Source: the human T2T-CHM13v2.0 reference genome, Homo sapiens. Taken from it: a DNA stretch of 64,000 nt. The stretch lies in assembly GCF_009914755.1 (NCBI RefSeq), contig NC_060925.1; one strand, written 5' to 3'. Below the pieces are notes generated by a model. It was not told where the DNA came from. It worked only from the letters and a program-made list of their open reading frames with translations, and made no database searches. Positions 1 to 64,000 of this stretch are shown piece by piece; within the stretch, counting starts at the first letter, position 1, and every line of letters begins with the position of its first letter. Both the position numbers and the translations under genes were made by a program.

Positions 1-489
1 TGGGGTGTAGCTTATTAACCCCGGGTCCAAAGCATCAAAAAGGTGCACTTTCTGTTTCCCATGGGTGATCAACATAAGTCTTCCATGCGCACTTTTTGAT
101 TACTTAATAGCCACTGGGGTGTGCAGTGGCCCTGAGTGCGTACACACACAAACACACACTTATCCAACACATGGCCATTGTTCTGGACACCAGGGTGTGA
201 GATGTGCAGACTCCAGGTTGCCATGGTAATTGGGAATATGACTGCTTCTAGGTAAGAGAGCAGAAACTGTAGATTGTCAGCAATTTGAGGCTGATGTATC
301 TTTCTACCTCCTCCCCCAACCATCACTCCAGTGCATATTAGACAAGGGTGGGAAACCATAAATTAGTAAAGCTGGCAGAGAGATGTGTAGCAAGGAGAGA
401 TAAGTGACAAGAAAAGGATTTCTAATGTTGGCAATGCTCCCTCTGAACTTTTACATTTTTTAGTGTATTTTAATTTGTCCGGCTCTTTC

Positions 490-650
490 ATACACTTTAC
501 CTCATATATTCTTCACAATCCTATAAGGTATAATTCACCTCTGAGGAAACTATAGTTGAGAGAGTTTGGGCATTGGCTTACTTAAGGCATGGTCTTTAAG
601 TAGCAGAGCCAAGACTGAGATCCAGGTATTTTTAACCAAAGTGTCTGTCC
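490..650 (-). mobile_element. MIR SINE fragment
   Basis: Degenerate antisense MIR core: gaggaaact...gagagtt...gcagagccaagactgagatccagg. Confidence 0.55.
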
Positions 651-2997
651 ATGTATTCAGTAAACAAGTTTTGAATGTACTGAATATCATGCACTGTGAA
701 ATAATATGAATAAAATGTGGTTTATGTCCTCTGGGTATCACCATCTAGTGCCATGGTTCCCATGCCTGTCTTATTGTTGGTTCCCTGCCAGAGATCTCTT
801 TAATGCAGATTCTCAGGCCCAGGTGTGATGGATTGCATCGGATCTCTGGTGGGGGCAAACACTTTACGGGGCAAGGGCCATAGGCCAAGCTCCCTTCCTC
901 ACCTCTACCTGCTCTAACCCGGTTGGTCAACTGGGGAAAGGCCGACTCCAGACCCCAGAAGAAGCTCCTGAAGTCTTGTCCTGCAGGGGGGCAATTCTAG
1001 AATAGGATTTACAGTTTGGGCCTGTTAGGGAACCCCAGGTAGTCTCTAGATCCACTTTTGAACATCTGAATCTCTTGTTCCAGAAGCAGAATTCCTGCTG
1101 CAAATTTCTCACTCTGAGTTTGAATTTGGTATGGTGGAATAGGAAAATGAGAAAAGTTCGAGATTCCAAGGAAGAAGCTTCAGGTTTATGTAATAGTGAG
1201 CACATTACCTAACCTCTTTGAACTTTCATGTCGTCGTCTGAGGCAGACAATAATAGCCATGTTTCCCCCACCCCGCATTCCAAAAGAAGATTCATAGGAA
1301 CCTGTGCAGCTGCCATCACACCAGGGAGTCCTGCCGCCCTCCCCATGCAGGTCTGCTTTGGTGTTGGGCAGTCATGGAGTGGCCTGCAGTGTGCTAGGTC
1401 AGGTAGACCAAGTTGTTGCCTGTGGATACTGGATTACCTTCTCAGAAAAACCAGCCTGTCCCAAAGCAAGTGCCCCGACATCTTGTAAGATGAAGACGAG
1501 CTTGCATTCTCTTCTGCAGTCAGTGTTGAAAGTGAACTCACTCTGCAGAGGAACACAACACGAAATTCACATTCAATCATTTAAACTCTCCTAGAGCTCA
1601 GTTTCCCAATGTATTTTGTTGACAAGTGATATTTGGGGGACAGTTTTAAGCTTGCAATCTGTCCTTATTTATGATTTCTTTGCTGTCCTCCCTTCAGAGT
1701 TTTGGTTTGGGTGACCCTCAGGTAAGTTCCCTGGAGTGTAATCTAAAGTCATCACCTCTTCTCCTCACCCAGGAGGGCAGAACCCCGCCCATCTCCTGTG
1801 GGCTCCCTCCATCCTCCTGAGCTCCGCGCACTCCCCTGCCAGACCACACCAATCTCAGGAGGTCACTTGGCTTTTTCTTTCTGGATAGGGGCTCGTCTCA
1901 TTTCCATGGTTTCTTAACAGTTAGAAGTGCTTTCTATTTAATACTTAGATTTTAATTCCTTCAAATAGGCTTTGGAATTATTTATTTTGCTACTGATGAA
2001 TCTTTCTTCTGGTCTAAAAGTATGAAACCCCTCCCTGTTTTGGGATTTACAGTCTGCCTGCTTTAGGTTCACAAACCTTTTCCATTAAAGGTTTTTCTCC
2101 TCTGCCAATATTTATTGCTGGAGTCACTGTTTGTCCAGAAGCTACTGTCTGCTGCATCTTCTGGGAAATGAAATTTATGTCTCCTGGCACTGATGGGGGT
2201 GACATCACCAAGTGGCATAAGCCCTGGGCCAAGCCTCCCAGTGGATGGCAAGCATGGGAGTGGGAGGGAATGGAGTGGGTTACATAAACAGACACCATCT
2301 ACCTCTTCCTTTCCTGCCCCTCCCTGCACCATCCCACCCACCACTCATACTGATAGTATCATTATATGTTAATAGGATCTGTTAAAATTGACACCTGTCC
2401 TTAAAATTAGTACTAAGGGGCTGGGGTCAGTAGTGGAGAGGAGGGCAGGACCAAAGTGTCTGTTCAAAGGGCAATAGCTGTGCCTTCCTTTGTAGCAAGT
2501 CACCCTCATATGGGCCATGTGACACGTTTCCATAGCCTGTTGACAGCTGAGCTAACTAAGGCACAGTGATTCAGAATTTTGCTAGTTCATAGCAGAACCA
2601 AGTTGGAACCTAGCTCTTCAAACGCAGGTCTCTGCAGTGGCATGTGTCCTGAGAAGGTGTGATTGCAGCTCTCAGCCTCAGCCCCTCTCCCACCTGCCTT
2701 ACATGAAAGTCGCCCCCAGGCTCCAACACAAGCTGGCCCACAATAGAGAGACAGAAAATGCCTGTGCAGCAGTTTGCTGGGTACATTTGGCCTCCGCCCA
2801 CTCTCCTCTTTTCCCCTATTTTGCCAGCTTTCTCCTGGTTCTATTTTTTCCAAGGAGTCTTACTTAGTGCCATCTCTATATCCTCACCTCCCATTTGCTT
2901 CTCAACCTACTGCACTCTCCTCTGCTTTTGTCCTCCACACCCCACCTGAATTAACCAAGAATCTCCAACTGCCCAGCTCAATAGATAGCCTTGGGTC

Positions 2998-3172
2998 TAG
3001 GGCCAACGTGAGGAGTGTGGTATCCATGTAGTCGCACAGGACCCTGGACTCAGAAGAGCCCCATGTTTGGTTTAATGTTCCACCGTTGCTGCCTGAAATT
3101 CTTAGTAATTTTTGAACAAGAGATTTTGCATTCTCATATTGCACGGGACCTCACAAATTATGCAGTTGATCT
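2998..3172 (+). mobile_element. MER45A-like hAT-Tip100 non-autonomous DNA transposon
   Basis: ctcagaagagccccatgtttggtttaatg...gaaattcttagtaatttttgaacaag...caaattatgcag matches the recalled MER45A consensus. Confidence 0.75.
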
Positions 3173-3429
3173 TATTTGAGTCTTTAAAACATGAAACTTC
3201 TGTAACAGAAACCCAAGTTTTTTCAGTCACCCTTAGGGACCCCTTGATCTCAGGGAGAAGCCCTTCCTTAGCCTCAGAAGATGAATCTAAGTGACTAAAA
3301 CAGTGATGGAATCTCAAGATTTCTGATCAGAAATTGATCTAGAGGTGATGATATGGTCTAGATCTCATAGAAGAAAGGAAAGCAAAACTTATTCTGGGTA
3401 AACCTTTGCATTTCTGTAGAAAATGGACT

Positions 3430-3730
3430 GACTCAGTTGGACTGCTCCTTACTCTTTTGCCTCTCCCCACTTTTCTTACTGTGGATGTGGGCACAATACC
3501 TGGAGGTGCAGCAGCCATTTCATGACACGAGGAAGAATCCAACATGTTACAAATGGAAAAGATAAAGCTAGGAGAAGCTGTTTCTCTCACGGCATTGTTG
3601 AGCACTGCCCCAGTCTTAGATTACCTCTCTCTGAACTTCTGTCATGCACAAAACACACATCAACAACCATCAAAAGCCCTTAAAGTCATTGCTGTGGATT
3701 TTTCTTTTTCACTACAGTTAAACGTTGTGT
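3430..3730 (+). mobile_element. Old ERVL/MaLR-type LTR fragment (LTR33/LTR16-like)
   Basis: ctggaggtgcagcagccatttcatgac motif typical of these LTRs. Confidence 0.45.
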
Positions 3731-5027
3731 AAGTTCAATGACTTTTTGGGCAGAATTTACTACAATGTTGTGCATTCCCTCCACTTAAAACAGTCTTTCC
3801 TTGACACTCATGACGCTGTCTCAGCTGGGTTTTCTCATCATTTCTTCTCCTATTCCTCCTCCTCAGCTCAGTCCTTGATGGTGCTACCCTGAAGGATTTA
3901 GTGATTTTTTCTTTTATTCCTCCCTGGGCATCTATTGGGTACTCCTGTATGTTGGGCTTCACACTAAGTGCAGCAGTTGGAGCCATGAAGACAGGCTGTC
4001 CCATGGAGCTTGCGTTGTGTCCCCAGTTCACTGTCTCAACCATGGCCCACACACCTCCTGAGCAATCTCCTTTACTTCCCCAGCTTTAACTACATGTAGG
4101 GGTTTCATTCTGGGGTAGCGCTTCACATTGATGTACCTTATTCATCAACGGTCAACAAATCCTCCTGGAAAGAAAAGAAAGAAGAGACCGAACTGTCCTT
4201 GATGAGTCAGTCATGAAGTCATCTTTATTCCATATTTCCAGCCAAGATATGAACAGAAGACATAAAAGACCTGGTCATCTTTTATCACTCCTAAGCTCCA
4301 ATTTTATTTTTCTACACTACTCAGCCATATTAGGGGGTTAAAGAGTAGTAAAGTCCCCTCACGGAATCCTGCCATATGTGGGAATTTTCTTTTATTTTCC
4401 ATAAAATGTACTGAAAGATCCCATCGGATTTAAAAGTTATGGTACTGTCAGTGCTGCTAGCCCCTTACTCACATGCAAACCATGACAGAAAACAGTAAGA
4501 CAGGCACCAGAAAGGGAATATGTGTCAAATTCCCCCAGAGCTCTAGCGAAAGAAGACTGCTACTATCGTTAATAGCATTTGTTTTTTAAAAATGTGCTTC
4601 ATTTGGGGCTAGTTTAAAATGAAAGAGTTTAAAATAAAATGGCAACCCACTGATTTATGAGAATTTCACATAAGGATATAACCCAATTGACAGGAAGCAA
4701 TTTATCCACAAAAATGATTATTATTTACTTATGATAACAAAACACTGAGAAGCAACTTTACTTATTGTTATCCGTGTAATTCACTACATTCTTACATTAG
4801 AGGAGAAAGACTGTATGATCATCTTGATTAATGCTTAAAAACCATGTGTTAAATGTCAAAGACTATTCCTAACAAAAGCTTTTAGTAAGCCAGGGATAAA
4901 AGGAAAGTTCTTAATTTGTTGATGATATGAACAAATGTTAACAAAAAACCCACAACAAACATTATACTAAACAAAGAAATGTAAGAAGCCTTTTCCTCAG
5001 AGTTTGGAAAAACACTCTACAGTACTT

Positions 5028-5358
5028 CAGAGTTGGGACTATGGTTACATGAGTGAGGAACTTACCTGAGGTGCAAAATTTGAGAAAGTGCCCATAAACT
5101 CAATAATCAGTAAAATAAATAACATTTTAATGCAATATTTTAAAAAATCCAATTTAAGGCAAAAAATCCCCGAAGAACAAAATATACACATATTAAAGAC
5201 AGGATCAGTAAAACTGATTTCTCCTTTTGCTTCCAGCTCTGATGTGGCTCTAATACTCATTAAAATCTTTTTTGTCTTGACTGCAGAGCCTTTGGTGCCT
5301 CCCTAAGTTTTGTGCCTAAGGCCAGTGCCTCTCTCGCCTCATCTCAATTCTAGTCCTG
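5028..5358 (+). mobile_element. MER96B-like hAT DNA transposon
   Basis: gtgcaaaatttgagaaagtgcc...aaataacattttaatgcaatattt; inverted ends cagagttgggact / tagtcctg. Confidence 0.7.
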
Positions 5359-5469
5359 TGGTATTTTTCAAGTTTTGGCTGATGTAACATGACAAAAATA
5401 TGTGACAGCAGGCAAAAATACTGTAGAAGAGGCAAATCTATTATTACTTGTAAGTAAGCGCGTGCAGTG

Positions 5470-5640
5470 AGTCAAATCCTGACTTCAGCCATCACTGTGT
5501 AACCTTTGGCGTGTCACTTAAACTCTCAGCTGCAAACGGGGATAATAATAGTGACTACCTCATAAAGTGATTGCTGGAATTAAATGAGTTCATGTATGTA
5601 CAGTGCTTAGAAGCCTGTCAGAGAGTAAGCACAATGTAGT
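5470..5640 (+). mobile_element. MIR
   Basis: ggggataataatagtgactacctcata...attaaatgag...gtgcttagaa. Confidence 0.7.
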
Positions 5641-6934
5641 TTTATCTATAACATTTGTCTACCTAGAATATCCAAGAAAAACAATTGAAAAACTATTAGA
5701 ACCATTTCAGAAAACATAAAAACTAACAGCCTTTCTACACATGCACAGTGTCAAATTAATAAATACAGTGTAGAAAAAGATATCTACACACAGCAACTAG
5801 GATTATTAACAATGGGGGAATACCTTTATCAAGATATGTGCAAGATCTATCAAGCTATAGTCTTCTAGGGAAGATCATGAAGAAGACAGGAGTAAAAAGA
5901 GTGACATGGCAAATTTTTGCATAGAAGCTCTCAATATTGTAAAGAGACAGTGGTTTCCCCTAAGTTAGTCTATATTTAGTATAATCTAGATCAAAATTAC
6001 AATAGAAGTTTCCAACCAATTTTGGAATCAATCAATTTTGGTTGATTCTAAAATTCATCTATTGTGTGCAGATAATCTCGTGCAAAGATTGTGTCAAGAA
6101 AATCTTGTGCTATGAGATCTTAAATATACTACAAATTTATGGTAATTAAAACAGTGTGGTGCTGGCACAGTAACAGGATAACTAAAAAGAAGGCACAGGA
6201 ACATTTATGTATAGAAACTATCATTTAGCCATGGGAATTGGTATATGCTAGAAGTATCATTTCAAGCCACTGGGAAAGGATGAACAAGTCAGTGTGTGGC
6301 ACTGGGACAGTTTGCTCTCCTTTCACAAAAAGAGTAAGTGAGATCCGCAGCTCACACCATACCCTGAAATAAATCACCAACCGATCAAAGGCCTAAGTGT
6401 AAAGTAAAAATAAGACATGAAAGTACTAGAACATACAAGAGAATTTAGTTTTCATTAATGTATGGAACAGTGGCACATGGAAAACATTAACTAAATACAT
6501 GTTGAGCAAATACATTAAAAAATCTAGATGTGAGAAGGGCCTTTCTCCACAAAACACCAAATCCTAAAGCCATAAAGTAAAAAACTGACTATGTAATCTT
6601 AATGACTTATAATGAAAGAAATCCATAAATAAAGCTAGTTTTCAACCAACAGCCTGGGAGAGAAAACACTTTTACATTACCTAATATTCAAGAAAACTTA
6701 TATGCAGTCTTAGTGAAAGCACTCCTATAAATTACTAGGAAAAAAAACAATCTAGAGAAAAATAGGCTACTCAGAAAAGAAGAAATGTAAATGTTCAATA
6801 AATGTATGAAAATATCTTCAACCTCAGTAATCAGAGAAGTGCAAATGAAAAGAAAATATTATTATCAACCTAAGATTGTTAATATTCATTGTAATTGTGG
6901 GCAAAGGAAAATGGTATTCTACTGAAGTGTTTCG

Positions 6935-7256
6935 TGTTTTGTTTTGTTTGTATTTATTTATTTATTTATTTATTTTAAGCTGGATTCTCACTCTGTTGCC
7001 CATGCTGGAGTGCAGAGTCACAATCTCAGCTCACTGCAACCTCTGCCCCCAGGTTCAAGCAATTCTCCCACCTCAGCCTCCCGAGCAGCTGGTATTACAG
7101 TCGTGCACCACCATGCCAAGGTAATTTTTGTATTTTTAGTAGAGCCAGGGTTTCATCATGTTGGCCAGGCTGGTCTCAAACTCCTGACCTCAGGTGATCT
7201 GCCCCCTTCAGCCTCCCAAAGTGCTGGATTACAGGCATGAGCCACCATGCCTGGCC
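6935..7256 (-). mobile_element. AluS (Sx-like) sitting in the poly(A) tail of the adjacent L1MA
   Basis: Full antisense dimer, (TTTA)n tail, cctgacctcaggtgatc. Confidence 0.95.
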
Positions 7257-7269
7257 TATTGTTCTATTT

Positions 7270-9645
7270 TTTGAAATGTTTTATTTTTAATTTTTGTGGG
7301 TACATAGTAGGCATATATATCCATGGGGTACATGAGATAATTTAATACAGGCATGCAATGTGTAATAATCACATCAGGGTAAATGAGGTATCTATCACCT
7401 CAAGCATTTATCCTTTGTGATATAAACATTCCAGTTATACTCTTTTAGTTATTTTAAAACATGCAATTAAATTATTACAGACAAAAGTCACCACGTTGTG
7501 CTAGCAAACACCTGATCTTATTCATTCTTTCTATTTTTTGCACCAATTAATCATCCCCACCTCCCCCTCCACTTTGTTCCACTACCCTTCCCAGCCTCTG
7601 GTAACCATCCTTCTATGCTCTATCTCCATGAGTTCAGTCATTTTAATTTTTAGCTCCCACAGATAAGTGAGAACGTGCAAAATTTGTCTTTCTGTGCCTG
7701 GCCTATTTCACTTAATTTAATGGTATTCCTTGGTTGTCTTTGCTTTCACCTGCCATTTCCCTCACCCTCTCAACCCTCAGCCCAGCATCTGAGAAAGGCC
7801 TAGAGTAGGAATTTATGTTTAACACGCATTTAATAGGCACCTAACTTGTATCGGCACTAAAAGCACAGTGATGCACACACTCCCAGCCTTTGTGAAGCTT
7901 ACAGCTGGCTGATGGAGAACAACAATTAAACAAGCAATAACAATCAAGTGTGGTAAGTTCCATCCAGTTCCATTAATGTTGTTGTAAATGACAGGATCTC
8001 ATTCTTTTTATGGCTGAATAGTACTCCATTGTGTATTTGAACCACATTTTCTCTATCCACTCATCTACTGATGAACACTTAGGTTGTTTCCCATCTTGGC
8101 TGTTGTGAACAGTGCTGCAGCAAGCATGGAAGTGCAGGTATCTCTTTGGTATATGGATTTCCTTTCTTTGGGGGATATACCTAGTAGTGGGATTGCTGGA
8201 TTGTATGGTAGCTCTATTTTTAGTTTTTTGAGGAACCTCCAAACTGTTCTCTATAGTGGTTGTACTAATCTACATTCCCTTTTCCCCACATCCTTGCCAG
8301 CATTCATTATTGCCTGTTTTTTTGATACAAGCCATTTTAGCTGAGGTGACCTGATATCTCATTGTAGTTTTGATTTGCATTTCTCTGATGATCAGTGATG
8401 TGGAGCACCTTTTTCTATACCTATTTGCCATTTGTATGTCTTCTTTTGAGAAATGTCTATTCAGATATTTTGCCCATTTTTAATCAGATTATTAGATTCT
8501 TTCCTATAGAGTTGTTTGAGCTCCTTATATATTCTGATTATTAATCCCTTGTCAAACGGATAGTTTGCAAATATTTTCTCCCATTCTGTAGATTGTCTTT
8601 TCACTTTGTTGATTGTTTCTTTTGCTGTGCAGAAGCTTTTTAACTTGATGTGATCTCATTTGTCAATTTTTGGTTTGGTTTTCTGTACTTGTGAGGTATT
8701 ACTCAAGAAATTTTTGCCTACTCCAAAGTGCTAGAGAGTTTCCCCCAATGTTTTCTTTTAGTAGTTTCATAGTTTGAGATCTTAGATTTAAGTCTTTAAT
8801 ACATTTTGATTTGATTTTTATATATGATGAGAGATAGAGGTCTAGTTTCATTCTTCTGCATATGTATATCCAGTTTTCTCAGCAGCATTTATTGAAGAGA
8901 CTCCTTTCCCCAATGTATGTTTTTGGCACCTTTGTCAAAAATGAGTTCACTATAAATGTATGGATTTGTTTCTGAGTTCTGTGTTCTGTTCCAGTGGTTT
9001 ATGAGTCTGTTTTTATGCCAGTACCATGCTTTTCGGTTATATAGTATAATTTGAAGTCAGGTAATGTGATTCTGCCAGTTTTATTCTTTTTGCTCAGGAT
9101 AGCTTTGGCTACTCTGAGTCTTTTGGGGTTACATATGCATTTTAGGATAGTTTTTCTCTATTTCTGTGAAGAACGTTATTGGTATTTTGATAGGGATTGC
9201 ATTGAATCTGTAAATTGCTTTGGGTAGTAAGGATATTTTAACAATATTTATTCTTCCAATCCATGAACATGGAATATCTTTCCATTGTTTTGTGTCCTCT
9301 TCAATTTCTTTCATAAATGCTTTACAGTTTTCATTACAGAGATCTTTCATTTATTTAGTTAAGTTTCCTAGGCATTTATTCTATTTGTAGCTATTGTAAA
9401 TGGTGTTTTTTTAATTTCTTTTTCAGATTGTTTGTTATTGGCATATAGAAAGTTACTTTTTTGTATGTTGATTTTGTATCCTGCAACTTTACTGAATTTA
9501 TCAGTTCTAATAGTTTTTTAGTTTAGTCTTTAGGTTTTTCCAAATATAAGATCATATCATCTGCAAACAAGGGTGATTTGACTTCTTCCTTTCTAATTTG
9601 AATGCCCTTTATTTCTTTCTCTTATCTTATTGTTCTATCTAGGAC
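7270..9645 (-). mobile_element. 5'-truncated L1MA (MA1-3-like): 3'UTR and ORF2 C-terminus
   Basis: gtacatagtaggcatatatatccatggggtacatgagata 3' end; minus-strand ORF fragment [25 protein letters not shown] (9129-9350). Confidence 0.9.
7728..7958 (+). repeat. 231-bp dispersed duplicate of 10649-10879
   Basis: Ungapped alignment by eye, about 23 mismatches in 231 bp (~90% identity). Confidence 0.95.
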
Positions 9646-9649
9646 ATTC

Positions 9650-10170
9650 TCTACTACAGTGTTGATTGGTGTTTAAATTGTTATAGCATTGAGGAAAAGG
9701 TATGGGGTGAGTCATTTGGCAGTACTGTACCTATCTAAATTCAAAAGTGCGTAACCTTTGACCCTTGCAATTCCACCTACAGGAATTTATACTTTAGAAA
9801 TTTGACCTAATTGAAATGTGTGCATGCACACACACACGTGCATGCAAGGACGTTTACTTAAGTATTGCTTAATTTATTAAAAAATAGAAATAACCTAAAT
9901 GATCTTCAATAAGAGAAAAATTTAATAAATGATGTTTCTCCTGATCTATTAACTATGATTCAGTGGTCAAAAAGAATGAAAAAGATATTATGGTACTGAC
10001 ATGGATAACTCTAAACAATACATTGAAAGTGAATAAAGGAAATTTCAGAACATTTAGTCTATTTTATTCCCTGTTGTATTCTCAGTGCCCAGAGCAGTCC
10101 TGGGCACATGGGATGGCTCAAAAGTATTTGTTGCGTGGATATGTGTAGTATGACCCCATTTATATGAATG
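9650..10170 (+). mobile_element. Continuation of the ancient L1ME 3' region; includes a short L2 3' end at ~10060-10145
   Basis: ctttgacccttgcaattccacctacaggaattta...aataacctaaatg; L2 tail cagtgcccagagcagtcctgggcacat. Confidence 0.6.
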
Positions 10171-10234
10171 GAATCATAGCAACTATAAAATCTTTCTCTC
10201 ACATAAATACACTCGTTTTAAACCCAGGTTTTGG

Positions 10235-10480
10235 GGTAGTGTATGAAAAATAACAGCTCTGGGTTCAAATCCTAGTTGTCACTTACCAATTGATGGCTCT
10301 GAGCAAGTTATTTACCTTCTTTAAGACTCATGTTCCTCATTGGTAACTAAGGCTAATAATAATACTTCATACCTTATAAAGATACTGGGAAGATTCAAAG
10401 ACAACTGTGTGTTCGTCACTCAAGAACACCTTCATCACCCAAAGCATACCTGATACTTTGCCGTTGCTCACTGAGTGGTT
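10235..10480 (+). mobile_element. MIR
   Basis: ctgggttcaaatcctag...gagcaagttatttacc. Confidence 0.6.
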
Positions 10481-11014
10481 GTTATTTGTATTCTCAATCT
10501 CCCTATATTTTCTCTGTATCACATTGGCTACCTAGGAATCTTTTGGTGTGAAGTTAGAGATAACACATTCAGAGTTTTCTGAGATGTAAATGAACTTCAC
10601 TGTGGCCTTCTGTGGGAGATTTTGCAGGACAATAACCCATCAATAGAGCCTTGGTTATCTTTGCCTTCACCTGCCATTTCCCTCATCCTCTTATCCCTCA
10701 GCCCAACATCTGAGAAGGGCCTATAGTAGGAGTTTATGTTTAGTACACATTTAATAGGCATCTGTCATGTATCAGCACTAAAAGTACAGTGATGCACACA
10801 CTCTCAGCCTTTGTGGTGCTTACAACTGGCTGATGGAGAACAACAATTAAACAAGCAATAACAATAAAGTGTGGTAAGTGCTATGACTGGGTTGGCCATG
10901 AGGAGTTAGGAGAGCATTGGCATGGCTTCTGATCTAGCTTAGGAGATCAGAGGAAGTGAGGGCCAATCCCAAGCTTGAAAGCTGATTAGGAGCTAAAGGG
11001 GCAGGGAGGAGCTA

Positions 11015-11725
<711 letters not shown>

Positions 11726-12142
11726 TTACTGTTTCAGAAAGACCGTTCTGGCTTTGCTGTAGGGAATGCAAGAAGCTAGAACTGCATTGGGGAAGACCAG
11801 TGAGGGGGCTGTTATGGTAGTACAGGGAGAAATGATGGCGATCTGGATTAGGGTGGTGGCAGGGGGATGTTGATGCATTTTAGAAATATTGAATAGGAAT
11901 AATCAACAGGACTTGATGATTGATTAGATGTGGGAGATGAGAGAGAGGAAAGAACCAAGGATGACATCCAGACCTGTGACTTGTACAACTGGATTTTTGT
12001 AAGTTAGTCTTGTATCCAGCCACCTCGATGAATTTTCTTGTAGTTCTAAAGCTTATTGTACATTTGCTTAGATTTTCTAGGTAGACAATTATGTTGACTG
12101 CAAATAAGGATGGTTTAGGTTCCTCTCTTCATTTTTATTGAT

Positions 12143-12660
12143 GTAGTATCAGTGAACGTCCAGTCAGGAAAAAAGAAACTGCTCTTGGTATTTCAAGCAA
12201 AGAGATGTAATAGATGAGATTAGGTGCTTACAAACTGGCTGGGAGTGTGGAGTGGTGAAAGTCAGGGGAGGCTGCTGCTAGATTTTAGGTTCACCATTGC
12301 AGTTGTTGCCTTTCACATCAAGAAGTTGCTGTTGCCATCCAGGTCAGGAAACTGACACTGATAGTCACAGCTGTCCTACAGCAGTGAACAGGGTAGGTGA
12401 GAGGGCTGGCTGCCTTGAGGATTTTATAAATCATTTCTGAGAGTGCCCAAGTATCTACAAGCCACTACCAGAGAGAAAAAGAGAGTCGTATAGCTTGCTT
12501 CTGACTCCCTCCCATCTCCAAATTGTAAGCAAGTGCATCTCATTGGCTGGATGATCATAGTAATGTGAAGGTAAAGGAGTGTGGGGCGAGTAGCTCCCAG
12601 GCTTCTAGCCCCAGTGATAAAGGGCAGGGATGGTAGAAATAACGGCGGCAAAAACAAGAC
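12143..12660 (-). mobile_element. Old ERVL-class solo LTR
   Basis: gtatcagtgaacgtccagtcaggaaaaaagaaactgctcttggtatttcaa start; ctcattggctgg near the other end. Confidence 0.5.
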
Positions 12661-12759
12661 AACAAAAACCAATATCCAGTGCAGTTTTGCCTTCATTTTC
12701 TGGGCCTACCTTTTGTGTGCAAGACACTCAAAACACTTTCAAATGAGTTAAACTCTCTA

Positions 12760-13178
12760 GGTTCTTCTCTCACCACTTCTCCCAGGTGCACTATGTTCTG
12801 GAAGACGCACAGAATGTCATGCAACTTTCTAAATGTATGTCCATGCCTTTGCCCTTGTGGTACCACCTAAAAGTTACCTTTCCTCTGCCTGTGAAGACTC
12901 TTCCTGTTCCTTCAGCGCCCATTCACTCCTTGCCCCCTTACCTGCATCAGGCAGGACTGATGCCTATCTTCACTATTTCCACTACACTGGGTTCACAGTT
13001 CTATAGCAGTAACTTGTCCCACTGAATTTTAATTTTGGTCAAAGTGCCCATCTTTCTCAGTAGACATAAGCATCCCAAGGTAAGTGACCAAGGCTTATTT
13101 TGTGTTTATGTCCCAAGCACCTGCTGCAGTGCTTGGAATATAACAGGTGCTCACTGAAGATTTCTTGAATGTGTGAAG
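12760..13178 (+). mobile_element. L2 3' end
   Basis: tagacataagcatcccaagg...cccaagcacctgctgcagtgcttgg...ggtgctcactgaag. Confidence 0.65.
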
Positions 13179-14227
13179 GACTGTGGTATTACATGGTCAC
13201 TCAGGGTGAGCACCTGAGATTATACGATGAGCAACTACCTTCAGAAATAGGCATGCCACTTGTTCCTGAAAGGGGGTTTGACAAGTGGTAGAATCATAGG
13301 ACAAAAATTCATGGCAATGAGTTGCCTATTAATGCTAGCTTCAAGTTCTCAATTCTTACTTTTATTTATGTTGACTTTGTCCTTCCTTTTCTAAGCTTCT
13401 ACTGTCTGTCCTTGCTTCTTCAGCTTGTAATGCTGCTTCCCTTTAAAATATAATTTCCATGCAACATTCTAGTTGCCCCCATCATATCAAATTAATGCAA
13501 AGGCTGCTTAAGCTGCTAGGAAAATATGGGTTATTACATGCTGCTGACAACAACACTGACAGTGATGTTGAAGCGGGGACAGAGAATACCTTTAAAAATT
13601 ATTATTTATACAGAGCCAGGGAGCTCCAGAATTTGAAGTGTACTTAGCAATCCAGTTCTATTCTTTTAGTACCAATTTAAAATAAATGCTTACCATCAGC
13701 CAGTTGCTATCACTGGGAAGAAGGTAACTTGAAGTATTTACTGATAAATAGCCTTTATTCCCAATTGTGACTTTTCTTCAGTGTCTACATATTGTGTCAC
13801 ATGTTCTATTGACACTGCTGCAATATAGATCAAAGATCTTGTGGCATAGGGGTAAGGGAGTGTTAGAATCTCCCTTGTCCCATTTGTTCTGTTACTGCTT
13901 TATTGGACTGATCTACCCTCATGAACTTGCAATCACCTAAATGGAAGTTTTGAATGTGTCACTTTTTGTTTGGTTATTTCAACCATGCTGCTATATATAA
14001 TCAGGTGTGGCACAGTTTGTCAGTTTGATTCTAGGTGTGAGTGAATACAAATCATTACACTATGCTGTTAACGATACTTGTCTGCTTGCCGTTACCTACT
14101 TTTTACAGACATCATAATAAAAGCTAGACTGTTTCTTGGGGGTGGGGGAAGAGATTCATTTAATGTAATTTAAGAACTTTTCCAATAGAAACTGAAATAT
14201 TATTGAAAATAATATCTATTTTTTAGC

Positions 14228-14537
14228 TTGCAGCAATTGATGGCGCTTTGTTGTGGCGTCTGCTGAAAGTCTACTGCCATTATAGGGAACCTTGTTTGTT
14301 AGCTTCTCTAGATTTCTATTCTAAACAATCTGTAAGTGATGATAAATTCTGTAGGAGGGTCTATTCTGAGCTATTAACTTCCTGGAAGGGGAAAATGGGT
14401 GGGTTACCAGAAATACCATTGAAGCAGGGTGGGCTGTGGGTGGAGAGTTGGGTATTTGTCTTGAGAGTTAAAAACTACGAAACATTTTTGTACACAACTG
14501 ATTTTTTAAAAAATAAACACATTTTTAAAGAAAAAAA
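14228..14537 (+). pseudogene. Possible 5'-truncated processed retrocopy of an mRNA 3'UTR (parent not identified)
   Basis: Non-repeat block ending AATAAA (14512-14517), 13 nt, then a short A-run (14531-14537); weak flanking direct repeat. Confidence 0.4.
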
Positions 14538-14789
14538 TAAATCCAATTCTTTTGTTTTATATAAAAATGGAGATTGAGAATTTCCCATGATTCCTTAGCA
14601 CTATGAAAAATTGGTTAGCAAGCTCATCTAGTAAGCTCGTCTTCAGGTCAGGAGAGCTTCTGCAATGAATCCTCCAAGACTTCCTAGCCTCTACTATGGT
14701 GTTGGGGGAATAAAAAGTAATTCATCAAATGTTGTTAAATGGGTGTATGGGTAGCATTTCCCCAGGGTAATCAAGAAACTCTTTGTTTT

Positions 14790-15255
14790 TCTTCCTGGCA
14801 GATACTGCATACTGGCTGACTCAGCATCCATTCCTAACCTCATTTTCTCTCACCCACCTTGCTTATAAAGCTCAGGGAAGCTAAATATTTTCTCAGCCTC
14901 CCCTGCACTTGAAGTGACTATGTGACAGTTTTTGCCACTGAGAGGTAGGCAGCAGCCTGCATGAGCTTCCTGTGAAAGTTTTGCTTTTCTGATAGAGAGG
15001 ACAAAAAAGGCAGGTGTTTTCTTTGCTCCTTTTCCTGCCCGGAGGGTGAATGTGTTGGCCGCACCTACATAAGCCTTCTTGTGCCCATAAGGGAAAGTCT
15101 GAGAGAATCACAGAGATGCTGGCCCTGACATTGTAAAGCTGTCAAGCCATCAACATCATCTACCTCCTGATTTCTTATTATGTCAGAAAAACAAGCCCCT
15201 ATTTGTTGAAGCCACTGAACTTCTATTACTTGCTCCTAAGTGCTTTTCTAATATG
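14790..15255 (+). mobile_element. LTR33-like ERVL solo LTR
   Basis: gagaatcacagagatgctggccctgacattg...tacctcctgatttcttattatgtcagaaaaacaagcccctatttgttgaagccactg. Confidence 0.7.
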
Positions 15256-15339
15256 TGCTTTATTCTAGCTGCAGAACCTTTCTAAGGTCATTGCCCAAAA
15301 CAGGAAGGACAGGTTTATGTTTATCACATATAACAAATG

Positions 15340-15630
15340 TGGACATCATTACCATAATATTTATTTTGTAAGTTTAGTTTTGTAACGTTTTCTTGTCACC
15401 AAGTCAATCTATAAGAAAAATAAAAAGATTGCTTCAATGAATACATAAAATTTGAAAACAAGAGAGACCAATGACTGTTGAAGTCTTATATCAGCCTTAT
15501 CATTCAGCATGTTTCTTGATTTTGCTTTGGTTGCACAGTTATTGAGAAAGCCTAATTCATGCATATGAGTAGTTGCAAATAGAAGAGTTAGTATGCCCTG
15601 CAATTACAGGTCAGAAAGTTTGAGAGAGGA
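15340..15630 (-). mobile_element. hAT-Charlie transposon remnant with transposase C-terminal dimerisation motif
   Basis: ORF 15409-15603 reads LLFATTHMHELGF...TKAKSRNML..ADIRLQ, resembling hAT LLPFATTYLCESGFS...TKTKYRNRL..DMRLQL. Confidence 0.7.
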
Positions 15631-15779
15631 GTGTTTGGATGGCTTTCTTTCAAAGTGGACTCAATAATAGCATGTAAGACCTGTTCTCATTCCTTAGCTG
15701 GCCAATGACCAGCATGGATCCAGAGTCAATAAACAGGTTATTCAATGAAGCAAATCTTCATTGTTCAAAGGAAAATACA

Positions 15780-16000
15780 CTGTAGTCAATAAGAGTTCAG
15801 ATCCTGGAGGCAAGTTTGGGTTTAAATCCTGGGACTACCACTTGCTGGCTGAGTACCTCAGTCCTGGTGTTCTCATCTATTAAATGGGCACATTAATAGT
15901 ACCTACCTTATAGGATTATTGGGTGGTTTAAATCATTCAATACAGGTAAGGCCTTAGAACAGCTTTGGGCACACAGTAACAACCAATTGTTAGCAATTAT
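15780..16000 (+). mobile_element. MIR
   Basis: tgggtttaaatcctgg...ctcatctattaaatggg...taatagtacctaccttatagg. Confidence 0.7.
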
Positions 16001-16480
16001 GAGATGTTCAGTGATATCCCCAATCCCCCATGGCCAGTCTCTGTCAGATGTTTGCTCAAATATTGTTCTCAAACTCATGGACTGAGACCTCCCTCCTTTT
16101 AATAATAAACTAATTTATTTTGCTTGGAAAACTGAATACATATTTTAGAAATAAAGTCTTTGCTCACCAATTATATAGAATTAACCCAGAAGGTTCACTT
16201 TGCCAAAGTGAGCTTATTTAGCTTTTTTAAAAAAGAAATATTTAAATCATGCAATAGATTCTAAAAGTGTGACTAATATGACATTATCTCTCCATCACAA
16301 AACTTGTTCAATTGTTATTTTAATACCGATTATTGTACCATGATTACACAAGGTGCTAAGCAAAAGTATATTTTACTTGACGTTGAATTTCATAGGGCCT
16401 CTGTATGCTATGTTTGATACTCATGTGTATAATTTTATGTAAATAGAGATAGGGAGGGCTACATTAAAAAATAACAATAA

Positions 16481-16766
16481 GAGGCTGAAGAAACGCTCGA
16501 AGCCAGGGGTTCAAGACCAGCCTAGGCAACATAGGGAGACCCTATCTTTACAATTTTTTTTTTAGAAAATTAGCCAGGCATGGTGGTATGTGCCTGTGGT
16601 CCTAGTTACTCAGGAGGCTGAGATGGGAGAATGGCATGAGCCTAGGAGTTTAAGGCTACAGTGAGTTATGACTGGGCCACTGCAGTACAAAGGACAGCCT
16701 GGTGCCAAAGTGAGACCCTGTCTCTCAAAGACAAAAGACACCCAAAACAATAACAAAAATAATAAT
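16481..16766 (+). mobile_element. AluJ, 5'-truncated
   Basis: gttcaagaccagcctaggcaacatagggagaccc; J-type right arm. Confidence 0.85.
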
Positions 16767-17202
16767 AGGGAAAGGACCCGTACAGAGCTACTATGTTCTG
16801 AATCAATGAACATTTACAAAACAATTATGGCAAGAGCTATATACAAAGAAGCATGTAAAACTGGAAGTACAATTTAATATAATAGTTGTCTCCAATATGT
16901 AAACATTTGATGTGTAAAACATCTAACTGTGAATCGTTTTTTAAATTGAAGAATGTTTAATTGTAAAACAATATTCTAAATAAACTTGAATCAAATATTC
17001 ATAGGTTCGTAGAGCATCCCTACATAGTTATAGAGGTCCATTGATCAGAGCTTAAAAATCCCCTAAATAATTATCCAAAAATCCCTTCTGAAATTTACCA
17101 TTTGGGGTTAGATAGGTTAACATGTGAGACCTAACTGAAATCTTCCTATCTTGATCATTTACCTGGCTACACTGGCTCTTCATTCTCTATAAGGTGGGTT
17201 TA

Positions 17203-17421
<219 letters not shown>

Positions 17422-17499
17422 TTATTTTACTTGAAGTCATTCCACAGAAGGTGATTCCATGGCATGGGCTTATACTCATTAGAATGTTTCTGCCAACAA

Positions 17500-18030
17500 C
17501 TATCAACTCCTTTTGAAGTGGCTGAAACAATGAGGGAATTAACTATTTCACATAATATGGTGTTTCAAAGGAGGCGAGTTCCAGGGATGCTTAATTCACC
17601 AAGGAGCCAGGGTCTTTCTATGCTTTTGCTTGGCCATCTTCACCACATCAGCTGTTTTCCCTCATGACTGCAAGATGGCTGCCAGAGCTCTGGTGATTAT
17701 ATCTGTGTGCAAATACATTCAGAGGCAGAAAAGAAAACTCTATATTTCTTATAGTTCTTTTGAGAGCTAATAACATTTCCCAGAAGTATCCGCAGAAGAG
17801 TTATCCTCCAATTTCATTGACCAGAATTGAGTTGCATGTTCCTTCTTAAACCAATTGCTAGCAAGGGGAATAAAATTACTGTCATTGGTCAGATTACCAA
17901 GATTGATATGCTAAGACTGAGAATAAGGCCAAATTCTGGAAAGTCCATGGCCCCACTGAGGAATGTTCATGTTGGGAAAAACTGAGGTTCTGGGTGGGAA
18001 ACCAAGAGTACCTGTTAAAGAGGCTAGAGA
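17500..18030 (-). mobile_element. MLT1 (K/L-like) MaLR LTR
   Basis: caagatggctgcc...ttcattgaccagaattgagttgcatg...aaaccaattgctagcaaggggaa. Confidence 0.6.
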
Positions 18031-18401
18031 ATCATATTCTAAAGAGGCCCCTAAGAAAATTTATCTCCTGCCCCTGCCTGCCTACCATCTCGCCTCCTCA
18101 GGCTGTGTGAGAAGGGGAGGAAGAGACACAGGGAACAGTGAGGACAAGAGAGAGTGAGGTTGTGTCTATGCAGAGCCAAAACGTTCCAATACAAATGAAG
18201 AATCAATTGAGCTGAATGTTTATGCAACCAAATGCCAAATACATTGGTGTAGTTATAAAGGGATTAGTTTGGAAGTTATTAAACTTTGTCTCACAGTTTA
18301 ATTTTGGTTTGTCATGGCACTGGTGTATATATAGGGCAGGAGACACCATTTCCTTTTATCCTTTTATAGGTGCTGTTTAATTTCCTGCATGCCATGAAAT
18401 C

Positions 18402-18716
18402 TTTTTTTTTTTTTTTTTTTTTTTTTTTGAGACGCAGTTTCACTCTTGTTGCCCAGGCTGGAGTGCAATGGCGCAATCTCGGCTCACTGCAACCTCTGCC
18501 TCGCTTGAGGCAGGTTCAAGCGATTCTCCTGCCTCAGCCTCTCTAGTAGCTGGGATTACAGGCATGCGCCACCATGCCCGGCTTATTTTTTATTTTTAGT
18601 AGAGATGAGGTTTCTCCATGTTGGTCAGGCTGGTCTTGAACTCCAATCTCAGGAGATCTGCCCACCTCGGCCTCCCAAAGTTCTGGGATTATAGGCGTGA
18701 GCCACCGCGCCTGGCC
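18402..18716 (-). mobile_element. AluSp
   Basis: tttctccatgttggtcaggc and ctcttgttgccc diagnostics; T27 tail; TSD gccatgaaa at 18391-18399 and 18717-18725. Confidence 0.95.
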
Positions 18717-18729
18717 GCCATGAAAACTT

Positions 18730-18875
18730 TAATGAATCTGCACAAACTATGGACTTAATTACCAGAAAAGATCACACATGCACTTGTGCAAATTCTGCAT
18801 GTGATTTTGGGAGGTTCACAGATTGTTCACAGATACATTGACACCCCCTCATGAGCTTCAAGTAATAGCCCTCTG
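18730..18875. mobile_element. hAT-Charlie MITE fragment (MER103-like)
   Basis: gaatctgcacaaactatggac...ccagaaaagatcacacat...gggaggttcaca. Confidence 0.45.
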
Positions 18876-20451
18876 ATACCCTTGATTGGTATAGTGAAAA
18901 AAATAATGCATGAGGAGATAAAACAGTAAGATTAGGAAATCTCTGATGGCCACTTGTTAGCTCTGTGGCCTCATTTGAATTTTTTAAGGCTTTAGTTTTA
19001 CCTCTATAAAATGGATTTTACGAGTTATTTTAAGAACTGAGTGAGTTATGTGTAAAATTCTTTTAAATTATGTAGCACTTTACAAATGTTGATTTAAAAA
19101 TTTAATTGCCAATTTATCCAAACTGCATGATACTTCTTACTTCCCAGTTGAATTTACTTAGTTTTTGAATTTAAAATTGTGCACCCCATGAAGATATGCC
19201 TCAGAGTATATTTTGAGGATTCAAACAGAAGAAGGTTCCTTTCTCCATAAGCGAATATTGTCCTTAAATTCATAGACTGAGCACTGCCTCTTTTTGGAGC
19301 AGCTTGTTTGAAAAGAGGCACCAATGGAGGAAGAGAGAATGAAACAGTCTTCTAGACACTCTTGCCCTCTGTCTGACCCACCTGTGTGACCCCCTCCACA
19401 CCCTCCCATTGGCCCTATTCCAGTCCTTTGACCATGGTCCCCTGTGTGGCTCCACTTTAAGTCCTTCACATCCTTTGAGGCAGGTACACCTGCTCCAGCT
19501 CTTCTCTTGCTCTTCACCTCATTCACCTCATACCCTTCCCCATCTTTACCTGCTCTCAGGGTAAGAGGTTGCTCTTCCTCTCTTGTTTCTCAGATTTTCA
19601 TAACATTCTTGCCTTTTCATGCCCAACAACCTTGGTAGCCACCCCTCCACCACTGAATGGCAAATGCCCATTAGACTTCCCCAAGGATCAATCAACAAAG
19701 AGTGATCAGGGCGATGGTCATCCTGGGCACTGAGGTCTGGAGTAAGCCGACCTCACTCCTGTCTTACAGAGGATGCAGTCAGTGCATGGAGATCTTCCTG
19801 CTTCTCTCAGTACAAGCAGACAGCTGACTTGGGGGATTGGGAGATTTCACTGGGAGAAAATCAGATTTTGTTGATTGATGGGGGACATCAGGACTGTATT
19901 CACACACCATTAGTGAAACAACTAAAACTTACTAACAGTGAGGCAGAAAAGAAAGTCTCCTCAGATCTGGCAAAGCTATAATGGTGCTACTGACAGCACA
20001 GCTGTTCCCTGGGGTTTGGGGCTCTTATTTCTCTGAGATGTGCTGGACCCATGCTGCCTATGGGACAACAGTCTACATGTGGGCGCTCAGCCCTGCTGGA
20101 AATGGCAGCTTCTCTGCATTCTGTATTTCCACGAGCACAGCACACTCCTCCATGATTGAAGTCTGCAGGTTGCAGGGATGTGGGGGAAGTATCCAGTTCC
20201 CAGCTTCTTTCATAGCCATCAATGCCCAGCCCTGCACATATAAAAATAAGATCCTCCCAATTCAAGCGTTTTTCTCACCCCTTCAATACTCAGGCCGCTG
20301 CTACATGCCCCTGCAAAAGGTAGAGAAACTCATGCCAAGTGATCCTAAGGGTTTCCCAGCCATCTGGAGGTAGCTGATATGAGGAAGAGGTTTTAGGTTA
20401 GAGGCAGACCAACCAGACCATGCAAGGCCCAGGGGCGAGGGCAGTTGGTAG

Positions 20452-20968
<517 letters not shown>

Positions 20969-21639
20969 TCAGACTGCTGTTTCTGATGAAAATGGCTTGC
21001 CTTCTCAGTGAGTCTGCTCAGGGTCCCCTTTAGATTCATAGTGTCTAGGGAAGGGAAGAAGAAAGATCTGCTGCAAATGGGGCATCCCTTCCTACCTCAT
21101 CCCATTGCCTCCTGACTTAATGGATGGTTTTCTGGGAACGTGTTGCTTCCCTGGCTTATGGCTACATAAATGCACAGATTATTATTTTATCAGCCACATT
21201 CATCTTCAGAGTCATTTTCATGAGCAGCACACAGAGCCCTTGCAGACTCTGCTCTGGGCCATCACTGAATGTCCCTCTGCTCATCTCTTTCTCCAAGTCT
21301 TTGTTTTTGTCCTAGATTTGAGATGAACTGAAAGTGTTCAGTTACCTTCAGCAGTCTTCTGGACTTAACTTTCGAGGGAACTTCTCATTATTGCTTTGCT
21401 TGTTCTTTTCTATATTCATTTGGGGGTTTGGGTTTGGGAGTGGGTTGGCCTTTTGTGGCTGTAGTGAGTTTCCTTTCTTCCATTTCTGCTTCATTTTTGT
21501 GTGTTTTGATTTAATGTGCCCAACACAAAAGCATCACTAAAACTTCTACTTTATGATGATCTTACTTAGTTTTCCAGTTATCCTTCTTTGCTTGCCCCCC
21601 TCAACTATGAGGACATTTTCGGGTTTGTTTAGTTCTTGA

Positions 21640-22700
21640 GGTATGAATATGGTTTAGGAGTCACAAAGCCTGTCTGTGTTCAGGACCCTCTGCTGCCTGC
21701 CGCTAGCTGTGTGACTCTCAGTTAACTTTTTGGAATATCTGTTCCTTCTGCAAGGTAGTGAGAATAAAAGCATCTCTCTTTTCTCTCATGGAGGCATATT
21801 TTGAAGATGAAATGAGGTAATGGATAAATAAAAGCACTACAAACTAGAATAAACATCACATTATATTTCCATGTAACAAGTGTTACTCTGTGCCAGACAT
21901 CAGGCAAAATTCTTTATATATTACTTTGTTTCATCCTCATCTGACAATGCAGTAGGAGATGATGTGATTACTATCCACGTAATATCACATGAGTAACTTG
22001 AGCCTTAGAGAGGTTAAGTAATTGGCCTGAAACCATACAGTATGGAAAAGGTGAAAAAACAGGATTTGAACCAAGTCTTTCTGGCTCCAGACTGTGAACT
22101 CTTAACCACAGCACCATCCTGACGCCACGCAAACCCAAAGTACCATCATTCAACTAGATGCTGGTGGTTTCTGCATTATTACACTACAAGAAACCCAGTG
22201 ACTGGAAACAATAAAATTCATAGAATGCTCTGTAAGGGATTATTCATTGCATGGTGGTCTGGAGAGAAATCACTTGTCAAACTTTTGCTTCAGTTTCCAG
22301 AATCAAAACTCATGCCAGTAACCAATGGGGCAGTATGGTGCAGAGATAATTAACATCCTTGTCTACAATAAGAGAAAGCAAACAGTGACTTTAGGCAAGT
22401 TGGCCTCTCTGGTCTTCTATCATCCTCGTTGTGAAGAGAAGGAGTTTGGACAAGCAAATCATTAAGATCTCTGTAGGTCACAACAATAATAATAGTTAAC
22501 ATTAATCAAGTCATTACTAAGGGCCAGGACTTTTTCTAAGTGCCTTATGTTCAGTCTTATATAATTCCCACAACAGGAGGTAGGTGCTAGTGTTATCATT
22601 CTCTTTTTGGAGGTGAGAAAACTGAGGAACAAGGTAATTTGCCCAACGTCACATAAAGAGCAGGAACAGAGTTGAGAAACCATACATTTAACCACACAAT
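21640..22700. mobile_element. Cluster of MIR fragments (+ ~21640-21850, - ~21860-22120, - ~22480-22700)
   Basis: ctagctgtgtgac; agagaggttaagtaattggcc...ggatttgaaccaagtc; gagaaaactgagg...tgcccaacgtcaca. Confidence 0.7.
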
Positions 22701-24169
22701 GATCTTTCTTCTGTAACTGATAGGATTTATATTATTGGTTGCCTTGAATGAATGGCAACTAAAAGTAACCGCATTTGATTACTTCTTTGTTAGCCTGCCT
22801 AGTTTTTTCCTTCTGTAGATAGAAAATAGAGTATGTCTTTTAAGACTCTATCATAATGGCTAAGGCATAGTAAGATCTCAATAAGTATTTGCTTATCTGA
22901 TTTTTTATTGTTTTTAAATGGTATGAAAAAGACATGAAAACAAACAAAAATAAACCAAGAAGAAGGAGAAAAGAATGAGGCTGCGTAACTAGAGAAACAA
23001 TCTGACTCCTGCCTCCTAATATGAACTTAACCAGAGAATAATTCAAAGATGAAATGCAATATGAGCCCATACACCTCTCATCCACACTGAAACAACAACA
23101 ACAAAAATTAGCCTGGTTGCAGAAACTCCATTATTGACTTTGGCAGTGCTCTCCCCATCTCTTTGTGCCAATAAAGTTATTAGAATTGAATTGAGAGAGG
23201 CAGATACACAAGGAGGGCTGAGATAAAGATGCTGAGCAGTTGAAATCAGTGGCTCATGGAGCTGATCCCCTGCCAAAGACTACAACTCCTGGGAGGAATC
23301 CACCACTCTGGCAGTGACCAGGCACTGCGGAAGCTGCTGGTCAGGTTTCTGGAGGGAACTCCCAGGTAGCTGGGGACTGACAGCTGTGGGAAGACAGAAA
23401 AGAGCACCATTCCCATTACCAAGAACCAGACAGGCCAGCACTCCCCAGGCTTCAGAACAGTGTGGCTTTGCTAGTCTCACCATCCTCCCCAGGCTGTCAA
23501 AGCGGGGAGAGGAGGCAGAGAGGAACGGTGGGAGAGAACATAGTGTGATTCACAATCTGTTTGTGACAGGAAGAAAAAGTGGCTTAATAACCCACAGCCA
23601 GATTAATGGAATATTCCTTCTCTTCCCTGGCAGGGTTGGTCCTTTGGTGCCATCACCCATAAAACAGACGGCCGCCAGAGGAGCCATGGAGCTAATTAAC
23701 AAATCTGCCCCCAAGTGTGCCAAAACCCATTCCACTGGAACTGCAAATATTTAAAGTGTTTAGACACTGGTTTAATGAGAAAAACACTAGTATGTTCTAG
23801 AAGCCATTGTGACTACTTGGCATCTTCTAGCCACTTACACCTTCTCAATCAGCTGCCTCTCCACCCTCTCCTACATAGGTCCTGAGTGTCTTCCTTTCAT
23901 TCTTGTTCTCAATCATCTGCCCACCAACCTTGAAGCATCAAAGCCACCATTTAAAGTTTGCGTCCGAACCTTTGAGAATGCTTACTCCTTTGTGAATCTG
24001 TATGAAGAAGATCCCGGCAAGGATATGGACTTTAGTTGTGTGTATATTTGTTTCTCTGTGTGCATATTTTATACAACAATATTAATAGTAACCAACATCT
24101 GTTGAGCATATGGTATGTGTTATGCACTATTTTAAGCACGTGGAGTGCTTAGGCAATCTGTATAGCCCA

Positions 24170-25290
24170 AGAGGGACAAACCTAAGAATACTGACATAAG
24201 AGGTTCTCCAATAACCCTAGCCAAAGCTCCACCCACTTGCCCAGAGATTTTAATCAGCATAAGAGCATCCAATCAGATTAAAAAATCCATACTCTTAATC
24301 ATGATAAGGTATCCCAATATTACCAAACACCTGAAGAAAGCTAATATTGTGGATGACAAACAGCAAAACAAGCAACAAACAGCATTGTGTGGGGGAATAA
24401 GAATATGCAGGGAGAGGAGAATGAAAGTGCATGTATATATTATTTCTTTACAGAGATAAGAGAAGATAATATATCCCAGAAAAGAGAACAGGACAAAACA
24501 AAAAAGGAACATTCAGAGGCCAAAATTGGATTCTTGGAAATTAAAACCATGATAGTAGAAATGGAAAAACTCAGTAGTAAATCTTCCAAAAAGTAGAGCA
24601 AAAAGTCAAAGAGATAGAAAATTGGAGAGAAAATAAAACAAAATGAGAAGACTGGTCCAAGAAGTTCAATATTTAAATAATAGGAGTTCAGAGACAGAGA
24701 AGAAAGAAAACAGAAAGGGGGAAACCATAAACTGGTTCAACAAAATTTCCCAGAGATAAAAGACAAAATTTTTAAGTTTCCAGGAATACATGAAATGCCC
24801 AACACAACAAATAAAAACAAATCCACATTTAGCCACCTAGTTGGAAAATTAAAAAAAAAAAAAGAAAACTTGCTGGGGGGAAGCAAGTCTATAAGAGTTC
24901 AGAGCATCACAAGTCACATACAAAGGAGCAGAAGTTAAAGTGAATTTGGGCTTCTCAATAGCATCAGTGGAAATTGAGGCAATATAGTCAAAGTTCTGAA
25001 AGGAAATGCTCTCCAACTTGGAATTTTGTACCTAGCCAAATTATCAAATAAGTGTGATGATAAAATAACACACTTTTAAATATGCAAAGTCTCAAAAATT
25101 TATTTTCCATGCAACCTTTCTCAATAAAGGGGAAGATATAACAAAAGCAGAAATTTAAACACAGAAGAGAAGTAAAAGGTATTTTCCAAAAGATAGTGAA
25201 AAAAGATCCCAGAATGATAGTGTACACCAACCATAGAGGCTAACAACCCAGACTGGCACAACACCAGTCAAGAAACAGATATGTTGGAGG
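24170..25290 (+). mobile_element. HAL1-like (ORF1-only L1 relative) remnant
   Basis: A-rich ORF1-like sequence: ttcttggaaattaaaaccatgatagtagaaat, aataataggagttc, aaaatttcccagag, gatcccagaatgatag. Confidence 0.6.
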
Positions 25291-25344
25291 CTTTCATCTC
25301 TGAAATGCTAGGAGTCACTGTATTGTCTTTTCCCTGATCTTTCA

Positions 25345-25666
25345 TTTTTGTTTTGAGAGACAGGGTCTTGCTCTGTGTTTTGAGAGACAGGGTCTTGCTC
25401 TGTTACCCAGGCTGGAGTGTAGTGGTGCTAGTGTAGCTCACTATAACCTTGAACTCCTGGGCTCAAGCAATCCTCCTGCCTCAGCATCCTGAGTAACTGG
25501 GGCTACAGGTGCACACCACCGTGCCTGGCTAATTTTTCAATTTTTTTCTAGAGGTGGGATCTCACTATGTTGCCTAAACCGGTCTCGAACTCCTGGCCTC
25601 AAGCAATTCTCCCACCTTGACCTCCCAAAGGGATGGAATTACAAGTGTGAGCCACAGCACCCAGCC
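25345..25666 (-). mobile_element. AluJ with a 27-bp tandem duplication
   Basis: J-type antisense dimer; TSD tgtattgtctttt at 25319-25331 and 25667-25679. Confidence 0.9.
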
Positions 25667-26689
25667 TGTATTGTCTTTTAAACCTGTGCACAGAGCACCC
25701 AGGTAAGCTTGGCCCTCCTTATTCTTCACCATGTGCCACTCTCTACCCATTGCTTTCTATCTGGGTCAGCTCCTTTCACCCTCACAGAAGAACTCTGCTG
25801 TGAGTGGATGTGGGCCAAAATGAACTTAGAAGAAGAATATATAAGGAAGGTCATTTTCTTTGATATTTTTTCCTATAGGAAGGCCATAGAAGCTGGCACA
25901 CACAAAAATAGTAAAGAGATCTGGAAGGAAAATGAGATGACAACTCTGCTACAATAACCAATAATATCTGCTGTAGCCTACAATTGGTATGAAACTCTTC
26001 AGCATCTGGAAGTAAAGGAACTCACTTTTAAGTGTTCATATTTTACTCCTACTCCCTTCCAAGTCATGTTAGCTAAGGATGCTCTATTCTCGGATTCCAA
26101 GGTCACATTCACACACTCAGCCTCTGCCCCAGAGGCTGCTGCCATTGGTCCAGAGAGGCTCCTGCCCTCAAGTGCTCACTGTGCCAGAACCAGCACTCTA
26201 GGGAACCATCTAGGCCTAGCATTGAGCTCAATGAGGTTGGGCCCTTTCCTGCCAGCCAGCATCATTCTGGAAAACTTATTGAGATTTTACAATCAGAAAG
26301 ACTGTAAACATGTCAGGGTCTAGGACTTCAAGGTTCCAAGAGATTCTCTAACTGTAAGCAATTTGACCCAATTTCTCTGTAAGGGTGTTTGGAAGGGTAG
26401 GCTTTGTGAAGTCCAAAAAAGTTCCTGACACTTGTTTTTCCCTCTAGATAATGGGTACTTCCGATGTTTACATTGAGAGATCACCCACATGATTTGAGAA
26501 CAAAGATCTGCCCTCACGTGACCTGCTGCCTCCACTCAGACAGAAAACTTGTTTTCTGCTTGTTTTAAATGGCAGCTTCTTCTGTTAAAGTTCCACATAA
26601 CTTGGTAGCCCCCTTCCCTGGTACAAACACTTTCAATTACATGTGAGACTTTTCTATTCCACATCACTGTTCTTTGTGTCCAGGTCTTT

Positions 26690-26800
26690 TTCTAGACTAA
26701 CTTCTTTCAGGGCAGAATCCATGTCTGATGATCTTCATAACCCACTACTTTCCCAGAGCCTAGCACAATGCCTGACACAGGGTAGCTGCTCAATATATAT
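26690..26800 (+). mobile_element. L2 3' end
   Basis: cccagagcctagcacaatgcctgacacagggtagctgctcaata. Confidence 0.65.
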
Positions 26801-27219
26801 ATTTTTAGAGTGAAGCCATGAGAGAATAATTCAGTTAATGCTGACTCTTAAGACACCCAAGATGCACACATCATATGGTTGGGATAAGGCAGATCTGCTA
26901 GATCTTAGGAAAAATCAGATCTATAATCCTCTGAATCTGAATGAAAGGTGAGAGAGCCTTTTAAAACCGTTGACAATCATAAATTATGAAACCATTTTAA
27001 AATAAATTTGCTTATTTTATATTCAAAAATTTACCTTAACTCAAACTAGACCAACACAGGGTTATATAACAGAAGTCAGGTACAGGAATGATGTGTTATT
27101 TACATAGCAATTGTTAGCATATCAATAGATACTTCTGCAGTGTTGAGGGTTCTTGAAGGTAGTTGTTCTTTTCAGGGTTTTAAGCATTCATCATAGAAAT
27201 GTATTTTACTGAAAAATAT

Positions 27220-27815
27220 TGTATAGGTGGAGCACTTACACTGCAAGCATATAAATTGGCACAAATGCTTTGGCAGTGTCTAGTAAATCTGAACAAAGGT
27301 CTACCTTATGGCCCTGTGATATTCTTGGGCATCTACCCAACAGAGTGAGTGCTATGACTCCAGTGTACACATACAAGAACGTTCATGGAAGCATTATTTA
27401 TAATAGCCCCGAACTGGGAGAAACCCTAGTATCTGTCAATGGATAGAAAAACGAATATATTTACACAATAGAATACTTCATGGCAATAAAAAAGAGAACT
27501 TACTAACCACTGCACACAACAGGAGACATTGTTGAGAGAAACAAACTAGCTACAAAAGAACACATACCATGTGATCTCATTTATAAGAAGGCCAAGAGCA
27601 GGGAAAACTAGACAGTGATAGAGATCAGAATGGTGGTTACTTTGCGGTGGAACACTGACCTGGTGGAGCCATGAGAGAGCCTTCTAGTGTGCTGGAAATA
27701 GTCTCTATGTATGTTGGACTAGTGGTTTCATGGGTGTATACATGTGTAAAATTTCATCAAGCTGTATACTTTTTGTGTCTTTTATCTCAAAGATTGTACC
27801 TCAACTGAAAAAAAA
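27220..27815 (+). mobile_element. L1ME-type 3' end
   Basis: gaacgttcatggaagcattatttataatagccccgaactgg...gggtgtatacatgtgtaaaatttcatcaagctgta. Confidence 0.75.
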
Positions 27816-28249
27816 TGGAAACCTGATATGTGTATAATATTTTATATATAATAGTATATATAATTGGTTTTATAAATAATATTTTAATATATGCCTTATA
27901 TATATTACATATATAATTTTTTAAGAGCACCATGGATTGCAACAAAAATGTTTAAGATGGAGTCCCTGCCCTAGAAGAGATTCAAAATTAGTTATAAGAG
28001 ATAAAATGTATGCTTCAACAACTGTGATGAAAAGCGGTGTGTGAAGATGTTAGGCGAGTGGTCCACATGAATGTCCTAGGGTTGCAGGGAGTGGATAAAA
28101 CAGGGAGGGAAAACAGAGCACTCTACACTGAAGCTAAGCTCTGACTGTCTCCTGCATTTGTGCCCCATCCATTTTCTCTCTCTTTTCTAAATCTCCTCTA
28201 CAATTCGTCCGGTGCAAATAACTGTGTTCCAGTCTCCCCTCCTGAATCT

Positions 28250-29852
28250 TCCTCCTCAGTGCACTCTCCAAGCTCTCTCCTTCCCTTCCCAGCTGAGCTT
28301 CTGGATGAAATCATCTACCTTCTGTTACCACTTCCTTGACCCGCTGTCTTCCGGCTTCTCTCCGCCTCTCCCCAGTGAGTCTTCCTTCACTGACTTCTGC
28401 ATCATCTGATACTGTGGAATACATCCCCTTTCTTCCAAAGTCATCCTTTCCTTGTTTCCTGATGAGACGCTTTGCTTCCTCCTCTTTGCCTGCCTTTCTT
28501 GCTGAGCTCATTTTCCTCTGCCTTTGGTGTTTTTGGAGCAGCATGTTCAGTCTGTGACTCTGCTCATGTTTTGGCCTCTCCCTTGACAAGTGTCTTAGAC
28601 CATTTGGGCTGCTAAAATAATACTATAGGTGAGGTAATTTATATAAAACAAATTTATTACCCACAGTTCTATAGGCTGGGATGCCCAAGATGAAGGTGCC
28701 AGCAGATCTGGTATCTGGTAAGGGCCTGTTCCTCATAGATGGTGGCTTCTATGTGTCCTCATATGGAAGAAGAAGGAAGGGTATACAAGCTCCCTTGGGT
28801 CTCTTGAATAAGGACACTAACTCTACTCAAGAGGGCAGAGCCCTCATGACCTAACTGCTCCCCAAAGGCCCCACCTCTTAATACTGTCACATTGGGGGTC
28901 AGGTCTCAACATATGAATTTGGGAGGACACAAATATTCAGACCATAACAGCAAGTTTTTACCTCCATCTGCTGATGTCCCTGGGATCTGGGATCTCCACA
29001 CCACTCTCCTGATCTTGGGACTGCATGTACACAGTTTGATGGATGTCTGTGTGTGGCTGCCTCATACAGAAATCAAGGGCAACATGTTAAAAGCCCTAAT
29101 CAGTATTTTCTGTCACATCTTTCCCTTACCGCTCAGTTACTATTCAGTGAATGGTACCTTCATCTACTCAGAGGAACCAGGGAGTCATTTCTGATCTCTC
29201 CCTCTTCTTTCCCTCCCCATTACGCCCCTGGCAACCCAGGCCTATTGGTCCTCCGTTTCAATAACTCTCAGATCTGCCTCTACATCTTTAACCTCGGTGT
29301 TCTGCTTTTCTCCCCAGTCATTCCTCATCTAGGTATTGCAAGTCACTGAACTTATTTCCTTATTTCCAGTCTCATCCTCAGCTAGGCCTTCAAATGATGA
29401 TCTACCAAAAATTAGGATCCGATCATACTTCTTCCCAGCTTCCTTCTAAGATCAAAGCCCAGTTCCTTAGCTCAGACCACCACCCTCAATGTCTTCTTTG
29501 TCTTCTTTTCTTTTCAGACTTACCTCCTTCCCCCTTTCTCTGGGGCAGCCTGAACTCTACCCATAGTACATGCTAGTTTCCCCAATGTTCCTCACTCTTA
29601 TATCTGCCTGAAACCCTCTCCTCCCCTTTCACCTCCATCACAGAACTACCAGTTGTCCTTCATGTCCTAACTCCTGCAAGTGAAGATGGACCCTCTGTCC
29701 TCCCTGCGCTCATAACACCTACAGTACTGCAGCTATTTGCCTCTTGCCCCCACTGGATAAGCTCTCAGAAGGCAGCTATGTGTCTTCTTCATCCTTGTAT
29801 CCCAAGCACATGGCTCAGAGTTGGTGTCCAAACATTTTATTGCATAAATGAG
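28250..29852 (+). mobile_element. L2 (degenerate), interrupted by MLT1A
   Basis: Pyrimidine-rich L2 body ending ccactggataagctctcagaaggcag...ttgtatcccaagcacatggc. Confidence 0.6.
28591..28949 (-). mobile_element. MLT1A MaLR solo LTR
   Basis: TG...CA termini, gggcctgttcctcatagatgg, aaggccccacctcttaatac; 5-bp TSD acaag/gcaag. Confidence 0.85.
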
Positions 29853-31094
29853 AAAATGTTCAGTCCTTAGGTACATAGACTTTTTTTTGCCTCAAAGATA
29901 CATAGCTCAGCAACTGCATTTCTAGCACTGTCACTGTTTCTATTTCTGAATCTAATTGCCATTGCACAAAACTGTTCAGGGTAGAAGCTGCAGTAAGTGG
30001 AATGGCCCAACAACTCTTTTCCAACACAAATGCTTCGTGCTTTTGTGAGATTGTTGCAGTCTTAAAACTGTGTAGATCTTTGGAGTTTTAAGCAGAAAAA
30101 AAAAATCACTGTTCAGCATGCTGCCTGGGAAATTACCCCCTGCTGAAAAGCCCTTTTCTCCAGGATCCCTTCCTCCTCCTCCTGCAAATTCAGATGAACA
30201 ACATTGGAAAATCACAAATCTAAGAAATCCACAAGGACAATCCCATGGGCACATGAATTGCTGCATGGGCCAGAACCACAAGGCCCAAGAGTACAGTGTT
30301 CTCTTTCTATAGGCCCCACAAGATGCTGGGCTGTCTTCCTAATAGCAAGTTCAGAGGGCCAAGGGCACCCCACACAGAGGTCGGCACCAGGAATTTACCT
30401 GAAACTTCTTTTGACATGCTTTCTGTGCTCACACTCAACTCCTCTTGGATAGTGAGTTTTGTGAGTTTAATACTTGTTGGCAACAAAAAAAGCATTTCTT
30501 TTCATTTTACCTAAAAGTCCTTTTGCTCAAATGTCACTGACCCATTCCTAAACCTACAACACTGGGGTTGGGTCAACTAGGACTTGCTTTTCCATCTCTG
30601 TGTGCTATTGGGGATTTTATGGGCATCTTAAGCAGCCCATCTCAGCCTTCAGCTTTCCAGACTGAAGTAAATATATTGCATCTGAAAGAAGGTCCTGAAC
30701 ATAATAAATATTGAATAATGATAATGGAGTTGAATCATGATAAGAGCTGCTTTTAAAAGGGAATTTAAATTCCTGCCACAAGTCCAAGATGTGAGAATTA
30801 ACTAATAAATCATTGCAAGTACAGTGTTGAGGTGAAACAAATGAGTGTGCTCAGGTCCCCCTCAGTAGAGGCACATGTGTTCGTGTGTCCCCGTATTTTC
30901 TCCCATCTGTTTCTGTTTCCAAGTGAGAAATATGCCCTCCGTGTGCACGGCAGCCTGCCTTTGCGGGATGGCTGGATGCTTTTCTGAACCTTTCTATGGA
31001 CAGTACACGTGTATAGGGATGATTTCTCTCCTATTAGGAGGAGGACGGGGAGGAGGAAGATAGGAGAGGGAAAGAGGGAACCTAATGTGTTCCC

Positions 31095-31320
31095 AGCTCC
31101 TATTTCATGCCAGGCATTGCTCTAGGTGTTTTAAGTGGATCACATCCTTTAGCCTCCACAGCAACCCTGCGAAGGAGATGGGGACCCCTTGTATACACAT
31201 GAGGAAACTGAGGCTCAGCAAACCTGGGTGACTTGCCCAGGATGCTTGGATCAGAATTTTGGACTTCCAAGCCAGGTCTGTTGGAGCCCAAAGTCATGCT
31301 TTGTTAATGACACCATCCTA
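31095..31320 (-). mobile_element. MIR
   Basis: atgaggaaactgaggctcag...gtgacttgcccagg. Confidence 0.8.
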
Positions 31321-32288
31321 GGTCCCTTACCCCATGTGACCTCCCACCACCAGAGAGGCATGACTTCCTGCCCCTGTCCAGAGTGATAGGATTGTTCCCC
31401 TTACTGCCTTTGCCATTCCGCTCAGACACTTAAGCCAGGAACCCACCCAGACTCATAAAGTGCTACATGAGTTGGCCCAGCACCAACTTTCCTTTTTCTT
31501 CCTTTATCTACTTGCGGAAGCACATGGGCAAGACGGCAGCAGTGACTTACCCCTAGAAGAATAAAATCTTGAGTGGGTGCAGCCTGAGTGGTGTGGCTGG
31601 ACACTCTAACAATGGAAGGATGTCCCTGAGCTTTTGAAGGGCGTTGACATTCACTGCTATAAAGCAAAGGTGGAGAGAGGATAGCAGCCACAGTGGCGGG
31701 GTGGGGTGCAGGCTGAGGGAAAGCAGGGGTGGAAGCTACAGCGTTTTCCAGGGTGAAAAGGAGGAATGAAGGGGACTGGAGACAGTTCTGTGGCTATCAT
31801 TTGAGCTGTTTGTAATCTGAGGTAAATCCCATGTTTTTATTCACACCTGTTTTTATTTAGCCTTCAAACCTGGCCTTTGCGTATGATGAATTTTCTCCAC
31901 ATCCTAGGCCAGACATGCAAAGGCCCCCAAGATCCTAAATGGTGAAAACTATGAAATGTATGAGGAAGCCCGCCCAAGAGCAGACTTTATAAGTCATCTT
32001 CCTTCTGTCCCAGGTGTGTTCTTGCTTCTGTTAAGTAAGAGATGAGATTTGTCACTCTCTGCTTCCTCTTCTTCCTTCCTAAGTTTCTCCCCATTCCAGG
32101 GCCTGGCCATTGGCCATGAGGGCAGACAGGGACAAGTGGGTAATGCCTAGGTGCTGCAGACTCATCAAGACAGACTGCTATTCTGACAGCTCTGCAGCTT
32201 GTGTTCCTGTACCACATTTTAGGAGCTACAATCCCACCTCTCTGGGTGGTGTGGCAGAAACACAGCCAGGTTCTAAGATGGGGCAAGG

Positions 32289-32730
32289 ACTACTCATAAT
32301 AGCAAAGACATGGAACCAACCAAAATGCCCATCAATGACAGACTAGATAAAGAAAATGTGGTACATATACACCATGGAATACTATGCAGCCACAAAAAAG
32401 AATGAGATCATGTCCTTTGCAGGGACATGGATGAAGCTGGAAGCCAGCATCCTCAGCAAAGTAACACAGGAACAGAAAACCAAACACCACATGTTCTCAC
32501 TCATAAGTGGGAGCTTAACAATGAGAACACATGGACACAGGGAGTGGAACAACACACAGTGAGGCCTGTTGAGTGAGGGACATCAGGACAAATAGCTAAT
32601 GCATGTGGGGCTTAAAACCTAGGTGATGGGCTCATAGGTGCAGCAAACCACCATGGCACATGTATACCTATGTAACAAACCCTCATGTTCTGCACATGTA
32701 TCCCAGAACTAAAAATTTAAAAAAAAAAAA
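32289..32730 (+). mobile_element. Short 5'-truncated L1PA (about PA10-11) 3' end
   Basis: ggacaaatagctaatgcatgtggggcttaaaacctaggtgatggg; poly(A); perfect 14-bp TSD aagatggggcaagg at 32275-32288 and 32731-32744. Confidence 0.93.
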
Positions 32731-32852
32731 AAGATGGGGCAAGGGAGCCTGGGGGTGGGCAGGCCAGAGGCTGAGGCCTGGGACTTTGACTGGGAGGGCA
32801 GCAAACACCTCAAAAAGCACCACCTTCCCTGAGTGTCTTGCTGTTTGACCAC

Positions 32853-33224
32853 TATTATCAACTGAATTGGGTTACCCCCAATCCATATGTTGAAGTCTTA
32901 ACTCCTCCAGTGTACTTGGAAATGGGGCTTAGGAGGAGGTAATTAAGGTTAAATGAGGTTATGAGGATGGAGCCCTGATCCAATAGGATTAGTGTCCTCA
33001 TAAGAAGAGAAACCTAGAGCTTGCTTCCTCTCTTTCTGCCATGAGAGGACACAGAGAGAAGGTGGCCCTCTGCAAGCCAGGAAGAGAGCCCTCACCAGGA
33101 ACCAAATTGGCCTGCACCTTGATCTTGGACTTTGCAGGCTGTAGAACTGTGAGAAATACATTTCTGTTGTCTAAGCCACACAGTCCATGGTATTTCATAT
33201 TGGCAGCCTGAACAGATTCATACA
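32853..33224 (+). mobile_element. MLT1A0 MaLR solo LTR
   Basis: gtaattaaggttaaatgagg...gcaagccaggaagagagccctcacc...gaactgtgagaaatacatttctgttg...aca. Confidence 0.85.
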
Positions 33225-33312
33225 AATGGATGAATTTGTATAGGAGTCAATTGCAAACTGATCAAACTCTTCGGTTTCCTTATGCTTCTCAATGAATTTT
33301 CACCTAGGCTAA

Positions 33313-36425
<3,113 letters not shown>

Positions 36426-36436
36426 ATATTGTTTCA

Positions 36437-36580
<144 letters not shown>

Positions 36581-38313
36581 TTATTTCAGACCAGAATGAA
36601 GAATTAGCAAAATTCAAAAAAATTTTAAAAAGAATATTGTTGTTTCAAATACTTTCCCAGCTTGTGATTTAGTTTTATTAATGACATTATTTTGAAGTAT
36701 AGTAATTAAAAAATTGAGTGGAAACAAAAAAAAAAAAAAAAAAGAAAAATCTGGCTTTACAAACTGAGTGTGATTCTTTAACTAGACCTTTCTTGTTTCC
36801 TACCAAAAATATGAGGTCTTAAAAAATTATGTTTACTTGAATTCTTCATATTTTTATTCTGTGAAATAAAGGTGCATATGGATATGAAACAAATATTGGA
36901 ATTGACTTCATGAGAATAAGCGTGCCTTAGGCTTCAGGAATGGCTAGATAGGGCCCTTCACAGCTACCCAGAGAGAATGGGGTGGGGGGAGGGGGTGGGA
37001 ATGGGGTATGTGCAAGGAAGCTTAATGTATGCTATTTTGTGGTTCTAGCAAGGTAACCCCTTGACATCATTTAAACCTATTATGTTTCTAATTTTCAGCA
37101 GCAAACATGAGCATTTCTGACCCAGTCTTTTATGTACAAGGAGGCTCCATTCCATCTGTCCAGGCCTTGCCTCTGCCTCTGCTCTAGGCCACCGATTTAT
37201 TAAAATGTGATCCTGATGCTGCACTCACATAGTTCCCATAGCCCAGAATGCACCAGAGGACCCACAAAGATGTATTTTATTCACCTTCTCATCACATAAA
37301 TGCAGTTGTAGAGCTGCTTCTCTCTGCCTCCATGAGAGTGCGGTGTGAACCAGCATTCAAACTCCTCATTTTTTTTCTTGGATCCCAGACACAAATAAGA
37401 ATAAAGCATGCTTACATGCCCAGGACGTTTCTAAGCTCCAGTGCCACAAAATTTCCTAGTACTGAGAATGCAAGTCTGTCATTATGGTATTTGCAGAACT
37501 AAAGACTGTGTTTAAGGCTTCAAAATGATGCTTATTTTACCCCTTTCCTGGACTGTCATGCCCAAAGCACTACATGCATAGTCTTTCTCAAGGAAATTTG
37601 CCAGGGAAGGCAGAACGGATCTCATCACATAGGAATTGTTTTGGGTTGGTTTCAAGCTGCAGAGTCTGGGGTAGAAGGAAGTTCTCCTGAGGACTGCCCT
37701 AGGGAAGGAGAATCTACACAGGGTTGTATACTACACAGCCAACGGGCTGCCAGTCTCAGAAACTGTGATGGGAAGGATACCTCCTTGGAGCTGAACACTG
37801 TGGCAGCCCTATGTCACCTATGGGAAGTGGGCGACTATGGAAGACATTGAATCCTGAAGTAGAGAGTGTGATAGGGGAAACTGGTGCCTCGGTGGATGAA
37901 TGAGGATTCTGAGCTCTTCGGGGTAGAATAATGAGGGAAACAAGCAGATACCCAAACCCACCACATAGAACTCTAAAAGGAATCATGTTGGGAATGGAAG
38001 GCACAGAGGCATTTTCACTCTGGCAAAGTTCCGATTTTCTAAAAACACTTTCAAATCCATTTCCATTACTCAATGGTCCTGTCACTTTTAATTTCTTCTT
38101 TTTTTCCAAACCCATAATGCAATTAGAGAGATGGCATCCCACATCATTAATATCTCTATGATGCATTACCACATTTTTTAAAAAGGCTTTGTATTTTCTC
38201 TTGATTATAAGAGCAAAACCTGTTATTTGCCTGTGGCAAAGAAAGGAAGTCATATGCACAAAGGCATGTTCCAGGAAGATTAATCTGGAAGTGATATAGA
38301 AATGGATTGGGGT

Positions 38314-38620
38314 GGCCGGGTGCAGTGGCTCACACCTGTAATCCCAGCACTTTGGGAGGCTGAGGCAGGCAGATTGCCTGAGGTCGGGAGTTCAAGATCA
38401 GCCTGGCCAATATGGCAAAACGCTGTCTCTACTAAAAATACAAAAAATTAGCTGGGCATGGTGGCGGCACCTGTAATCCCAACTACTTGGGAGACTGAAG
38501 CAGGAGAATTGCTTGAACCCTGGAGGCAGAGGTTGCGCCACTGCACTCCAGCCTGGGCGTGACACAGCGAGACTCCATCTCAAAAAAAAAAAAAAAACAA
38601 AACAAAACAACAACAAAAAA
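38314..38620 (+). mobile_element. AluS with a small right-arm deletion
   Basis: Dimer lacking agtgagccgagatc; TSD core gattgggg. Confidence 0.93.
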
Positions 38621-38749
38621 GATTGGGGGAAAAATAGCAACACTTGGGGAAAGGAGACTGCTCCTTTCCCTTCATTCATTCAGCAGACATTTACTGGGCA
38701 CTTGCTATGTGTCAGTCTGGGTGGTAAGTGCCAGGTATCTAGAGATGAT

Positions 38750-39183
38750 ACCTGGTATTACATCAAGAAGCAGATGCCAAAACAGGATGTGATGTGCAAT
38801 AAGTACATTGGAGGGAATGCTTATGAAAGATAAAGGAGGGAAGCAGGAGCAGGTGGGAGAGTCTTCAGACTGTGATGCAAGACTGGCAGCTGTGGAAGGA
38901 GGGAGGGAAGGAAGAGCATGGGCCCAGTGCACTGTGGAGAACATCTCAGCTGGGTCAACAGAGAGCCTCCAGAACAAAGGCTGTCTGCTAGAGGAGCCCC
39001 ATATGGGACAAAAATGGGCCAGACTTCGTACTCCTTAGGGTGCATTGGCTGAGGGTAGACTGGGAGAAATGTGAATACCATGGTGTATCCAAAAGGTGGC
39101 AGCTGCAGGCTGTCAGCCAACTACATTTCCTGCAGCAGCTTCTTTTGAAGGACATCTGAGTGGAGCGCTTCCATGGCCAACAC
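38750..39183 (-). mobile_element. LTR16-family ERVL solo LTR
   Basis: agaagcagatgccaaaacagga...gataaaggaggg...ttcagactgtgatgca...gctgtcagccaactac. Confidence 0.65.
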
Positions 39184-39529
39184 AGCCTTCCAGGAGCTCT
39201 CGATGTAGATATATAACATGACGTCACAGCTGCATTCCAAGCCTGAGGACTAGCCCTTTGAGGTTAGATATTCATTCCCTGTTCAATCAGCTCCAGCCTA
39301 GGTTGGCGAGCAGTGTCCGTGCCTGGCTGTGATAAGGGGGTAGGTGCTACTCATATGCCCAGGACAGAAGGGAGATGGGTAATATAACACAATTATGTAT
39401 AAGATACAGTGGAGGAGAATTAACCAACCGCTTAGAAAAGAGTAGTCAGGGAAGAGTTCAAGGTTAAAGGGATGTGACAGTTGAGTTTTAAAACATGATT
39501 GGAACGTGTCATATACACAGGAGGATATA

Positions 39530-39770
39530 CAGTATAATTCATTTCATTGGAATCCTGGATTCATATCCCAGCTCTGTCACTTATCAGCTGTGTGACCTTG
39601 GGTACGCCTCTTAACCTCTTTTAAGTCCCAGTTTCTTCATCTGTAAAATGGAGATCATGATAGCACCTATTTTATAGAATAGTTATGAAGATGCACGCAA
39701 ATTCATTAGCAAGTGCCTGACCTATGGTATGTGATCAAAAAATAGTATCACTATTCTTGTCATTACTATT
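39530..39770 (+). mobile_element. MIR
   Basis: cccagctctgtcacttatcagctgtgtgaccttgg...cagtttcttcatctgtaaaatgg. Confidence 0.85.
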
Positions 39771-40544
39771 TTTAGCATCCCCAACCATGAAAATATCTGT
39801 ACAAAGGTGTGCTAGGACGGAGGGCAGCCAGTCCAGGGAGCTGCTGGTGGTTCTCTATGGCTGGATCTCACAGATTAAGGGAAGGCGTCATAGAATACAA
39901 GGCTGGGGAAACAGTCCCAGTCTGAGGAAAACCTTGTGTGCTACATAAGATAGTTCAGACTTCCCTCTAGGCTCTGAGAGGCTGTTAAAGGATGTTACTT
40001 AGGGAAGGAGATGATCAGATATGCATTTTTAAAAATCTGCCTCCTAAAGATTCTTGAATCCACAAAGATACTAAAAAGGACACAGGAAGAGTAAACAATT
40101 GTCAGGATCTGAAAGAGTGAAAAGAAAGTCACTTTGGACTGAAAAAGTAAAAAGGAATCCAGTTAATCAGGCTGGAGAGACAGATATAGATAAAAATCAG
40201 CCCCAAAGTTAACAGGGGACCTTGTATTACCTGAGGTCATGCAGTGGCTGTAAAATGAGTGACTACTACTTTTCTTTCCACAACACCCCCAGGCTCCCTT
40301 TGTTAAATCCTTCTATTACTGAGATTACTCAATTGCTAAACTGCCCTGGCCTCGAGATAGCACTGAATTATCCCCACTTTCCCTCTCCCAGCTTTGGAAA
40401 GGAAACAGTATAGAGCTGATCCCCGCTCAGCAGCCTCTGCAGGTCCTCTGGAGTATCCTCCTTTGCTGTATGTGTGTCAGGCTACAGGTTTATCCCTGGT
40501 GGTCTTTGGGTGATATGGGTAGTTTTTTTTTCTTTTAAAAAAAA

Positions 40545-40657
40545 AATTTTAATTAATTAATTATTTTTTGGTAGATGGGTCTTGCTGTTTTGCACAGGCT
40601 GAACTTCAACTCCTGGGCTCAAGTGATCCTCTCGCCTCAGCCTCCTGAATAGCTGGG
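40545..40657 (-). mobile_element. FLAM/AluJ monomer fragment
   Basis: aactcctgggctcaagtgatcctctcgcctcagcctcc. Confidence 0.75.
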
Positions 40658-40804
40658 TATGATACGGTTTTGATAATATGCACACTGCAAAAGCAAAGTA
40701 TTGCTGATAACAATGTGCTAATCAGCAGTGTCACTGGAAACCACTGAGCTAATGCTTGGAATAAAGTGCAAGAGGAACAACTCTAATCAGAAATCTGGAT
40801 AAGA

Positions 40805-41103
40805 GGTGTGGTACGGTGGCTCACACTTCTAATTCCAGCATTTTGGAAGGCCAAGGCAGGCAGATCACTTGAGGTCAGGAGTTTGAGATCTGCCTGGCCA
40901 ACATGGCGAAACCCCGTCTCTACTAAAATTACAAAAATTAGCTGGGTGTGGTGGTGCACACCTGTAATCCCAGCTACTTGGGAGTCTGAGGCAGGAGAAT
41001 CGTTTGGACCCAGGAGGCAGAGGTTGCAGAGAGCCTAGATGGTGCCACTGAACTCCAGCCTGGGCAACAGAGTGAGGGAAAAAAAAAGAAAAGAAAAGAA
41101 AGA
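40805..41103 (+). mobile_element. AluS (Sz/Sx-like)
   Basis: Full dimer; TSD agaaatc(t/c)gga. Confidence 0.93.
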
Positions 41104-41339
41104 AATCCGGACAGGAACAGGCCTAGCCACACTTTCTGAGAATGTGTCAGCCCATACCTGGAGAATTACTTTCTCTTCTGGGACTACATCTTAGAAGAAA
41201 CACAGGCAAATAGAACCACATTCCAGGGAGAATGCTTAGGGTGCTAAAATCAGTAAAAAATAAATCACATAAGGAATGCTTGTAGAAAATGGGGGTATTT
41301 CGTTCTTGAAGGGAAAATGCAAGAAAACCACCCTCTGTT

Positions 41340-41630
41340 AACAAGACGTAATATTCAAAGGGCATTAAACTTGCCCATTAAGGCCTGGATGGATGGAATA
41401 GAACCAATGAGTAAAGCTATAGGCAGATTCAAGCTCGACAGAAGGAGAATTTCACTAACAGTCAGAGGGAACCGCACATCAACTGGACTGCCTGAGGAGC
41501 CTCCTTGTTACAGGAGCTACGGAGAAAGACTGGATGATGCCTTGGCCAGGTGTGGTACAAGGAACCGAAGCCTTATGGGGACTTTGGGCTAGGTGATTTT
41601 TAGGGCCCTCCCCTCTCAAAGTCTCTGTCC
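41340..41630 (+). mobile_element. L3/CR1 LINE 3' end
   Basis: ORF text GRFKLDRRRISLTVR resembles CR1 GRFRLDIRKNFLTVR; gactggatgatgcc. Confidence 0.6.
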
Positions 41631-41984
41631 TGAAAGTAGAGGCCCTCACTGGGCAGAAGAAGTCCCCTAACGCCAGCAATGCCTATAGCTCCCATCTCAA
41701 GCAGGTGGGAGGTGGGGCTATGAAACCAGTCCACAGCCCTCCAGTAAGGAACAGTCCTTCCTCAGAAGGAACTGTGACACCGTGTGACTCTGGTCACCTG
41801 GCTATGGCTGCCTGGACCAAAAAGGCTGGTGGGTTTGGAAGCAAAAACTGAAGAGAAAAGGAGAAAAAAACCAAAACAAAATCCAGAGTAGTTGGGCAAG
41901 CAGGACCATGAAGATAGCAGGAGTCCTGATAGGGCAGAAGCTGTAGGGCAGCATAAAGCTACAGGCATTCCCAGAAGCAATGCC

Positions 41985-42127
41985 AGGGAGGAGGGTTGAA
42001 GGGGAGGACGATTTAAAGGGAAGAGGGGAGGAGGGCTGGAAGGGAGGAAGTGAGGAGGGAAGGAGGAGGGGAGGGGAGGAGGGGAAAAAAGAGAGGAGGG
42101 GAGGTGGAGCTGGGAAGAGGAGAGAGT
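41985..42127 (+). repeat. GA-rich low-complexity tract
   Basis: Many GGA/GGG runs. Confidence 0.8.
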
Positions 42128-43099
42128 CTCCACAATGTTGCGAAATGGAAGAGCCTCTGGGGCCAAGATAATGGAGAGAAAAAATAGACTACTGCTGTCC
42201 CAGGTCCCTATGGTTCGGGCTCTTGTACCCTCTTCTGGCACCTGTGAAGCCAAGGTTCCCTGGGTTCCCCTGAGAGTTCAGTTGTTTTTATAGCCAAGCA
42301 CACCCATGGAATAAGCCCCTTACCTGAAGCTACATGAGTGAGACCTTGTTTTTTGAAATTCAAAGCATTTAAGAGAAGGCCAGAGGAGGAAAGCGGTGAC
42401 CATTTGGGCCTTGAAAGGAGAGGATGCAGCAGTGCATCTGGTAACCACCAGCACCAAAACTGGTGAATGCAAAGCTCTTCATCAGTGAGAGACTCAACTC
42501 CCCTCAGGCCCGTCACCCTCTCCCTGCATCCTACCCTCTGGAAGCCCACAGCTTCTCTCCCATCAGAATAACAAAGAACCCTGGAAGCAGAAAACAGTGC
42601 CCTGGTGAGTGAGGACTCCCCAGGTAGACAGAATACTAGATGTTTCAGCCAGAAGGAGTTTGACCACAGAGGAGAATGTTTGGTCACAGAGGCTTCCCTC
42701 TGTGAAAGTGAGAGGTATCTGAGGTGAAAGAACAACCTCCAAATCCTCCAATCCATCATGTTCCATTCTCCAAATGCAGACAGCAAGAGCCAGCTGCCCA
42801 GGAAGCCTGAGGCTGCAGAAGGACACTGGGGCATCTCTTACCAGGGCCCTTCTCCTTGGCCCAACTTTCTGTCTGTGAGATGACAGCAGTGTCCCTTGGA
42901 GTGGCGTGAGTTTTCATGAGAGTATTATTGATGAAGTCTTTTTTGATCCTTACTCTTTAAGGAAGATCCCTCCCTCCCTTGTTACTGCAGTGCAATACTG
43001 GACTCACCCTCAGTGCGTGAGTCCTAGTACTGGTGGCCACATCTGCTCCGACTGCACATTGCCCAGGCTGTTATAATGATTATTTTTGAATATCATTAT

Positions 43100-43215
43100 A
43101 TTTTTAACAGGTCATTTTCCTTGAGGGTCAGGGATCTCTTCTTTTTTCCATATCCTCAATATTCAGCTCAGTGTCTAGCATAGCATGGGGCTCAATGAAT
43201 GTCTGATAAATGAAT
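43100..43215 (+). mobile_element. L2 3' end
   Basis: ccttgagggtcaggg...cagtgtctagcatagcatggggctcaatgaatg. Confidence 0.6.
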
Positions 43216-43570
43216 GACCTTCAGAGAAAATAACCAAAGTTAAATTCTACAAATTGTTCAGCTGAGCTCTACATTCATCCCAAATGTCTGATTTCTAGAC
43301 CCCATGCCCAACCATGGTGCATCCAGTTTAAAACATAGTACATATTTGTACATTTAGGTTTTAATATACTGAGTTTCTCTGCTGTTGTCAACTTCTTCAT
43401 CAAGCTCCAGGCCCCTGGGGACACAGACCACATCACCAAGCTCTCTTATTAAGGCTTCAACGGATATAGTTGGAAGAAGAGTTCCCATCCTCTGAGTTTT
43501 GCTAGGATACACATAATTAAAAATGCAGAAAGTAAGACCACCACTAAATCATGACCTACTAAACAGATAA

Positions 43571-43671
43571 TTTTTTTTTTTTTTTTTTTGAGACACTGGT
43601 CTTGAAATCCTGGGCTCAGGAGATCTGTCTGGCTCAGCTGGGATTATAGGCATGAGCCACCATGACCAGCC
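43571..43671 (-). mobile_element. Internally deleted Alu/FLAM
   Basis: T-run, gagac, ctgggctcagg, gctgggattataggcatgagccacc. Confidence 0.8.
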
Positions 43672-43719
43672 AAGAGATGGAAAATGTAGACACTAAGGCA
43701 TGAGCTGTAAGGAAGATGA

Positions 43720-43890
43720 TTCTAAAAGCCTGTGTTTTGTGTTTGTGACACGAGCTAAGTCTTGTTCCACCACTTACTGTTAGTGTCACCGTGGACCAGT
43801 TTCTTAAACTCTCTAAGCCTCAGTTTCTTCATTTGTAAAATAGCACACTTAACATATACCAGAATAAGCTCTGAATAAGTTAGCTACTAT
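43720..43890 (+). mobile_element. MIR
   Basis: ctctctaagcctcagtttcttcatttgtaaaat. Confidence 0.7.
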
Positions 43891-45255
43891 TTATTTATAA
43901 GCAATAGAATCAAAGAGGTTTTAAATGTCACTAAGTTTTGGACTGAGTTTTTCAGAGCCCAGTCAAAGGTGCTTTGTGGGGAGTAGGAGTAAAGGTAGGA
44001 GATCAAGCAGACACACCCCTGCTTACCCAGAATCACTCTGCATTCATCTGGTTGATGGAACTTTTATGTAGGTTTTAGGGAAAAGGAAAAGGAAGAGTTA
44101 GTCCAAGCTGCAAAACTGGTGCCAGAATCTCCTCTTAAACGTCCTGGTCAAATGGTTGTCCAGTCTTTTCTTGAACACTCAAATTCTCTCAGTGAGGCCC
44201 CAAATTAATTTGCTTAGCAATTTTCCTATTCTTTAGAATATGAGAAGCTCAAACAAATAGCTAACCAAGTTTTATTGCCTTGAGGAAATCCTGCCAGACC
44301 TACTTTAATGAAAAGAGCATTGTTCAAAATTAATTGAAGTCCAATACTCCTACAGTAGTGCTACAATAGTTACCAAAAACAGTTGTCCTCCATCGGTTAT
44401 AAATGTCTCCCAGCAATCTTGGCCATGCTGTTAATTTGCTTAGCAAATCCGTTCAGTTATGTTGAGCATAAAGAGAGTTTCAGCCTAGACCCTTGTGCAA
44501 ATGTCCACAAATTCTGAATCAATTGAGTTAGTGTTGCTATAATGATGTTTTCTACTCTATAGCACTGGTTTTTCAAACCATTTTCATATCTAATGTCTTA
44601 CTTTAGTCAGTTCCTCAAAGTTGAAATGAGATGAGATCAAATCAAATCAAATTCTATAGGTCAGCACACTCTGGAAACTGCAAGGCTCTGTAAGTGATTG
44701 TTGCTAATAGGTTATTAGACCCCAGGTTCCTGGCTCTGACTCACAGCCTGGCCTGTCTTCCGAGGCCATGTGGCCTCTTCACTCCAAAGGGCTGGAGGAT
44801 GCCTCGAATGTCTTCCAAGACCAAGGAGGGCCCTGAGGCTTGGTGACTGGCAGATGCTGGTGCAGATGGGTGCAGAAGTGAGCAGATGCACCGTGTGTAG
44901 TGCTGTCAGGAATGGGTAGCTGAAGAACCCCTCATGCACACCTGAACGCTTGCCCTTTGGTTTGTGGTTGTCACTGCTCTTTGCTTAGCTTGCTGTTGCC
45001 ACTCCATTTCCATTTCAGAATCATATCTATCTTTTAAGCCAGGCCAAGCAGTTCACATGCCACCTGCTTCAGGAGCCTGCTCTGGTCATCTCAAGGTCAA
45101 GTCATCCCTCCCTCTCTGAACATTTTAAGCTCTTTGCCCCACTCCCCTGACCCTGCCTCCACATTGCCTTGTGCTGCGGCTATGGAACAAGGCATTTCTT
45201 GCCCATTTGTTTACAAGCAACTTGAGAGCACACACTGTGTTATATGGAGCTGATT

Positions 45256-45670
45256 GTGGCAGACACGGCTATTGTCCCAAGTACCCAGGCCCCCTTCTTC
45301 CTTCCAGTGAGTTTTGGCCAAGCATATGGCTGCCCAGCTAGAGCTGCATTTCTCAGATTCCTCTGCAGCTAGGCATGGCCCTGTGAGGTGTTTGTCAATT
45401 GGATGAGAGCAGAAGTGAGGTGAACCTCCACTTCAAATTTTTAACAATGAAGTAGCTTGTCCCCTTTGCCCTTTCCCCTTCCCATGGTCTGGAAAGCAGA
45501 TGAAGCAGATAAGAACCAGACCCTGGGGATGGCAGAGTCACAAGATAGGAGGCACCTGGGTCCCCAGCAAAGCTCCCTGCTACCTCAAACACTTACGTGA
45601 GAAATAAACTACAATTTTCCTTAAACTATTCTTTTTTAGGATCTTTTTATTAAAACTGCTTTGCCTAAGC
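45256..45670 (+). mobile_element. MLT1J-like MaLR LTR
   Basis: tgtggcagac start; ggggatggcagagtcacaagataggaggcacctgggtccc; gtgagaaataaac. Confidence 0.7.
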
Positions 45671-45693
45671 ACTCATCAGCGCAGAAGTGCTCA

Positions 45694-46143
<450 letters not shown>

Positions 46144-46649
46144 CTAATGGCGGCTGATTTTCCTGATAGAGAAGGAACCAGGGAAGATTTGGGGGAAGTG
46201 AAGAAAGACCTATTTTTAGAGGATGAGTCCCTCAGGGAGTCCAGTGACTGCTTTGCTACTGCTACACTTTTTGTGTGATGTTAGGATACTCCCCAGGGAC
46301 CTGTCGTCAGAAAACCCAGAAGGGAATTTCCTATTCTACCAGGAGTTGACTTGAAGTATCTAGAGCTGGCAGTGCATCAGAGCAAGGATTTGTAACAAAG
46401 GGCAATAAAGGCCATTCAAATAAGTCTATCTTTCTAATGGCAATATTCTTTAAGAAATTTAGAATGTTTTGTATGTGCAATCTACTACCTCTGTTAAGTG
46501 AAGTGGAGAAAAGGAATATGTGCTCCACATTCCTCACAAGGCTGTAGTGAGAATCAAGTGAGATCATGTGTGTGAAAGTGCTCCATTAACTTAAGTACAA
46601 TAATAGATGGCCAGTGTTATGTCTGCCTGGTAACTTACTTCCATTATTT

Positions 46650-47030
46650 ATCCGTATGATTCTGGTTGGCTGCTAATCACAGTTCCTTCTCCTGGGTCAA
46701 TATATCAAGAAAGTGACCTAAATCTCTCCAATTATAGTCCCCAATTCCTTGGCCACAGTAATTAGTCCAAAGGGTGAACACGTGATTGACTGGATCACTG
46801 AGAGCTCTTCTCGAGGAAGAGCTTTATACCCTCTCTCTTTCTCTTGGGCTATTAGCAGGGATGAAGTGATCCTCAAGCTCTTTGCAGCCATGGGTTTTGA
46901 ATGGAGGAAGAAGAAATTCAGAGATGGAGATGGATGATTGTGTCTGAGACCAATCAATATTCTGGCATATTGATTTTTTCCTTAGGCTTATTTGAGTTGG
47001 ATATTTGTCACCTGAGACCAAAATAATCCT
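46650..47030 (+). mobile_element. MLT1 (K/L-like) LTR fragment
   Basis: attccttggccacagtaattagtcc; ttgagttggatatttgtcacctg. Confidence 0.5.
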
Positions 47031-47249
47031 AAAAAAAATGCTCTGTACAAGTAATGCATCATTATTTAAAAGACTCATTCAAATGAACTTGGAGAACTTA
47101 TTTAGAGATTCCAGCTAGGAACAATGCCACTTGAGACTCTTTAACAAAGAATGGCCATCCTTGGTCTGGAAAAGTTATCCTTTTTGACCAACCACATGGC
47201 TTCTAAGGGGAGACACACACAGTGATGAAGGTGGAAGCGGAACCCAGCT

Positions 47250-48570
47250 AGCCAGTGAATCCAGTCTAGCCCATCCTGGAGATCATTGGGATAATAGTTT
47301 TGCTTGAATATTTCCAAGGATGGGATCATCACCCTTCACAAAGCAGACCACTCTATTGCTGGACACCTCTGATTCCTGGAAATAGACTCAAATCTGGTCC
47401 TTTCAGATTTTTTTTTTTTTTTTTGGTCTTTGTTTCCCTCTCTGAAAATACACAGGATTTCAACCTGCCACCCCACCCCTACCCACACCCCTTCTATGTA
47501 GATGATTCTTCAGATAGATAGATAACATATTTGCCTAAGTCTTTTCTTCTCTGGATTAAAAATCAACTTTGCTCAGGTGATGATGCTATTAAACTCTTCA
47601 TCAACCTGACATGTCTCTCTCAATACCTGCCAACTAGTCAACATCTCCTTTCAACCATGAAACACAAACCACACTCTCAATTGCAGTTCTGTTCTACCAG
47701 GGCAGAGCATTCCAGAGCTATCACCACCCTTCATCTGGAGTCTATACATTCTAGAAATGCAATCTATGTTTATGTCTTTTTTAAAAAAATTCTTTGTAGG
47801 CTGGCTGAAGTGGCTCATGCCTGTAATCCCAGCACTTTGGGAGGCCGAGGAGGGTGGATATTTGAGGTCAGGAGTTTGAGACCAGCCTGACCAACATGGT
47901 GAAACCCCATCTCTACTAAAAAATACAAAAAGTAGCCGGGTGTGGTGGCACAGCCCTGTAATCCCAGCTACTTGGGAGGTGGAGGCAGGAGAATCTCTTG
48001 AACCCGGGAGTCAGAAGTTGCAGTGAGCTGAGATTGAGCCACTGCACTCCAACATGAGCGACAGAGTGAAACTCTGTCTCAAAAACAAAACAAAACAAAA
48101 CAAAAACCAAAAAAACCAAACCCTCTTTTTTATACTGTTGACTCTTATTGAGCTTAAATAAACTTAAAGTTATTAATTCTTCTCTCTCATGAGTGCTGTT
48201 AACCCATCTTTTACTTTTGTGGCTTGTTTTTTGAAACTAAGTGAAAGAAGTTACATTAATTTTGAGGTATTCATTACAGTCCATCATTTCATGATTTTAA
48301 CTGAGTATGTTAACAAATATGTTTTCTACATTGCTCGGAGTTGGATTGTTTGCAAAGCAGATAAACTTGCTGCTTTGACTTTATTCAAATCATTGATTAA
48401 AATATTGAATAGGATTGGGCCAAGGGCAAGGATCCTCCCTTCAGAAGGCCAGGGTTTTATTACTGGATAAGGGCCTTCAGCCACCTATGAATCTACCCAT
48501 GGATACACTGACTGTCCAGCCCACATTTCTCCATCTGATTTTCATCATGATAAATTTGTCAAACTCCTGA
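47250..48570 (-). mobile_element. L3/CR1 LINE with RT remnant, split by an Alu
   Basis: Reverse complement of ~48383-48424 reads LGPILFNILINDL (CR1 RT motif), followed by a degenerate FADD (FANN). Confidence 0.7.
47799..48120 (+). mobile_element. AluS
   Basis: Full dimer, (CAAAA)n tail. Confidence 0.93.
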
Positions 48571-49362
48571 ACTGACTTAATTAATGCATTAATTATAACT
48601 GTCCCTTAGCATTAGAGAAAACTCTAGACCAATGGGCATGGCACAAGTTCATTTTGTGGGTGGAGTCAGAGGAGCAGCAAAATGGGCCCCACAGAGAGAT
48701 CAGAGCAGCACAGAGGCCCTGGGTATCTAAGGGTGTGGGAGGTTTTGGAGATGAGGAAGTTAGATGATTTCATTCCTTTCACAGTTTGCCCAGGCAGATC
48801 TCATAGGGGATATATATGAGCTTTAGTCAGTGAGTATGCAGTTAACTAGCACTTCATAGCGGTGAGACACTGTGGCATAAGCACAGTACTACAAAGACAG
48901 TCCCTCCACTCCCAGGACCAGAATCAACATATCCTCATTACGAGAATTTTAGGCACATCTTAAGACTTTCCTGAAGCCCTAGAGCCCTTAAGCTTGGGCA
49001 GGAGAGAAACTGTGCTAAACTTCTCTAAGAGCTGGTGTTGGGCAGGGGGCTCCATAGAGCACGTCTTCTGGGGAAGGTTATACAGGATCTGTAATACTAC
49101 AAAGGGGGCAAAGCTCTGATGCAGGAGTCAAGGAGCCTAGGGAACACTGGACACATACTCTGTGAGACTTGCTGAGCACAGAGAAGCTGGCTAAGACTTC
49201 CCTGGGGACTTTTCACCATGGGAGTTTGAATTTAGGTTTGCGTGTTTATGTGAAATTCTTCACATTGAACATTTGTGAGAAGATAGCATTTCAGAATTGT
49301 ACCAGTTTTGTAGGACTGTTGGAATAAATTATCCCAATGGGTGACTTAAAACAATAGAACTC

Positions 49363-49980
<618 letters not shown>

Positions 49981-50557
49981 AAAACAATAGAACTCTTGCA
50001 GTTCTGCAGTCCAGAAGTCTGAAATCATAGTGTTAGCAGGGCCACACTCCCTTCTGAGGCTCTTGGGAAGAATCTATTCCATGCCTCTCTCCTAGCTTCT
50101 AGTGACTGGGGCAATCCTTGGCATTCCTTGGTTGTAGACACATCAATCCCATTTCTGCCTCTGTCTTTACATGGCCTTCTCCTCTTCCGTCTGTCTCAAA
50201 CATCCCTCTGCCCTGATATTATAAGGACACTGGCCATTGGATGTAGGGCCCACTGAATATCCAGAATGATTTCATCCCAAGAGTCTTAGTTTAATTACGA
50301 CTGCAAAGATCCTTTTTCCAAACCAGGTAACATTTACAAATTCTAGGGATTGAGACATAGATATGCATACATCTTTTGGGGACCACCATTCAAGAATCCA
50401 TCTTAATCTTCTACCAAGTCACTCTCTCATGTGGACCTGGAGCAGTGTTCTTGCTGCCAAAAGCAATCAAGAGCTGCAGCTGAAAATGAACAGTGTTATG
50501 TATCAGCACCTATGGAGGGAAGCATAGTACAGTGTTTACTGGGACATGGAGAAAGGA

Positions 50558-50597
50558 CACATGTGCGTGCACACACACGCACACACACACACACACG
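50558..50597. repeat. (CA)n / alternating purine-pyrimidine microsatellite
   Basis: cacatgtgcgtgcacacacacgcacacacacacacacacg. Confidence 0.85.
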
Positions 50598-51329
50598 AAA
50601 CATTTTATTTTAAGCCCACCAAATATCAAGCAGAATCTATTTTCCTTAGATATATCACACCAACTGGAGTGCCTGTAAGTACAACTTGGGTGTGTATATG
50701 CATTATGTGTTTAAAATAATCATTTAATTAAGATCCATTGTTATTTTCATTTGTTACTTTTGCTTTTTTTTTTTAATAGTTTGAAGGCTGCTTCTCACTT
50801 ATCATCAGATCATTGCATTCTTCCCTAGTCTCACTCTTTCACTTGACTCCTTTTGCTCCACCCCAGGTCTTTGATGCTCAGCAAACAGCTGATCAGGGGC
50901 CTCTTCTTCCTGTTGTTCACCTGGACTCTCTGGCCACACGTGCCCCATTCCTAATAGCTCCTCCCACCTATTCTAATCATCCCCAAATGGCTGCTGTTGG
51001 ATGAATTAGCACATGAAGACACCCTGGGAGGAGGGCCAGGGAGCAAGACAGTAAAAATCATTACTGCTAAAGGGCCACTGTTTAAGTAGTAGTTGTGAGC
51101 TAAATTCTTTCATTCATCATTCTTTTGGCAGATACTCTCTGAGCACCTGTTATGTGCAAGACACCATTCTGGATCCTAGGAGATGGGGGAATGTAAAGAT
51201 GATCTCTGCCTCTGAAGCATTTAATGCAATTTTGTAACATCCCATCTTTCAGACTGAGAATTTTGAATCCAAAGTAAAGAAGACAAAATCATGTCAGTAG
51301 AGCGGCCATATGGAACATTGTAAATGTCT

Positions 51330-51540
51330 TACTGTTTTCGTTCTATATAGGCAGGATTCGCATACATTACCTCATTAAAATTAATGTTGTCACCCTGGTG
51401 AGGTGAGTCGCAGCTCACAGTTTTCAGAGGAGGAAACTGAGGCTCAAGTGATAAACGAGTCTGACCCAGCTTCGCAGTCAGTGAGCAGCAGAGCGGGGGT
51501 CCGAGTCCAGGTGGCCTCCATGAAGTCTGCAACTCTTTCC
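51330..51540 (-). mobile_element. MIR
   Basis: cagaggaggaaactgaggctcaag. Confidence 0.65.
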
Positions 51541-51989
51541 AACTCTGCTGTGAAAGAGGTGGGGCTTGTCTTTGCTCTTTCCCACCTCGACTTCTGAGCC
51601 ATTGTCAGCGCTCCTCCTTTCTCTTCCTCTACTGGTCCTGAGACCCTGTGTCCCTGGGACTCCTGGCCTCCCCCACCCCAAGACTGCTTGCACTGGCTCC
51701 TCTTCAGGGTCGTTGCTTCTCAGTTCTCTAATTTGATAAATTACGCTAATGGCTGAAAATAGGTCAAACACTGCACATTTTCAATCCTATTTTAAGCTTT
51801 GGGGAGATCAAGCTTCAATAGAAAATGAATACAAAGACTATTTAATGGACATGCTGGGTGAAGGATAAACTACTTTCCTCATAATACAAACATTTATACA
51901 GCATTTATTATCTTGGAGGAAATGAGCTAGGAAATCCATGGGCAGTATGGTGCAATCATGCCCCCCCACCATCCCAATGCTGTGGCACA

Positions 51990-52190
51990 GAAAGTTTGGC
52001 ATGGAGAGCCGGTCAGAGCTCTGTTTGAGTCCTTGATGTGAGACACTGGCCAAGTGGCAAGCTCTTGTTGCCACAGGTCTGTAAAATGGAGATGAGAATA
52101 CCTACTCACGAGGTTCCTGTGGGGATTTGATGAGCTATAGGTAGGCATGCCTGCTAGGTATTAGGAGTTTAATTTTTGAATATGTTAGTT
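51990..52190 (+). mobile_element. MIR
   Basis: ctgtaaaatggagatgagaatacctactcacgaggtt. Confidence 0.6.
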
Positions 52191-52589
52191 CCTTTCCTTC
52201 TCAGAAAGCTAACATTGCAGTTAGGGAGGTAAAGTCACTAACAGGAATTTACTTGAGGTTAACTGCCTTTCCAACAGCCTCACCTTTCTGAACCTTGCAA
52301 AAGAACCACACAATCTAGGAAGGTGGTACTTATCGGGAACATAAGTGCTGCTTATTGGGATAGGTGACATGCAAACCACAGGATATAAGCACAGGTGAGA
52401 GGACACCAGCTCAGGTGAGAGGGCAGGAGTGAAGGCGAGAGGGCAGGGATACAGGTGAGAAGGTTGGGGTGCAGGTCTATGCCAAGCGGGTAAGGTCAAG
52501 CATGTATGGGGTTGGAGGGCAGGAAAGGAGGTGGTGGTGCGTGACAGGGAATGTGCCTCCCTTCCTTGAGTCACTTCTTGTCTTCTTGG

Positions 52590-53045
52590 CAATCTTTAAA
52601 AGCATGTCTTGAATTATCAAAATGATATATGCTTGTAAAAAGAAAAAGTCCAAACACTGCAAAATTGTGTAAGTTCTTTATCAAATTCATGTCCATTGCT
52701 TCTCTGATTCTCCCAGTCCCGCTGCCTAGCACTAAGTATTAACTGATGTTGTCCTTCCATACCTTCATCTATGCCAGGTCAAACATTTTTTTAAAAATTT
52801 TTAAATCATTGCTTTAATTTTAAAACACTGTTTTACCCTAAGAATTGTTCTGCAACTTGCTCTTTTCAGTTTTTGTTTTTTTACTCGAAATCTATCATAG
52901 CCAATGTTCCACATCAGTAAGTACAGATGTACCTCATTATTTTTGAAAGTGCTGAATAGTACTACATAGCACAGATAGATATAATTTATTTAATTTGTTC
53001 TCAGTAAATTGTCCTCAATTTTTTGCTATTATAAACAATGGGCAA
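52590..53045 (-). mobile_element. L1ME 3' end fragment
   Basis: ttgttctgcaacttgctcttttca...tttgctattataaacaatg. Confidence 0.6.
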
Positions 53046-53049
53046 TTTC

Positions 53050-53830
53050 TTCATTAATTCCACAGATGTGAACTGAGTAGTTACTATGTATTAGCCACCA
53101 GGCTGTGCCTTAGAGACACAAAAGTGAGTAAAAAGGTCACAGTCCTGTGCCCAAGGATCTCGTGGGCTGGGGAAAGCCTACTTCAGTGCAATAATCACAC
53201 AGGCCAATGTAAATTGCAACTGTGACTGGGAGGCACACAACTCTCTCGGGGATTAAAATAAGAAGCTGTGACTTTGACAGGAAGTGGAGGAGGGCTTCCA
53301 TAGGGATGATGGCTGAGGCAGTAGCAGTCACCTAGGTGCAGTAGGGTTATAGCTCTTTCATGCAGAGAACAGCTGCAGAATAGGCCAGCTGTGAAAAGAG
53401 CTGGAAAGCACAGGACTAAGGCAGACCAGAGTGGCAGTGGGTGGAGCACAGGGAATCAGTGGGGAGGAGAAGCAGCCTGCAGGGCTAGACCAGCAGGGCC
53501 TTGAGTCCACTTATGAGGTTTACCCTCTCTCCTGAGAGCCATGTGATTCCATGAGCGTGTTTAATGCACAGCGTGATGCACAGTGGACCTGTTAGGAGGG
53601 ACTGCTCTGGTGGGAGATGATGGAGCTTGGCCTATGGTGGTGGCTATGGAGGGGAGAGAAGGGAATTCTTAGAAATATTAAGGAAATAAATGTCATTATT
53701 AGGGGTTTGGTGACAGAAGTCATGGGGCCTGTGGCCGGGGGTGAGATATCAGAGTGACTCCTAGATTTCTGGCTTGTGTGATTTGCAGTGAGGATACCAC
53801 TTACTGAGATAGGCAACATGAACCACAGAG
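53050..53830 (-). mobile_element. L2
   Basis: actgagtagttactatgt...; gagtgactcctagatttctggcttg...ccacttactgagatagg. Confidence 0.65.
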
Positions 53831-54011
53831 GGGGGTAAAGTGGAGGGGGAAAGGAGAGGGCAGGACACAGCCACCTCCCTTGGGCAACATTTGCCATCAC
53901 TCTCCTTACTAAATATACCCTGTCATAGTAATTATCTTAATTTAATGTAATTGTTCCCTGTTGGTTCATTTTTCTACTTTTACACTCTTCAGGAGCGGGA
54001 TCTACACCTTT

Positions 54012-54455
54012 TAATCTTTAAATCCTCACTGCTGTAAAAAATAACTGAAAGTTGTGTGGCTTAAAACAACAACAGAAATGTACAGTTCTGGAGGCCCGCA
54101 GTCCACGATCACAGCGTGGGCAGAGCCACACCTCCTCTGAAGGCTCTCTGGAGAATCCTTCTTGGCCTCTTCCAGTGTTTGGAGGCCCCTGGCATTCCCT
54201 GGCCTGGGGCAGCATCACTCCATGTCGTCTCTGTTTTCACATGGGCTTCTCCTCTGTGTCTCTGTCCTCCTTTCTCTTAAAAGGACAACTGGTACTGAAT
54301 TTAGAGCTCACCCTAAATCCAGAATAATCTCATTTTAGGCTCCTTAACTTAATTACCTCTACTAAGGTCTCTTTTCCAAAGAAGATCACATTCACAGGTT
54401 CTGAGGGTTAGGACATGGACATATATTTTGTGGGGTCACTACTAGACCCACTACA
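54012..54455 (-). mobile_element. MLT1C-like MaLR LTR
   Basis: ggcttaaaacaaca...acagttctggagg...ccttaacttaattac...ggttaggacatggacata...cccactaca. Confidence 0.8.
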
Positions 54456-54671
54456 CTCAGTAAGCACTGGACGGATGAGAGTCGGTCATACAAAGAACAG
54501 GGTACAGTTTAATAACGCTGAAGCAGGGAGCACTGGGCTGGGAAACTAGACAGGAGCAAGATCCTGAATGGCGTGTAAACCCAGCTCTGGAGTTAAGACT
54601 GTATTCCCTAGAGTATTTTTTCATAACTCACTTGCTCCAAAAATCACCTGGGAGTTAAGACTGTATCCCCT

Positions 54672-54860
54672 AGGGTGATGTTTCACAACTCACCAGCTCC
54701 AGTAATCATCTGGGGTACCTGCTGTTAAACACTCCGATTCCCAGCCCCTTCACAACCTAGTGAATCAGATTTTTCTCATGGGAGTGGACTGAAAATCTGA
54801 ATGCCTGACAAGTGCCCCAGATCATTGTAATCTCATTCTTAAAACCTATGGAAGCCTTCT
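54672..54860. mobile_element. MER5-type hAT MITE
   Basis: aatcatctgggg...gattcccagcccc...tgaatcaga...acaagtgccccag. Confidence 0.55.
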
Positions 54861-54879
54861 AGGGGAGAGGGTCTGTAAA

Positions 54880-55775
54880 ATGGGACAACGGCTACAACAG
54901 TTTCTTAAAAGTTAAACATATACCTGCCATTTAATCCAGCCATTCCACTTTGATGGATTTACCTAAGAGGAAAAAAGGCATATGTGTACACAGAGACTTG
55001 TAGTTGAGTGTTCATGGCAGCTTTGTTTGTAATAGTAAAAGACTGAGGGCTGGGTGTGATGGCTCACACCTGTAATCCCAGCACTTTGGGAGGCCAAGGC
55101 AGAAGGATTGCTTGAGCCCAGGAGTTTGAGACCAATCTGGGCAACACAGGGAGACCCTATTTCTACAAAAACTAAAATATTAGCCAGGTGTGGTGCACAT
55201 GCCTGCGGTCCCAACTACTTGGGAGGCTGAGGATCGCTTGAGTCCGGAAATCTGAGGGTGCAGTGAGCTGTGATGGCGCCACTGTACTCCAGCCTGGGCG
55301 ACAGAATGAGACTTTGTCTCAAAGACAACACAAAACTGAAAAAAACCCAGATGTCCATGAACAGGTGAATGGATAAACAAATTGTGGCAAGTACATACAA
55401 TGGAATTCTACTGGGCAATATAAAGTAATGAAGCACACTTCAACATAGATGAATCTCAAAATAGCTCTGTTGAGTGAAAGGACACAAATAAAAGAGTATA
55501 TACTCAATGATTCCATTTGTTTAAAATGCTAGAAAATGCAAACTGCTCTAAAGTGACAGCAGATTCATGATACCTGGGGGCAGGTGGGAAGGGAGTGCTG
55601 GGGTGAGGGACTAAAAGGGGCACCAGGAAACTTTTGGGGTGAGGGATATGTGCACTGTCTTGATCATGGTTCTGTTTCACAAGCCTATCCATGTGCCCAG
55701 ACTTATCAAACTGTATGCTTTAAATATGTTCAGTTTATTGTATATCAATTATACCTCAATAAAACCATTTTTAAA
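54880..55775 (+). mobile_element. L1M (MC/MD/ME-type) 3' end split by an AluJ
   Basis: ccagccattccact...; gaaacttttggggtgagggatatgtg...ttatacctcaataaa. Confidence 0.8.
55048..55335 (+). mobile_element. AluJb-like
   Basis: ggattgcttgagcccaggagtttgagacc; J-type right arm. Confidence 0.9.
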
Positions 55776-55807
55776 AACTCACTGGAACATAAAAATGCAT
55801 TACAAAT

Positions 55808-56398
55808 TTAATTTTTTTATTTCAACAGCTTTTGGGGTGCAAGTAGTTTTTGGTTGCATAGATGAATTCTATAGTGGTGAATTCTGAGATTTTAGTGCTC
55901 CTGTCACCCAAGTAGTGTACATTGTACCTAATATGTAGTTTTTTTATCCGACACCCCTTCCACCTTCCCACTTCTGGCTCTTCAATGTCCAGTATACCAC
56001 TCTGTATGCCTGTGCATATTCATAGCTTAGCTTTCACTTATAAGTGAGAACATATAGTGTTTGGCTCTCCATTTCCGAGTTACTTCACTTAGAATAGTGG
56101 CCTTCAGCTTCATCCAAGTTGCTGCAAAAAAACATTATTTTGTTCCTTTTTATGGCTGAGTAGTATTCCATGGTGTATATCTACCACATTTTCTTTAGCT
56201 ACTCATTGGTCTTTATCCACTCATTGGTCGATGGGCACTTAGGTTGGTTCCATGTCTTTGCAACTGTGAACTGGGCTGAAATAAACATACATGTCCATGT
56301 GTCTTTTTCCTAGAATGACTTCTTTTCCTTTGGGTAGATACCCAGTAGTGAGATTGCTGGATCAAATAGTAGATCTATTTTTAGTTCTTTAAGGAATC
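55808..56398 (-). mobile_element. L1PB (PB1-like) 3' end
   Basis: atagtggtgaattctgagattttagtgc; candidate TSD cactgga(a/g)cat at 55780-55790 and 56399-56409. Confidence 0.85.
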
Positions 56399-56539
56399 CA
56401 CTGGAGCATTTTTAATTAAAGTAGAGGCATGATCAGATTTTCAGAGATCTGCCAGTGGTACAAAAATGGGGAAGACACAAAATAGGGGAACCAGTCAGGG
56501 GATAATTACATACATAGGTAAGAGAGGTAGTGCTGGTTC

Positions 56540-58500
56540 ATTTATTTTAATTGCTGTATAGCATTCCATTGCAAGACTATACCACAATTTACTTATCTAT
56601 TCTCCCACTGAAGGATATTTAGTTTATTTCCAACTGTTAAATATTACAAAAATCCCTTAATGATCAGTTTTGTCAGTTTCTCCAAGTACATATATGAGAG
56701 TGTCTAGTGAAATACCGACGAATGGGATTGTCAGGTCATGGAGTAGGAGTGCCTTCAAGTTTACTAAATTGCCAAGTTGCTGTCTCCAAAGTCACTGCAA
56801 AAACATCTACTCTTGTCAGTATTTTGTGAAAGTTACTATTGTTCTACAATCTCAACACTTGGACATTATCAAAAATTGAAATTTCAATTTTTGATACATG
56901 GAAAATTGTATCTCACCGTTGTTCTAATTTTTATTCCCAAGATTGTTGGTGAGGTTGTATATCTCTTCTTACTTCTCTTGGCCAACACAGAGGTTTCCTT
57001 CTCTGTGAATTCTGTATATGTCTTTTGCCCCTTTTTCTAGTGGGTCACTTGTCTTATTTCGTTAATTTGTAGTTTGTCTTGAATTTTTGTATTCAAATCC
57101 TTTGTCGGCTATATGCTTTGCAAAATTCTTCCCACCTGTGGCTTCTCTTTTTGCTTTGTTTTATGGCACCGTTTATTATATGGTGTACTAGTTTCTTCAT
57201 GCTACTTTGACAAATTACCACAAACTTAGTGACTAAATCAGAAAATGTATTATCTTCTAGTTCTGGAGGTCAGAAGTCTGACTTGGCTTACACTGGCTTA
57301 AAATCAAGATGTGGGCTGGGCTGCATTCCTGCGGGGAATCAATTTCCTTGCTTTTTCAGCTTCTGGGTGCCTACATTTCCCGGCTTGTGGCCTCTCCCTC
57401 CATCTTCAAAGCCGGCTACATAGAATCTCTCACTCTGACACTCCTGCTCCTCCTTTTTCAGGATATTGGGCCAAAAGTATTAAATAGTTCACTTTCCTAC
57501 CAATCTGCTATGACATCTTTATCATATAGCCAGCTTTCATAAATGCATGGGTTTGCTTCTGAGCTCCGTCTTATGTTCTTTTAATTATTTATACCCTTGT
57601 TTCTCAAAGTGTGGTCCATGAACCAGCAGCACCAGCATCACCTGGCAGCTTGTTAGGTCTCAAGCCCCTCCCCAGACCTTCTTAATAAAGGATCTGTGGT
57701 TCACAAGATCTCCACAAGAGTCACAGTTGGAGCATGAAAGTTTGAGAAGCCCTGGTCTACCTGATGCTTTTGAAATCTTAAATAATATAACTTTATATCA
57801 AGTATCAATACTTAGTAAGTCAAGTTCCCTCTTCGTTCTTCTTCGTGTAAAATTCATAGTTTAACTCGGGAAGGATTGGAAATCTTATAATAATCTAAGT
57901 TCATAAGTTTGTCATATTTCTTCACTTATTTAGGTCTTTTTAAATGGTTTTCAGTAAATTCTGATAATTTTCTTTACAGGGGTCTTGCTTAACTCTTGTT
58001 GTGGGTTTTATGCATACGAGCCTTATAGATTTTGTTGCTGTTGAAGATGGTGTTTTTAAAAATTACCTTTTCTAATTGGTGCAGATATATTGGATTACAA
58101 TGTGTATATTGATCTAGCAACCTGGCAGACAGTTTTTATTAGGGCTAATAGTGTTTCTGTAGACTCTCTTGGCCTTGTCTTTTTTGTAGATAGTAAAATT
58201 GCCCGTGAATAATAATAGCTTTGTTCCTTTTTTTCCTGTCTTTTCAACTTTATTATTCTTGTGTTAATCCACTAGATAGGATTTTTCAATATAATGATGA
58301 GTAGAAGTAGTGAAGCAGAGATAGTCTTGATCCTAAACTTAAGGGAAAATTATTTTCATATTTTCAACATTAAAAGCAGTAATTTTTTGAGGGATATACT
58401 TTATAAGGCTAGAAAAGTATTCTCTTTTCTCGTTTGCCACAATTTTTATAAAATTAGAAATGGATATTAACTTTTATCAAGTGTGTTTTATGTGTCTACT
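56540..58500 (-). mobile_element. Ancient L1M fragments interrupted by MLT1 (~57184-57455) and MER5A
   Basis: T-rich antisense L1 3'UTR/ORF2 text, e.g. ttattttaattgctgtatagcattccattg and gtcttgatcctaaacttaagggaaa. Confidence 0.6.
57597..57755. mobile_element. MER5A
   Basis: ttctcaaagtgtggtcc...cagcatcacctgg...aaagtttgagaagccctg. Confidence 0.8.
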
Positions 58501-58750
58501 GAATTGCCCAGTATGCATACAAAGTGGGCTGAAAGGGAACCCCTTGCAATGGCAATTATGTTAGACTGGAGAGGCTATGGGGGTTATTTTCATTATTATT
58601 CTGTTTGTAATACAGTTACATTGCTTCCATATTTGAAATACTTCCTTCTTCAGGGTACCCAGTTGGAGTGTTTCAGGATCCAAATGAAATATATTTTTCT
58701 GTACCGAGAATATCAGCCTATTGAGTGATGTTAAGGAAAGGATATCTACA

Positions 58751-59026
58751 GGCCAGGTGCAGTGGCTTATGCCTGTGATCCCAGCACTTTCGGAGGCTGA
58801 GGTGGGCAGATCACCTGAGGTTGGGAGTTTGAGACCAGCCTGACCAACATGGAGAAACCCCATCTCTACTAAAAATACAAAATTAGCCAGGTGTGGTGGC
58901 ATATGCCTGTAATCCCAGCTACTTGGGAGGCTAGGGCAGGAGAATCGCTTGAACCTGGGAGGCCAAGATTGTGCCATTGCACTCCAACCTGGGTGACAAG
59001 AGCGAAATTCCATCTCGAAAAAACAA
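58751..59026 (+). mobile_element. AluSp with a right-arm deletion
   Basis: ctgaccaacatggagaaacc; perfect 18-bp TSD aaggaaaggatatctaca at 58733-58750 and 59027-59044. Confidence 0.95.
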
Positions 59027-59339
59027 AAGGAAAGGATATCTACAAAAATTCAGATCACATAAGCTCTCACATATTTAAAAAGTATTTATTGAACACTAAT
59101 TATATTCCAGACACTGTGCTAGAAGCAAGGATTAAAAAACTGAGCAAGATCAGGCCCCTTTCTCAGAGAGGGAGCATTGTGAGGTGCTTAAAAGTCCTAG
59201 AACCAGAGTAACATTTTACAAGCAGTTGATCTTGCGTAAATTACTTACTTAAGCTCTTTCAGTTTCAATTACCTCATGTGTAAAATGATAATATAAAATA
59301 ATAATAAAGCATTCTAATGAATTTGGCAGTGATTAAGAG

Positions 59340-59810
59340 GTCACTAATATTTCTACTTAAACAATAAGGAAAATATATCTTCTCACATACAAAGAAATTG
59401 TGATACACCTTGGTTGGTTACTCCAATAATCAATGGACTCAAGGACTCAAATATTTTTTATTTCTTGCTTCTGACATTTTCTTTCTGTCTCCTTATTCCC
59501 AGCTAGTTCCCCTCCTGCTTGCAAAAGTATTTACCAAGGTCTCTGCCATCAAGAAACTTTCAAAAAGTGCCTCACCTTCCTCTAACCATTAAACTTCTCT
59601 TCATCGTTCACTGACCAGAATTGTATGAAATGTCCATGCTGAACCTAATCAACTCTAAGAGAAATTAGATCACAGTAATTGGCCCCAACCAATTACTGTG
59701 ATCTAATTTCTCTTAGAGTTGGGAGGTATCTTTCCTTGAGGAAGACCAGTAGACATCCAAACAAAATTAGAGCTCTGACAGCCATGATGAAATGAATGGG
59801 CTATGTGGTA
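59340..59810 (-). mobile_element. Old MLT1 (K/L-like) LTR containing a perfect palindrome
   Basis: cttaaacaataagg...cactgaccagaattgtatgaaatgtccatgctgaacc...aacaaaattagagctctg. Confidence 0.55.
59650..59721. repeat. Perfect inverted repeat: 33-bp arms, 6-nt loop
   Basis: caactctaagagaaattagatcacagtaattgg-ccccaa-ccaattactgtgatctaatttctcttagagttg, checked base by base. Confidence 0.98.
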
Positions 59811-59812
59811 AG

Positions 59813-60843
59813 TGCGGTATTATGACATACATATACTCTGGTTTTCATCCATGGTCCCTGGCTCATAACTCCTAAAGCCCTTGTTGCAGTCTTTTGCTAT
59901 AATGTTGGAGTGCTTCAGGCCTCAGAAGAAGGCCTCAGAAAACAGACTCTCTCTCTCTCTCTGACTTTCTCCTGCCCTCCTTTCCTCCTTTCATCTTCCC
60001 TCACTTTTCTGTCTTGGAGCTGGCCATGAAGAAATTTTCCTGACCTACTTGTCTGATTGTAAACCATAAGATCCTCATTTCAGAAGGGGTCCTGCCCCAT
60101 GCCCAGAAGGAAGGAATGCTGCACACAGAGGCCAAGAAGAATCTGAACAAACAGGCCTTGCTGGGTTTCCCCACTCAGTCTGTTAGCATGAGACCATACT
60201 CTTTTGGTCCAATAGCATTTCTACCTGGTTGTCAATCATGCCTACTCAATGAAGTCTCCATAAAAGACCGAAGAAGACAGGGTTTGGGAAACTTCCAGAA
60301 AAATAAATAGGTAGAGGCTTATAGGAAGGTGAACAAGAACTCATGCACGAGCTGAGAGGGGAGTGCACCCCAGCTCCACGGGGACAGATGCTCCTACACT
60401 CAGGATCCTTCCAGACTCCACCCTGTGTATCTCTTCATCTGGCTGTTGATTTGTATCCTTTAAAATATCCTTTGTAATAAACCAGTAAATGTGTTTCCCT
60501 GAGTTCTATGAGCCACTCTAGCAAATTAATTGAACCCAAAGAGGGGGTTGTGGTAACCCCAACTTGGAGCCAGTTGATGAGTAGTTCTAGAAGCCCAGAC
60601 TTGTGACTGGTGGGAAGGAGGGGGTGCTCTTGTGGGACTGAGCCCTCAACCTGTGGTTACTGACACTATCTCCAGGTGCATAATGCTAGAATTAAATTGA
60701 ACTGGAGGACACCCAGATGATGTCTGCTACAGAATTGCTTGCTTTCTTGGTGTGTGGGGAGAAACCCCCATACATTTGGTCACGGAAATCTTCTGTGTTC
60801 ATTGTCGTGGTGTAAGAACAGAGGAAAATATGTTTTTTCTTCA
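59813..60843 (+). mobile_element. MER21A-like solo LTR
   Basis: ggttttcatccatggtccctggctcataactcc; agaggccaagaagaatctgaac; tatctcttcatctggctgtt; gtaataaacc. Confidence 0.85.
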
Positions 60844-61907
60844 GAGTAGGCACCAACAGAGTAGGGCTTTTAAAAAACTTTAATGAGATAATTTGTGTAA
60901 AGTTCTGGAATGGGACACGATGCGTAGTAAGCACTCAACTAAATGTTAGCTACAAATATTTCCCATGCATTTCACAATTAAATTACGAAGCTTAGCAAGT
61001 TTTCAAAAATACGTTGTTTTATGGTGTCCACTGATGGATGTTAACAAGGTGACCATGGCAGCATGGAGGAGGAGCCTCTCTGTTATGGAGAGAGGAATGG
61101 AAAAAATCAGGAATTGGGGAAGAGTCCATCAGGAGAGGCTTCTCAGTAGGAGATGTTCTTCAGCTGAATCTTGAAAGACAAATTGGAGTGAGCAGGGCAT
61201 GGGTCTAGGGACTTACCAGTCCTCCTCGCATGTGAAAATGCCTGGGGGCAGGGACTGGCCAGAAGGAGACAGAAAATCTTCAGAGAAGAGTGTGCCTGGA
61301 GGGCAGGGGCTTCCTAAAACAGGATATGTCTTAGACCAGTTGATCTTAAGCACATGCTGAAGCATATTTTCTTGCCAGCAAAGAAACCAGCAAGGTGACA
61401 AAAGAGTGTGCTGGTCCAGGGGGGGTTACACAATTGGGAAAAAGAATCTATCATAAGTAGCCAGTTTTTCAAGTGAGAAAGATTGTAAGTTCATTTCAGA
61501 AGGTCATAATTTCAGGTGCATACTGGTTATACCTCAGGACAGTTGTGGCAGGACAGTCTATGAGGCCAGGTGTGCTGACCATCAGGAAAAAAAAAGGGGG
61601 TGAGTGGAAGACCTGGCATATTTAAGAAGCAAATGATAAGGATTCATTTCTGTCTGCTTTTGGAAGGCCAGGTTGCATGGGATGGGGCCAGCTGACAGAT
61701 GAGCAGGAGGCAGGGGTGACTGTTAGGACACCCACAGGGCATGAATATGAGGGGAGGGTCAGGGCTGGGCTTCAAGTTCTCACTTGAAACAAGTCATACC
61801 TCATGATTTGTTTCATTCAAGCTGCAAAGATGGGAAATGCAGTTCGTCCATGGCTTAATTTTGGATAACCGTTTTTCTCCCTAAAAATGAAAAGCAGGTG
61901 GGAATCC

Positions 61908-62380
61908 TGAAAGAGTCAATCCTTCAAGATGATGCCTCAGTGGCTAACTGAGCCTAAATTCAAAATAGAGCCAAGTGGCCATTTGCTGACTAGAGGTCAC
62001 ATATGTAGTCTGCATTATCAGAAAACTCCCAGACTCACTTAACTTTGGGGCTTTCATAACTGTCTGTCTCCGTTCATGGTCACCCAGATCAACCAACAGA
62101 CCTGAATTGACCAATCAGAATTCAACAAGTGTTGATCAATCGAACTCAGCAGGCATCAGCCAATCAAAACTAAGCAAGTTTGCATCCTTCTTTTGCATAA
62201 GCGAACCAGAATGGGAACCTGGGCAAAAACTTTTTTTATAATAGATAACCCCTCTTTTTTATCTCTTTTAATGCACTTTCGTTTTGTACCAAAGACTTCT
62301 TCTCCTTGGTTTACAAACTGTTTCCTGAAATGAAGTCTCTTGATTTTTGTTAAAAAAAAATCTTTTTTAGTGGATTTACA
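61908..62380 (+). mobile_element. MER67-like ERV1 solo LTR
   Basis: tgaaagagtcaatccttcaagatg...ggctaactgagcctaaattcaaaatagagccaag...ccatttgctgactagaggtcaca; repeated CCAAT boxes. Confidence 0.75.
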
Positions 62381-64000
62381 GACACAGGCCATATGTGGTG
62401 CCAGGGGGTTGGGAAAAGTAGGGGAGTTGAAATTTATTCTGAAAGTTGAAGGGAACCACTGCTGAGTTGTAAGACTCACTCTCTGAGGTCTAACCCCCTT
62501 CTCAGAGGCCTGAAAAATCCTACCATTAATACCCAGAAGCAAGACAAACAACATGCCTGGTGGTGCAATTTTTTTTATTGTGATAAAGCAACTCATCTAT
62601 ACTTTTAAACACCTGTATGAAGGGACCTGATATGTGGAAACTGTTTTTCAATAAGAACCTGCAAACAACTCATCTTAAATATCCAATTTTGTCAAGTCCA
62701 AAGCAGAACTTGTGTTTCCCTTCTTCAGGACCTGTGACTGCTGGTTCTTCTCTGATCTCCACCAGTCCAGCCTCCCTCTGAAGGTGGTGGCAACCAGAAA
62801 GTACCTGGACTTTGACAGCACCCACTTCTGGTTCAGCTTGCTCTAGGCCAAAAAGGGCAGCTCCTTCTGAACTCTCTCCAAAAAGAGGCATCCTGCCAAG
62901 ACAGAATGTTCCAACTCTGCTACACCCAGGAGATAAAACAACCAATATGTTTGAAGGAAGCAGCAATCGCGGGAGGGAAAGTAAATAATTTTATATCGGC
63001 TTGGTCAGCTGGAAGTTGAGAATGAAGTGAGACTGCCTCCCGCCCTCCCCCGGAGCTGTGAGCCTCCTGTGCACCTTGGCCAACCCTCTGTCCCCACGTC
63101 TGCCAGGGCACCTCACATAGCGCCTCATGTTCTGGTGCCCAGTCTGCCTCTCTGAGCTCCCAGAGGGCACCATCCTCTTTCAAAGGCCTTGCAATGGCAG
63201 TGACCGGGGACTCGGACAGCAAGGCCTAGGGAAGAACTCTTCCCTCTCATCATTCTTCTCTACCCCTCAAACTCATATCTTTCAAAGCTCAGAGTAGAAG
63301 AGAAAGTTCAGAAGAAAGTAAACTGCTGTGGCTAAGAAGTTATGAACATCCTCTCAGGATGTCGTCCACTTCTTTCATCTCATCCTTGGGTGGCACCTGA
63401 TTTCTTCCAGCAGCTCACACTTGTTTGGGCCTCTGTACCCGCTGGGTCTGTTTGGCCTGAAATGCTCTGTTGAGACTGTGTGGTGGAAGCTGGAGCAGGT
63501 GCTCCTCGCAGGCACCATAGCATCCTGAGTGTATTTCACATGAAGCACTTATCTCTGCAAATATGACAGGCAATCTGTTTCCTCCACCATCCTGTGCCCT
63601 TCTCAAGGGCAAGAACTGAGTATTATGCATGTTTGTATTTGGGTGCCTTGCACAGTCCCTGCACGGGGTTGGCCCTCAAAATCAAGCTTCTTAGAGTAAA
63701 TGAAACATGAGCAGGAGCGAGGCTGACTCCAGTGGCCAGTGTGCCCCCAGCACCCTGCTAGTTCCTTCTGCATGCCTGTGGGGGCTGGGGGCACAGCAGT
63801 GACAGGCTGAGGCCAGGCTGAGCAGGTCAGAAGCTTGGCCTTTTCCTTCCCTTCAGCTGCCAAAGAGCAACTAGTTAGACTAGTTCCAATTGCCAATGCC
63901 AGGCAAGGCTCTGTGTTCCTCCAATTGTTGGGGTTTTCCTGTTTGGGCCCCTTAAGATGCCACTTGGGAGAGAGAGGGCTCTTCAGCCAGCAGGCTTCTG

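What the first reader, a model, noticed from the sequence alone, without database searches (positions are those of the whole stretch)
59650..59721. Perfect 72-nt hairpin (33-bp stem, 6-nt loop) inside an ancient MaLR LTR
Seen: the arms 59650-59682 and 59689-59721 are exact reverse complements around ccccaa. The host LTR is heavily decayed, and the comparable segment of a related LTR here (~17850-17920) shows no such stem, so perfect symmetry cannot simply be inherited. Inference: a short imperfect inverted repeat (around attgg...ccaat) was recently extended or homogenised by template switching, or is being maintained. Size and geometry match a pre-miRNA/endo-siRNA hairpin on either strand. The AT-rich stem could also extrude as a cruciform and be fragile. 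It is a candidate newly born small-RNA gene; a sense MER21A LTR begins ~90 bp away.
Basis: partly seen in the sequence, partly recalled or inferred. Interest (0 to 1): 0.7.

Follow-up and report, generated by a model that had tools for sequence, protein, structure and literature searches.

The report
Perfect hairpin inside an ancient LTR
A 72-base perfect hairpin sits in a very old retroviral LTR remnant and was most likely made when DNA replication briefly copied the neighbouring stretch backwards, a known and common kind of mutation, with no sign so far that it makes a small RNA.

Summary
Arms 59650-59682 and 59689-59721 are 33/33 complementary around CCCCAA, the sequence is unique in the genome, and it folds far better than shuffles (z -10 to -15).

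The host is one copy of a large, old, LTR-sized interspersed repeat. The name MaLR/MLT1 rests on recall only, because three print-named MaLR places gave no match.

Compared with 29 paralogous copies:
- The left arm is ancestral (50-70% identical cells).
- The innermost 7 bp, with the same 6-nt spacer, are an ancestral inverted repeat (50% paired against 13-32% in controls).
- The middle of the right arm is at chance (25%).
- No 26-33-nt insertion occurred.
- Relatives have no stable hairpin (mean z 0.02).

Best reading: one replication template switch extended a 7-bp seed by copying the left arm. This is a known mechanism (PMC10710096).

Perfect arms need no maintenance. The event post-dates most of the LTR's decay, but its date is loose.

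Nothing supports a small-RNA gene. No gene is annotated there, the Rfam match is below threshold, the loop is 4-6 nt, the locus is intergenic, and the published base rate is 0.9%.

The parts
59306..59840 (+). Host element: one decayed, solitary-looking copy of an old LTR-sized interspersed repeat (MaLR/MLT1 type by recall only). Both bounds are approximate, within about 25 nt.
   Evidence: All-against-all nhmmer of 30 copies: similarity to other copies runs from about 59293 to 59865 at the widest. In the alignment of the 5' parts, similarity starts near 59309. In alignment A4 the 3' part is aligned up to about 59838. 150 of 150 scored genome candidates match the model of 59575-59688.
59650..59682 (+). 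Left arm of the palindrome. It is ancestral LTR sequence and served as the template of the copy.
   Evidence: 33/33 complementary to the right arm. Identity to 29 relatives on A4 is 52% (outer 15 nt), 50% (middle 11 nt) and 70% (inner 7 nt), against 26-34% for shifted columns. On my realignment the arm overall is 54%.
59683..59688 (+). Spacer / loop, CCCCAA. Same length as in the relatives but unusually diverged.
   Evidence: Host against relatives is 28-29% identical cells, where relatives among themselves show 49-50%. Only 6 columns.
59689..59721 (+). Right arm of the palindrome. The inner 7 nt are ancestral. The rest is an exact reverse-complement copy of the left arm laid over the ancestral right-hand segment.
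   Evidence: On A4: inner 7 nt 55% identical to relatives, middle 11 nt (59696-59706) 25% (chance level, and 184 of 319 cells are gaps in relatives), outer 15 nt 39% against a relatives' baseline of 38%. On my realignment the 26 nt outside the seed are 29%, equal to the shifted control.
59676..59695 (+). Ancestral seed: a 7-bp inverted repeat (TAATTGG / CCAATTA in the host) with a 6-nt spacer. It holds two inverted CCAAT pentamers.
   Evidence: In-register Watson-Crick pairing in 29 relatives is 94 of 188 cells (50%) against 13-32% for shifts of 1-3 columns. On A4 the innermost 4 pairs are 70% paired counting G-U and the host row.
59818..60416 (+). The start is approximate, and the element runs on past 60416, where my query ended.
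   Evidence: 40 of 40 scored genome candidates match 59800-60423 at 70-83% identity, most starting at query positions 19-50. An AATAAA lies at 60476-60481 (read).

Best explanation
The hairpin is a by-product of one replication error, a template-switch mutation of the 'quasi-palindrome made perfect' kind, inside a copy of an LTR family of eutherian age.

The ancestral LTR carried a 7-bp inverted repeat with a 6-nt spacer. While the + strand was being synthesised, the growing end had just copied the second half of that repeat. It then paired back onto the first half, either on the nascent strand itself or on the other template strand. It copied 26 further bases of the left-hand LTR sequence in reverse complement, then returned to the proper template.

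The ancestral right-hand segment was overwritten in place, giving 33 perfect pairs.

Shown:
- The seed is ancestral.
- The left arm is ancestral.
- The middle of the right arm is not ancestral.
- There is no 26-33-nt net insertion.
- Relatives lack a stable hairpin.

Inferred:
- That it was a single event.
- That it arose by template switching.
- Its date: after most of the LTR's decay, somewhere in primate history.

The locus most likely has no function. It can form a hairpin or cruciform, but nothing indicates that it is transcribed or processed.
For: Exact 33+6+33 palindrome, unique in the genome.

The host segment 59575-59688 belongs to a large family: 150 of 150 scored candidates match at E from 3.6e-23 to 2.4e-4.

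29 relatives were aligned. They are 27 loci, window 17785-18120 and a chr13 copy (realigned). The results:
- Left flank: 66% identical cells to the host.
- Left arm: 54%.
- Right arm outside the seed: 29%, equal to the shifted-column control.
- Right flank: back at the relatives' own level, 41% against 42%.
- On the tool's own alignment the middle 11 nt of the right arm are 25%, which is chance.
- Seed pairing in relatives: 94/188 = 50%, against 13-32% in shifted controls.
- Letters between the left arm and the next conserved block: host 54; relatives median 49, mode 54 (5 of 29), range 18-76. A plain 26-33-nt insertion would predict about 75-87.

DNA folds of the same segment give host z -14.85; relatives have mean z 0.02, and 1 of 29 is below -2.

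In print, template switching was first proposed to turn near-perfect inverted repeats into perfect ones and can create a whole perfect stem in one event. In human-lineage genic regions there were 53,666 putative events, 31,007 new stems and 6,054 of miRNA size (PMC10710096, section Results read in full).
Against: - No orthologous outgroup could be read (no primate genomes, no GRCh38, no reads). 'Ancestral' therefore rests on paralogous copies that are 40-70% identical to each other.
- The outer 15 nt of the right arm are as similar to relatives (39%) as relatives are to each other (38%) on alignment A4, but 35% on my realignment. The length of the overwritten tract (11 to 26 nt) and any second short ancestral stem depend on the alignment. 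Four outer pairs are 70-77% paired on A4 and 0-28% on the realignment.
- The spacer is oddly diverged (28-29% against 49-50%), and I cannot explain that.
- A net length change of 0 to about +7 nt cannot be resolved.
- The relatives are the 27 best-scoring copies, not a random sample.
Confidence: 0.8

Rival explanations
1. The hairpin is a working, newly born small-RNA locus (miRNA or endo-siRNA) on one or both strands, whatever mutation made it.
For: - The stem is 33-34 bp, with a few more pairs beyond a small bulge, close to the 35 bp preferred for Drosha substrates as stated in PMC10710096.
- It lies inside an LTR, next to a second LTR, and 1,276 nt beyond the 3' end of the - strand lncRNA LOC105378919 (given table). 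In print, LTRs and read-through transcription are possible transcription sources.
- There is a sub-threshold Rfam match to mir-580 (40 bits, E 2.7e-06).
Against: - No RefSeq small-RNA gene lies there. 1,889 miRNA genes are annotated genome-wide, and the nearest is MIR548AC at 322,816 nt.
- The Rfam match is far below the cut-off of 83 bits. Its alignment shows pairing but little shared sequence.
- The apical loop is 6 nt (+) or 4 nt (-), against a stated preference for 10 nt or more.
- The perfect duplex has no mismatches.
- By reading, there is no CNNC in the first 20 nt after the stem on the + strand. On the - strand one begins 9 nt after the stem. The motif rules are recalled.
- The locus is intergenic, whereas 99 of 111 template-switch miRNAs in print are intragenic, and only 57 of 6,054 suitable hairpins (0.9%) are annotated miRNAs.
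- A full-text search for a 17-mer of the arm found 0 papers. Supplements are closed.
Confidence: 0.03
2. The palindrome is not a fixed feature of the species. It is an assembly error, or a change private to this genome or cell line, or a rare human variant.
For: Only one assembly could be read. In print, template-switch events are seen as human polymorphisms (3,705 clusters).
Against: - A 72-nt feature is far shorter than the long reads behind such an assembly (general knowledge, not tested).
- The structure is anchored exactly on a pre-existing 7-bp inverted repeat and keeps the local length. That fits a biological template switch better than a chimeric read.
- A private or rare variant would still be the same mechanism, only younger.
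Confidence: 0.05
3. The symmetry is old and is kept by selection or by arm-to-arm conversion, as in a structured RNA, a protein-binding palindrome or a self-correcting palindrome.
For: - 33 of 33 pairs are intact in an otherwise decayed element.
- The centre holds two inverted CCAAT pentamers (read).
- A preprint title and abstract say template switching can also maintain hairpins (10.1101/2021.04.15.439925, search listing only).
Against: - Relatives show no stem beyond 7 bp and no fold stability.
- All host-specific changes of the left arm are mirrored in the right arm, which is what a late copy gives.
- My arithmetic: 66 nt stay unchanged for a median of roughly 10-20 million years at recalled rates of 0.5-1.0e-9 per site per year. 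No maintenance is needed.
Confidence: 0.03
4. A foreign palindromic element (a MITE-like DNA transposon) inserted into the LTR.
For: The size and the perfect terminal symmetry resemble short palindromic transposon derivatives, which gave rise to some miRNA families (recall).
Against: - There is a single copy in the genome.
- The left arm is collinear with the LTR family.
- There is no 72-nt or 33-nt gain in length.
- The bases flanking the arms (…CCTAAT and GGAGGT…) show no target-site duplication (read).
Confidence: 0.01

Closest known systems
Template-switch mutations that create perfect hairpins (Monttinen, Frilander and Loytynoja 2023, PMC10710096; the classical quasi-palindrome correction model cited there)
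   Same: An inverted copy of adjacent sequence, at least 15 nt long, explains many differences at once, gives a perfect stem in one event and causes a sharp drop in fold energy. Here that is a 26-nt copy beyond a 7-bp seed, with host z -14.85 against a mean of 0.02 in relatives.
   Different: - Inferred from paralogous LTR copies, not from orthologues and ancestral nodes.
- The locus is intergenic and inside a repeat. That study scanned genic regions and left repeat-overlapping events out of its polymorphism set.
- No miRNA is annotated here.
ERVL-MaLR LTRs of the MLT1 group
   Same: - High copy number, LTR-like unit length of roughly 530-650 nt, and deep divergence.
- In print, MLT1 members are found across eutherians and are absent from opossum (PMC10735291, passages). 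Single MLT1 copies are at least 90 and 98 million years old (PMC3836709, passages).
- The sequence motifs look like MLT1 to me from memory.
   Different: - No named reference could be compared.
- Models of the host segment found nothing significant at three print-named MaLR places.
- The subfamily cannot be given.
Young miRNA genes on perfect or near-perfect palindromes
   Same: The stem length is near 35 bp and the sequence can fold on both strands.
   Different: The loop is 4-6 nt, nothing is annotated, the Rfam score is below the cut-off, there is no expression evidence, and the locus is intergenic.
Fragile AT-rich palindromes and cruciform-forming inverted repeats (review PMC7999016)
   Same: A short spacer and identical arms favour hairpin or cruciform formation (passages). 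The arms are 33% G+C (counted).
   Different: It is only 72 nt. The review cites about 180,000 near-perfect spacerless palindromes longer than 40 bp and 718 longer than 200 bp in the human genome. The known fragile ones are much longer.

Membership tests
ERVL-MaLR (MLT1-type) LTR | Member of a high-copy interspersed repeat family | tested here: met
   A sequence-only model of host 59575-59688 plus two copies matched 150 of 150 scored genome candidates, with E from 3.6e-23 to 2.4e-4. The first-look count of 292,954 is rough. A 30-copy model found only 3 copies in 264,000 bases, so it sees one subgroup.
ERVL-MaLR (MLT1-type) LTR | Sequence match to a named MaLR reference | tested here: not met
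   No repeat library is on hand. Models R1 and R2 gave no match better than E 0.022 in three stretches: 10 kb upstream of PPCS (MLT1B in print), 10 kb upstream of NT5C1B (MLT1E1A), and 35-45 kb upstream of HEY1 (THE1B). The places are approximate and the models are narrow, so this is weak negative evidence. The name rests on my recall of MLT1 motifs.
ERVL-MaLR (MLT1-type) LTR | LTR-sized unit with shared ends (TG...CA) and a short target-site duplication | tested here: inconclusive
   Shared similarity spans about 270-360 nt before and 240-330 nt after the anchor. Several copies start near TGT and end near CA (read). The host's ends are too decayed, and its 3' end abuts another repeat.
ERVL-MaLR (MLT1-type) LTR | Eutherian-age divergence | tested here: met
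   Relatives are 70% (left flank) and 60% (left arm) identical pairwise. My arithmetic gives roughly 0.19-0.24 substitutions per site per copy, or about 90-110 million years at a recalled 2.2e-9 per site per year. The estimate is rough, because the best-scoring copies bias it low.
ERVL-MaLR (MLT1-type) LTR | Some copies are paired around an internal part | not tested
   Not needed to date the hairpin. I read no internal regions.
Template-switch mutation (TSM) hairpin | Inverted fragment of at least 15 nt copied from adjacent sequence, explaining at least 5 mismatches (criteria in PMC10710096) | tested here: met
   26 nt beyond the 7-bp seed are the exact reverse complement of the left arm. Relatives pair there at control level (26-31%), and the host's right arm is at chance against relatives in its middle.
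Template-switch mutation (TSM) hairpin | Absent from the parental or outgroup orthologue and present in the descendant | not testable with these tools
Paralogous copies served as stand-ins.
Template-switch mutation (TSM) hairpin | Sharp gain in fold stability | tested here: met
   Host z is -14.85. The 29 relatives have mean z 0.02, and 1 of 29 is below -2.
Canonical miRNA gene | Registered or annotated, or a match to a curated family | tested here: not met
   There is no gene at the site in the given RefSeq table. No small-RNA gene lies within 500 nt of 147 other family copies, and the nearest miRNA gene is 322,816 nt away. The best Rfam hit is mir-580 at 40 bits against a cut-off of 83.
Canonical miRNA gene | Stem of about 35 bp | tested here: met
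   There are 33 perfect pairs, 34 with a U-G pair on the + strand, and 4-6 more pairs beyond a bulge.
Canonical miRNA gene | Unstructured apical loop of 10 nt or more | tested here: not met
   The loop is 6 nt (+) or 4 nt (-). The preference is stated in PMC10710096.
Canonical miRNA gene | Transcribed and processed into ~22-nt products | not testable with these tools
Palindromic MITE-type transposon | Many copies, target-site duplication, and an insertion relative to empty sites | tested here: not met
   Single copy. No duplicated flanks. The left arm is collinear with the LTR family and there is no gain in length.

The most novel reading that the evidence does not exclude
The template switch happened late on the human lineage, possibly specific to apes or humans, or still polymorphic. 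The resulting perfect 33-bp hairpin would be transcribed from one of the two adjoining LTRs or by read-through from the nearby lncRNA. It would then be cut into small RNAs from either strand. That would make it a caught-in-the-act birth of a small-RNA locus from a paired CCAAT motif of an ancient LTR.
Probability: 0.03. Interest if true: 0.6.

Novelty: new member of a known kind. Interest (0 to 1): 0.3.

Why it matters
By itself it matters little. Hairpins made by template switching are numerous in primate genomes, and fewer than 1 in 100 become annotated miRNAs (PMC10710096).

Its value is as a clean worked example:
- Inside a repeat family, the many paralogous copies act as a stand-in for the ancestor.
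- They show the seed (a 7-bp inverted repeat), the template arm and the overwritten arm without any outgroup genome.
- Published scans left repeat-overlapping events out of their polymorphism set. Events of this kind inside old repeats are therefore probably under-counted, and could be found by the same comparison with paralogues.

It also shows that a perfect stem in decayed DNA does not by itself call for selection.

Tried and rejected
Searches for close copies
- BLAST-type searches of the genome with the 72-mer and with 421 nt found only the locus itself.
- A 22-position pattern from two window copies found 3 places.
- Single-sequence nhmmer over 264 kb plus one locus found few relatives.
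- I therefore turned to a sequence-only model.

Naming the family
- No repeat library is on hand.
- I tried three places where a paper names MaLR copies (PPCS, NT5C1B, HEY1; PMC3836709). Neither model gave a significant match there.
- A full-text search for an 18-mer shared by three copies found 0 papers.
- The name therefore stays a recalled label.

miRNA leads
- Rfam gave only a sub-threshold, structure-driven mir-580 match.
- None of 147 other family copies lies within 500 nt of an annotated small-RNA gene.
- A full-text search for a 17-mer of the arm found 0 papers.
- The supplements of PMC10710096 (tables and datasets of events) are closed. They could list this locus, though the genome-wide scan there covered genic regions.

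Other points
- A second ancestral stem in the outer arms appears on alignment A4 but not on my realignment. I leave it open.
- Inversion of the loop was judged by eye and is not supported.
- MITE insertion is rejected (see rival explanations).
- The RefSeq soft-mask is no guide to old repeats here. It covers 17% of the window and neither LTR.

Full report
**1. The observation**

The window holds a perfect inverted repeat exactly as described. The arms are 59650-59682 and 59689-59721, 33 nt each and 100% complementary, with the 6-nt spacer CCCCAA.
- As RNA, either strand folds at -59.3 kcal/mol in a 112-nt context. Shuffles average -22 to -23, z is about -10, and 0 of 200 shuffles fold as well.
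- As DNA, the 72 nt fold at -34.6 kcal/mol with z -15.3.
- The 72-mer and the 421 nt around it match nothing else in the T2T genome.
- In the 304,000 bases I held, only 3 perfect inverted repeats with arms >=14 and spacer <=20 exist. Their arms are 33, 21 and 15 nt.
- A review cites about 180,000 near-perfect spacerless palindromes longer than 40 bp in the human genome (PMC7999016, passages).

The feature is real and far beyond chance, but it belongs to a populous class.

**2. The host element**

The left flank and left arm align with a copy at window 17795-17892 and with a chr13 copy.
- A sequence-only model of that segment (R1) matched 150 of 150 scored genome candidates. The host is therefore one copy of a large interspersed family.
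- All-against-all comparison of 30 copies puts the shared unit at roughly 530-650 nt. The host copy spans about 59306-59840.
- The relatives are 70% identical to each other in the best part and 60% in the left-arm columns. By my arithmetic that is about 0.19-0.24 substitutions per site per copy, or on the order of 100 million years at a recalled mammalian rate.
- This agrees with what print says of the MLT1 group of ERVL-MaLR. The group is spread across eutherians and absent from opossum (PMC10735291, passages). Single copies are at least 90 and 98 million years old (PMC3836709, passages).

The name itself I could not test. No repeat library is on hand. My models found nothing significant at three places where that paper names MaLR copies. 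A text search for a shared 18-mer found no paper. Naming did not need inner genes, and I read none.

**3. What made the palindrome**

I aligned the host with 29 relatives. These were 27 loci, all 27 of which carry the model match, plus the window copy and the chr13 copy (A4; L-INS-i realignment). Four results follow.

a. The innermost 7 pairs, with the same 6-nt spacing, are an ancestral inverted repeat.
- In the relatives they are Watson-Crick paired in 94 of 188 cells (50%), against 13-32% when the partner column is shifted by 1-3.
- The middle 11 pairs (31%) and outer 15 pairs (26%) are at control level.
- On A4 the tool's count, which includes G-U pairs and the host row, gives 70% for the innermost 4 pairs. 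The whole structure is 54.6% paired, against 35-44% when slid.

b. The left arm is family sequence.
- 50-70% of cells are identical to the host across its three parts, against 26-34% for shifted columns. On the realignment the figure is 54% overall.

c. The right arm is not family sequence in its middle.
- Positions 59696-59706 are 25% identical, which is chance, and most relatives have gaps there.
- On the realignment the 26 nt outside the seed are 29%, equal to the control, while the flank just after the arm is back at the relatives' own level (41% against 42%).
- The outer 15 nt are ambiguous: 39% on A4, where relatives among themselves show 38%, and 35% on the realignment. Four outer pairs look paired in relatives on A4 only.
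- The ancestral LTR may therefore have had a second short stem there, which would have helped the copying strand to land back. I leave that open.

d. There was no large insertion.
- Between the left arm and the next conserved block the host has 54 letters. The relatives have median 49, mode 54 and range 18-76.

In addition, the relatives do not fold. Their mean z is 0.02 and 1 of 29 is below -2, against -14.85 for the host.

**4. Mechanism**

These facts fit one template-switch mutation. The growing + strand had just copied the second half of the 7-bp repeat. It paired back on the first half and copied the left-hand LTR sequence in reverse complement for 26 nt, or at least across the 11-nt middle. 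It then returned to the proper template.

This is the classical route from a quasi-palindrome to a perfect one. It is the route by which many primate hairpins, and at least 18 human miRNA genes, are reported to have arisen (PMC10710096: abstract and Results read).

The anatomy is shown. That it was one event, and that it happened during replication, is inferred.

**5. Date of the event**

Every host-specific change of the left arm is mirrored in the right arm, and none has arisen since.
- With roughly 7-12 earlier changes in 33 nt and none later in 66 nt, a constant clock puts the event in the last 12-21% of the element's life (95% bound; my arithmetic).
- With recalled recent human-lineage rates of 0.5-1.0e-9 per site per year, 66 nt stay unchanged for a median of about 10-20 million years. 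The 95% bound is about 45-90 million years.

So the event is later than most of the LTR's decay and falls somewhere in primate history. 'Recent' is not proven and 'maintained' is not needed.

**6. Function**

Nothing points to a small-RNA gene.
- No gene is annotated at the site (given table). 1,889 miRNA genes are annotated genome-wide, and the nearest lies 322,816 nt away.
- The best Rfam match is 40 bits against a cut-off of 83 and is driven by pairing.
- The loop is 4-6 nt, against a stated preference for 10 nt or more.
- The locus lies in the gene-poor stretch between MAB21L3 and ATP1A1, 1,276 nt beyond the 3' end of a - strand lncRNA.
- In print, 0.9% of suitable template-switch hairpins are annotated miRNAs, and 99 of 111 such miRNAs are intragenic.
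- Hairpin or cruciform formation is physically plausible. The spacer is short, the arms are identical and they are 33% G+C. But known fragile palindromes are much longer.

**7. Verdict**

- The small-RNA reading is unsupported.
- The family name is untested.

This is a new instance of a known kind of mutation, and it is neat because the paralogous copies reveal seed, template and copy.

Limits:
- No orthologues, reads or expression data were available.
- The relatives are the best-scoring copies only.
- The alignments are between sequences that are 40-70% identical.
- The supplements of the key paper are closed.

Noticed in passing
window 59818-60416 and on to at least about 60560: A second, younger LTR-like repeat directly follows the host LTR. 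40 of 40 scored genome candidates match at 70-83% identity. An AATAAA lies at 60476-60481. Whether it truncates the older LTR was not worked out.
   Followed up: partly
window 59683-59688: The 6-nt spacer of the palindrome is much less like the relatives (28-29% identical cells) than the relatives are to each other there (49-50%). Only six columns, and unexplained.
   Followed up: partly
window 59676-59695: The centre of the palindrome is a pair of inverted CCAAT pentamers (ATTGG, six bases, CCAAT). The relatives carry the same arrangement in decayed form. A link to CCAAT-binding factors is recall only.
   Followed up: no
window 56867-56896: A 30-bp perfect palindrome without spacer (arms of 15).
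   Followed up: no
L024:7510-7530 and its partner arm (chr1:116,619,510 onward): A perfect inverted repeat with 21-nt arms and a 19-nt spacer, the only other long one in 304,000 bases scanned.
   Followed up: no
window 58745-59038: An Alu-type repeat. It is soft-masked and gives two sub-threshold Metazoa_SRP matches and a sub-threshold mir-1268 match.
   Followed up: no
window 59058-59169: Matches window 13073-13185 on the other strand (E 4.7e-4). This is another old interspersed repeat just upstream of the LTR.
   Followed up: no
window 59917-59942: A tandem 13-nt duplication (92% identical) inside the second LTR, followed by a short CT run.
   Followed up: no
whole window: The reference's soft-masking (stretches of 100 nt or more) covers only 10,811 of 64,000 bases (17%) and leaves both LTRs unmasked. 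Here it is no guide to old repeats.
   Followed up: yes
window and L006-L025 (264,000 bases): The 30-copy model R2 finds only 3 copies. That is far fewer than one MaLR per roughly 9 kb implied by the ~350,000 copies in print. The model therefore sees one subgroup, or only copies that keep this segment.
   Followed up: partly
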